The notes under the pieces were generated by a model that saw only the letters and a list, made by a program, of their open reading frames with translations, had not been told where the DNA came from and did no database searches. A DNA stretch of 62,068 nucleotides, counting the filler, from Basidiobolus ranarum (lineage: Eukaryota), in NCBI GenBank assembly GCA_040143965.1. It is 15 parts of 15 records of this genome, joined end to end, with 100 filler letters (N's around TTAATTAATTAA, not from the genome) between each part and the next. Parts side by side here need not be neighbours in the genome. Positions count along the whole stretch, not along the records: positions 37,360 to 41,398 come from JASJQH010002144.1; 14 more parts are not named here. One strand, given 5' to 3'. Below, one piece after another: positions 1 through 62,068 of this stretch. The first letter of the stretch is position 1; each line of letters starts with the position of its first letter. Made by a program: the position numbers and the translations under genes.

Positions 1-77
1 CCCTCGCCGCGGGCCACCCAACCAGCCGTGTCGCCCACCCCCCCCCCCCCTCCACCCGGGGCGCGCCCAAAGAGAAG

Positions 78-85
78 TATTTAAA
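78..85 (+). promoter_or_regulatory. TATA-like box upstream of secreted-protein gene
   Basis: TATTTAAA 40 bp upstream of ATG at 125. Confidence 0.4.
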
Positions 86-124
86 GCACGTCTTTCCACC
101 TTACTCGAAGTATACAATACTACA

Positions 125-595
125 ATGTTCATCTCTTGGAAATTCCTTTCGATCCTCAGTTGGTTAGTCATTCTTACTTTCCAAGCATGCATAGCCGAGC
201 CACCACAAATCACTGATGCCCTTTTGAATGTCAAGACATCGGGGAAAACCTTCAGGCCCGGAGCTAGCGTGGATATCACCTGGGCCTTCAATAAGAAATA
301 CGCCAAGACAATCAAATCAATCGAAGTTTGGCTTGGTCACTCCACTGGGATGGGCCATGCTCCTACCCAAGCGATAAAGAAGAGTATCAACCCAGCCAGC
401 GGTCGTGCCAGGATTGTTATCCCTAACGTTGTAAGTAATAGAAACACATAAGTAAAGTCATCAACATTCTTCTAAAGTAACCGTTACATCCGATAGAAAC
501 CTAGTACTCATGGAAACATTTGGTTCCTTGATCTTGTCTGGAATAATAAGGGAAGCATTACTGAGCTTAACTTGATACCAATCACAATTCAATGA
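125..595 (+). CDS. Small secreted protein (134 aa), probable Kre9/Knh1-N-like Ig-fold domain; 2 exons (125-430, 497-595)
   Basis: Hydrophobic signal peptide; GTAAGT donor at 431 and TAG acceptor at 496 join in frame to KPSTHGNIWFLDLVW...ITIQ*; pattern G-x-x-V-x-I-T-W...I-E-V-W-L...I-P typical of this family. Confidence 0.7.
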
Positions 596-825
596 GGGAA
601 TTTCGAATCAAGAAATCACCTACCATTTGCTTTTAGCTTGTAAGTCATACTTGATATCATGTATCTCAGTAATTCAATCAATTCCCTAGATTCCACTGCT
701 TTTTGCTGACCCTCATATTTCATGAATTCTCATTTGCTTTCATTCATTTTTATCCCATCCTATTCGAATGTTGTATCTTGCTTAACTTCCCACTGGAATC
801 TTTCAATATTAAACTTGGTTCAAAA

Positions 826-1173
826 TGTTGAAGTATTTTGGGTGTTTATTGGAAGTGGTTTGGAGAACTAGAGGAGTTGGTAATTTTCATTCATTGACTT
901 ATTGAGTTGACAGTTATAGTAAAGTAAGCAAGCATTTCAAGTCAACATTTATGGCTAGGTAAACAAACAAACATGTAATATGTGTCAAGGAAGGTCCCAG
1001 GAACTTTTGTGCAGAGTTTGGGGTCTCTGAGACAAGATCAAAAAATTTTTATATCTGAGAACTTCCAAGTAAATTTCAACTGAGAATAGCGAGTGCTACC
1101 TGAGTGAAATATGGAATGACCAAGGACTAAGCTATATATAACTATAAAAGTTTAGGCTATGTCAACCTCAATA
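826..1173 (-). mobile_element. Copia family-1 3' LTR (~348 bp) with PPT at 1174-1185
   Basis: Reverse-complement match to LTR at 11055-11400; followed by ctctcccgcaactaaatagtca (rc of PPT and pol end). Confidence 0.85.
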
Positions 1174-1236
1174 CTCTCCCGCAACTAAATAGTCATACCA
1201 ACTAGTTCTAAGGAAGGTCTAAATATCTCAAATTTC

Positions 1237-1585
1237 TGTTATAGTATTTTAGAAGCCTGTTAGAAGTGATTTGGAGAATTAGACAATTTGGTGGCTTTCA
1301 CTTGTTCATTTATTGAGTATTCAGTTGACATTTATAGGTTTGTCAAGATGTAAGCAAACTAACATCTAGAATGTGTTAAGAAAGGTCACAGAAGTATATG
1401 TGCAATATTTGGGGCTTCTAGCATTGGTTTGAAAAATCTTTATATCTGAGAACTTCTATTATGGTAAAAATATTGTAAGTAAATTCCAATTGAGAATCAT
1501 GGGTAATATCTTGGTGAAATATAGGACAACCAAGTACAAAGCTATTTATGACTATATATGTATTTTGGCAATGCTAATATCAACA
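1237..1585 (-). mobile_element. Copia family-1 3' LTR (349 bp) with PPT, abutting the pol end of the previous copy
   Basis: TG...CA ends, same LTR family, followed by ctctccctcaactaaatagtca. Confidence 0.85.
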
Positions 1586-1634
1586 CTCTCCCTCAACTAA
1601 ATAGTCATGTACATTAATCTTAAGGAAGTTAGAG

Positions 1635-2395
1635 TCAAACCTAAAAAAGCAATATTTCTGACATAAGCATAAAGAAAAACAGCTAAGCCAGTTTTTTTAA
1701 GCAAAATTGTTATTTAGCAGTTTAAATTAGCAATATCTTGGAATCTAGCAAATGATAAGAGCTGAAAATATGCACATGTAGTGATTATCAAACTGTACTG
1801 ATGTGTGCAAAATTTGAAAGCCATTTTATCACTGATTCATTATTTTTAAGCCACCTTTGATTAGTACTCAATATCTATTTGCTAAAAAGCAATTAAGCTT
1901 TCATATACATACCAATTCTTCCTTTATTGACTCATGACAACTTCTTTCCAACAGATTTCAAAATACATTTTGCTTTCCCCTCCAAAACTTCCCTTCCTTG
2001 AGCATCAAGTTATTCTTCTTGGCTGAACAGAAAGATAATAAAGACTTATTGCAACTTTGTGATTGTATTTGAAGCTGTCAAAGTATTGAAAAACCAAATA
2101 TCTTAGAGGTCTCTTTTGTTACACACTGAGAATATATTTCTTTTGTCAAAATCATTCCATATAGTCTCAAAGAAGTTATTATGCTATTCTTCAAGTTCAC
2201 ATCATTGATTCAAAGACAGCACAAAGATAGCTAAGAATATAATAAAGGTTATTTTCAAACACTTCCATCATATCCATCCATTTCTTTAGCCTAAAGGCAC
2301 ACTTTGAAATTGTCTTTGATAGTTTTTTCTCATGAAGGGTATATCTTCTATTAATATCTTTAAGCCTCCAAGTATAAATTCAATTTGGCTAAGAT
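1635..2395. repeat. Unclassified CpG-depleted sequence, probably a decayed transposon
   Basis: Sits between copia fragments; no CG seen by eye; broken minus-strand reading frame with no recognisable motif. Confidence 0.35.
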
Positions 2396-2730
2396 TTGTA
2401 GTGGAATATTACACATATCTCTTAGAAATATGATAACATACACCCATTCCACACTACATTGTGAGATTTCTAGTTAATTTGTTACAACCTTGATTGTCTT
2501 GAGATATTATATTGGGTATATTTTGAGAATAGCCCAAATTTGTAAAGTGATTTTCAACCATATTGCTTCTTTTGTTGCTTCACAAGCATCAATGTTCTGC
2601 TTCTGTTATTGAAAGTGCTATGGTTGGTTGTTTCTTTGACTTCCAAAAGATAGCTCCATTACAGCATAGAAATTAGTATCCTAATCTAGCTCTCCTGTAT
2701 TCTATATCTCCTCCCCAATTTGCATCTATA
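2396..2730 (-). mobile_element. Copia RNase H remnant
   Basis: rc matches the SKKQPT..LS.TEAE..ACEATKEAIWL block also seen at 10670-10760. Confidence 0.8.
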
Positions 2731-2733
2731 CAT

Positions 2734-3082
2734 TGTTGGAACTAACTTTGCCTTAACACCTATATAATCATATATTGCTTGGTACTTAGTTATCTCATAT
2801 TTCCATCATATATTACCCATTATTGTCATTTGGAATTTACTAAAAATATTTCTTACCAACTTAAAAGTTCTCAGATATAGAGATTTTTCAAACTTGTGCT
2901 AGAAGCCCCAACTTTGCACACATGTTTCTGGGACCATCCATAACACATTCTACATGTTATTTTGTTTACATCTTAGCAAAACTATAAATGTCAACTTTGA
3001 ACTCAATCAGTCAATAAGTGAAAAACCACCAATTTCTCTAATTCTTGAAACCACTTCAAACTGGCTCTCAAATAATTTAACA
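2734..3082 (+). mobile_element. Copia family-1 5' LTR (349 bp)
   Basis: TGTTGG...TTTAACA, directly followed by PBS and gag. Confidence 0.9.
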
Positions 3083-3094
3083 GGTTATGAGCCC
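3083..3094 (+). promoter_or_regulatory. Primer-binding site complementary to the anticodon arm of tRNAiMet (Ty5/copia type)
   Basis: GGTTATGAGCCC immediately after LTR CA end. Confidence 0.85.
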
Positions 3095-3857
3095 CAAGCT
3101 TGCACTCTCTGTAATGTGCACCTCTCAAATTTTCAGAACTTTTCCCTCTTCTGGAAAAATAAAAGGAACCAGACATCAAGTTTGGAGAATTAAAATGAAT
3201 ATGTGGCTGCAAGAGAAAGGACTATGGGATACTGTTGATGGAGAGGAAAATAATGCAAAATTATCTGAAACCAAAGCATTACTCTAGGTTAAAAAAGAAC
3301 AAAGTGCCTTTAACACAATTTGTCTTGATGTTAACAACAAATTGCTGAATCAATGTTCAAGAGCTAAGACTGCCAAGAAGGTATGGAAAGCCTTGGAAGA
3401 CACCTACCCAACATGTTCTGCTGCTAACAAGATATGTCTAATAAGACAGTTCTCTAACTTAAAGATGAAGTCAGGAGAAGACATTAAATCACTAATTATT
3501 AGAGTTACTATTTTGGTGGATGATATGCAATGCATTGGAGTTAATACTATAGATCAAGATATAATAGTTACAATCCTGAATAGCCTGCCACATGAGTTTC
3601 AGTGCCTAGTAATGGCTTTGAAATCAAGAACTGAAAATTTGGCCATGAATTATGTATTAGGCAGACTTCTGGATGAAGATTTACACCAATTAGGATCCAA
3701 CCAAATCAATGAATAAAATCATTTAATAGGCTATGGGAAACCTTCCTATAAAGATCAAATGCACTTCAAGAAGAAAGTAACACATTCTGTGAGTACTGTA
3801 CAAGAACTGGCCATTTATGCAAAGATTGGTTTAAAAGAATTGCAAAAGAAAAGAAAC
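3087..3857 (+). pseudogene. Copia gag remnant (DUF4219/UBN2-like plus CCHC zinc knuckle)
   Basis: W..KM...LQEKGLWD.V, KTAKKVWKALE..Y, ILNSLP.EF, CEYCTRTGHLCKDW; stops and frameshifts. Confidence 0.85.
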
Positions 3858-4065
3858 TGTTGAAATTAGTATTGCCTAAACTGTTGAAGTATTTGAGAGC
3901 CTGTTGGAAGTGGTTTGGAGAATTAGAGGAATTGGTGGTCTTCACTTGTTGATTAATTGAGTTCAAAGTTGACATGTATCATTTTGTCAAGATGTAAGCA
4001 ATCTAACATGTAGAATGTGTTAAGGAAGGCCCCAGGAACATGTGTGCAAAGTTTGAGGCTTCTAG
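3858..4065. mobile_element. Nested LTRs: 24-bp start of a + strand LTR (3858-3881) interrupted by a - strand LTR (3882->4065)
   Basis: TGTTGAAATTAGTATTGCCTAAAC then TGTTGAAGTATTTGAGAGCC (rc of LTR 3' end). Confidence 0.8.
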
Positions 4066-4165
4066 NNNNNNNNNNNNNNNNNNNNNNNNNNNNNNNNNNN
4101 NNNNNNNNNTTAATTAATTAANNNNNNNNNNNNNNNNNNNNNNNNNNNNNNNNNNNNNNNNNNNN
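4066..4165. other. Artificial contig spacer (first of 14)
   Basis: 44 N + TTAATTAATTAA + 44 N; also at 8224, 12379, 16531, 20683, 24834, 28977, 33120, 37260, 41399, 45538, 49674, 53807, 57939. Confidence 0.99.
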
Positions 4166-4905
<740 letters not shown>

Positions 4906-5563
4906 CTAATCCTCCATCATTCTTTCATAAAAAATGGCAAATGCTCGAGAGGCTTAGCCGATGGAGTGACTAATGATCTCATCATTTTACTATATCATTA
5001 GACCTACATCCACTTACCAGGCAAGAGGTCACATTCGCTATCAGAACTAGGACATGTACATAGGATTTACTCACCTCTGATTGACCGAGGTCACTATGGC
5101 CAATGGTTCTTTTAGACATGGTAATCTCATCCCGAGTTGGTACAAAGATACCACCAGAAGTTACCGCGCATCAGGTGATTTTAGGAATATTAATTTTAAT
5201 GTTGAATAATCAAAGTAGGAAAGAAAAGTAGGTGGTAAAGAAACAATGATTTCGCGAGAGAAGTTTCACTCAAGGAAGATTGTTTCTAACTGGTAGAGAA
5301 TGACATCGTAAAACTGAAGTTCTTTTAGGCTGTATTAACCTCGATAAAGCAAGTTCATCTGTCAACTATAAAAGAACAGTGAGGAGTGAACGAATAATAA
5401 GAAGCGGAATGCGATGTTTTGATCAAATTACAATAGTGAAAGCATGATGGTATATTATGAAAGAAAATGTGCGCAGCCGTAAAAAAGTTGTGTGAAAGAA
5501 AGCAGAGAAGTATGCAATACATTATCAGCTATTTTTTTAGAGAAATCTCGCTTGGGTGTCAAA

Positions 5564-7737
5564 TTAAAGACCAGTTTCCTTTTTGACTGCCTCAAATACC
5601 TTCAACATTTTGCGTCGAGCACCGAGAGCAGCGACTCCCTTGTTAGTCAACTCTTCATCAGAGAGTTGAATGATATCCTGCCATACCATTCCTTCGAATA
5701 TGGTAGTGTATTTATGAAGACGGAGGCTACGGAGCCAGGCGGGTATATCTAAATTGAATGTTTTAGCACCTACTCAAAAATGAAGTATAAATATATAGGT
5801 TTACCTTTCAATATTTCAAGATCTACAACCTCAGCGCCTTTATTTTTGTTGGCGTTATTACCGCGTGGTTGTCCATTTCTGCTGTCTCCTTGATGAGCAC
5901 CATTTCTATGATGATCCCGTTTCTCACCACCATGGTAACCATCATCCAAACCTGCGCTACCTGCACCTTGCATCATAGCAATATACTGCTTGGCGGCTTG
6001 AGGATTTTGACTCATAAGCCTTTTCATAGAATCCTGAGCCCAGTGAGGAATGAAGCCTGGAGGTATGGGTGAGCTTACACTGGAGCCTGGTCTCGATTGA
6101 TGCTGAGATGGGTATAATGGTGAAGGTAACGGTGATTGAAGGCGATTTCCATCCATATAGGCAGGGCTACGTAGGGAATCTTCGCCATAGTATGAGTTTC
6201 GGTTCCTGGCAGAGCCAGGAGCTAAGCTGTTGGCAGAGCGTGGGAAGTTATCGCGCACAGGGTAATCTTCGGTTACTGCGATGGTGAGTCCAGCAGGATT
6301 GGCATTACGACGGGCGCTATTGCCAGTTGGGCTTTTAAGTCCATTATCGTATAATTTACGAGAAGCATTGGCTTCGTTGATTCTAAGTTGGTTAAGATGA
6401 AGACTATTGACATCAATATCCTCGCCCCGAGAGTTAGGACGATCAATACCGCGAGCAACCTGTTCAGCAAAAGTAGCAAGTGTAGGGGATAAAGGCATTC
6501 CCCAACTGTTGGCCATAGCTGAATAGTCCCCTATAGCAGATCCAGGGCGTTCATTGGTAATCTCCTTAGACCTCCAAGTTCCACTGAGAGCATCAACGCC
6601 ACAAAACGAACGAGGTCTTTGTCCAGAGCGGCCTACAGTACGACCAGTTCCGGTAGCTCCAAGATTTTGTGAAGCAAAGAACATATTTGAAGCGAACACA
6701 GAGGCAGGATCGGCCTCATGCTGAGAGCTAGGTCTACTTTTGTAGCCGTAAGATGATTGCGGTTTGTTCGACGAAAGATAAGCACTTCCACGATTACCAT
6801 TGCTAGTACCGTTTCTGTTGCCTTCATGACGTCCCTCTAGAATTGTCTGAGTTGCAAGTCGGGCATTAACACTTTCGCTATCCAAACTACTAAGAAATGA
6901 AGTCACTTCTTCAGGAATTCCAGCAGGTAAAGAATAACGATCATAAAGACGGCGGGAGCGATTGTTACCACTATTAGTAGGAGTAGCAGCACCAATTGAA
7001 ATACCAGGAATCGGTGGCGTGCCATTACTGTGATTGTTGTTTTCACCGACCTGCGGTGTTCGCTTCAGAGTGTCTTCCACTAATTGCACAGATATAAGTA
7101 TATTACAAATGAAAAATATTATCTGATAAAGCTCAACTAATTACCCTTTGATATTTGCTCCTTCGACAAAATTCCATTGAGAGGGTCATTTTTGGCCATC
7201 TGCAATAAAACTGTAATGAAGAAACGGACTTGAACTGGGCTAGACTGCTGAAGTAAACTAAAGAGAGAAGCGGTTCGCTCGGAATTAGAAAGAGCTTTGA
7301 ACCACTGCTGAACAGCATCTAGCTCGTCTTTGAAATTCTGATCGAGACTAGTAGTAGTCATCTCTTCTAAAGTCTTCTCATACTGAGAAAGATTCTTAGT
7401 CCAAGCATCTAACCGACAGACAGGTTTAAATTAAAATCTAATAGATGATGAAAAAAACCAAGTTATGATAGATACCTTCCGCAGGTAGAGGGATTCCTGT
7501 AGTAAGAATCTCTGATACTGGTCTTCCACCGTGAGGTTTTCCATTGAGAGTTGGACTTTTCAAAGTTGACTGCTCCATATTTCCAGCTAAACCGTTATTA
7601 GTAGCACTCAAATTATTACTCTGATTCGAAATAGCTTTATTGCTAGCAATAGAGCTGGAACGGTCAGGGCTACTATTTTCAGAAGCTCTAGAGAATGAAA
7701 TGTTCTCCGAGAGTGGACGTTGTTGTGGGGCAGTCAT
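5564..7737 (-). CDS. VTS1: Vts1/Smaug-family SAM-domain RNA-binding protein; 4 exons (7737-7476, 7408-7145, 7079-5805, 5748-5564)
   Basis: YEKTLEEM...[17 protein letters not shown]...ERTA N-terminal block; C-terminal [17 protein letters not shown]...[11 protein letters not shown]; splice sites keep frame. Confidence 0.92.
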
Positions 7738-8324
7738 CTGTCTATCTCTAGGTCTGTATCCAATATACGGCTTTTGTCTTGCTATAGAGTTGTCAGTTAT
7801 GGACAGGAATAAACAATCTGATGTGTAGTTCAAGGTAAATTTTACGGCTCAGTATAAAGCAGAAACTATTAAAAAATATATAGTTAGTAGAACATCCTTC
7901 TGTGTTATTGCTTTCATCAGGTAAGAAAAGAAGATTGAAAGATAGTCTTCTCTAGTATACAATATTTTACTCAAGTTTGCTAGTCATATTCATGACCACA
8001 CAAAGGAGCCAAAGTTATAAAACTATTGAAAGAGTGGTACATACATAAGAACTTCGTTTGGTTTCTTGAAACGAGAAAGGCAAAGGAAACAAGAAAAAGA
8101 TAGCAAGAACTGCAAGTATTAGCTCGAAAGTTTCCACAACAGCGGGGGAAAAGCGAGGAAAGTTATGCACCCAAAAGCAGAAGGATGAGGGGTGGGGGAA
8201 GAGGGGCAGGATCGGGGATGGACNNNNNNNNNNNNNNNNNNNNNNNNNNNNNNNNNNNNNNNNNNNNTTAATTAATTAANNNNNNNNNNNNNNNNNNNNN
8301 NNNNNNNNNNNNNNNNNNNNNNNA

Positions 8325-8399
8325 ATAGTGCCAAATTGTGCCACATAAATTTTAGAATAATTTATCCAATATGATATATATAGCACAATCTGGCACTAT
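8325..8399. repeat. Imperfect inverted repeat (23-bp arms), possible MITE or TIR remnant
   Basis: atagtgccaaattgtgccacata ... tatatagcacaatctggcactat (20/23 complementary). Confidence 0.6.
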
Positions 8400-8404
8400 C
8401 ACAG

Positions 8405-11043
8405 AGACCAAGTCCATAATTTGAGCAAAATGATCAAAAATTGCATTGTTTCTGGATTGAATTAACCTCCTAACCAAAATGGAAATTGGTGAGGGTTATA
8501 TATATGGAAATCAAGTTAAGCAGCCATTCCAGAGCTCTGGTGTAATCAAATTTGTCAAAAAATTGGATCTAATTCATTCAGATCTGTCTGGACCAATGCA
8601 AAACTTATCTTTAGGTGTAAAAAGATATTTAAGCACATTTCTTGATGATCACACAAAATACACTTGGGTCTACTTTATGAAAAGAAAAGAATAAGCTCTC
8701 TCTATTTTAAGGACTTTAAAACACTTCTTGAGACCAAAACTGAAACTAAAATCAAGAAAATATTTACTGATAATAGTGGAGAAAATGCTTCAGCACTATT
8801 TAAGCACTTTTGCAAAGTTTACAGAATCAAGCAAGAATCCACTGCCCCCTACTTGCCTTAACAAAGTGGGGTTGCTGAAAGAGGTAACTGAACTATACTC
8901 AATATGGCAAGATCTATGATGAATACACAAAGTTTATCTCTTAAATTTTGGGTGGAATCTGTTGCTGCAGCTGTATATCAGATTAACATGAATTTTACCA
9001 GAAGTCTGTCTAACTCTACACCATTTCAAGCTTGGTTTGGAGTTACACCTGATGTAAAACATTTGAGAATCTTTGGATGCATTGCTTATGTCAATATATG
9101 ACAAAAAATTGGTCTAAATTTGATCCAAAAAGTAAGAAATGCATCTTTCTGGGTTATTGTACTCAAACTAAGGCCTACAGACTCTATGATACCAAAATTT
9201 CCAAGTTAGTCAAGTCCAGTGATGTTTTGTTTAATGAAAATGAAAAATGTTTGCCTAAAATAACCTCAAATGATGATCAAAAGCAATTTTCTTGTGTTCC
9301 TATCATTAAGATTGATTCCAACCAAAACAGTGATGAAAATAGCACTCCTGTGGACCCTTTAACCAAAGATTTTTCTACAAAAGGGCACAATACAATGCCA
9401 GAAGTTAAAGTACCCTTATCCATAACCAGGAGATCCAATTGTATCAGAAATAGCCCTGATTAGTATATTCACAAGTCCCAAAATTGGGCTTATGCCTGCA
9501 CAGCTCAAATACATGAGCCCCAGACTATAAAAGAGGCTCTGAATGACCCTCACACAAAATGTTGGAGATCTGCAATGGCTTACAAGTACCAGGCTTTGAT
9601 TAATAATCAAACTTGGATTTCAACATACTTACCTGATGATATAATATCAATTGCCTGCAGATGGGTGTTTAAAGTTAAATACAACTCTGATGGCCACATA
9701 GAAAGGCACAAGGCTATATAAGTATCCAAAGGCTATTCCCAAACTTTGGGAAAAGACTACATAGAAATTTTTGCTCCTATAGCAATCTTTAGTTCTATTA
9801 GAATGATTTGGGCAATTTCAGCTACATATCCATATATTTTACATCAATGGATGTTGCAACTGCTTTTTTGAGTGATGAGCTTGCTGAAGAGATCAATTTG
9901 GACAATCCAGACAGATTTATGAACCCAGAAAGCACTAAAAAAGTCTGCAGACTTAAAATGGAATAGCAAGATATACACTTTTTTGGAAGCACTTAAATTC
10001 CAAAAGAGTAATGCTGACCATGGACTTTGGGCCAGATAAGACAAACCAAGTTCTATTAGCCTTATATGTAGATGACCTTTTCATAGCAACCAATGACTTC
10101 AAGACTTTGGAGAAAACTAAATTTAGCTTCTCAGCTGGATTCAAAATGACTGATCTGGCTGAACTGACATACTATCTTGGAATCCAAGTAAAGATAGATA
10201 GAGATACCAAAACAATAGCTTTAAACCAGTCAAAGTATATCCTAGATATACTAAAGAAGTTTAAAATGGAACAAAGTAATTCAGAATCTATCCCAATGGA
10301 GACAAATCTGAACTTGGCCAAAAATGGCTCAAATCAGATGTCTTTGGATTCACATGAAAGCCAGATATTTTCTTATCAATCTATGGTTGGTAGTTTGATG
10401 TTCATTGTGGTTGAAACAAGGCCAGATATTGCATATTCTGTGGGAGTTATGTACCAATATCTTCAAAATTACAGATTGGATCAATTCATAGCAGTTAGTG
10501 GATGTTCAGATATTTGAAAGGCACTGTGAATCTGTGCCTAAAATACATACATTCTGGATCTAACCTTGATCTGATGGGGTATTCACATGTAAATTGGGGA
10601 AGAGATATTCAAGACTGGAGATCTACAACAGGATACATATTTCTTTGCTGTAATTAAGCTATTTCTTGTAATTCAAAAAACAACCTACCACAGCACTTTC
10701 AACAACAGAAGCAGAATACATGGCTGCCTGTGAAGCAACTAAAGAAGCAATATGGTTAAGAAAACTCTTAACAGATCTAGGTTATTTTCAAAATTCACAA
10801 ATTACATTATTTCAAGATAATCAAAGTTGTATCAAATTAGCTGAAAACACCATGTATCATAATAGAAGCAAACATAAAGATATTAAGCATTACTTCATTA
10901 GAGATACTATAGAGAAGAAGTGTATTGACTCTACTTATTGTTCTGCAGAAGATATGATTACTGATATATTAACAAAACTATTGGCTAGACAGAAATTTGA
11001 GAAATTTAGACCTGTTTTGGGATTAGTCAATGTGACTATTTAG
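8405..11043 (+). mobile_element. Copia family-1 pol remnant (GAG-pre-integrase, integrase, RT, RNase H)
   Basis: IHSDLSGP, FLDDHTKYTWVY, TDNSGE, SKKCIFLGY, LYVDD, TRPDIAYSV, STTEAEYMA, RSKHKDIKHYFIRD in IN-RT-RH order; many stops and frameshifts. Confidence 0.95.
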
Positions 11044-11054
11044 TTGAAAGAGAG

Positions 11055-11400
11055 TGTTGAATTAGCATTGCCTAAACACTTATATGGTCATATATAGCTT
11101 AGTACTTGTTATCTTGGAACTCACCAAGAAATTGTCATTCATTATTCATTGGAATTTACTTAGAATATTGATACCAACTTCAAAGTTCTCAGATATATAG
11201 ATTTTTCCAACTTGTGCTAGAAGCCCCAAACTTTCCACACTTGTTCCTGGGACCTTCTTTAACACATTCTACACATTAGTTTGTTTATATCTTGACAAAA
11301 GTATTAATGTCAACTTTCTGCTCAATAAATCAATAAGTGAAAACCACCAATTCCTCTAATTCTCCCAAGCACCTTCAACAGGCTCTCAAATACTTTAACA
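11055..11400 (+). mobile_element. Copia family-1 3' LTR (346 bp), PPT at 11043-11054
   Basis: gttgaaagagag PPT, TGTTGAA...TTTAACA termini. Confidence 0.92.
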
Positions 11401-12378
11401 GTAGAAGCCTGAACTTAGGCACATATCCCTAACAAAAATAAGTTGATTTGATCTGGATCAGATCCACCCTTGTGGATTGCAAAACTGTCAGAGAACCATC
11501 ACAATATTAGTGGCTTGCATTGTGGCAGGTATTTTGATGATAAGATGGTGGCTTCTTGATGGTATTTCAATGGTATTCATACATTGTTAAATATTGATCC
11601 TCATATTTGGCATGTGTCATTTAATTACCAACATTATTTGCAAAAAACTAATCTTTAAGTGCAAATAACTGGGTTTACTGATGTAGGAATTAGAATAATT
11701 ATGCATGCCTTTATTTATATATTTTAGGCTTTGTATTCCAGCCATAATGAGAATCAAAAATACTAGAATCTTGTTGTGTTTAGTGCTTACATATATATGT
11801 ATTTGACTGCTCAGATGTAACTAAACAACATCAATATGCTTTACCAGCAATTTAATGGTGGAAAAATTGATAAACATCCAAAGTTTTTAATAGCACTGAT
11901 ACTTGCCAAATAGCTGACTGTTGTTACCATTGACAATGAGAATAAGTTCTTGGATTTTGGCAACTTTCCCTAAAGTATTCAGCCAAAACAATGCAAACTT
12001 GCAGTCAACAAATCTCCAGCCACAAGTAGATGTGTCATTGCTCAAATAGATTATCTCATGGCTAAAACAATAATAATGGGTAACTCAATCCATTTCAACT
12101 AGAAATCTATCTTGCAGCTTTCCTTCCAATACAGTCAGATTATCGCACACACCAATTATTCTATGTTATAGAGGTACTTACTCTGTGTCCATAGATTGGG
12201 CTTTGTTACAGTTATAATGCTCAAACAATGCAAATCCCAGGATTGCATTGAAAGGAAGCATTTGTTAAAGGTCAATATACTCTGAAGTCTCCTTAACCCA
12301 TTGTATTATATCCATCATTGATTTTGCTGATACATTGTTAATCAGAGTAGCATACAGTTAAGCTGACAATGTCACACA
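11401..12378 (-). mobile_element. CACTA/EnSpm-like element remnant (transposase C-terminal region)
   Basis: Colinear with 26700-27770 and 29516-30250. Confidence 0.6.
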
Positions 12379-12611
12379 NNNNNNNNNNNNNNNNNNNNNN
12401 NNNNNNNNNNNNNNNNNNNNNNTTAATTAATTAANNNNNNNNNNNNNNNNNNNNNNNNNNNNNNNNNNNNNNNNNNNNAAAATTATCGTTGGATTTTACA
12501 ATAGGTGTCTATTGAAATTTTTAATAAATATTTTGTTGTGATCCAAAATTGGCATATTAAATACAATAATGAATTCGCAATTTAATAGAGTATATATATT
12601 TAACTCGATGT

Positions 12612-14477
12612 TTATTTGCTCTTTTGTCTCTCTAATGGGTACTCTGTTACAACCTCGACTGAGCTAATAGGAGGGAAAGGATTTTGTTTACTTAAGACAA
12701 CCAATTTTCTTTGGTGATTAAGGTAACCTTTGACATATCCCTGTTGGTTTGTTAGTAGTTTCAAAAGGAGCGTGGAGTTGGTAAAGAGACAAGTTTACCT
12801 GGTCAATCAACGAAATCAAAATACATTCAGCATCATTAACATCCATGTCGTTATCCCGGGTAGCAAATTTCATCGCAGCCAATACGTCTTCATATTGCAA
12901 AGTAGGTGGCGACTTGGGTGATGGATTGTGTGTCATAAGAAAGCTGTGGTAACGGTTAAAGATGTATGTAAGTAAATTTAACCGAAATGATAACTTACAC
13001 TCTCTTGATCAAATGACGATATATGAGGATAGTACAGCGCTCCTTCAAAATCATATAGTTTCCAGTACTTAAGAACCAATCTAATTTGGTTTCTAAACAA
13101 CGTTCGAAGCTCTGGAAATCTCCTTTTCCAATTGCTCTAATAAGTTCACCTAAATGTTCCGTGTAGCCATACTTCGCTAACAACTCATAAGTAGGTGGTC
13201 TACCACGAATAATTTTAGCGATAGCCAAATATAAGAAAATCAACCTAGAAATGGATTTGAATAAGCATTGCCTTTTTTCGTGTACGAATTAGATTATAAG
13301 CCATACTTTCTATTTTTTCGCATTTCACTGGGACAACGTCGAAACGCGAAGTCCAATTCAGACTCCGCCTATGAATATCGGGTTAGATGAATTTTGGTTG
13401 ACCGTTTGAATGTTCCATTTCCCCACAAACCTGCTTTATCAAATGTTGGTAAAGATAGAGACGTCCAACATAGTACCGATAGGTGACTTGCTGTGAAATA
13501 GGAAAGTTTTCAACACTTAATTTGGCCTTTTGAATGTTATTGATGAAAGTTTGACACAGTCTAATAGTATTAAGCTAAATAAAAGGTAAATGTTAGAAAG
13601 ATGCACTGATTGAAGGTCATAAAAACTCCAAGGGTTATTATTGTAAATGAACTTACGTTAAAATAGACTTTAAATGCTAGATTGGTGACAAAATAGATGG
13701 CTGGCTTTTTGGACTCCTCAAATGGTGCTCTAAAGGATGTTAAGTGAATAGTAGATGAGTTCTATGCCTAGTGAAGATAAAGTTGGTGAAGCTATCTTTT
13801 GGAACCTATCACTAATAATCATGTTGAATGTTCTGGATAAGATACGTGCCGCGTCGGTAGCCTTCTTATTCTTACTTCGTACACGAGTTTGCTTGTCCGC
13901 CTTGTATGCAACACCCACAAATTAAAACCATAAGTCACAGCGATAAAAAGAACCAAGAAGCGAAACTATTGTACATACCTGCAACGCAAATTCCACCAAG
14001 TAGCTTGACAGCTTTTTCACCATAGGTACAAGCCAACCAGCGTCACCAGCATTGAATGCAGGAATGAATTGACTACATTTGAAAATTGTTTACTTCACTG
14101 TTTCGATAAAATTATAATTTAAAAACTCTTACGCGAAAATATCAGCGAATAGATCGTATAAGTGGGTTAGATTTTTGGGATCAACATTCTTTATAAAAGT
14201 GAGGTAGGCAGCAGTTAGATCATCGTAAGGCCTTTCAGTGATATTCTTTCTACATAAGGCACTAATGTTGTTGACCTAAAAGAAGACCTGTTTGGTAAAC
14301 AAATATACTGTGATCTAACAAGAATAAAGCTAAACTAACCGATTGTAACTCTTTTTTTAGCATATCTGTGTATGAGTTCATATCGAAATCAAAGTAATAT
14401 GCAAGTAATTCACCATCTCGAGCTCCCCGTGCCTGGGACACTTGTTGAATGGTTTCTAACACTGTTGGGTAAGACAT
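12612..14477 (-). CDS. PCI-domain protein, Thp1/PCID2/Csn12 family (multi-exon)
   Basis: [47 protein letters not shown]...[10 protein letters not shown] winged-helix end. Confidence 0.85.
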
Positions 14478-15097
14478 GCATATGTTACGAGTCAAAAGAT
14501 TCGTTGACCTGCCAGAGAGTCAAGAAACAAAGATATGTTTTTAAACAATATTTGAAGTTGGGTTAAAGTTAATTCGATTTATTTAATCAAGTGTAGATAT
14601 AAACATTATATATTGATGACATAGGCTAGTGGAATAATTCTAAAAATTATGAATCTTGTATCTCATAACTCGTGCATTCCACCTTACTGTATGCAGTTTT
14701 CTTTGAAGCTCGGATCTTACAGGTCGAGCGTCAGATAAATGCACATTACTCTCGGTGGTTTTTTGGACGAGGTTTCCTTAATAGCCTAGTCACAGGATCG
14801 AGGGAAAGTAGGTGGTGAGAATATCCGACTTTTTCTCACGCACCATTTGACTATTGGACTCAGTTGAATATTTCTACGATAGCTTTGCCGAAGTACCCTT
14901 CAGATTTACTAGTCATTTGAAATAAACCAATTGGATTTTCACGTGAGTTGTGAGTGATTTCGCAATAGCCCCAACCATGATATTATTTTGCATTTATGAT
15001 GACTGTTGGGAGGGTGACAACTTTAATTTTCTGTTAATTTGTCGTAACGCTACCAACACTACCCACTCTTCCTGCCTTACTGTCTACCTAACCTAAA

Positions 15098-15871
15098 ATG
15101 TCTTCTCTTAGAGTTCTTGTCGGTTGCAAGCGTGTTATTGACTACGCTGTGAAAATCCGTGTGAATGCGTCCAAGACCGCAGTTGAGACTGCTGGTGTCA
15201 AGCATTCTATGAATCCTTTCGATGAGATTGCTGTCGAAGAAGCCGTACGTCTCAAGGAGAAAATGGGCAAAAAAATAAGCGAGATTGTGGTTGTTTCTTG
15301 CGGTACCGCCAAAGCACAGGAAACTCTTCGTACTGCCCTAGCCATGGGTGCCGATCGTGGCATACACGTTCAAGTTGAAGATGATGCCAAACTACAACCT
15401 TTGGGTGTTGCTAAGCTACTTAAGGCTATTGTTGAGAAAGAGAAGATTGACCTGGTCGTTTTAGGAAAACAAGCCATTGACGATGACTCTAACCAAACTG
15501 GTCAAATGTTGGCCGGCTTATTGAACTGGCCCCAGGCTACTTTCGCTTCCAAAGTAGATATTGCCGAAGATAACGCAATCACTGTATCCCGTGAAGTTGA
15601 TGGTGGTATTGAAACCATTTCATCTAAAATCCCTGCTATTGTTACTACCGATCTTAGATTAAATGAGCCTAGATATGCTTCTCTTCCCAACATCATGAAG
15701 GCTAAGAAGAAGCCTCTCGTTAAGCTTACACCTCAGGAGCTCGGTGTAGATGTTGCTCCACGTCTTGAAACCCTCGAGGTTTCTGAACCTCCTAAGAGAA
15801 GTGGTGGTAAGAAGGTTGAATCAGTCGATGAGCTTGTCGATAAATTGAAGAACGAAGCAGCTATTTTGTAA
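15098..15871 (+). CDS. ETFB: Electron transfer flavoprotein beta subunit
   Basis: [47 protein letters not shown]; intact, intronless. Confidence 0.97.
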
Positions 15872-16188
15872 ATTTCGACATCATTTCCCCTCTTTTCGTA
15901 TTCGGCATTCAATAAATCACATTCACAAAATATTCTATTATGCTCTCATATACAAGCGAATTATAAAATTTAAACAAAGGCAGGCAACAATGCAAGCACC
16001 ATCTCAGGTGCATGAAACATAAAGTCACAGAAAGTTCAGCTATCGCAAACATGAGTGATGCAAAACGTATGTGGCGCATCTCATACAAGAGTCGCATGTT
16101 TAGTTACCTAACACAGATATAAAAAGAGTCATTCGTGTTTAGCTAGAGTCATCACCCTTCACAGAGTGCTCTCCATCTTCATTCAACG

Positions 16189-16416
16189 ATGCATATCTGC
16201 CAATTGATCGCTGTATTTGGGGTTGTCCTTCTCGGCTCGGTAACATCGTCTCCTATTCTCGATATTGGCGGCGCGGTTCCTGTAGAGTTCAGCCCAGTGA
16301 TCAATTTCAGTCCCAAGTTTAAGCCAAAGATTGGGCTCATTGGAATCGGTGGAAATGATCTTGACAACAGTACTCCTAGGAAGGGGTTGCCTTTCCCTTT
16401 GGGTGACTTCTTCTAG
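16189..16416 (+). CDS. Small secreted Cys-poor peptide (75 aa)
   Basis: Signal peptide ending VTS|SP; TATAAAAA at 16118-16125; AT-rich 3' region with AATAAA. Confidence 0.6.
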   Translation: MHICQLIAVFGVVLLGSVTSSPILDIGGAVPVEFSPVINFSPKFKPKIGLIGIGGNDLDNSTPRKGLPFPLGDFF

Positions 16417-19400
16417 AGTTGGTAAATTGTGGTGATTTGGAACACGAGTTACTAGTAAATTATAGTGATTTTTATCTAATAATCTATAACTTGTAATAAA
16501 AAATGGCATTAACGAGTGATCTTTTAATCCNNNNNNNNNNNNNNNNNNNNNNNNNNNNNNNNNNNNNNNNNNNNTTAATTAATTAANNNNNNNNNNNNNN
16601 NNNNNNNNNNNNNNNNNNNNNNNNNNNNNNGCATAGTACTACTGAACCTGCAGAGATGATTCTGATTGCCAAAATAGATCAACCCTTGATTTGAAACTGC
16701 TCTCTCATGCTTACGACAAGCAACTACTTTCAATCAACAGACATCCAATAACTTACAAATCAGGATAACCTATCGAATTATATAAATCATGTATAAATAC
16801 TGGTGATCATCATTTAGCTGAAAATCCAGTCCACAAGTGAGATAAGTAATAGAATGGGATGTTTTTACCATAATACTACACTCACTTATGCTATGCAACC
16901 CTGACTTTGATCGGAGTATCAAATCATCGTTTTTAGAAGATAAGAGGTGTCGTTAGTGATGCTGAGCAGGAAAGAGTATTCAAGGTGTAGGAGATCGGGT
17001 TGGCTCTTTGAGTCCAATGTCGATCCCAAAATTTATCCGCAAACAACGAACGATCATGGTAGTGGAACAGTATCCATGTTACTCAAAAATTTCCACCTCC
17101 AAAATGAGTTTTAATAGCTTTACTCCACAGAGGTGGTTTCTATAATGCGGCTCATTAATTACTTGCTAGGAGGTAAAAAATCACATGAGAATTGGATTGC
17201 TTTCTCCCTCCCTCTTCAATAAAGAACCTTGATCAGTTCTCCGATCACGTTTTACCAGTAGTTGATCTAAATCCAATCACCAGCTACTCACACAGATTGA
17301 TCGGATGTCAACTTATGTCAACAATCCCTTACTGAGCAATTGGATTCAGAAGAGCGTCAGCTGTGGAGGATAGAGGTAGCTATGTGAATACTTTGTAATG
17401 CTCAGTTTCCGGAGATCTACGAAATCTATCGAGTTTCTAGACAAGAGTCAGGATACTCTCCAAAAAGTCCTCATATTGCTGTAATAAGTATTTACTTATA
17501 AGGTCTTGATACTCCAGTAAAAGGCAAAATATTCGCTATTTCCCCATTGTCATATATTCTTATCGGACCTTGAGGTAAGTATCCTATGTTAGTCAAGTGG
17601 GATTAACAGTTCTGGTTACTAATACGTGGGTTTTCGAATCTAGACTACACAAAGATTTTAGTGACTGGGAGATTCCTTACACTTTTTAGGGAAGATCTTA
17701 TATAATTCAGCTCGTAGGATAAAAACGACTTTTTAGGGACCCTTTTTTCGGCAACAACCGAAGAAACAGCAAATCAATTGGTTTGTACATGAACTCAGCC
17801 GCTTACATCTTGTATCGAATGTCAGCCACTTATCATGGGAGAAACATATATTAGGGTTTCTCTCTGGCATTGTAAGTTATCTTCAAAATATGCTTATAGT
17901 GGGTTTCACAAAGACCTGTTAATCAATCGAATATATGTCAGCCATCATGTATATCTAACATATGTTTGATTTTGGCGGTCTAGACGTATGTCTAATGGGG
18001 TTGTGCTGCTATTATGAGCATGTTCTCTTATGCAGACTTATACGAATAACTAATTGGGATGCAATCATGGGATTTTAAATTCCGATCCTTGAAGAATCCA
18101 TAAAATTCTCCTAAATTATTTATGCGAATGAGATTCTTTGCGAGGAATAATTAAAAGCGAGTATAGACTCTCCAGGATTGAGCCTAGCCCAATAATTATA
18201 TTTTATGCTTTCATGCTTAATCATAGCTATAATCCTCTTTTGCTGGCCTGAGTTTAATAGTACTAATGGATGAACTAATAGATGATTATGAGTGACATTA
18301 ACTAAAACAAATCAGTCCCAGGTATGTTTAGTTTTATCGACGAGGGAGAGGACTAATGCACAATCCTGAATACAATAATCTAAGATAGGACTAAGCTTAC
18401 CTTCTTGATAGAGTTTCCAAATCATCTGAGGACTTACGTCATTCTTAGATCCTACCTTAGAATAATCAGCTACAGTATGTAGAAAACTAAATCAGCGTCT
18501 TGTTTCTGTAGTATTATATATGTGTTGACACATGTTTTGATATGTAGGGGTCACATGATACAACCAAAGCAACTTCTCTTTACCAAACTTAGAATATTTT
18601 CGTGAATAATTCATACTTCAATCCTGACTTCTAATTGTTAAAGATGGTGTTAATAGAACGTCTATAAAATATACGAATATGTTGGATCAGTTAGTATTTT
18701 ATTATAATATCTAATGATCACTACTAAATGCCATGCTCCTCTGTTACTAGGATATGTAATTCTTGGCACATATATTTTTTGTTCTACATTATATATACAC
18801 ATTTTGGTGAATTTGTTCAGGCCTACATTGATGCTACTAATGCCTCAGTATGTCGAAACAATTGAAGTGTATTATTGAAAATGTAGTCATTAACACACCC
18901 AAGAGTTTGCGTACCTATATGTATGGGCATTAATATTGCATTTCATAATTTCCTCTTTCTGAGCCTTTCATCGATGCAGCTACCAAAGTAATACGTTCTT
19001 CCTTATCTCACTATTAGATTGCGATACAGGTAGGTGTGATATTTTTGGTTTATCTCCAGAAGTGATTTGTATGGCTAGTTAGGCGAAGTCATTTTTGACT
19101 GGAAAATCCTTTGTTGGCAACTAGTTAGATCATGATTGGGCAAGCTCAAAGTTAGCGTGACAACTACCCACCAATAGTAGGGGTTATAAAAGCTCACACC
19201 TACAGTTAAACCAATTGAAAGTGACGGAAATCAAATCTATCTGAATAGTTTCTACTCTATTGGATTCTTGTTATCAGATTTTAATCCTGCCTTTAAAGCA
19301 GAGGCCTGGACTCATTATACGAAAGGATTCTTTAACACGTAGAGTGGAGGAAATTATGCCACGTTTAGGTTGGAATCTCAGTAGTAGCTAGAGCGCTCTA

Positions 19401-19786
19401 TTATTTCATCGGTTTTTTGAGATCTGAGGTTTAATCATGTGGAGTTGAACGTTTGGACGATGTTTTTCACCGCCTGAATTACATTATCTAATCTGTACAA
19501 TGGGAATTGTATACTTCTTTCCAGTAAGTTATCGTAGTGGGGTCTTTGGATTCTACATTCCATTTAAGGTCCGACTTCTAAATTCCATAATTATTATATA
19601 GCCCCAAGTACGCATATACTACACTTAGATTCGATTCTATGGTCTTAATTGATGGCCTGGAATGCTTTGATGTTTCTCGAACTTGATTGGACTCGAAGAG
19701 ATGTCCATATCCTATATAATCATGTGTAGATGTCCTGTTGAAAGTCAAGCAATACTTGCAGCTTCTTCAAACAATCTTAGCGAGCC

Positions 19787-20682
19787 ATGACAGCAAAGGT
19801 CAAGAGTATTCCGTGGGAAAAACGCCCACTATGGGACCGTCTTCACAAGATTCATTGTGTCTTGTTGATATCAACCCCTCTTATCGCAATTTATGGTTTC
19901 ATGAATACTCCAATGCCCACCAAAACCCTTCTTTGGACTTTGTTTTATTACTACATCTCAGCATTTGGTATCACAGGCGGTGAGTTTCCTTCACTTTATC
20001 TTCACTTGGCATTACCTTACTGAGCAGTTGCTATTCTATTAGGTTACCATCGCTTGTGGGCTCACAAGTCTTATTCCGCTGTACTTCCCATTCAAATACT
20101 GCTCTCTTTTGCGGGAGCAGCTGCAGTTCAAGGATCTATTCATTGGTGGAGTCGCGGTCATCGTGCTCATCACCGTTATGTTGACACTGATAAAGTATGG
20201 GAAGTTTTCACCCTGAATCTTCAAACTTTTACTAATCTCTTATTAGGACCCCTATGATGCCAAAAAGGGACTCTGGTATTCTCATCTAGGCTGGTTACTG
20301 ATGAAGCCTGAACCAGGAAAGATCGGCTATGCCGATACCTCGGATCTGAAGAAGGACCCAGTGGTAGCTTTCCAACATAAATTCTACCCATACTTTGCCA
20401 TTTTCATGGGCTTTATTTTCCCCACATTAGTGCCTGGCCTAGGCTGGGGCGATTGGAGAGGTGGATTCTACTATTCTGCCATCACTCGATTGGTCTTTGT
20501 TCATCATGCCACTTTCTGTGTCAACAGCTTGGCCCATTACATAGGAGAATTCACCTATGATGATAAGCACACTCCACGTGATCACATCATCACAGCCTTT
20601 GTTACTCTTGGGGAAGGTTATCATAACTTCCATCTTGAATTCCCAGGAGACTATCGGAACGCCATCCGGTTCTATCAATACG
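19787..20682 (+). CDS. OLE1: Acyl-CoA delta-9 fatty acid desaturase, 3' end beyond contig; 2 introns
   Basis: [44 protein letters not shown]-x-EFP.DYRN. Confidence 0.92.
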
Positions 20683-20782
20683 NNNNNNNNNNNNNNNNNN
20701 NNNNNNNNNNNNNNNNNNNNNNNNNNTTAATTAATTAANNNNNNNNNNNNNNNNNNNNNNNNNNNNNNNNNNNNNNNNNNNN

Positions 20783-23187
20783 AAAATGCTTCACCCAGAG
20801 TAGAGCCTACAGGGAGAATATTTAGTCTGTATCCTTTACGGATGCTCTATAATTGATGTAACGAACCTTTAATACGTGCACCAGCAGCAGCCCACAGGAG
20901 AATCATAGAGGAAATATATTTTCCAGCATTAGCTAGATGAGGAAAGGCATCACCGCTATCCTTGTATCTTCTGAGGCATTGGAGAAAACGCCACCAACCA
21001 GGCAAAGTAGGTATGAATGTGGCTATCCAATAGGTATGGATATTGCACCTCGACTCGAGATCTTCCCATCCACAAGAATACGCACACGCCATTAACTGCA
21101 GATTTATCAACGTGTAGCCAAGACTATTCAGTTCATCGGCAATAAAGAAATCGCGGAAGTGTACAAAATACACGGGACTTGTTACGATTCGATATAAAGT
21201 GACGATGAGCCATCTTCTAGCGGTATAGTAGAGGACTTTGAACGGACACAAGAAAATCAAGACCAAAGTACAGGTCAGAATAAGCGGATACGAGTTGGGT
21301 GCAAGGTGATTTGGAAGCGGATTCGAGAAAGTAAAACTAGAAATATAAGAATAAACCATGAAGAAAAAGGAAGGAAGCTACAGATTGGGCCCATAGTTAG
21401 AGAAAGATTGTTTAATATACGCAATAGTAGAGCAACTTGCCTCCAAAAATTGATGTCGATGTAGATGATCTCGAGGATCGAATTCAAAAATAAACCTGTA
21501 ATTTACAGTGTTTTTGGACCAAACAGATATGTTAATCCCGAAAAGTGCTGTGAAGACGATTGGCAATAGTAAGCCACCGTATATCTGCAAAGTGATATCC
21601 ACGTAAGGGATTGTCTTCCGAACCTCCGGGTCCATTGCTGCAAAATGTAGAAACGAATGAATAAGAATTAGCAAAGGATGTAACCAAATCTGATTGTACC
21701 TAAGCTGATAGATCTGAAAAAGATAGGAAGTGAAAGTCCTATATATAATCCTGATCTTAGCGCAGTCGAATAGAAAGACTATAAAAAACTCGGTCAGTCA
21801 ATTCTTTCAAGAAAACGTCAACATCCCTTACTCTCTTCTTCAGGTCAGGGATTCGTAAACTATCCATGGCTGCTTTTCGTGAATCTCCATCGAAGACTTC
21901 GGTATATAGAGTCTACAATCATTTCATTAGCTCCAGACCAAATTCCACATATGATCACAGCTCTTACCTCAGTTTGGGCAATGATTTTGTCTAGAACAGT
22001 TGAAGCTACAAAATTTTGACGCTCTGCCTTTACCAGATAGAGTTTACTGCATTTCCAGCTTGTGGTCTGAATCATTTCGTTAGTGCATCACTCAAAGGTA
22101 CTGGGTTCTCAATGGAATACCTTTTCGAATTTCTTCAGAATCTTCATGAATCCAGTGTGATTGAGAATCTATTTGATGAAAGTTGAACAGCCGAATCTGC
22201 AGAAATAATGTTGATCTTCATAATACCTTGTAGTTCTTTAGTAATTCAACACCGCGGTAAAATTCAAGGAGTGCCTTCTCCAATTTGCGCTTCAAATCTT
22301 TTTGATTAGCTGCAATTTCTTCGCGACGTTTTTCTACTTCTTCTAAATCAACCGAATCATCATACACTAAATCACAATCACTACAACCATGGTTATCCTT
22401 CTTCGTGCCATCAATCCGATGGTAATTAGCAGGCTCACTCGATTCAGATGAATATGCCTAAAACAAGTGTGAAATTGAGTCTTAAATTCTTTAGTTAAAA
22501 CGCTTATGATTCTCTACCTCTATGTGGGATGTGGCAGCCTCTAACACAAGTACCTGTTCTCTCAATGCATAGAGACGCTTGACTGCCTCCTTTTCCTTAT
22601 CTGTTTGATACAAAGAAGACTATTTAAATACTGTCACTATATATTGAAAATCTTGAAACGTACCATCATAAAATTGACAAATTTTCTCCAACTCTTTATC
22701 TAGTAAATCGAAAAAATTCCGCTCTTCGGGACTACGTCGGGCCAACTCGATTTGAAGCCTAGAAAAACTTTCTATCAAGCAATGAGAATCAACATAAAGT
22801 GCAACCTATATATTGCCATTTACCTAGATTGTCGGACATATCCAAGGTATATGAAGGCATGCTTAATGCATTAGCTGTCCTAGATCTAAGAAAAGGAGTT
22901 CTGTCAGAACTTTTCGTTCTTTTCACTTCGGTCACTTGTGAATTACGACGAAAGAGATTTCCAAGGTTACTACTACTAGCACGACGTCGATCAATAGAAC
23001 CATCTTTTATAACAGAACCTCGAGTAGGACCAAGTACAGGAGAAAAAAGGAGTGGAGATTTGTTTTTATTTGAAGGTCCTTGCTTTTCTTCAATACGTTT
23101 AAGTGCCTTTTTCAAAGCTTTGTAATCGATATACTTTTGCTTCCATTCTGGGACGGACTCAGTTTCAAGATATTTGGCAAACTTCAT
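20783..23187 (-). CDS. SYG1: SPX-EXS domain protein (Syg1/XPR1 family), 3' end beyond contig
   Basis: MKFAKYL...VPEWKQKYIDYKALKK SPX start, LNHTGFMKILKKFEK, NYRFIFEFD, FRDFFIADELNSL, RFLQCLRRY..HLANAGKY. Confidence 0.93.
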
Positions 23188-24252
23188 AATGCCAGAGAAG
23201 TGACTAAGAAGTGTGTATGTGGGCACAATACGAATAAGTTTGTACCAACGTCATATGTTAAAATACTCTACAATCCTAAGTTACACCAGTTTATTTTCAC
23301 ATATAAGTATTCACATACATCCGTGGTTATTGCCACTAAGCATATAGAATGAGTATTAATTAGTACTGTTGTAGATGTATTCAGTGTTTGTGTTATAAAT
23401 GATCACTATTTATTGGTGCAACTCTATGAGGCCATCTCCATTAGTCTTCACCATCGATCAAAAATTCCATTAATACTTTAATGAATCCAGGATGTAGAAG
23501 CTATGACAGGTAACCATGGAACGCTCAGCATAACAAACATATAACTAGACAAGATCATCCTAGTCAGATGATTTTTATCCTATTATCGCAGAATTTAGTA
23601 ACATAATACAAGAAACCAAACAATAAGTTGCATCGAACCTGAAAACCATCTACTCAAGCACGGATCAATCTTTTCCCGAGGGACTTTATTAGAACTCTAT
23701 ATTCCTCTTGTGCTCGTTAAAATATTAAGCAATTGTGATTAGTTAAAAGAACTCAGGACATTAGTAACAAGATTATCAATCTATAAACATAATCAGAGTA
23801 GTCACAATGCCTATATACCTTTTTTAGTCATTTTTTACAGCTCAGATGAAGCACTGACTGATCGTTCAAGACATTAATCGGTCTTCAAAAAACCTTCATT
23901 GTGGATGGTATTTTAAAGCTTGCTCTGCACCGCTATTTTCCCTCATAACGTGCAAATAAAGTTGGATACTCATTAGAAATTTATAATGAGGCAGATATGA
24001 ACTGATTTATCGGAATCTTACATTTTGAATCGAAAATCAATGATTACTTACGTAAATAACCTTGGTTTCGATCCTAACATGTGTCACATAAGAATAAGAA
24101 TTGAAAAAGGTGCTTTATTGATTTATAAATACATCAATTGAGTGTTTTACTTGATGTGTTGTTACAAAAAGATTCATCGAATTTCAAATAAAAACTGGGG
24201 ATAATAAGTGATATACGATCAGATGCTGAAACAAAATGCTACACATATACAC

Positions 24253-24833
24253 TTAGTTCATAATGTGTAACAAAAGTGCTCCCATTACCAAATATAATTC
24301 AGGTAGTAAGTTGGATCCAAAATTTTGAGGATTGAGGTTGGGGGTTATTTGAGTTGGGTTACTGGTTGCACTTGGAGCGTTTGGATTCAAAGTTTGAGTC
24401 GGCACCATTGTTTGGCTCGGATTCACTGTCTGACCTGGAGTCATGGATTGGTTTGGATCCATCGTTTGACCTGGTGCCATGGATTGGTTGGGATCCATAG
24501 TTTGACCTGGAGTCATGGATTGGTTTGGATCCATAGACATAGACTGGTTAGGATCCATAGTTTGGGTACCAACTGGAGCAATGTTGGTGTCACCTTGGGA
24601 AGCCGAAGGATCCACAGTGGCTGTAGTAGTGCTTGCAGCATTAGGGTCGTCAGTAGATGGAGAATCAGTAGCAGCGGGGCTTTGATCGTCAGTAGATGTA
24701 GAATCGGTTGCAGCAGGGCTTTGATCGGCAGGAGATGGAGAATCGGTTGCAGCAGGGCTTTGTTCATCTGTGGATGGTGAGTCGGTTGCGCCGGGACTTT
24801 GGGGAACACGTGGAGAGGCCGTATGTTATACTT
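24253..24833 (-). CDS. Thr/Pro/Gln-rich tandem-repeat protein with GPI-type C-terminus, 5' end beyond contig
   Basis: 39-bp DQSPAATDSPSTD-type and 36-bp QTMDPNQSMTPG repeats; hydrophobic tail NFGS-NLLPELYLVMGALLLHIMN*. Confidence 0.7.
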
Positions 24834-24933
24834 NNNNNNNNNNNNNNNNNNNNNNNNNNNNNNNNNNNNNNNNNNNNTTAATTAATTAANNNNNNNNNNN
24901 NNNNNNNNNNNNNNNNNNNNNNNNNNNNNNNNN

Positions 24934-27900
24934 TACTATCCCAGACAACTATGGCTCAACACATGGGAGAAAAATGTAACTCAAATTTTACACATTTACC
25001 ACTTGAACACTAATTTGTCACCATTGAATTCCCTAGTTTCTTTGATATATTCTCCTGGATATTTTTATAGAGTGCTTCATACCCAAGATTTGACTTGTAT
25101 CCAACATGAGTTTGTTTCAATATATCCATCAAAGCCCACCATTGTATTAATGTTACAGAATTGACATTCTTCCAGCTATCTGGCAGATACCCTGCAGTAT
25201 TGTGCCACTCTGTATTGAGTTCTTCCCAGATATCTGCACAGTCAACCCCAGAATAAGCATAAATTTGAATCTTCTTCCTCTGAAGCCACTTTCTGCATAC
25301 TTACACTGTGTTTTTTCCGTCATACTTTTGAAAATACTCCTCAAGCACTTTTACTATTTTTATACATCCTTATGGTGCAACACTACTGAGGGTGCTTTGG
25401 AGTACTTGTGTGGCTTTTTGCTTGCTTCTAAGTTTGGGGCTAATTTCAACACTTTGAAAGGTACTAGTTCATGTTGGAGAGCTGTGAGTTTCATATGCTG
25501 GTACTTTGGCTTGTGGAGAGGTGCCAAGTGTTGGATGAACTTCAAAATTTAGCAATCTTCCAACTGGTGTACCTAGTTCCATGGTTAAATTAAGCTTCTT
25601 TGCCAGTATATCTGACTCTGCAAATACAGATTATAATGGTATGATGTATTTGCTAAGTGGGACAAAAGAGCATAAACTAACTGGCTCCTATGCTATTCCC
25701 TTAGGTTTATTAGATTCCTGCTCCTTGAGTACTTCTTGAACTACTTTTCTTTCTTTTCCAAGTTGATAATTGCACTCATTTGTGAGATGTTTCCTGAATA
25801 GGCCTATGCTGGCCCAATTGCCATTTACTTGCAAAAACCCAGGATAAGCCAAATAAAACAAGTCAAGAACCTTCAGAGTAATGCCTGGTTTTTGGTTTTC
25901 CACAATTGGCCCAAATAAAGGTGATTTCAAACAAGATTCTGCCCAGTTTCTGAAATGTTGAACCACTCATCATCAGAGCAAGCAATGGCAGCTCTAGCAG
26001 TCAAAATCTTTTGGTTTGCTGGTTTTCCTATGAGATTTCTACTTTCTTGTGTTCAAGCAATTTTGGGTTGTTGTGAAGGCTTAATGGTGCAACAAATGTT
26101 CTGCTCTGCTAGATTGTCATGGTAATGTTCATATGTATGGTGTGGGATTGCTTGAAATCCTGTATGAGAATAGACAGAGAGAGCAACATATTGCTCTAGC
26201 TCAAGGATAGCATTCTGAAGCTCTTGTACCATTGTTGCATGACTCTCTAACTGTTGAATGGTTGCTTTCAAACGCTGCATTAATGGCAATATTGTGGCAT
26301 TATTGCTTGGCATGGCCTGTAAAGCAACTTTGTAGTTTTTACTTATGATTGCAGACAGATTATTATGGCGTTCTGCCTGCAATTACCTTGTGGCAACAAT
26401 TTGATACAAATTTTCTATGGAGGGTTGTTTAACAGTTGGCAAAGTAGCACTTTTGACAGTTGCTGGTCTTGATAGTGTTTCTGTTGACCATTGCTCAACT
26501 ATTGAATTACTACATAATTGGGGGATTACAATCTCTTCACTTGTACTATCACTGGAAGGGAACACATCTGTTAAATTGATTGATTCTTCAATGTTACTTG
26601 AGTTAGTTACTGGCATGTTAATGCCTTCCAAAGTGGACAGTGGATTGCTAGACTGCCATCAATTAAGTCCTCTGATCTTGCTGGTTTTCTTCCTTTTCCC
26701 TAACAAAAACAAAATCAATTTAATCCGGATTGGATCCACCATTCTGGACTGCAATACCATCAGAGAGCTGTCACAATATTGTGGGTTTGCAATCTGCCAG
26801 GGATTTTGGTGGTGTCACAGCAGTTTCTTGATGGTACTTTGAAGGTATGCATGCATGTTAAAATATTGATCCTCATATTAGGCATGCATTATTTAATTTC
26901 CAGCCATTATTGCAAAAATCTAATTTTCAAATGGTAAATTACTGGGTTTATTGATGTAGGAATTAGAATTAATATGCATGCCTTTACTTAGATAGTTTAG
27001 GCTTTGTATTCCAGTCATAATGAGAATCAAAAAATACAGGAATCTTGTTGTGTTTTGTCTCTACATATGCACATACTTGACCAATCAGACATAACTCAAC
27101 AACATCAATATGCTTTACCAGCAAGCTATTGGTGGAAAAATTGCTAAACTTCTGAAATTTTGGATAGCACTGACACTTGGCAAATAGCTGACTCTTGTTA
27201 TCATTCACAATGAGAATAAGCTCTTGGATTTTGGCAAATTATCATAAACAATTCAGCCAAAATATCCCCAACTTGCAGTTAACAGATGTCCTGCAACAAG
27301 TAGATGTGTCATTGCTTCAATAAATTACCCCATGGCTAAAATGATAATACTGCGTAACTTTTGTGTAAAGAATTAGACCAAAATATCCCCAACTTGCAAT
27401 CAACAAATGTCCTGCCACAAGTAGATGCTTCATTCATTGAATAGATTAGCCCACAGCTATAATAACAATATTGCATTTCTAAATCTATCTCACCAAGAAG
27501 TCTGTCTTGCAGCTTTCCTAAAAATACCATCAGATTATTACACAAGTAAATTAGTCAGATTATGCAGGTACTTACACTGTGTCCAATGAATGGGCTTTGT
27601 TGCTGATATTATGCTCAATCAATGCAAAAACCCATGAGCACTTTGAAAAGAGACCTTTGTTGGAAGGTTAATATACTCTGGAGTCTCCTTAACCCATCAC
27701 ATTACATCCATCACAGATTTTGCTGATACATTGTTAATCAGATTAGCATATGGTTATACTGACAATTTCACATGAATCATCATTTCACTGCAGGTGTTCT
27801 CCATTGGGAACTCCCAGAATGTATAGCAAGGGACTATATTCTGTAGGCATTGTGAGAGATGTAGCAGTAGATATCTATTTAGAGCATCTTGTGTCTCTAA

Positions 27901-28976
27901 AGTTGAGGATGCAATGGTTGCTTCCAGTCTATACAAGCAAAAATACAATTGGAATTGTGTCTTTATGGACTTGAAATCAAAATTCCTATTTTCAAATCCC
28001 ACTTTCTATCCTCATGAATATTATTGTACATTTTCTTGCAGGTGTCTGAAGACATGAAGATATAGTATCTTCTCCAAAGCAGAGTCGAAAGTTGCTTCCA
28101 CTATTGTCTAATGTCCCCTTCCCCAGCTTGTGTCAAGTTTAACAATAACTCCCATATTTTTCAGCAAGAATTCATAATGGATATCTGGGCATCTGTAAAT
28201 TCATTAGGTGTGCACTGCTTTGTGCCACCCACACCTTCATTTGACTGTGCATGCAAAAATTTGGAAGTGGTGGTTTTCTGAACCAGATTAGGTTGTGAAT
28301 CAGGAAGAATCTGTTTTGATATGATACATTACTACCATACATATCTATGATGTTAGACTTATTAGTTTCAATCAGAAATAGGGATCTTTTTATATCATTG
28401 GTTAAAATGTCAAAGCTAATTTCCTATAGTTTGATCAAGCATTATGCATTTTGTTTTGAGCTGTTTCAATATGTATACAAAATAAATTGATTTAGATCAA
28501 ACTATGAGTAACTTTGCTGATGCAATTTATGATATAATTTTCATGAAATTGCATATAATTGAAATAATTAGGATAATAAACACAAATGGAAATTTTATTA
28601 TTCAGAATGCAGGGATTTTTCCCACCATAATAGAAACTCTTAGATGAATAACTCACATGCACCAGATTGATCAATATTGTGCCAGCTAAATACAAGATTA
28701 ATATCATGCTCTCCATCTACTCTAAATGGTCATTCCTTATTAATCCAAAAGCAACTACTGGCTTTCCTAAGTGGTGGTTTCCTGTACCAAAGTAGGTTGT
28801 GAATCAGGAAGAATCTGTTTTGACACAATACATAACTACCATATATCCCTATGATGTAAGACTTGATTGGTTTCAATCAGAATTAGGGATCTTTTTATAT
28901 TATTGGTTAAAATGTCAAAGTTAATTTCCTATGGTGTGATCAAGCATAATGCATTCCGCTTTGAGCAGTTTTGATA
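24934..28976 (-). mobile_element. Degenerate CACTA/EnSpm-like DNA transposon: Myb-like ORF, transposase C-terminus, downstream unnamed ORF
   Basis: YLLLHLSQCLQNIVPCYTFWEFPMENTC...VKLSV*PYANL (27875-27735) resembles the HxLLH...GP...WxFPMER..G...PYANL block of fungal EnSpm transposases; multi-copy in window; CpG-depleted. Confidence 0.65.
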
Positions 28977-29076
28977 NNNNNNNNNNNNNNNNNNNNNNNN
29001 NNNNNNNNNNNNNNNNNNNNTTAATTAATTAANNNNNNNNNNNNNNNNNNNNNNNNNNNNNNNNNNNNNNNNNNNN

Positions 29077-30253
29077 CAAATTGCTGTAAAGAATTCAGCC
29101 AAAATATCCCTAACTTGCAGTAAACCAATGTCTTGGTACATGTAGATGTGTCATTGCTTGAATAGATTATTCAATGGCTAAAACAATAATACTGCATATC
29201 TTGTCTATCTCACCAAGAAATGTGTTTTGCAGCTTTGCTGGAAATACCATCAGATCATCACAAGATTTAGATTTGTGATGGAGACACTTAGATTTTATTG
29301 AATTGGATACATCTTATTTACAGTATACTCTAAAATACAACTATTAACTGTGCTTAGATCATGCTAAATATGCCAGTTAAGCATGGGTGAAATTTGAGAT
29401 GCTTTGGAGAAGTTTTGAGAAAATAGTTAAATATGTAAAAGTTTTCTAATTGATATTTTGATCAACTTGAGCAATAAGTACACATTTTGAGTGACAGATT
29501 TGTGTGCAAAATAATGCCTGTGCCCAGAAAAATTAAAATTGATTTGATACAAATTGGATCTACCTTTCTGGAGATCAAACCCTTCAGAGAACCATCACAA
29601 TACCAGTGGCTTGTATTCTGCCAGATTTCCTGATGGTGAGACAGTGTCTTCCTAACATTATTATGATGGTAATCATACATGGTAGAATATTGAACCCCAT
29701 TATGAGCATGCATTATTAAATTACTTACAATTCATGAAAAAAACCAATCTTTGAATGGCAAATTACAGGGCTTACTACTAAAGGAAATCTAATTAATATG
29801 CATGCCTTTATTTGGATATTTTAAGCTTTGCATTACAACAACCATGAGTATCAAAAAAGAACAAATCTTGTTGTGTTTAGTCACTTTATATGCTTATACT
29901 GGACTAACCAGTTATAACTCAACAACATCAATATGCTTTACCAGCAAACTAACATTGGAAATATTGCTAAACATCTGAAATTAAAAGCAGCACTGACACC
30001 TGGCAAATAGCTGACTCTTGTTACCATTCCCAGTGAGAGTAAGGTCTTAGATTTTGGCAAATTTCCGCAAAGAATTCAGCCAAGATATCCCCAACTTGCA
30101 GTCAACAAATATTGTGCCATAAGTAGATATGTCATTCCTTGAAAAGATTAACTCATGGCTAAAACAATAAGACTGTGTATCTTGATCTATTGTACTAAGA
30201 TGTCTGTCTTGCAGCTTTCCTAGAAATAGCATCAGATTATCACACAGATGCAA
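29077..30253 (-). mobile_element. CACTA-like remnants interrupted by a family-2 LTR fragment (29261-29512, - strand)
   Basis: Matches 26700-27545; inserted block is the rc of the LTR at 30254-30602. Confidence 0.65.
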
Positions 30254-30602
30254 TGTTGAAATTAAGTAAATAGTAACTCATTATTTGGTAGTTAGTATAT
30301 TCAAGTTCTGATAATTTAGCACTCAATTCTGTCATTCAAAATGTGTGCTAATTGCTTTGATTGATGGATATAACTATTAGATTACTTTTACCAATTTTCA
30401 CTATTTTCTCCAAACTTCTCCAAATCACCTGAAAGTTTAACCCATGCTTAACAGGCATGTTTGTTCTGATCTAAGCACATCCAATAGTCTTATTTCATGG
30501 CAAACTTTAAATAGGATATATTCAATTGAATAAATTTAGGATTTTAATTTAAAAATCCAAATCTTGGCAAAATACTTCCAAATTTCCTAAACACTTTTAT
30601 CA
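30254..30602 (+). mobile_element. Copia family-2 5' LTR (349 bp), PBS GGTCTTGAGCCC at 30603-30614
   Basis: TGTTGAAA...TTTTATCA, distinct from family-1 LTR, followed by degenerate half-tRNA PBS and gag. Confidence 0.85.
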
Positions 30603-30606
30603 GGTC

Positions 30607-33119
30607 TTGAGCCCCAAGCTATCTGTTAAAGGAATATTGCCCAGTACTATTATTGATGTTTTTGCATCCACAGAGAAGTTTGCTGGTGAAGACTGTAATA
30701 TATGGAAGTTCAAGATGCAAATGGTGCTAGAAGACCAGGACCTTTGGGCATTTATTACAAAAGAAGAAATAGAGCCAAAGGGGCCACCAGAAGCTATCTT
30801 GCCTTTCACAAGAAGCAGAGAAAAGCACTCCCCATATGTTATCTACATCTCAGAGACTCTCAATTGAGATACACATAATCAGCCAAAAAAATCCAAAATG
30901 CTTTGGAAACACTTGAGGGACTGTATGAGACTAAAAGTTGGGTTAATAGGTTATATCTCAGGCAAAAATTATTTGCAATTCAGATGAATTCAGATGATCC
31001 TATGTTTAAGCATATAAATTTTATGGAAACCATGGGGGCTCCAACTCAAGGGCCAAGATTTGTGTTCAGCATTGCTAGATAAACTATCACAGATCAGATT
31101 AAGGACAAATTAGCAACTGGGTTCAATACTCAAAACTTACACAAGCTTGAAATCAATGGATTGCATTCTGAGCATGCAAACTTGGCTAAAACTGGTGAAA
31201 TAAGCTGTCAAACATGGCAAAAAGATTAGGCCAGATTGGGGAACAAAACCTGAACCAAATGATTCAAAATCAGCTTGACTCAGGCTTAGAAATTAAAATA
31301 GCACTAAATTGGATCTGTGTGAAGGTTGTATACATGGAAAACATCACAGTCAACCATTTTCAATTCTGGAGAGATCAGATCCACTCTGAGTTCTGCCCTG
31401 ATTCATGCTGACCTATGTAGGCTCATGAAAAATGTCTCTCTAAAGGTATTTTATTGTTTGAATTTAGATAAATAGCAAATCCTTATTTAGTAGTTATTTT
31501 ATTCATATTCTGAGTATTTGGTACTCAATTGTGTCATTCAAAAATGTGTGTTTCTTGCTCTAATTGATTGATATATCAGTTAGATCACTTTTACCAATTT
31601 TCACTATTTTCTCAAATTGTCTCCGAATCACCTCAAATTGTCACCCATGCTTAACAGGCATGTTTGATATGATCTAAGCATATCTAATGTTTCTATTTCA
31701 TAGCAAACTATAAGTAGGAGATATTGATTTCAATAAAACTTAAGTGTCTAATTCACATATCCAAATCTTGTCCAAAGCACATTCAAGTCCCCTTAACACT
31801 TTTATCATTCAAGACCTGAATTGATGACAAAACACAATATACTTCTGTTCTCTTTCTCAAATCAAAATCTGAAGCCTTAGCAACATTCAAGCATTACAAA
31901 ACAATGGAAGAGATAGAAACAGCACAAAAATTAAGGGTGCTAAGGAGTGACAATGGTGGAGAATATTGCTCTAAAGAATTCACTAATTTTTGCTCTAAGA
32001 ATGGAATTAAGAAATAAACTACTGAATCTTATACTTCACAGCAAAAACGAGTTGCAGAATATGTTCAAGATGCAAATGGTGAGATCTAATTCTCAGCAAA
32101 ATAATGTAGAACAGGCATTTTTGGAGCTGCAAAGTGTTCAACAGGCTTCAATAATGGTGCCCCCAATAGGAAAGCAATCATATACAAGTATTGCTAGAAA
32201 CCAGGCCACTCAATCAAAGATTGCACAAGTACAATTTTTGCCAAAAAGCTAAAATTGGAACAAGCAAATCAAGTAAGCACTGATAGAGATCATCTATTTG
32301 TGTCTACCCTACCAGTAACCACTAAAGAAGACTCAGAGATGTGGTACATTGATTCAGGAGCTTCCCAGCATATGTCAAACAGGAAAGATTGGTTTTCCAG
32401 CTTAAAGCCAATCCAAACAAGCAACATCTACTTAGTTGATGACTTTGCACCAGATGCAGTTGGCAAGGGCACATTTGTACTCAATTTAGACCAAAGTTTA
32501 GCTACACCATCTGCAAAATCAGATGATGTACTCTATGTACCAAATATAGCCAAGAATCTACTCTCAGTAAGTCAAACAACAACTCTGGGACCAAATTTTG
32601 TGTTCAGAAAAGCTGGATGTACTATCACAGATTTGAATACAACCAAATTAGTTACCAGGATCAAAACTCAAAATGTATAGAAGCTAGAAAGCTACAAAAT
32701 GCATACTCAGCATGCAAACTTAACCAAAGCTGGTGAAATAAGCTGTCAAACATGGCTAGAAGATTAGACCTCAATGGTAAACAAAAGCTACCCCAAATGT
32801 TCCAAAATCAGCTTATTTTAGGCTTAATATTGTAAATATTACTAAACTGGCTCTGGGTGAAGGTTGCTTATATGGAAAACATCACAGACAGCCTTTTTCT
32901 AGCTCTGGGGAGATCAAATCCACTCAGAAATTTTCCCTGATTCATTCTGATCTATGTGGGCCCATGGAAAACATCTCACTGGGTGTGAAAAGGTACTTTG
33001 ACCTTTATTGATGACAAAACAAGATATACTTGGGTATTCTTTCTCAAATCAACATCTGAGGCCTGAGCTACATTCAAGTACTACAAAGCAATGGTAGAGA
33101 AAGAATCAGCACAAAAAAT
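30607..33119 (+). mobile_element. Copia family-2 internal remnants (two deleted or stacked copies: gag-integrase, then gag-protease-integrase)
   Basis: WKFKMQMVLEDQDLW, WYIDSGASQHM, DVLYVPNIAKNLLSV, IHSDLCGPM, RSDNGGEY; integrase segment occurs twice. Confidence 0.85.
31455..31807 (+). mobile_element. Family-2 solo LTR inside family-2 integrase
   Basis: TG...TTTTATCA, homologous to 30254-30602; integrase sequence resumes on both sides. Confidence 0.85.
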
Positions 33120-34407
33120 NNNNNNNNNNNNNNNNNNNNNNNNNNNNNNNNNNNNNNNNNNNNTTAATTAATTAANNNNNNNNNNNNNNNNNNNNNNNNN
33201 NNNNNNNNNNNNNNNNNNNCAATAGCTAGCTATCAGCCTACCCAGCAATGAATGCCGATAGAACTTTCTCAAGTGATTTCGAGGGTGAGGGCTTCGGAGC
33301 AATACGTAAGAGCATCGAACTAATGAGCATCTGTACACTATAGGGCTGCTGGCATTGAGCATTCTGATGATCAAAAGAATCATATAACGAGCAGTGGATT
33401 CTGACCCATATGTATTGTATCATATTTATGCAGCCACCGTTATTGCTGATTCTAAATGTGGTTGAACAACGGAAATTGGGGATATATGGTCTCAGATGAT
33501 GTGACAAATAGGCGACAAAATACGAGATTTCCAGTGGGTCATGATCAAATTGGATTAATCATCGATATCTGGTTGGAAACGATCGGGATAGGGAATCTCT
33601 TAGATTATTAGGGATATTATTGATGGTGAAGAATGGACACGAGTTTGATTCAAGTCAATTTCCCAGTGACACAAGAATATGTGTTGTATACACACAACAG
33701 ACCATTTTAGTTTGGTAGTTTAGCTCTCGTTCATGTTTTGATTAAGAGCCAAGAGAATCCGAGTTTCCCAAATTATCGCGGCTATTTGAAGATATATTAT
33801 TACACACTACATCGTCAAACTTAAATCTGGATGGGACCTGGTTCTCGGATTTACCGAAGTGTTCATGCTTTGATATCACCAATATTACTGCATCTAAGGA
33901 GAGTAGTATCTCTAAGCCCATGCTTGTCCAGCTAGTGTACATAATGCAAGTGAGTGGGTGGATGCTATTATATTGAAATGCGAATTAGATACCTTAGTTG
34001 TGAGTGGATTTAAGGCTTATTTAATGATCAATCTTGACAAGGCGTTCAAAGGCGGCTATCAGAGATCAACGCAGTACCGTATAAGTCAATCACTATTTGG
34101 TGAAACGACGAACTACAAATATCAGGCACCCGAAAATAAAGTAGTAAGCGCTGACGATGTGTGACCAGAGGAAAGCGCCAGGTAGTGATAACGATTTTAA
34201 ATTGATAGAAAATCTTGTTTATATTCAACATTATGTTCCTGCAAAGAACAAGTTCATTTCATTGGATGGTCTGAGAGAATAGCAGGTTGTTGTTATATAA
34301 AGCAATTGAGCAGTTGCACTTATCAAATTTGAATGAAAATGATCTGAAAGTTTGTCTGTGCATTGGATAGCACTTACTTGTTATTTTAGTAGATGGACCA
34401 CTAGTCT

Positions 34408-34705
34408 TGTTGAAATATTTCGGGAGTTGTTGGAAGTGATTTGGTGAACTAGAAGAATTGTTAGTTTTCACTTGCTGATTTATTGAGTGCAAGTTGACAC
34501 TTATACTTTTGTCAAGGAGTAGATAAACCTAGATAAACTAACGTGTAGAGTACAAAGTTTGAGAAAATCATATAATCTGAGAACTTCCAAGTTAGTCTCA
34601 ATATTGAGCGTAAATTCCTCATGAAGATATCTCATAATAACATAGTGAAATTTAGGTAGCTAACTATATGACTATATAGATGCTTAAGCTATGTCATTCT
34701 CAACA
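34408..34705 (-). mobile_element. Family-1 solo LTR (internally deleted) with 5-bp TSD
   Basis: TG...CA; flanks AGTCT / AGTTT. Confidence 0.85.
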
Positions 34706-35840
34706 AGTTTAGCTAGGAGGTTAGTTCCCTTTTTCCCGTACATGTATCAGGAGAGATAGTTAGATTTACTGAAATGAACATAATGGAAGCCCTACATCAT
34801 GTATGTTGTCCTATTTGGTGAATGAGAAGAGTTGTTTGTATAAAGTGCATTTCAGCAGTAAATATTTGTGTATCATGGAATGGAATAGTGTACTCATTTG
34901 CTGCACTAGACTGCACTATAAATAGATATTCCATCTAATCACACCATTGTTGGGACATGGGGGATGTATGTGGTAGTCCATGACTTTCTCTATATTATTT
35001 TTGCAACATTGAATTCATGCATGAAGCCAACATATCTCCATCTTATATTACTCCACTGTGCCTGAGCCATATATGCTCACTGTGCGCCCCTTTCATTAAA
35101 CTAGCTGCATTAGCTAGTTTAGTACCCCCCACTCTTTTGCAATGCAGGTCTGAAATGCTTGGTAATTCGAGAAAGAATGGAGTTCACTACGGAGTAAGAT
35201 AGGAATGACATGGGATCGGTGATTGGAGGTAAGATGATGGGACGTGTTGACTAACTGCGCTAGTAGGAGCTATTTCACCATCATCTGTACTTTTTCTTCA
35301 TTCAACTCTCTTTCTTGTGCCATTTAGCTTTTCAGACTTGTATTACTAAAATTACTGTGCTGAGGATTCCTCACTCGTCATGTAAAAATGGAAACAGAGT
35401 CAACGCTATTTTAAGATTTAGTTCAATTATAGAGCACTATGAATATTTTATTCTTGGGAGATACAACGGAATTGTAACAGTGAGCTGGAGATACTAGTGC
35501 TAGTACTAGCTGACATAGAATTTAATTAATCAAGTTAAAGGAATAAAGAATAGCGAGAAACAGCATGTGACAAAATGTGAAAGACGCCAAATTGGACAAC
35601 CAAGTAGTCTAACTTGTAATAATATCCAACGGTTAGGAAGGAATAGCTCGCATTACAATTTCAAGTTACTTCTTTCTTCGAATAATCCAAGGAGAAAAAT
35701 GCAACCTAAGGACCACCATCACCATTGATTAAAGAAACGATCTCTTTCTTACATTGTAGAATAAGGAATACGAATGTTAAAGGCGGTTGAGTTTTACCAA
35801 ATCTGGCAAGTTAGCCAAATTCAGTGATGTATCAATTCCA

Positions 35841-36416
35841 TCAAAGAATAACACATAAGCAAGGATGTCTATCAAGGTTTTTCAAAGCAGCTACCTCGTC
35901 TTGATCTTCTTTGGAAGCCCTTATCATTCTCACTAATTCGTGAAAGGCCTCCTCTACGTTAAGACCAGTTTTAGCACTAGTTTCTAGGAACTTGCAGTTC
36001 ATTTTTGTCGCCGCCGCATAGCCTTCTTCTTTGGAAACTTGTCGTTCGCTTGATTTGTCACTCTTGTTTCCAATCAAAATCAATGGTATTCGGTCCATGT
36101 CTTCACGTACTCTTTTGATCTGTGAAAAATACTCTATGCCACACTCGAGTGTACTGCTAGATGTGATACTATAGACAAGAAGATACGCTTCTCCCCCTCG
36201 TATCCATTGGTCTCGTAGTATGGTGTATTCTTCCTGTCCAGCTGTATCAAGAATCTCCAACATACATGGAGCATCGTCAATAACTGTTTGTTTTTGATAC
36301 GAGTTTTCGATGGTTGGATCGTATGTTTCGAGGAAATGATTTGACACCATTTGTAAGGTTAGGGTAGTTTTTCCTACTCCACCGTCACCCAAGACCACCA
36401 CTTTGTAAGTTTGCAT
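35841..36416 (-). CDS. Ras2/RasB-like small GTPase, intronless (191 aa)
   Basis: GDGGVGKT, YDPTIENSY, DTAGQEEY..LRDQWIR, NKSD, ETSAK, C-terminal CAAX CVIL. Confidence 0.9.
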   Translation of the reverse strand: MQTYKVVVLGDGGVGKTTLTLQMVSNHFLETYDPTIENSYQKQTVIDDAPCMLEILDTAGQEEYTILRDQWIRGGEAYLLVYSITSSSTLECGIEYFSQIKRVREDMDRIPLILIGNKSDKSSERQVSKEEGYAAATKMNCKFLETSAKTGLNVEEAFHELVRMIRASKEDQDEVAALKNLDRHPCLCVIL

Positions 36417-37359
36417 CAGTTCGAAATAGAGGTGAGGGAAAGGTGGTAAAGAAGAGAGGGATGCGCAATTAGATATTCGAAATGGCCAGTGTCTGGGTGG
36501 ATTTTGATAGAAGGGAAACAAGTTCACCTGAATTTCATTAATTAACAAGCAATGTATAGGATAGACACCAAGAATATGCCACCAGGAATATACGAAGATC
36601 CAACCTATATACCAAGGCTATAGCAGCTGAATGGAGCAAGAGGACCAAATAAGGGACAAGAGAGGAGGTTGGATAAAATAGGAGATTTTCGGGTTTGAAT
36701 AGAAATTTAAATTGTCCTTGAGATGACAGATAAGCGGCACAAATGGGAATGTTTGAGCGACAGTAATGAATCCCATGGAAATGGTAAGTGGTAGGCTGTG
36801 CGATAGTGTAAGGGAAATTTATTTCACCTAAATGAGTGATCAAATTGAAGTACTTTGCGTAGACTAAGATGCTGCAGACTGTGAATTCTGGGTAGGGAGG
36901 CTTGGAACCACAACATTTGGACCCTTAACCATAAATGGTATGCTGAGAAGGCAGTTGAGGTGTGTCTAGGATTCCTCGTAGCACCAGTATCAAATGTCCA
37001 GAATGAAATTTCACATTTGCCATATGTGCGTTCTCAGAAGCCATTCCACATCTTCTAGAAGGAATCTTGTCATCCCTTCAGCTGGTGCCGAGTCAATGTC
37101 TGACTAGGCAAAGCACCTTAATGACGCTATATCAGAGATGCTCTTATATTTGCTTCACGGCTTCTAGCATCCTCCCCAGTCAATGCGCCGCTTGACCCAA
37201 TCAGCAAAGTAGTCTTGAGAATTTATTGAGACCAATCTGAGACAGAACTCTCGGACCATNNNNNNNNNNNNNNNNNNNNNNNNNNNNNNNNNNNNNNNNN
37301 NNNTTAATTAATTAANNNNNNNNNNNNNNNNNNNNNNNNNNNNNNNNNNNNNNNNNNNN

Positions 37360-37521
37360 ATTGATGGTTTACGTTGGAATTATAAACAAGAAGGCATCAA
37401 TGGATTGTTCAGAGGTTTAGCCCCTCGAGTCTTTTGGACTTCGCTCCAGTCTGCTGGAATGTTTGTTATTTTCGAACAAGCCTTAGCACTGTTTGCCCAT
37501 CACTCCAAAGAAGTCTCTTGA
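37360..37521 (+). CDS. Mitochondrial carrier (Mme1/YMR166C-like), C-terminal fragment
   Basis: EGINGLFRGLAPRVFWTSLQSAGMFVIFE carrier repeat 3; not in ORF track. Confidence 0.75.
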   Translation: MDGLRWNYKQEGINGLFRGLAPRVFWTSLQSAGMFVIFEQALALFAHHSKEVS

Positions 37522-37981
37522 TATACATATCATAGTTACGAAGGTCACCCTTGTTTACATTTATTAGAAAATCCATCACACATCGCATTTCCATGTTCTT
37601 ATTTATAACGATTATATTTGGAGAGTTTGTCCATCCAAGGCCAACTCTTTCGATACCCATTCTAAATAATCCATCATCCATTTAATCTCCACCTCCTCAA
37701 CCGCGTTAATATTATGTGAATTTAATGTTTAGTGAGCAAATGTTACATTAAATTTACAACTGTGTTGAGTATCCATTTCATTGACCTCTTATCCAACAGT
37801 GGAGACAAAGAATCCATCCGAGAGTCTCGATAGAAATTAATGGGTTTATTGGCATTTATCGATAAATGGTATAAGATCAAGAATGACTTGAGCCCTTTGA
37901 CAATAGGCTATGTAAAAGTGAGATTAAGAGATAGAGGATACGCTTGGTAAAGTATAAATCTATGAGAGGTTCGAATAAACC

Positions 37982-38287
37982 TTAACGAAGACGTCTAGCT
38001 TCACGCTCAGACTCCATGAGTACTAGGATGTCATTTTCACGAACAGGTCCTTTGACATTACGAATGATAGAACGGGAGGTGTCATCCATGAACTCTACAC
38101 GGACCTGGGTTACTCCACCACGGGAGCCTGTACGGCCGAGGACTTTAATGACTTTGGCGTGTTTGACAGGTGCTTGTTTTTCCTAAATAAACATAGTGGG
38201 TAAACAGACAACTCAAAATGAAGACTAATCTGGGTAGTACATATTGACTGCTCTCTACGTGGAAAATTAATAAAGGTACTTTACCAT
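37982..38287 (-). CDS. RPS28: 40S ribosomal protein S28 (ATG-only first exon, 102-bp intron)
   Basis: [23 protein letters not shown]...[34 protein letters not shown] at 38287. Confidence 0.95.
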
Positions 38288-38386
38288 CACGAAGTTAGGT
38301 AGAACAATCGGTGGTCAAAGGAGAAAGCCCACAAAATCCCGCTGGAATAAAAGCTTTATTATTCTTCACTTTGATCTCGAATGAGT

Positions 38387-38404
38387 CCTAACCCTAATCC
38401 TAAC
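38387..38404. promoter_or_regulatory. Telomere-like (Tbf1/telo-box) motif in RPS28 promoter
   Basis: CCTAACCCTAATCCTAAC 100 bp upstream of RPS28 ATG; second ACCCTAAC near 38535. Confidence 0.5.
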
Positions 38405-38768
38405 TCTCCCCTATTCCTAAATCTTTCATCAATGTGGTTAGGTTGTGATTAAATTCGAGATACTTTAGCAACTAAAAGAACAAATTAATCAAAATCCTTT
38501 ATGAAAAATCCAAATATAATTCCTCCTTTGTGCCACCCTAACTTTAGCGACAAGTAAGTGATTTGATTGGAAAATACCCATCAACAAACAAGGCCAACCT
38601 TATTATTTGGTCTTGTAGATTGAATTTAATTCGATGGTCGTGAACTGTAAACAAAAAACAATAGTCTCAAACTTACAACGTTTAATCTTTTGGCGTTTAG
38701 CGTAGCTTATTTTCCAGTCCACAGAAAGCCCACTCGTATCTTTTCCTTTCTTCGCCACGGATTACACT

Positions 38769-41398
38769 ATGGCCTGTATTATTGGCAATGTCAATGTACT
38801 GGTGCAATTACATCATACTTCCACTACAAATGAACCCGCGAAAGTCGGTGAAGTCCTCACTTGTAGTGAAAACAACAAATATCTGGTCTTAACTCTCGAG
38901 AAAGGTGCATATTTATTTGGGTTCTATGTTTTGTGTACTTCCTTCTAATGCTTCTTTTAAACCATACAGAAGGTGCTTATGGCCCCCCTGAAACGTAAGT
39001 TCCACTGTTAGATCTTCCTTGTCTTTGTTACTTCTGCTTACACTTACTTTAGACGAAGACTATATTTCGATCGTTGCTACAATTCTCAAAAAGTGGATGT
39101 ATTCAACGACAGTAGATTAGAAGAGAATATTCAGTTTTCAATAAGCGGTAAGTGTACTTGAGCAGATACCTATATTAACTTTCAATTAACGCGTCATTTT
39201 CGGTGTGATTTTTAGGTGGCAATTCAGTGGTGTTTAATTTGGGAGTTGGGTTAGTTTTTTGTTTCTTCGAGCAGGTTGTTTTCATAAGTTCTTTAAACTA
39301 ACAATGGTTGGTTGGTTATTAGTATGGGTAAACACACTACTTATGATAGGTAAATTTCCATATTCTTAAAACTGCTTCTATAAGACCACCACTAATCCAA
39401 TTTGAACCGACTTTAGAATGAAAGTGCTGGCACCTTTCATGGAAACTCTGAAGAGACAGGATCTCATGGATCAAAAGAATATGACCATATCATACGCGTA
39501 AGTAAATCATTGCAATTCCCAAATGAATCCGGTTCTTTGTTTCTTATGACGTTCACTTCAATGAACTTAGATATTTGGGTGTCACAGATAGCAAGTGTGT
39601 AGATCTACAAACCGAACGTTCTGTCACTGGTAATTTGTTGAATTTAATAAGTGAGACCAACATTCCACAACTTATTAACAAGGTTATCTAATTTCTAGCG
39701 GATCTTTTGAACCATGGGGTTGACCCTTTCCTCTCCAAGATTCAATCTTTCGACGAAATTCAAGAGAGACTTGATCAAGGTAAAGTGCTCGCTTCTTTGT
39801 TATTCCACTGAAGATATTGAGTATTAACAATCAAATAATCCAGGATGTACACTGCCTTTTGTACTTGCCATTCGATTTGAAACCTCCGGTGCTGAACCCA
39901 CTTCTGGTACATTCTATCTGGTTAGTAGGCAGCATATTGCTTGATTTTCTCTTGACAGGGAGTAACCGTTCTTGATGTGTAGGTTGATATGGGAGTGCCT
40001 CGTTACATTCCTCTAGATTCGATTATGACTAAAGAAACACCTATCAATTCGGCCATTAGCGGCGTTTCCAAATCTTTTTACTTAATGAGTAAGTGCAAGC
40101 AATATCCACCGAAGTTATTCATTGATATTGACATCAGAAACTTGTAGGAAAAATTACCACTCAATTGACCACTGGGTCTTTTGTAGGCCCTCTGCCTTAC
40201 GATGATACATATTTCACTTTACTCACCTCAGGTAAGAGTTAACCATTTATTGAATTCATTATTCGCAATATTGGTATTCATTTATTTCCATAGACTTCTT
40301 CTCTGGAAACTGTAAGAGCTTGTTCGTCTTTAATGTGGAGGTAAAGTAACAGTAATAGCTTCGAATCCAAGAATATCATTTACTCATTCATTTTCAATGA
40401 ATTCTCCCCCACTCAGACCAATGAAAAGCATCTCCATCGGGAAACTTTAGAATTGTTGGAGTTTGCAGAAATTCTAAGGAAAATGAAATTACGTGAGGTA
40501 ATGAAGTTATGTTCATGAATTGACCACTTCTTGGATTTATTAAACTGAAATCATTTTTAGAAAATCAATAAGATCGATCGAAGAGTGATTCAACATGAAA
40601 GAAGATCCAAGCAATATAAAGTGGAATTAAAGAAAATTCAGGTAGGTCCATTGATGTAGAACCGTCCCAGCTGGCAATTGAGCATTTATTCATTCTTATC
40701 ATTTAGGTTGAATATGAGGCGCAATTCGGAATTCTACGTCAACAAGAGACATTGCTTCAAGAATCTCAAGATAGAAATGATGCTCTGGAAATGCAAATTC
40801 AGAAGTTAACTCAAGATTGTGTCAATATGGAAGAGGAATACGAAGAGGTAAACGATTTGGTTGATTGATGACTGAGGTTCTACTTACTAACTCCTCCACC
40901 TATCTTAGCTGAAAGCCAATGAAAGTATGTTGAAAATGGATGCAAAATTAAGTTCAACCATGATGTCTACGGAGCTTGTGACCTTGAAAGAAGATATACG
41001 TAGAGTTAAAGTGAATTTATGTAAGTCTCGCATATAAATATCTACTCTCCCTCACATCTTTGTACCCTTGATTAACGGTTGTACTGTAGCTCTCGTCACG
41101 GATGAACGTGATAATTTGATGATGAAGTGCTCTGATTTCGAATTGAAACTCGCAGTGTTACAGGTGATTATTAGAAGCAAAACATTATTTATTAAGTGGA
41201 ATGGATATCTTACTTTACTTGGATTTCTAGGACTCTCTCGATGAAAAATCCGCAGATTATGAGGACTGTCACAGATCTCTCAAAGCGTCAGAGTTAAAGC
41301 AAGAATCCACTGAAGAAATACTTCGTACCCTTCGAAGCACCTACAATGAACTTAAAGAGACTCATAATCAGATATTGGAGAAACTTACATTAGAAACT
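38769..41398 (+). CDS. Kinesin-fold protein with degenerate catalytic motifs plus C-terminal coiled coil (>=17 introns), 3' end beyond contig
   Basis: Spliced translation: GNVNVLVQL, LYFDRCY, SGGNSVVFNLGVGMGKHT, ISYAYLGV..KCVDL, GTFYLVDMG, SKSFYLMRKITTQL, LPYDDTYFTLLTSDFFSGNCKSLFVFNV, RETLELLEFAEILRKMK; all GT-AG junctions keep frame. Confidence 0.8.
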
Positions 41399-41498
41399 NN
41401 NNNNNNNNNNNNNNNNNNNNNNNNNNNNNNNNNNNNNNNNNNTTAATTAATTAANNNNNNNNNNNNNNNNNNNNNNNNNNNNNNNNNNNNNNNNNNNN

Positions 41499-44376
41499 GA
41501 GAACTGTTCTACCTCAGTTCGTTCCATTAATGTTCGATTGGGCTCGGAGGCAGTTGGTTCAGAGTACACATGGAATATGCTACCCGCGATATATAGCTAG
41601 GTGGGAGCAAATGTTGAAGTGAAATGCGTCAATCATCTTGCATTATCAAATATGCCTATTTATGAGGGTACATACTTTGGGTTTGGCCAGTTTCTCTCTC
41701 GAAATCTTCTTGCGATGTTCCATCAAGAAATCGAATCTTTTCTTCCACTTCTCTGAATCGTCTTTGTTACCTGCCAGTCCAGATAATCCCTTCATTATGT
41801 AGATACAGAGTTTCAGTTCTAGTTTGATTCTCAAAAGTTACTTAATAGCTCTTACCCCAAATGCTAGTAGTTCTTCTAGATGACTGTCCGAAGATTCTGC
41901 TGCACATAATACCATAGCCTTGAAATCCATCATACTTCCATAACTGAGTCGACAAATAATGTCACTCTCGTTGACATAAGAGTGAATCACATTTTCATAT
42001 TTCTTGGCCAGATCCAATGAGACCGATGGCCCTGGTCCATAAGCGTAGCACTGGATCTTAAAGTTTGCAGTGCTGGCCTCTCGTATCTGATCCAAATAAT
42101 CCATCACCATCATAGTAAGAACACTAGCAGTGCTTCCTCCCAAAGAATGTCCAACGATGTACAAAGCAGATACCTTGTGCTCAGATATATGCGCCAACAA
42201 TTGAGGGATAATCTCTGCCATAAAGAATTGCGCAGAGGATTTCATTCCGGAATGGACTACTCCACCCTTCCAAGGTTGATATTCGCAAACCAAATCTGTG
42301 AGAGTATCCTGTGCGCTCTACAGAGGTTCATAGTTATGGAGAGGCCTCAATTTAGTTGAAGCAAAATTAAATGGGTAGAATGTGAGCTTACCATGGTTCC
42401 ACGAATACTCAGTACAATGGAGTTGGTGCCTCTATCTAACGCAATAAAGTAACTAGGTTGAAAGACCTGCCCTTTGAGAAACTCGAATCCAAGTAGATCG
42501 TCTTGAGGAAGTCCCAAAAATTCTCGGATACTTAAGGCATCCGACCCTTTACGAATAACACCTAACCATTATGTTGAAATCAGTAAGAGATCCAATTGTT
42601 GAGTGAAGATATCGAAATGATTAAATAATTTCGGGGCGGAATACCTGCTACGAGGTTGCTCCCTTTCCCAAAGAAATGTAACCCTCGCCATCCCTAAATT
42701 GAATTTAAAACAATTGAGTTATTCGCACGACGATGAATGGCATTCGATGTATATTTACATAAGCAGCCATTGCATATTTATAGAAATGTGTGGGATATTC
42801 TATCTCCTCCAAGTTTTGAATGTATTGACCTGTTTTAACACTATTTGCGTGGTTATATGAGGATATATTAGTCGGTACTTTCGAGCTGCGATATCAATGG
42901 AAGTTGAACATACTCAGCTACGGTGCCATAGAATTTTTCCAGGATCAACAGGCCTGCAAGGATTTCAACATTTGATGCGACCAAGCCTTGTCCCTGAACA
43001 GCAAATAAAGCACACACATGTATATAACCAGTAAGTTATCTTCAAGCTCAATAGTTTCTATGAATAGAACGTGAACTTACGAAAGCTGCAGATAACTTGC
43101 TGATCCCCCGAAGCACCTGTAATGTTTGATCTGAAATAATGTACTTGCTTAAACTAGAAAGAAACGAAGTAGTAGATTGTCCAGACTTGTCCTCATCTGG
43201 ACTATCCAAACTGAACAAGTATTCCTCTTTATCGAGTACACTTCTTTTACTGGCCTCCTCTTCAATTTTGCGAAATCCATGATATGAATTATCTTCTTCC
43301 ATAGCCGATTCAAGGCGACTTTTGAAGATGTTTTGAATACTTTTATCTAGTTCTTCACTCTCCGCTTTCATATTTGCATCGTGGGCCTCCTTCTCTATAC
43401 CTTGGAATCGATAATTTATCCGTACTTGAATTGCACCTCGGTTAACTGAATCCGTATTCCAAGCGTTGAGTGATGTTATGTTACTTGGAGAGAATCGCTT
43501 ATCCCATAACTCAAAATAACTAAACACAGAGTTCAAATTTGTACTCAATATTTGATCAGCATTACCAAAGATACTATACACTTCACTATTACCTATTGAA
43601 ACATTCAGGCATTCCCTCTAATTGCGTAAGTGGAATCTCCGCTCTTCCAATATGCTTATCGGGAAATATAACGTTGGATTCATATAAATCTAACTGTATG
43701 CAGGTTAGAGTTAGTTAGAAATAGGTTGCACTTCTTAGTGGGCAGTCTCTTACTTGACATATACCGAACAATTGCGAATGATATGAAACCACAAATTCGA
43801 AACCTTCATTCCAATACCCTTCCGATAACTCAGATACTGAGGTTTGAAATATTTGATCTGAATAAGAGAAACGAATAAAGAGTTAGTTGAGAGAAATGAA
43901 TCAAAAATAACAAGTTTAGGTAGCTAAATAAAGCAATCACCTCCTAATAGAATCCGAACGTAAGGCCGTCGGACTGGTTGATTCACTGCAACCTTTATCA
44001 CTCTGACCTATCAAAAGTAAATGAATAATTAAGTCACTGAAATTAACTGAACAGGTCGGAACTTCTCTTTCGTTTATTTTCTACCCGAAAATAAACGTCA
44101 CAAGAAGGTCGCCCAATATGGCCAACGTAGCTGCCGATTAGTAATTTTTGTCCTTACTTGCAATTTACCCTCTGGTACTTTCCAGAGGTTATTTTCTGGA
44201 ACGATGTTGGCATTAATGGAGGAAAGTTGGGTCGTTGGACAAGGATTTTTAAGGAGTTCAGAGCTAGTGGAAGAGGAACGAGTGAGTGTTCGAGATAATG
44301 AGGCTTCCTTTAATGTTGCATCCTCTTTGTTCTCTATTTGCGCGTCTTTTTCAATTTCAGAACTACTTCGAGACAT
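41499..44376 (-). CDS. C2-domain plus class-3 lipase (DAG-lipase-like), multi-exon, 3' end beyond contig
   Basis: C2: PYVRILLG..FQTSV..WNEGFEF..LDLYE..DKHIGRAEIPL; lipase: LSIRGT, VHSGM, VGHSLGG, VNESDIICRLS. Confidence 0.85.
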
Positions 44377-45358
44377 ATTTGGAGAATCTGCTTATCAAAA
44401 ATTATCGAAAATAAAGTGTATATATAAAAACGAGTCAAGAGGAAAGAAGAGACCTAGTGGTTTACAATAAGATATGCAACCGCCTAACAATCTATAGGAG
44501 ATGAGATAATGAAGTGTAAATCCTAAACTAATAATATATAGCCCCATAAATACTGTATAAATTTAAATTGGTAATATATGGATGACGAGAGTGATGACTG
44601 CGGCAAATCCATTGGCTTCCGAGATCTGGCTCTTTGTTTCATGGTTATATGCAGATATTCTGTATGCTTATTCATTACAATGTCAGCAATCGATATGTCA
44701 AGATACATATATGACCATGAGAGTGACTGAAGATGATGTTACGGATCTTCAGGGTTACCTTTGTTGATCGGGTAGGCAAACATGTGGAGCAAAGCTATGA
44801 ACCTAGTATTTTTGAGCGTACTGCCATAGATCTGTTACTAATACAAATTCGAAATATAGCTAATATACAATTGCTGAGCATGCTATTTGGTCCCTGGGCT
44901 GCTTTGTTCACTGATAGCCAATATTTTGCAAAAGGTGGTATATAGAGTACATAGTTCGATTTAGCAGCTTTGGTGGCTGAATTCTTCTCTAAACCAAGCA
45001 CAACTTGTTGAAAGTGTTTTGGGGCTTTAAAAGTACTTTTACATGCACTGAAACTGTGAACTAGACTCCAAACATCTATTGAACTGAATAAATCATATAT
45101 ATAGCTTACTATGAAATAGGACTGTTGGAATTGTTTAGATCATAGCAAACCTGCCTGTAGAGCAAAAGTGAATATTGGCAAAAGTGATCTTGATGATGTT
45201 TCCATTGATTAGAGAACTACCCACATATTTATGAATATTGGGATTGAGTGAAAAATAATCTAATCATAAGTACACCAACCACCAAATATTGCTTTGCTAT
45301 TTTCCAAATTTCTGCTCAACTTGGCTGAAATCATCATTCAAATCTTTCACAAACAGAA

Positions 45359-45537
45359 TGTTGAAATTAGCATTGCCTAAACACCTATATAGTCATATAT
45401 AGCTTAGTACTTAGTTATCTTGTAATTCACTAAGATATTATCAATTATTCTCATAAGGAATTTACTTAGAATATTTTTACCAACTTAGAAGTTCTCAGAT
45501 ATATAGATTTTTCAAACTTGTGCTAGAAGCCCCAAAC
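45359..45537 (+). mobile_element. Family-1 LTR, truncated by contig end
   Basis: TGTTGAAATTAGCATTGCCTAAACACC, close match to 11055 LTR. Confidence 0.88.
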
Positions 45538-45637
45538 NNNNNNNNNNNNNNNNNNNNNNNNNNNNNNNNNNNNNNNNNNNNTTAATTAATTAANNNNNNN
45601 NNNNNNNNNNNNNNNNNNNNNNNNNNNNNNNNNNNNN

Positions 45638-47524
45638 TGATCTGACATGGGGCTGTTCTTGAGGTACCGCAGGTAATGGCGATCTAATATGAGGCTCCAT
45701 ATGGGGGACTGGAGGCAGAGATACCCTAACATTACGTTGTTCTTGAGGAGCTGGGGGGAGTGGTGCTTTAACATGAGACTCCATTTGAGGGACTGGAGGG
45801 AGTGGTGATCTTACATGAGGCTCCATATGAGGGACTGGTGGTAAAGATGATCTAACATTACGTTGCTCTTGAGCAGCCGGGGGTGGCGGTGAGCTAACAT
45901 GAGAATCTTCTTGAGGGACTGGAGGGAGTGGTGACCTAGCATGAGGTGGAGATGAAGGCAGCGTAGGTGGTAGACCAGAAGGGATTGGTGGTAAAGGAGT
46001 TCTGACATGGGGAACTTTAGGGGAAGTAGGCTGAGCAGTTTCTAGGGATGGCTCAGCAATGGCTTGCTCAGGTGGTGAAGTAGCAGTAGAACTCTCTTCT
46101 TTTGGAACTGCAGGTACATTCTTTTTTGGTAATGTAGGAAACTTAGGGATTGGAATTTTAGGAATTGGTGGTCTGAAGCCACCAAATACTGATCTTCGCT
46201 TGGTCGGTGAAGGACTACGCGATTCTTCGATACTTTGTCGACCAGCTAAAAGAGCTGTTAAATGATATCTATTTTATGAGGGCTAACGAAAAAAAAACTT
46301 ACTAGATGAGTCGGTAGACACTCTGGGAAGATCAGGCTTCTCAGGCACATGTGTCTCGGAGGATAAAGTGGAAGAGGACTTGTTGGCTGCCGGCTCTTCT
46401 TTGCGTTCAGCTTGTGGAGTTGGCGGAGTAGGTGGAAGAGGAATATTTTTTTTAGGTGAAATAATAGGAGCTTCATTCGCAGCCTTTGTTAAAAAATATC
46501 AATGAGTATTTTGCTGTTTCAAAGATGAAAATAAATTATTTTAAATAAAATTACCTCTACTACAGGAGCTTGATGCTCTTGGATTTCCTGAGAATGACGG
46601 TTTGCTTTTCTTAGAGAAGGCATACCACCTGCAAAAAGACTTCCGATTCCTCCTTGTTTAACTCCATATGCAGCTAATCTGAAACCTTTACAATCGGATT
46701 AGATACCTTGAATACCATTCAAATGCTTGCTTCAAATCATACCTTTTTGCTTTGGCTGAGCTTCCTCTACTTCAGATTCAGGGGAGTTGCCTTCGATCCG
46801 TTTAACGAACTAGTAATTCGATAAATGTGAGAAACACTTAACCACTGAAATTAACAACAGTACGAGATACAAACATTAGCAGGGAAGAGTCCGATACGAC
46901 CATTGAGATCACCCTTGTACCATCCATCAACCTCTTCCAAGATAGTTACAATTGCCCCTTTCTCTAAAGATAATTCGTCTGAGGCCTGAGCCTCGTAATC
47001 ATGTTGAACCTCGGCCAACGAGTTAGTTTTGGGTACCACAGAACTAGCTTTGGGTGTCACAGGCTCAACCTGCTCATGGGACTCTACGTTTGATTGAATA
47101 TTCAGAGGCTCAGGAGATTGAGGAGGCTGCGGCATTTGTTGAGGTTTGGAAGGAGATTCAACTGAGGTTTGTTCTATTTCGTGGGCCTCTGTAGAAGTAA
47201 CAAACTAAGAAGTTGAAAATATAAATATCTAAACGTATATACATATTAGATGAAAACATCTACAATAAAAACTCACATTTGACGGAAACCAGCCACTTTG
47301 TTGGGTAGTTAGATTCTTACCAACCCACCAAGTATCATATTCCTTGCTAGTTACTTCAACAGCATCTCCAACGTTAAGTTTTAATTCATCTTCACGTTGT
47401 GGTTCATACACATGATGACATTTTGCGTAAGAGACTAAGTTTAAAAAAGTCAGCAATAAGCATCAAGCAACGAGTATACTAGTAAATATTAGCTGTTTCT
47501 GAGACTCAACATACTTTCGGACAT
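45638..47524 (-). CDS. Tandem-SH3 adaptor with proline-rich 14-aa repeats, 3' end beyond contig
   Basis: SH3-1 YEPQREDELKL..WWVG..GWFPSN; SH3-2 DYEAQASDELSL..GWYKG..GLFPAN; HVRSPLPPVPQMEP repeats. Confidence 0.85.
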
Positions 47525-49508
47525 GGTGAACACACTCGCCAATATATGGTTTTGAACTTATAGGTGAGTTAAGAGAAAAGTGTGTCGTTTAGTGAGCTAA
47601 TAGAAATAAGGAAATAAATGTAGGAATATACGAGTAATGTTAGAAGAGAGGGGCTTTGACTATTTGGAAATAATGTATTCGAATGTGAAAACTATACGAG
47701 AACTGTCACGTAAGACAATTGATTGGTAAATAAGTATCGTTGTTCAATGTGATCATCCCCCTCGACCCTTGTCAATGATTATGACCTTTAAATAACATCA
47801 TTACATCACTTCTGGCGATTTCCATCAGCATGAGAAAGCAACTATCCTCAATGAGTTTAGTACAATATTATACTAGTTTAGCATAATATCTTGATTAGTT
47901 AAACAAAACAATAAGCGCCGGCTAAACATGAAATCATACAACTACCGGAGATGGCGTTCAAAATTCTTAGAATCTATGCCATCGACGCAGACTATCTGTG
48001 GAGTAAATAGATTCATCTCGAAAGCCTGTATCTAGCCTTATGGGATCTAGTTTCCTACTATATCTTCCAAAAAGTCATTTTAGAGTGAGAAACCCATAAT
48101 AATAACCAAGTACCACTTACATTACTGATTAGTATATTAGAGTTGGCTTTACGGTCTGGACTCTGCATTTGTTTCTAAAAAGATAGTGCCAGGAAATTAG
48201 CGTGTGGCTGCTAGTGTAAATAAAAACCCGTATTTGATTTGACGAGGGACAAGTAGAACACCCACACTTGGTGTACTAGCCTTCTCATCAACAATAACAT
48301 ATGCTTAATTCCAGTAGTTTTAATGGCGTAATTACGAATCCGAACTAACCCTTTCAAAATTGTTAAATTTTTGAATTACCTAATGATTTGATGTACCCAG
48401 CTCAATGGGTAGTTGCTACTTTCTACAACATTAGAACTAGTTAGAAACGCTGTGACATCGCTTATCTATTCAAATACAAGCGAACGGTGGGCCGAATTGG
48501 CAAATGCATCTACTCCCAAATATCAACCGACTTATTCAAACTACTCTCTTATATAAGTCACTGACCTATAATTAAACTATTTCAATCTTACTTACATGTT
48601 GTCGGTCTCTGTCATGTATTTAGCACAACTACACCCTCTGAGTCAATAGAAACTACAGACAAATACTGCAGATATGGGTTAGGAAACTTAGTAGAGGTTC
48701 TAAGGTCATTTACAGAATATTACGCATCAGAGAATACAACACCTAAGTTAAGGCTAACATTAAGTGTAATCCATTGTATCTCTCTCCAATATGCCATCTA
48801 TTCCAACTCCATTCAGGTCGCTGATGGTATCGTTCGCAAGATCCAAACTAACTGAATACATTAGAGACCCTGAATATAGTTCGTTACATTCAATTATTAT
48901 CCACATTACTTAAATAGCTCGCAACAAATTAACTATACCTATTTATTATTGGTTAAGGTTAGTTTCAGTCGCCCAGGATTTATATTCAAGGCGTGAATCT
49001 AAAACCATTGTAAGCTATCAATTGCCCGTTATTCATTACGAAAATTAAATTAAATAAAAAAGAATTCCATTTCCCTCACATTACCACCAAATATTCCAAA
49101 ATCTAAGTTACGGAGTGCAGGTTAAAGTGAAACCTACTTGTACTACATCAGAGAGATGGATATTGAGACTATAGAATCAAAGTAACATACCAAATAATTG
49201 AAGTTGTACAAGAAGAACTCCATTCTTTTCATCTTACAACAACCTGCACGGATAGAGAGCAGGTTTTTCCTTAAGTATAAGAGTGAAGTAACCGGTAAAA
49301 TATTAAAACCTAGGGGTGTAGCACAACACTAAGTAAAGAATCCAAAATAAACTTGAATGCAACAATATTGAAATTAAACCTCTCGTGCCAACATCGTACA
49401 ACATTGGATATATAATTAAGGTATGACACATAAGATGGCTAGAGTTCGCCAAAGCAATATAAAGCTTAGAGTTTACACGAAGAATCAAAACATATTCATT
49501 ATCCAACG

Positions 49509-49673
49509 ATGTATTTCTCCAAAGCTGTGCTTATCTCCATCGCTGTCTTTCTCCAAGCTACGGTCATCCAAGCTCACATCTCCAAAGATGACCGATGCGG
49601 TATAATCAAGGGAAAGAAGATCATTTGCCCAAGTGGTGAATGCTGCTCTACCTATGGATGGTATGTAGATATT
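49509..49673 (+). CDS. Secreted protein with hevein-like chitin-binding (CBM18) module, 5' fragment
   Basis: Signal peptide then ISKDDRCG...CPSGECCSTYGW|GTATGT. Confidence 0.85.
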
Positions 49674-50029
49674 NNNNNNNNNNNNNNNNNNNNNNNNNNN
49701 NNNNNNNNNNNNNNNNNTTAATTAATTAANNNNNNNNNNNNNNNNNNNNNNNNNNNNNNNNNNNNNNNNNNNNCTCTCCGAGTTGGATATTGTTCGAATA
49801 TTGTTCGCTTACTCATTTCTCGAAATTCTGTGTATTGATTTGTTCCTCAATTTATATTTGTACACCTGGGTAATTTGCCAACTGCTATCCTTCTTTTACT
49901 AGAGTAATTCCGGTTGTTATATAACATTAGAGTGGACTGGTTTTCATCTTCGTTTTGCTTTCTTTCTTAATTTCGCGTGTATAATAATTTTCTCAACTCA
50001 ATTGTTTGAGCTACATAGTCTTTGACATT

Positions 50030-52759
50030 ATGTGCTCTTGTATTCCAAGCAAAAACCACGTTAAGCTAGTGAATAGTTGTTATCCGACTGGTGTTGAGAA
50101 AGGTCCCAAACAAAGTGAGCTCGCCTACCTAACTTACTATGCTTCTTCGAGGCCGGCCAAGCTCCTTAAGGTTTCGGCCTATTTGGAAAAATGTTTACTA
50201 AGAGATTTATACAAGAAAAACTGGGAGTAAGTTCAGGACGCAATGTTGTTTTGCTTTTAGACCTATTTTTTAACACGATAAACATGATTAGTGGTGTCAA
50301 AGTTGCTCTCAAAATCTTCCGACAATTAACTGAGGACTGCGAAAAAGATCTAAATTTATTTGCGAAGAGTACTACAAGGGTCACAGAGAAGTGTTTATCT
50401 GAAAATGAAGTTGCATGGTGTGCAGGAACAATGGTAAATTCAATCCACATACAAACACACTCCTTTATGTCTACTGAACTGTTTTCGATTTTTGCCCTTA
50501 ACATATAGTTTCATGACTTTTGTATTCACTTTGATGCAACAACCATTGGTGTTGATGAGGATTTGACCATCAACATGGATTGTTTGGTTACGAAATTCTG
50601 TGAATTAGCTTGCTATAGTAAAGAAAACGGCTCGAATCAAAAGTAAGTGGAATTGAAATTCTTAATTTAAAACACCTTGAATGCTAAGTAAAGTAAAGCT
50701 ATAGATTATTAGGCTTATATGGAATCTATTCTATGTTGATTTCTCCACTTATGAAAGCAACACATTCCAAGGCTTATTACACCAAATTGGTTTATGGAAT
50801 TTTAAATAATATCTCTCAACTTGATGTTCCACAAACTGGGTAAGTATAAAATACTGATTATTCTCTACATAATGCTTCTAATGATTCGATTGTATTCAAT
50901 CAGTTTCAAAGAAGTGATTACCTGGGAGTCATTTGAACCTTCAAACGAGAAATCTTCCGACGAAAGTCAAGTTAATTTGGTTGCGCTCAAGTGTTTCCAG
51001 CAGCTTTTAGATAGTAGTACACCGTTGAATTTGTTTTTGATAGTAGATTCTGTGTTTAGGTATTTCTTTTCACGTTATTGCACATGCCAATTACACCTGA
51101 CTAACGAATTAGTTGTAGCTATATAGCCAAATACCAGTTATACGAAAATTCTCAATTTCCCATTGATGTGATTTCATTTATGATGTCAACAGTAGCGGTA
51201 ATTCGTAGTTCCCTGATGTGTTCTATCGTAGGCGAGGCTAGCTAAATCCATATATTTCTATTTAGTCGTCGTACTGCCACATTATTGTAAATGAGATGTT
51301 AAAGCTATTGAATGATTGTCCGATGGACGAAGCCAGTCATAAGAACGTTACACTGGTTAAGGTAGTTGAATCCAGTCTAAACTCCTCTACAGCTAGTGTT
51401 GGAATCTCCGTTCTCGAATATCTAAGCTCTTTTGTTGGCCACCTTCGAGCAATCTATAGTGGTAGTGAGGCAGCCAACATGACCGTAGAGTTTTCTCCCT
51501 TAGGGATGGATCTCAAGTGCGGATTGTTGTCAGCAATAAGTAAATATATTAGTGACTTCCACTTGAATCAACTACATACACATACTGACATCAAACTTGT
51601 AGCCGGCTTAGGAACACATCTGTATTACTCAGAGCAGATCAACGACATTTTAGCATTTTTGATCAATAAGCTACAACCTATTGAAACCGCCATTCCGGTC
51701 ACCTCTTTTCAGCTTGATTTACTCAAATGTATGAGCACCTTAACTGAAACCAACAACAAGTCAAGAAACGATGTGCCTCTTCCCATCATCACACCCACTC
51801 TATCATATCTCACTAACGAAAGCATTATCGTGCGGAACGAATACACACGCTTTCTTAGCGGCTCGTTAACACCCGTTCAGCGAAATTCCACATACACACA
51901 TTCACGCAATGCATCTACCGCACTAGCAGATCAAGCATCGAATTTGAAATTTAGATCTGATTTGCACAATAGACTGCTTGACTATAGTACCAAGGAACAG
52001 CTGACCACGTCCGATTATACCAATATTTTCTTCATCTTTAAAAAGTTACTTGATCGAGAATCGAACGACGAGTTGGTCCGAGCCTTACCTATCATATTTT
52101 ATATTCACAGATCCTCGGTTGAACCTGGGATTGTGGATCAGCTTTTGTTGGATTACTTACTTTATGCTGGTGATCTCTTGAAGATCGACAACCTGTCCGA
52201 GTATTCCCGTCGTTTGATCCAAGCCAGAAAGGATGAGGGTTTATGGTGTGAAGAAACGAAGGGTTCTATAATCATTCGATCAGAGAAACAGTATGTGTCG
52301 ACAGAGGAGGTCAGAAATATTTTGAAGCATGAAGAGCAGCTGAACCAACTTTTCCCGGATCTGAACGAACGATTAGATGCTGTTTATGAGTCAGGTGCGA
52401 CGAATATACTAAAATTCATTCATTCGGAGCCTCCAAAAGACCAATTAGTATCCAACACAAAACTCCCCAAACTGTCGATGCCCACACACAAGGCCCTCGA
52501 TTCCAACCCGGCCCGGCGAAAACTGCCACCACAGGTTGAACAGTTTAGAGACGCTTTGAAAGTGAAATGTGGCAGCTCAATTGTTGATGATGACAGTGAT
52601 TCTTCGGAGTTATTGGCGAATTCTTATTCAACAGTTAAAAGATCCAGAACTGAAATAAGTACTCTTTTGAAGAGTATATCCGCCCATTCTTTGGGCAGTG
52701 CCATCTCTCTGATTGAAACGCCACATATGATTGCTCCTTCTGCTCCAGTGGCATTATAA
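50030..52759 (+). CDS. EFR3: Efr3 (plasma-membrane PI4K scaffold), multi-exon
   Basis: MCSC N-terminal Cys, HVKLVNSCYP...SELAYLTYYASSRPAKLLKV..YLEK, DLNLFA, LGTHLYYSEQINDI. Confidence 0.9.
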
Positions 52760-53225
52760 ACCATTATTAATTATCGAATCGCTTCTGAACAGGGTCGACC
52801 ATTCAGTAAATTTAATGAGCAAGCCTAATGATTTCTTTATTCTCCTCTTTCCACATCCATTGTTTGTACTAGTGGGCCTTAATTCTCTAGAGTTACCCTC
52901 AGCCCTCAACGCTAAGATCATTTAAGAATTAAAAGACATTTATTAATCACGTGCGAAATATGTAACATTGTCCATTAGATAAACTGAAACACGATTGTAC
53001 TACCTAATAATATCTGTCAGCTATATATGGGAAAATCTAGGATTTAGTTTACTCATTACCTCGCCATCGTGCGTACATAACGCCACTAACTAACTTAAGC
53101 ATTCCAGTCATCACTTCCTTCCTTTCAAAATACCGAGGGACCTTCTATACATTTATTGTACCAAATCAATAGTGAATTTACTACTTTGAATTTTATTAGC
53201 TTATATCTGATTTTTATCAAGCAAA

Positions 53226-53806
53226 ATGTCTGCCTTTCAAAATTTGGTAGATTCTGGGGCTGATTGTTCCGGAGGAAATGGAATGTCAAAACTGATGAAA
53301 AGTTTTGGACAAGATCGTTCTCTACAACAAGTAAATTTCCCAAATAGTTTTCTTTAGTTAGAAGTCAGTATTTCTTTTCTTACATCCCATTTCTTTCAGG
53401 ATAGATTTGAAGGGAGTTATGGTGAAAGTTCCAGTCGTAATGTAAGTATTCTTTTCTCTTCAAGTGGATTCTTTGTTCAAAACTAATCATATGGTTTCAG
53501 GCTTTTAATAGACCCATCACTTCAAACGCTATGGAGCATAATGTAAGTTGTCATATACCTTTATTAGGAAGAGTAACCTCACCATTTTACTAAATCCCTT
53601 CTCTTGACAAGTTTGCTGAGGAGTTTCTACAAGAAAGTGGCCAACATCAGGAAGGGTTCAACTTTTCGAAGTTAGATCGAGAGCTAGATAACATTCAAGT
53701 ACACATGCCACCTTCACAAAGAAATCAAGATTGGGCCAATGATTTTATGAGATTTAATGGAGGTGTTGAAGAATTAGGACCAAATTTCAATGAATTTCAA
53801 CAATTT
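53226..53806 (+). CDS. PEX5: Peroxisomal PTS1 receptor Pex5, 5' fragment
   Basis: ADCS..N.M...QDRSLQQDR N-terminus with conserved Cys; WxxxF motif DWANDF; 3 introns; not in ORF track. Confidence 0.8.
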
Positions 53807-53906
53807 NNNNNNNNNNNNNNNNNNNNNNNNNNNNNNNNNNNNNNNNNNNNTTAATTAATTAANNNNNNNNNNNNNNNNNNNNNNNNNNNNNNNNNNNNNN
53901 NNNNNN

Positions 53907-56816
53907 GTTTCCAAAAAAGTGTCTATCATGCTATTCCAAGCTCTTGGAGATTGTTTTAAGCCATAGAGTGTTTTCCAGAGTCTGCAAACTTTTTAGGATT
54001 TGATGGGTCCACAAATCCATCTTTCTGGTCCATATAGATCCTCTCAGCAAGCTCACCACTCAAAAAAGCAGTTTCAACATCCATTTTATGTATAATTAAC
54101 TGATATTTAGCTGAAGTTGCTAAAACAAGATAATTGAATTAAACTTTGCTTCAGGAGCAAAAGTTTTGGTATAATCTATTCCTGGTGTTTGGGAGTAGCC
54201 TTTGGCTACTAGTCTAGCCTTGTACCTTTCTATATTGTCATCAGAGTTGTATTTAGCTTTAAGCACCCATTGTCAGCCAATTCATTTTCTATCATCAGGT
54301 GGGTAAGTTATAATCCAAGTTTGATTATCAATCAAATCCTGGTTCTCTTCAGCCATTGCAGATATCCAAAATATTATGTGAGGGCCATTCAGGGCCTCTT
54401 TTACAGTCTGGGGTTCATGTATTTGAGCTATGCATGGATATGCCCAATTTTGAGACTCATTGATACAGTTATCAGGGCTATTTCTGATCCAATTTGATCT
54501 CCTTGTTTGGGATCAAGGTACTACAACTTCTGGCATTGTTTTGGGCACTTCAGTAGGCAAAATGTTGCTTGAAGGGTCCACAGGAATGCCATTTTCTTCA
54601 TTGTTTTGGTTTGAATAAATTTGATTGATTGGATCAGGAGAAAATTGATTTTTATCATCATCTGAGGTCATTTTGGGTGAAACTTTTCATTTTTGTTGAA
54701 TAAAACAACCCTGGACTTGATTAACTTGGAAATTTCAGTATCATAGAGTCTGTAGGCCTTAGTTCAAGTACAATAACCCAGAAATATGCATTTCTTACTT
54801 TTTGGATCAAACTTAGACCAATTCTTGGTCATAATTTTGACATAAGCAATGCATCCAACAATCCTCAAATATTTTACATCAGGTTTAACTCCAAACCAAG
54901 CTTGATATGGGGTAGAGTTTGACAGACTTCTAGTAAAACTCCTATTTTTCATATAAACAGCTGTAGCAACAGATTCCATGCAAAATTATGAGATAAATTT
55001 TGTGCATTTATCATAGAGCTTGCCATTTCTATTTTAGTCCTGTTAGCTCTTTCAGCAACTGCATTTTGTTGAGGTGAATAGGGGGCAGTAGTTTCTTGCT
55101 TAATTCCATGAACTTTGCAAAAGTGCCTAAATAGTGTTGAAGTATATTTGCCACTGCTATCAGTGTGTATTTTCTTGATTTTAGTTCCAGTTTCAGTCTC
55201 CACAAGTGTTTTAAAATATCTACAGATAGAGAGAGCTTCTTCTTTTCTTTCCATAAAGTAGACCCAAGTGTATCTTGTATAATCATCAATACATTTGATG
55301 AAATATCTTTTCCACCTAAAGATAAATTTTGCACAGGTCCACACAAATCTGAATGAACTAGATCCAATTTTTTGACAGATTTGATTAAACCAGAGCTCTT
55401 GAACAGTTGCCTGGCTTGTTTTCCATATTTACAACCCTCACAAATTTCCATTTTGGTTGGGAGGTTAGTTTGAATTCCAGAAATTAGGCAATGTTTGATC
55501 ATTATGCTCAAATGATCTAATCCAATATGACCAAATCTCTTATGCCATAATTGAATAGTTTCTTGATTGGAATAACTTAGATTTACACATATACCTCTTA
55601 GATTATATGTAAGTTTGTATAAGTTCTGAGCCTTTTCTCCCAAAGCTTAATAATTCCCATTTTGATCAGTGATGGTGCATCCTGACTTATCAAGATTGAT
55701 TTTAGCCCTTCTGAGGTGGCATTGCTTACAGATATTAAGTTCTTGGCATTATCTGGAACATGTAGTACATCCTTAAAAGTATATACTTTCTCTTCAGAAG
55801 CTACAGTTAAATTGACTTGTATTGTTCCCATTCCAACAGCATCCGAAGTGCAGTCATCTCCCATGAAAACCTTTCTAATTGGGATTTTTTAATATTCCCC
55901 AAACCAATGTTTTTCATTTGTGAAATGCTGGGAAGCTCCAGAATCAATATACCATGTCTGAGAATCATTCTTGGTAGTCATAGACAGAGCAGATATGAAC
56001 AAGTGATCTTCTGTTGTAACCACATTTTCAGATTCAGTATGATTTTCTTCTTTTTCCATTCTCTTAAAGTAATCTTTGCTTAAATGGCCAGTTCTTTTAC
56101 AGTAGTCACAGAATGTGTTACTTTTCTTCTTAAAGTGCTTTTGATCTTTAACGGAAGGTTTCCCATAGCCTATTACAGCATTTTCTGCATTATTTTGGTT
56201 GGATCCTGATTTGCATAAATCTTTATCCAGACATCTGCCAAATACACAATTTAAGGTCAAATTTTCAGTTCTCAATTTTGGAGCCATTATTAGGCTCTGA
56301 AACTCTTGTGGCCAGCTATTCAGGACTGTAACTATGATATCTTGATCAGTGGTAGGCACTCCAATGCATTCCATTTCATCCACTAAAATAGTGACTCTAT
56401 TGATTAGTGATTTAATGTTGTCTCCAGGCTTTATCTTTAAGTTAAATAATTGTCTTCTTAGAAACATGGTGTTAGCAGCAGAGCTTGTTTGGTAGGTGTC
56501 TTCCAGGCCTTTTCATACCTACTTGGCAGTTTTAGCTCTTTAACAATGAATTAGCAATTTGTCTTTAACATGAAGACAAATTGTGTTAGATGCACTTTGT
56601 TTGTTCTTAACCTGGAGTAAAGCTTTGATCTCAGATAGTTTTGTATTGTTTTCTTCCCCTACAACAGTGTCCCAAAGTCCTTTTTCTTGTAGCAGCATTT
56701 TCATTTTAAATTTACAAACTCATTAATTGGTTCCATCCAATTTCTCAGAAGAGTGAAAAGTTCCATAAATTTGAGAAGTAGACATTACAGAGCATGCAAG
56801 ATTAGGGCTCATCACC
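53907..56816 (-). mobile_element. Copia family-1 internal region (gag, protease, integrase, start of RT); PBS at 56805-56816
   Basis: [58 protein letters not shown] rc GGTGATGAGCCC. Confidence 0.93.
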
Positions 56817-57150
56817 TGTTAAAGTCTTTTGGATCCTGCTGACAGTGGTTTGGAGAATTAGAGAAATTGGTGTTTTTACTGACTGATTTATTGAGTAGAA
56901 AGTTGGCATTTATAGTTTTGTCAAGATGTATGCAAACTAACATGTAGAATGTGACATGGAAGGTCCCAGGAACATATGTGCAAAGTTTGGGGCTGCTAGC
57001 ACAAGTTTGAAAAAATCTATATATCCAAGAACTTCCAAGTTGGTAAAAATATTTAAGTAGATCCTCATTGAGAATAATGGATAGTATCTTAGTGAAGTAC
57101 AAGATGACTAAGTACTAAGTGATATACAACTATACAGGTGCTTAGGCATA
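56817..57150 (-). mobile_element. Family-1 5' LTR (outer end lost)
   Basis: rc of family-1 LTR adjacent to PBS. Confidence 0.88.
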
Positions 57151-57549
57151 TTGGGAAAATATGGGCTGTTTAGAGAAACTTTAGAAAAGTTGAGTTGTGA
57201 ATAGCTTTGTGAGACAATTGTTTATTTTCCAGAAATAAAGTATTTTTACTTTTTGGTGGGAACACAGAAAACTAACACTGTGGTTGTGTTTAGAAAATCT
57301 GTGGGAGTCAAATGAGCTATCTTTGGGGCAATTTGGACAAGTTTGAAATTTCCAATATGGAATTGCTAATTCTCACAATATTCACATATGTATATATAAT
57401 ATATGTTCCAATTTTCAGCTAAGTGATATTTGACTAAGTAATGTTAACTAACTTATATGTGATATATGAAATAGTTAGGTGTACAAAGATAGAGATCACA
57501 AATATGATAAAGACAATAAACTTCAACAAGGCAATGATAATTTCACCAG

Positions 57550-57765
57550 ATATAACTTTGGTTATCTTGAAATATTGTAGTGGCTGAGTTTTGAGAATAA
57601 TCAAATCTGTTGAGTGTTTTCTTAGCCATATTGCTTCTTTTGTTGCTTTGCAGGCAGTCATGTATTCTGCTTCTGTTGTTGAAAGTGATACAGTTGGTTG
57701 TTGCTTTGAATTCACATTAATAGCTCCTTCACAGTAAAGAAGTAAGTACCCTGTTGTAGATCTAG
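57550..57765 (-). mobile_element. Copia RNase H remnant
   Basis: SKQQPTVSLSTTEAEYMTACKATKEAIWLRK. Confidence 0.85.
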
Positions 57766-58038
57766 TTGAAAAAATTTTGTTAAACCCAGAACCTGTACTA
57801 GTTACTACAAGCTTACTTAGTGGGGTACTAATTCTTGCTTCAAGGGTATAAATTTATAAAACTAAATGTAATACAGTCAAAGATACTATCATCTGCATGA
57901 AAAATGGCATTTTGTCCCTAGAAAAAAATGACCATATANNNNNNNNNNNNNNNNNNNNNNNNNNNNNNNNNNNNNNNNNNNNTTAATTAATTAANNNNNN
58001 NNNNNNNNNNNNNNNNNNNNNNNNNNNNNNNNNNNNNN

Positions 58039-61000
58039 TTTCTGTTTACACCTCTGTTGATTACTCTTGCCATAGTTTCTTGAAATGTTGTTTTGAACTC
58101 TGCAAGCTCCATCAACAGTTGCTGCAAAGTCTCATTGACAAGTGGTAGATATCAATTTAGAACATCTTTTGTCTCTAAAGTTGAGGCTGCAACGGCCGCT
58201 TCCGGTCCATACAAGCAAAAATGCAATTGGAATTGTGTCTTTGCGGACTCAAAATCAAAATTTCTATTTCTCAACTCACGCTTTCTATCCTCATGAGGCT
58301 TATTGTATATTTTCTTGCAGACTTCGGAAGGCATGAAGATATAGTATTCTCTCCATAGCAGAGTTGAAAGTTGCTTCCACTTTTGTCTAATGCCCCCTTC
58401 CCCAGCTTCTGTCAAGTATATCAATAACTCCCATATATCCAAGCAAGAATTCATAGTGGATACCTGGGCATCTGTAAAATCGTCAGGCATGTGCTGCTTT
58501 GCACCACCCACACCTTCATTTGACTGCACGTGCAAAATTTTGGAAGTGGTTGTTTCCTGAGAGCTGCCATCACTTGCTCTGATGATGAATAGTTTTACAT
58601 TTTGGAAATTGTATGGACTCTTGCCTAAAATTAACTGGATTTGAGTCAATCATTGAAAAATCAAAAATCAGGCATTACTCTGGAGGTTTTTGACTTATTT
58701 CATGTGGTTTATCATCGGTTTTTGCAAGCAAGTGGCAATTGGCATGATATAGGAGTATTCATGAATCATCTCAAAAATGGATGCAATTATTGACTTGGAA
58801 CAGAAAGAAAAGCAGCTAAAGAAGTACTCAGGAGCAGGAAGTTAGTAACCTCAAGGCAAAAGCAAAAAAGCCATTGAGTTTAGGCTCAACTATCCCACCT
58901 ACTAAATTCTTCTTGACATTACAAAGATCTGCACTTGCAGAGCTGGATATATTGGCAAAAAGCTTTATTTCACCATGAAACCAGGTAAACCAGTTCAAAC
59001 AGCACTAAATGTGGACATTTATTTAGCACCCATCACCTCTCAGCAAGCCAAAACACCAGTAAGTAAAACTCACAACTCTCTAACCTCAATTGGTACTTTT
59101 CCAAGTGTTGAAATTAGCCCTAAACATAGAGGCTAGTGAAAAGCCACACAAACAGTGCAAAGCACCCTCAGTGGTGACACACTGGAAGGATGTATGAAAA
59201 TAGTAAAAGTGCTTGGGGAGTCTTTTCAAAAGTATTATGGGAAAAATGTAATGCAAGTATGCAGAAAATGGCTTCAGGAGAAGGACATTCAACTTGACAA
59301 TCAGTCTGGTGTTGATTGTGCAGATATCTGGGAAGAACTTTATTCAAAGTGGTGTAATATTGGAGGGTATCCACCAGAGAGCTGGAAGAATGTTACTTCA
59401 GCAATGTTAATACAAAGGTGGGCTTTGTTGAAGATATTGATACAAACTTGTGTTGGATTTGAGCTGAAACTGGGGTACAAAGACTCTATAAAATATTCAG
59501 GAGAATTTGTCAAAGATACTAGTGATTTTGAAGGTGACAAATAAGAATTCAAGTTGTAGATGTGTTAAATTTGAGTTACATTATTTGCAAATGTGTTGGT
59601 TCATTTTTCTCTGAGATTGTAGCCAACCATGTGCAACTATTTTGTAAGATCTTGAAATTTCACTCCTGAAACTGAAAAAATTGATTAAAATCAAGTCTGA
59701 CTTGATGATTTTTATGCTGTTAAGTAAATGATGAATCCCAAATGGATTAAAATTGCGATGGTCTTTCATCAATAACAATCCTCTAATTTCTGTTATTGCT
59801 GTGAGATGTTTCATGAATAGGCCTATGCTGGCTCAAATGCCATTTGCTTGGAAAATCCCAGTATAAGCCACACATGATAAGTCAGGAACCTTCAGGATAA
59901 AGCTTGGTTTTTAGTTTTTCCACAATTGTCTTAAATTGAGGGGATTTTTGGCAAGATTCTGCACAGTTTCCACAATTTTGAACCACTATCAACAGAACCA
60001 GTGATAGCAGCTCTATCATTCAGAGTCTTTTGTTTGCAGGCCTTCCTATGAGATTTCTACTTACATATTCCCATCCAATTTTGTGTTGCTGTGTAGGCTT
60101 GATGGTCCAACATATATTCTGCTCTGCTAGATTGTCTTGGTGATGTTCATATGTATGGTGTGGGATTGTTTGAGATCCCATATGAGAATGGATGTAGTGA
60201 TCAGCATTTTGCTGTAGCTCAAGTACACCAATCTGAATGCCTTGTATCATTGCCAAGTGAATCTCTAAATGTTGACCAGTTGCTTCAGAACACTGTATTA
60301 GTTGCAATATTGCAGCATTATTGCTTGTCATGGCCTATATAGCAACTTTGTAGTTTTTACTTAATAACACATACAAATCATTATGGTGTTCTACATGTGA
60401 TTCCCTTGTTGTAATTATTCTGTGTGAATTTTCTATGGAGGGTTGTTCAATACCTGGCAATGTAGCCATTTTGGTAGTTGATGGTCTTGACAACAAATAA
60501 CCAAGGTCAATATCTAGCAGCAATTCCTCAAAGTTGTCTGGACTTAATGGTTTGAACAAAGTTGCATTTCTGTATATATCATTCTGGTCATATATCTGTG
60601 GTTACTCCATGGTGTCTTGACTTTTGGCAGTGTTACCAAAACTTTGAGGCAAAGCACAGCCAGTGGACTCAGCAGGCAACATGAAAGTGAATTTTGTGCA
60701 CTTATTACTGTTGAAATTCAACAGGCTTTGTGCAGCTGGTGTCTTTGTACAGTAACCATGTTTGTGATTAATAATTTTATAAACCTACAGCCTTCATAGT
60801 ACAAGAATTTGTGGCAATAACAGCAGGCCTTCTTTAAACATTTGTGCTGCAGCATGAGAAGGATATTGTTGAAAAAAGAATACCTCCTATGTAAGGGTGA
60901 TATTTTTGGTATAGCCCATCAACATTATCAGCTGATTCTGAGATGGTCTCACAGATGAGTCATCAGGGGATTCACAAGGAATTTCTGGCAATGGATGGAA

Positions 61001-62068
61001 ATTTTGGTTTATTGTAAGCTGTTTCTAAGCAATTTCATAATACCAAGTTTACCATCAGAAAATTTCAATGCCTTTCAAAAAGTATTTATTGTCTAAATCC
61101 AAATTGGCTTCTTAGCAAAAGCTAGTTGGCAAAAAAGGAAAAAAACCATCAAGAACAGAGGACTTAATTGATGAGCAGTCTAGTGCTCCACTATCCACCT
61201 TGGAAGGTGTTAACATGCCGGACACTAACTCAAGTAATGAGGAAGCATTGATCAATATACCCACTGAGCTCCTTTCCAGCCATAGTGCAAGTGAAAAGAT
61301 ATGGCAATCTCCCAATTATGTAGTATATCATTTGTTGACAAAGTTGAACCAAAACAGCACCAAGACCAGCAACTTCCAAAATGGCTACTTTGCTAGCTAT
61401 TCAACAACCCTCTCTATAGAATTTGGATAGAATTATTACTACAAGGGAATTGCTGACAGAACATCATAGGGATTTGTATACAATTATGAGTAAAGGCTAC
61501 AAAGTTGCTATATGGGCCATGATGAGCAATAACACTGCAATATTGCAAATAATGCATCATTCTGGAGCAACAAGTGAACAGTTAGAGAGTCACTCATCAA
61601 TGATACAAGTCCTTAAAAATGCTGTACTTGTGCTACAGCAACATGTGGCTCTATCCATCATTTTCTTATGGGATTTCACTCAATCCAACACCATATACAT
61701 GAATGTCACCATGACAATCTAGCAGAGCAGAATATGGGTTGGACCAATAAGCCTGCACAACAACCCAAAGTCGCTTGGGCACATGGTAACAGAATTAAGC
61801 TAGGAAGAACGGAAAACCAAAAGACTCTGAATGTCAGAGCTGCCATCAATTGCTCTGATGATGAGTGGTTTCACATTGTTAAAACTGTGCAGAATCGCTT
61901 CAAAAATCACCTTGATTTGAGCCATTTGCTGAAAAACCAAAAACTAGGCATAACTCCAAGGTTTCGTGACCTAATTCATGTGCCATATTGTGGGTTTTTG
62001 AAAGCAAATGGCAATTGGGCTAGTATAGGCCTATGCATGAAACATCTCAAAAATGTAGGCAATTATTG
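58039..62068. mobile_element. Mosaic of CACTA-like family fragments in alternating orientation
   Basis: Myb-like ORF (-, 58039-58560), unnamed-ORF pieces (+ 58640-59600; - 59780-61080; + 61100-62068), mostly homologous to 24934-28280. Confidence 0.6.

Follow-up and report, generated by a model that had tools for sequence, protein, structure and literature searches.

Non-catalytic kinesin heads have so far been known as a few narrow cases, namely Vik1 and Cik1, partners of the yeast kinesin-14 Kar3 that are confined to budding yeasts, KIF26 in animals, and Cos2/KIF7. The head of KIF26 is internal and has no long stalk after it, while Smy1p is composed of an N-terminal head and a coiled coil. 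Vik1 and Cik1 are described as coiled-coil proteins with a globular, kinesin-like head in which the elements for ATP binding and hydrolysis are missing (PMC4338441). KIF26B is reported to have neither the IFAYGQT nor the DLAGSE motif and to be without ATPase activity, although it does bind microtubules, and the same source classes Smy1p as a kinesin-11 (PMC3387196). KIF7/Costal2 is presented as an immotile kinesin-4 with an N-terminal head and a coiled coil whose function is scaffolding rather than transport; KIF7 retains a P-loop together with weak ATPase activity, by which its release from microtubules is tuned (PMC12919046).

Results

Gene structure

The DNA analysed (the window) is a stretch of 62,068 nucleotides from Basidiobolus ranarum in which 15 contigs are chained with N spacers. 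The gene described here runs from a start codon at 38769 to the end of its contig at 41398, which cuts its 3' end (Table 1). The splice model was built by hand and checked by script, and its 18 exons and 17 introns join to 1,509 nt, or 503 codons, without a stop. All 17 introns are of the GT-AG type and 58–76 nt long, with donors that start GTA in 13 of them and acceptors that are TAG in 14 and CAG in 3. An open reading alone is weak evidence, because minimizing the number of GT-AG introns (45–160 nt) also gave a stop-free path, with 13 introns; it was dropped since the 17-intron model matches both the NCBI gene model P0002 and the profile of the protein family defined below. The start methionine is aligned in 32 of 32 rows of the family alignment (A1). 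When compared with a profile of 30 non-Basidiobolus relatives, the spliced product scores 298.2 bits (E 3e-93) in a single contiguous match of profile positions 1–317 to residues 1–337, whereas the unspliced six-frame translation matches the same profile in just 8 small colinear pieces on the plus strand, with no match on the minus strand.

A first-pass annotation of this DNA had proposed that 18 short exons splice in frame without stops, and the intron boundaries, the 503-residue product and the profile match bear this out. The strings that it quoted are all present in the translation: NVNVLVQL (residues 7–14), FDRCY, GNSVVF, ISYAYLGVTDSKCVDL, GTFYLVD, SKSFYLM, PYDDTYFTLLTSDFFSGNCK, ETLELLEFA, GVGMGKH, DQG-CTLPF and DMGVPR. 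Its statement that no ORF is called at this position is true of uninterrupted ORFs, none of the stop-free stretches in 38769–41398 being longer than 80 aa, but not of gene models, as NCBI already has the gene as P0002 (343 aa, hypothetical protein, Basidiobolus ranarum), which covers exons 1–14 and lies on a contig of 4,039 nt, as long as this piece of the window. P0002 and the splice model are identical over residues 1–338. After exon 14 the NCBI model departs from the true reading by running on into intron 14, which makes its 3' end erroneous. Exons 15 and 16 align to P0003 and exons 15–18 to P0004, a paralogue of 1,034 aa that continues for ∼600 residues beyond the point where the splice model is cut. 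Several copies are carried by Basidiobolus; within the window tblastn of the model matches its own locus alone, with no second copy. A scan for bacterial-type promoters and terminators upstream of the gene gave 2 sites against 1.9 expected, and is irrelevant in a eukaryote.

Table 1. Features of the B. ranarum gene, in positions of the window (aa, residues of the spliced product)
Feature	Position	Strand	Evidence
Gene, visible part, 18 exons/17 introns, 503 codons	38769..41398	+	splice model, family profile, start Met in 32/32 rows
Exon 1, aa 1–45, beta1 NVNVLVQL	38769..38904	+	splice model, family profile
Exon 2, aa 46–53	38970..38994	+	splice model; same in P0002
Exon 3, aa 54–85, YFDRCY; alpha1	39053..39147	+	splice model, family profile
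Exon 4, aa 86–96, GGNSVVFN, first half of P-loop remnant	39216..39249	+	splice model
Exon 5, aa 97–105, rest of P-loop remnant	39323..39349	+	splice model, alignment with true kinesins
P-loop remnant GVGMGKH, across intron 4	39242–39335	+	splice model, alignment with true kinesins
Exon 6, aa 106–132, alpha2, short	39417..39497	+	splice model, AlphaFold2, family profile
Exon 7, aa 133–152, family motif YAxxGxTDxKCxDL	39571..39629	+	splice model, family alignment, profile
Exon 8, aa 153–179, alpha3; end = switch I deletion site	39699..39779	+	splice model, alignment with true kinesins
Exon 9, aa 180–205, G-CTLPF replacing NxxSSRSH; beta6, beta7	39844..39920	+	splice model, kinesin alignment, family counts
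Exon 10, aa 206–240, switch II remnant; L11; alpha4 start	39983..40088	+	splice model, kinesin alignment
Switch II remnant VDMGVPR, in exon 10	39983–40003	+	splice model, kinesin alignment
Exon 11, aa 241–268, alpha4, L12, LPYDDTYFTLL	40148..40231	+	splice model, family profile
Exon 12, aa 269–284, FFSGNCK, beta8	40294..40340	+	splice model, family profile
Exon 13, aa 285–311, alpha6 RETLELLEFAEILRK, start of neck-linker-like segment	40417..40497	+	splice model, Pfam, family profile
Exon 14, aa 312–338, end of neck-linker-like segment, start of neck helix	40561..40641	+	splice model, P0002 comparison, AlphaFold2
Exon 15, aa 339–385, coiled coil	40707..40847	+	splice model; aligns to P0003, P0004
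Exon 16, aa 386–422, coiled coil	40909..41020	+	splice model; aligns to P0003, P0004
Exon 17, aa 423–447, coiled coil	41090..41163	+	splice model; aligns to P0004
Exon 18, aa 448–503, coiled coil, 3'-open, runs into N spacer at contig end	41231..41398	+	splice model
Kinesin-fold pseudo-motor head and neck-linker-like segment, aa 1–317	38769..40578	+	AlphaFold2, Foldseek, VIA-align, hhalign
Neck helix and coiled-coil stalk, aa 318–503	40579..41398	+	composition, profile matches, AlphaFold2

Distribution and descent of the family

A homologue search with the single sequence against 1.84 billion representatives (E≤1e-3) returned 76 matches, which comprise 71 cluster representatives of one family and 5 kinesin-like proteins. 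The 71 representatives have the same motif losses and a set of new conserved motifs in common. Names were looked up for 30 matches and found for 28, all of which (28/28) are early-diverging fungi, that is, chytrids, blastoclads and zygomycete lineages. No animal, yeast or Dikarya member is among these 28 named matches of a single-sequence search in which 40 of the 71 representatives have no looked-up name, and some of these 40 are just 26–27% identical to any named member. Members occur in four or more fungal phyla, with chytrids, blastoclads, Kickxellomycotina, Zoopagomycotina and Mucorales among the groups represented, and the family is mostly single-copy. Word-index searches with alignment A2, which are uninformative on Dikarya, gave P0004 alone under 'longer' and 13 proteins under 'near', 7 of them new members from Mucor and Parasitella.

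In a tree with 3 true kinesins the family forms one clade (SH-aLRT 99), within which the chytrids (12 of 12 rows, 97), the blastoclads (3 of 3, 94), the Kickxellomycotina (four rows, 95) and the Mucorales (five rows, 99) are each recovered. The tree follows the phyla, and the family is inherited vertically.

The database names of its members are limited to 'hypothetical' or 'kinesin motor domain-containing'. No published description of the family was found in the literature, although the 1,624 kinesin-like sequences tabulated in PMC2867816 may include members. That large kinesin classification states that all sequences with Pfam scores under 100 were excluded (PMC2867816), and therefore such proteins fell outside it. 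The family thus far appears to be undescribed. The earlier suggestion of an uncharacterised lineage-specific family stands in its first part, but the lineage is far wider than Basidiobolus and its relatives, reaching from chytrids to Mucorales.

Between paralogues and between species, conservation is higher in the head than in the coil, against both P0003 (90.5 vs 75.9%) and P0004 (78.2 vs 67.7%). Among the rows covering each position, the conserved residue is present at G86 in 53/53, D139 in 63/66, P184 in 64/67, D207 in 65/66 and P211 in 52/64, and the family has its own conserved replacements, TDxKC, SLPF and DLGxP. The head is under constraint, as the first-pass annotation had supposed in calling the gene selected, given this excess of conservation over the coil and the retention of the new motifs across four or more phyla. 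A decaying pseudogene or a gene-prediction artefact might be suspected from the fragmentary assembly (4-kb contigs), the faulty 3' end of the NCBI model and the several Basidiobolus copies. However, 18 stop-free exons with 17 canonical introns, a score of 298 bits against relatives from other phyla, a head that is better conserved than the stalk, and members distributed across phyla in a tree that tracks those phyla bring this reading close to refutation, and we give it next to no probability. Judged from its splice model and its relatives, the locus is a genuine spliced protein-coding gene of B. ranarum whose 3' end was lost to assembly.

Predicted fold of the N-terminal head

AlphaFold2 was run on a 32-row alignment and gave a model of the N-terminal head with a pLDDT of 84.4 and a pTM of 0.84. 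Foldseek with this model found 355 PDB matches at E≤0.001; among the matches listed, 44 of 44 are kinesin motor domains (E about 1e-18 to 1e-16, TM 0.60–0.69), two of them chains of a sperm axoneme entry. VIA-align of the head gave Z 27.8 and an rmsd of 3.0 over 285 aligned residues, and an hhalign comparison between the family and 4 true kinesins gave a probability of 98.9% (E 3.7e-17, 327 columns). The leads in a search of the ESM Atlas were kinesin clusters and an unnamed 455-aa cluster (score 0.92). By contrast with these structure and profile comparisons, PF00225 barely recognizes the protein, with 30.2 bits versus a gathering cut-off of 29.3 and a match restricted to positions 253–326 of the 327 in the profile, and the cut-off is reached by 6 of the 43 family members scanned, so that 37 are missed by Pfam. 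These results uphold the kinesin motor landmarks reported earlier for the N-terminal region, and on the predicted model and the alignments the N-terminal ∼317 aa are a complete kinesin motor fold.

No kinesin subfamily stands out for the head, as the profile-versus-PDB and VIA-align rankings place kinesin-1, -2, -12, KCBP, KIF9 and kinesin-8 in a tie. This bears on whether the family is the early-fungal orthologue of the immotile kinesin-11 proteins (KIF26A/B, VAB-8, Smy1p), in which case it would be known already rather than new. The N-terminal head and coiled coil of Smy1p match the arrangement seen here. KIF26B, reported to bind microtubules without the motifs and without ATPase activity, and Smy1p, listed as a kinesin-11 (PMC3387196), provide precedents. 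Against this, the rankings favour no subfamily (kinesin-2, -12, -1, KCBP and KIF9 all lying within Z 1), the head of KIF26 is internal and without a long stalk, and 1.84 billion representatives yielded at E≤1e-3 the early-fungal family and five kinesin-like proteins alone, with no named animal or yeast match. KIF26, VAB-8 and Smy1p are not among the 28 named matches. We regard a kinesin-11 origin as very unlikely.

Nucleotide-site motifs

The three ATP-handling elements of kinesins are altered in the head. In place of the Walker A sequence GxxxxGK[ST] (GQTGSGKT) the protein reads GVGMGKH, which is one residue short; the pattern is found in 0 of 71 family representatives, whose P-loops are shortened by 1–3 residues and vary in length and sequence. 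At switch I (NxxSSRSH) there is a gap of ∼19 residues relative to three true kinesins, where the family carries G-(S/T)LPF, and SS[RK]SH likewise occurs in 0 of 71 representatives. Switch II (DLAGSE, DxxGxE) reads DMGVPR. In the family this element consists of D (65/66 rows) followed by L (51/67), G (41/67) and P (52/64); it is one residue shorter and lacks the glutamate. Among the 71 representatives D.[AS]G.E is matched once, by P0038, and there at residue 857, beyond the head. Loops L5 and L8 are also shortened in comparison with conventional kinesins. The ablation of P-loop, switch I and switch II proposed from the DNA (GVGMGKH, DQG-CTLPF and DMGVPR) is therefore sustained by the kinesin alignment and by the pattern counts. 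A different splicing that restores SSRSH or DLAGSE was looked for and none was found: a GQTGSGKT-type P-loop, SSRSH and DLAGSE are encoded in no frame of the gene's contig, so alternative splicing would be unable to restore the catalytic motifs. We infer from the sequence and the model that the head would be unable to cycle ATP as kinesins do.

It is conceivable that the protein is a cryptic active motor in which nucleotide is bound and hydrolysed at a non-canonical site made of TDxKC, SLPF, DLGxP and the R/K at the position of the old P-loop lysine. The former pocket does contain new, strongly conserved residues and shows no drift, and a basic residue is often kept at the old GK position (R in 21 and K in 12 of 55). 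However, the P-loop is variable and 1–3 residues short and the switch I loop of ∼19 residues is missing, and no P-loop NTPase is known to us that can dispense with both the P-loop and switch I. The chance of such a motor seems to us slight in the extreme.

Tubulin-facing residues, neck, stalk and tail

The arginine of alpha5, which follows PY in PYRDSKLTR, contacts tubulin in kinesins and is present in 4 of 4 true kinesins compared. In the family the equivalent column is mostly acidic or neutral (D 17, E 8 and S 6 of 61). The net charge from switch II to L13 has a family median of 0 (n=65) versus 0, 0, 4 and 7 in four kinesins, a weak comparison with too few controls. Because the basic residues with which kinesins contact tubulin are not retained in the family, microtubule binding by the head is uncertain.

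Few parts of the family are as well conserved as the neck-linker-like and neck segment, LRKxRxRxxxNxVDxRV, and in the AlphaFold2 model there are strands in the position of the neck linker, followed by a helix at residues 318–342. Residues 318–503 include no proline and one glycine in 186 residues, 37% of which are charged, and the family profile matches the kinesin-1 stalk and myosin rods. A crude heptad score does not separate head and stalk; the predicted coiled coil is called because of the proline and glycine content, the stalk and rod matches and the model helix. The long coiled coil that had been proposed to follow the head agrees with this composition and with these profile matches.

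Family stalks are 500–900 aa long, and the tails are basic and rich in serine, threonine and proline. A run of four or more K/R residues after residue 330 is present in 27 of 29 long members checked; P0038 has such a run, and the sole one of P0026 is at residue 841 of 1,237. By homology with the full-length paralogue and with family members, the missing C-terminal part of the B. ranarum protein would be a basic Ser/Thr/Pro-rich tail with a KKKRK-type run near the C terminus. A PP1-docking RVxF motif in the conserved C-terminal ends was considered and is unsupported, as 3 of 40 tails have the strict pattern, where shuffled sequences predict 1.5, and 6 of 40 have the loose one, where 3.5 are predicted.

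The neck and stalk are also relevant to the possibility that the protein is a non-catalytic partner of the Vik1/Cik1 kind, forming a heterodimer with an active N-terminal kinesin in which the dead head would supply a second, ATP-independent foothold on the microtubule. The strong conservation of the neck segment would fit a transfer of strain between heads, the predicted fold has strands in the neck-linker position, and Vik1 and Cik1 are described as an instance in which a head of kinesin fold acts in this way despite having no nucleotide site (PMC4338441). On the other hand, the head is N-terminal and not C-terminal, the basic tubulin-contact residues are lost, and the family is mostly single-copy with a stalk of its own so long that it would need a matching partner stalk. 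Chains of Vik1 and Cik1 are not among the sequence and structure matches listed, in which Kar3 chains are present, although this non-listing is no exclusion. A partnership of this type is in our judgement unlikely, though deserving of serious consideration.

Discussion

The evidence as a whole is probably best explained by a real gene of an ancient fungal kinesin-fold family that has lost its ATP site and encodes a non-catalytic scaffold or adaptor, a reading in which we have good but not complete confidence. A head with a shortened Walker A motif, a deletion of ∼19 residues and a change from DLAGSE to D(L/M)-G-x-P would have no kinesin-type ATP cycle, and the protein is most likely a non-catalytic structural or adaptor protein. 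It would probably dimerize through its coiled coil, with the head as a module of fixed state that would bind either microtubules or a partner protein. A location in the nucleus or on the spindle is suggested by the tail. The first-pass annotation had proposed a heterodimer partner or a scaffold at microtubules or the spindle pole, which are candidate roles. To judge from these sequence features, the role would most likely be that of an ATP-independent coiled-coil scaffold or adaptor, perhaps a nuclear one.

A more far-reaching proposal, which we consider speculative and more apt to fail than to hold, is that this is an ancestral fungal pseudokinesin, which the shared ancestor of chytrids and terrestrial fungi already had and which disappeared on the Dikarya stem. 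With both its ATP site and its tubulin contacts gone, the head would serve as a binding module for something other than microtubules on a long nuclear coiled-coil scaffold, and TDxKC, SLPF and DLGxP would form its new interface. To our knowledge there is no example of a kinesin-fold protein that is wholly off the microtubule.

Under the preferred reading of a non-catalytic scaffold or adaptor, an entire family shares this loss and has persisted from before the divergence of chytrids and terrestrial fungi, with most of its members invisible to Pfam. If the family is confirmed, it would be a natural experiment on the uses of the kinesin fold without ATP turnover and would point to a candidate component of the cytoskeleton or nucleus by which early-diverging fungi differ from Dikarya. 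It would also be a tractable target, as relatives are present in Spizellomyces and Mucor, both of which are transformable.

Among known systems, the conventional kinesins (kinesin-1, -2, -12 and KCBP) share with the B. ranarum protein the order of beta1, FD motif, GxN-beta3, alpha4, L12/alpha5, GGN-beta8, alpha6, neck linker and neck coil, and they align with it at VIA-align Z scores of 26–28 and the hhalign probability given above. They differ in that identity is 14–20% and that Walker A, switch I, switch II and the alpha5 arginine are absent here. KIF7/Costal2 has the same arrangement of an N-terminal kinesin head and a coiled coil, but KIF7 keeps the P-loop, whereas both P-loop and switch I are gone in the fungal protein. 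The kinesin-11 group (KIF26A and KIF26B, with VAB-8 and Smy1p according to some authors) resembles it in having a kinesin-descended head without the P-loop-region and DLAGSE motifs and, by prediction for the fungal head, without motility driven by ATPase activity, although its members come from animals, apart from Smy1p, a single yeast protein. Vik1 and Cik1 likewise join a head of kinesin fold without a nucleotide site to a coiled coil. Their head is C-terminal, however, whereas that of the Basidiobolus protein is N-terminal (residues 1–317) and is followed by a neck-linker-like segment and the coiled coil, and they belong to budding yeasts whereas the new family belongs to early-diverging fungi.

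Gene structure and annotation

Within the window, 28 runs of N occur as 14 pairs at regular spacing. They separate 15 pieces, each a distinct contig of 4030-4065 nt, in order of descending length. Because the window is a chain of separate contigs, no feature is to be read across the joints, and as the kinesin-like gene meets a spacer at 41398, its truncation is an assembly effect and not a biological one. The gene for ribosomal protein S28e lies ∼590 nt upstream on the opposite strand, so that the two genes diverge from a common intergenic region. The lipase-domain stretch beyond the spacer is unrelated to the kinesin-like gene.

Features around the kinesin-like gene, with the joints of the window
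Feature	Coordinates	Strand	Remarks
Spacers	4066-4165, 8224-8323, ... 57939-58038		joints between contigs
Piece carrying the kinesin-like gene	37360-41398		4039 nt
Ribosomal protein S28e gene	37985-38182	-	PF01200, 111.5 bits
Kinesin-like gene	38769-41398	+	18 exons
Spacer following the gene	41399-41498		N44, TTAATTAATTAA, N44
Open stretch with class 3 lipase domain	41841-42317	-	159 aa; PF01764, 58.1 bits; next contig

The first-pass annotation stated that no ORF is called here, which holds in that the longest stop-to-stop open frame across the region is 80 aa, but NCBI already models the gene as P0002, a 343-aa 'hypothetical protein' of Basidiobolus ranarum placed on a contig of 4039 nt. A splice model built by hand from the DNA, then joined and checked by script, comprises 18 exons and 17 introns, all of the latter GT...AG and 58-76 nt long, with donors beginning GTA in 13 of 17, TAG (14) or CAG (3) acceptors, and a GC content of 0.26-0.42 compared with 0.39 in the exons. 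The joined exons (1509 nt, 503 aa) are stop-free. However, a fewest-introns search also finds a stop-free path with 13 introns, so spliced openness alone is weak evidence and the real control on the model is homology. Against a profile of 30 relatives only, all from outside Basidiobolus, the spliced product aligns over a single contiguous stretch (profile 1-317, residues 1-337) and reaches 298.2 bits (E 3e-93). Without splicing, the six-frame translation yields no more than 8 short colinear pieces against this profile, all on the + strand, with no match on the - strand. The stop-free splicing originally described is borne out by the model and this control, and all peptide strings quoted with it are found in the spliced translation.

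A protein search with exon 10 as query matched four proteins: P0002, a second B. ranarum copy (P0001), P0003 from B. meristosporus, and P0004, a 1034-aa B. ranarum paralogue. The splice model equals P0002 over aa 1-338, after which P0002 enters intron 14 for five codons (VGPLM, stop). Since alignment supports exons 15-16 by P0003 and exons 15-18 by P0004, the gene is annotated with its 3' part mis-modelled. Comparison with P0004 indicates that the contig stops before the gene does and that ∼600 further residues, of stalk and basic Ser/Thr/Pro-rich tail, are missing.

The head adopts a predicted kinesin fold

PF00225 is detected by Pfam at 30.2 bits (cut-off 29.3) over profile positions 253-326 only, and kinesin matches in a PDB sequence search are weak, the best being a Candida kinesin-8 (E 5.8e-5). 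AlphaFold2 on a 32-row family alignment gave a model with pLDDT 84.4 and pTM 0.84, for which Foldseek returned 355 PDB matches at E<=0.001. All of the matches listed are kinesin motor domains, two of them chains from one sperm axoneme entry; E values are ∼1e-18 to 1e-16, TM scores 0.60-0.69 and identities 13-19%. The best VIA-align match is OSM-3 (Z 27.8, 285 residues, rmsd 3.0), with KIF15, KLP1/KIF9, KCBP, kinesin-1, kinesin-5, CENP-E and kinesin-8 within ∼1 Z unit, so that no kinesin subfamily can be named. Comparison of the family alignment with four true kinesins by hhalign gave a probability of 98.9% (E 3.7e-17, 327 columns). The predicted model has short strands at the neck-linker position and a helix (318-342) at the start of the neck coil. 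PF00225, the modelled structure with its Foldseek matches, and hhalign all indicate that the head has a kinesin fold, in line with the kinesin motor character initially assigned to the N-terminal part.

A family of heads that lack the ATP site

A phmmer search with P0002 against 1.84 billion cluster representatives gave 76 matches at E<=1e-3 (38 at <=1e-10 and 9 at <=1e-30), of which the four lowest-ranked are ordinary kinesins with canonical motifs; PF00225 scores >300 bits in each of the ordinary kinesins P0071 and P0075. The family is taken as 71 of the 76, some of them fragments, and excludes these four and the ambiguous P0065. The latter (449 aa) matches the entire PF00225 profile at 78.2 bits, yet has none of the three motif patterns. 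Against the family profile it reaches just 24 bits, and it may represent a distinct dead kinesin.

Aligned with three true kinesins taken from that search, the kinesin-like protein reads LG-VGMGKH where kinesins have YGQTGSGKT, and other members have IG---SGK, LA-PMVPR and similar, the P-loop of the family being 1-3 residues shorter than that of kinesins and unconserved in sequence. Approximately 19 residues including NxxSSRSH are missing, CTLPF coming straight after QG, DLAGSE is replaced by DM-GVPR, and L5 and L8 are also shortened. The reported loss of P-loop, switch I and switch II is therefore upheld by the alignment. Walker A, switch I and switch II patterns are encoded in no frame of either contig strand, so alternative splicing, which had been considered as a means of restoring SSRSH/DLAGSE, cannot restore the ATP site; the only two GK[ST] tripeptides on the contig are chance occurrences outside the reading.

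Neither GxxxxGK[ST] nor SS[RK]SH occurs in any of the 71 representatives, and D.[AS]G.E matches once, at residue 857 of the member P0038, far outside the head. Members score 54-372 bits against the family profile, mainly in a single piece, compared with 60-75 bits for ordinary kinesins, mainly in two pieces with the middle from P-loop to switch I unaligned; Pfam detects PF00225 in only 6 of 43 members scanned. Counted over the rows covering each column, the family keeps G86 (53/53), T138 (53/66), D139 (63/66), C142 (44/66), P184 (64/67), R190 (48/68), D207 (65/66), P211 (52/64) and G273 (53/60), a set of conserved residues of its own in and around the former nucleotide pocket. An alpha6 and neck-linker-like stretch, LxFxxxLRKxRxRxxxNxVDxRV, is also conserved.

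Distribution, descent and constraint

Names are carried by 28 of the 30 matches looked up, and all 28 are early-diverging fungi, with no Dikarya or non-fungal member among the named matches. They comprise Chytridiomycota (Spizellomyces, Powellomyces, Geranomyces, Rhizoclosmatium, Podochytrium, Entophlyctis, Dinochytrium, Borealophlyctis, Batrachochytrium, Polyrhizophydium, Blyttiomyces, Siphonaria and Gonapodya), Blastocladiomycota (Paraphysoderma, Sorochytrium and Allomyces) and zygomycete lineages (Basidiobolus, Dimargaris, Tieghemiomyces, Mycoemilia, Furculomyces/Smittium, Thamnocephalis, Calcarisporiella, Bifiguratus, Lichtheimia, Choanephora and Benjaminiella). A further search by word index brought in members from Mucor and Parasitella. 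NCBI taxonomy, consulted for five species, places Basidiobolus in Basidiobolomycota and Calcarisporiella in Calcarisporiellomycota. In databases these proteins are labelled 'hypothetical protein' or, automatically, 'Kinesin motor domain-containing protein'. For the other 40 representatives the nearest named relative is always a fungal member, in some cases only 26-27% identical.

In P0055 (Gonapodya sp., 1656 aa), a gene model annotated as 'Chromatin assembly factor 1 subunit B, partial', the family head occupies residues 569-846 after a CAF1B/HIR1 WD40 propeller; this is probably two adjacent genes merged by the predictor and no real fusion. The Mucorales members (P0046, P0048, P0050, P0085-P0089 and P0091) are short (418-500 aa versus 700-1650 aa elsewhere) and lie on a long branch; most of their stalk and tail seems to have been lost.

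A phylogeny built from 28 named heads and three true kinesins, excluding fragmentary and near-duplicate sequences, rows without names and the Gonapodya fusion, separates the family from the true kinesins by one branch (SH-aLRT 99). It recovers clades of chytrids (12/12 rows, SH-aLRT 97), blastoclads (3/3, 94), four Kickxellomycotina rows (95) and five Mucorales rows (99); resolution is lacking in the deeper branching order of this head tree, and Basidiobolus has no supported position. The tree fits vertical inheritance from an ancestor early in fungal evolution in which the motif losses were already present. Protein-level conservation is higher in the head than in the stalk, both with B. meristosporus (90.5 versus 75.9%) and with the paralogue (78.2 versus 67.7%), and this conservation, together with retention across phyla, argues against decay. 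Motif loss and head conservation support the central proposal of the first-pass annotation, a selected, catalytically dead N-terminal kinesin. Its suggestion of an uncharacterised lineage-specific family stands in part: we found no published description of an early-fungal dead-kinesin family in the literature, but members span chytrids, blastoclads and zygomycete lineages, and the family is far broader than supposed.

Stalk, tail and proposed role

Residues 318-503 contain no Pro, one Gly and 37% charged residues, and the family profile also gives matches to myosin rods and to the stalk of kinesin-1. In long members, such stalk-type sequence extends over 500-900 aa before a basic S/T/P-rich tail, and 27 of 29 long members checked contain a K/R run of at least four after residue 330, often 40-60 residues before the C-terminal end. 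Short lineage-conserved motifs mark the extreme C terminus: F/Y-x-[VIL]-P-[KR]-[LI] after a KKKRK-type run in zygomycete lineages (P0009, P0010, P0011, P0017, P0019, P0025, P0039, P0041, P0076 and others) and R-x-x-A-I-L-x-G-Y-G or RKKRMEML in chytrids; these end motifs match no known motif. PP1-docking RVxF was tested for the C-terminal ends and is unsupported (3/40 strict versus 1.5 expected). Features of the head that bear on possible microtubule binding are mixed: alpha4 is retained, as is the L12/alpha5 frame (LPYxxSxLT), but the residue after PY, an arginine in 4/4 true kinesins, is D, E or S in most of the family.

We propose that the head would not cycle ATP and that the protein, probably as a dimer, serves a structural or adaptor function without catalysis. 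Nuclear import is suggested by the tail's basic run, from which a spindle or nuclear role in closed-mitosis fungi may follow.

Comparison with known systems

The nearest counterparts of the family are Vik1/Cik1, KIF26A/B and KIF7/Cos2. Vik1 and Cik1, which to our knowledge occur in yeast only, carry the head at the C terminus, whereas that of the family is N-terminal. Partnership with an active kinesin, as outlined for Vik1/Cik1 (PMC4338441), is a live alternative by analogy and would suit the very well conserved neck region of the family, but no partner is known and the family head lies at the opposite chain end. KIF26A/B are described as lacking IFAYGQT, DLAGSE and ATPase activity while retaining microtubule binding (PMC3387196); the family likewise has no DLAGSE and no P-loop-region motif. 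KIF7/Cos2 are described as immotile with P-loop and low ATPase activity retained (PMC12919046), whereas the family is without Walker A. In a large-scale classification of kinesins, 166 sequences scoring <100 in Pfam were discarded, Cos2 and VAB-8 included, so that family-type proteins would have been set aside; the main text of that study makes no mention of Batrachochytrium or Rhizopus (PMC2867816). The observation of the kinesin-like gene is confirmed, and its family belongs to the known class of non-catalytic kinesin heads.
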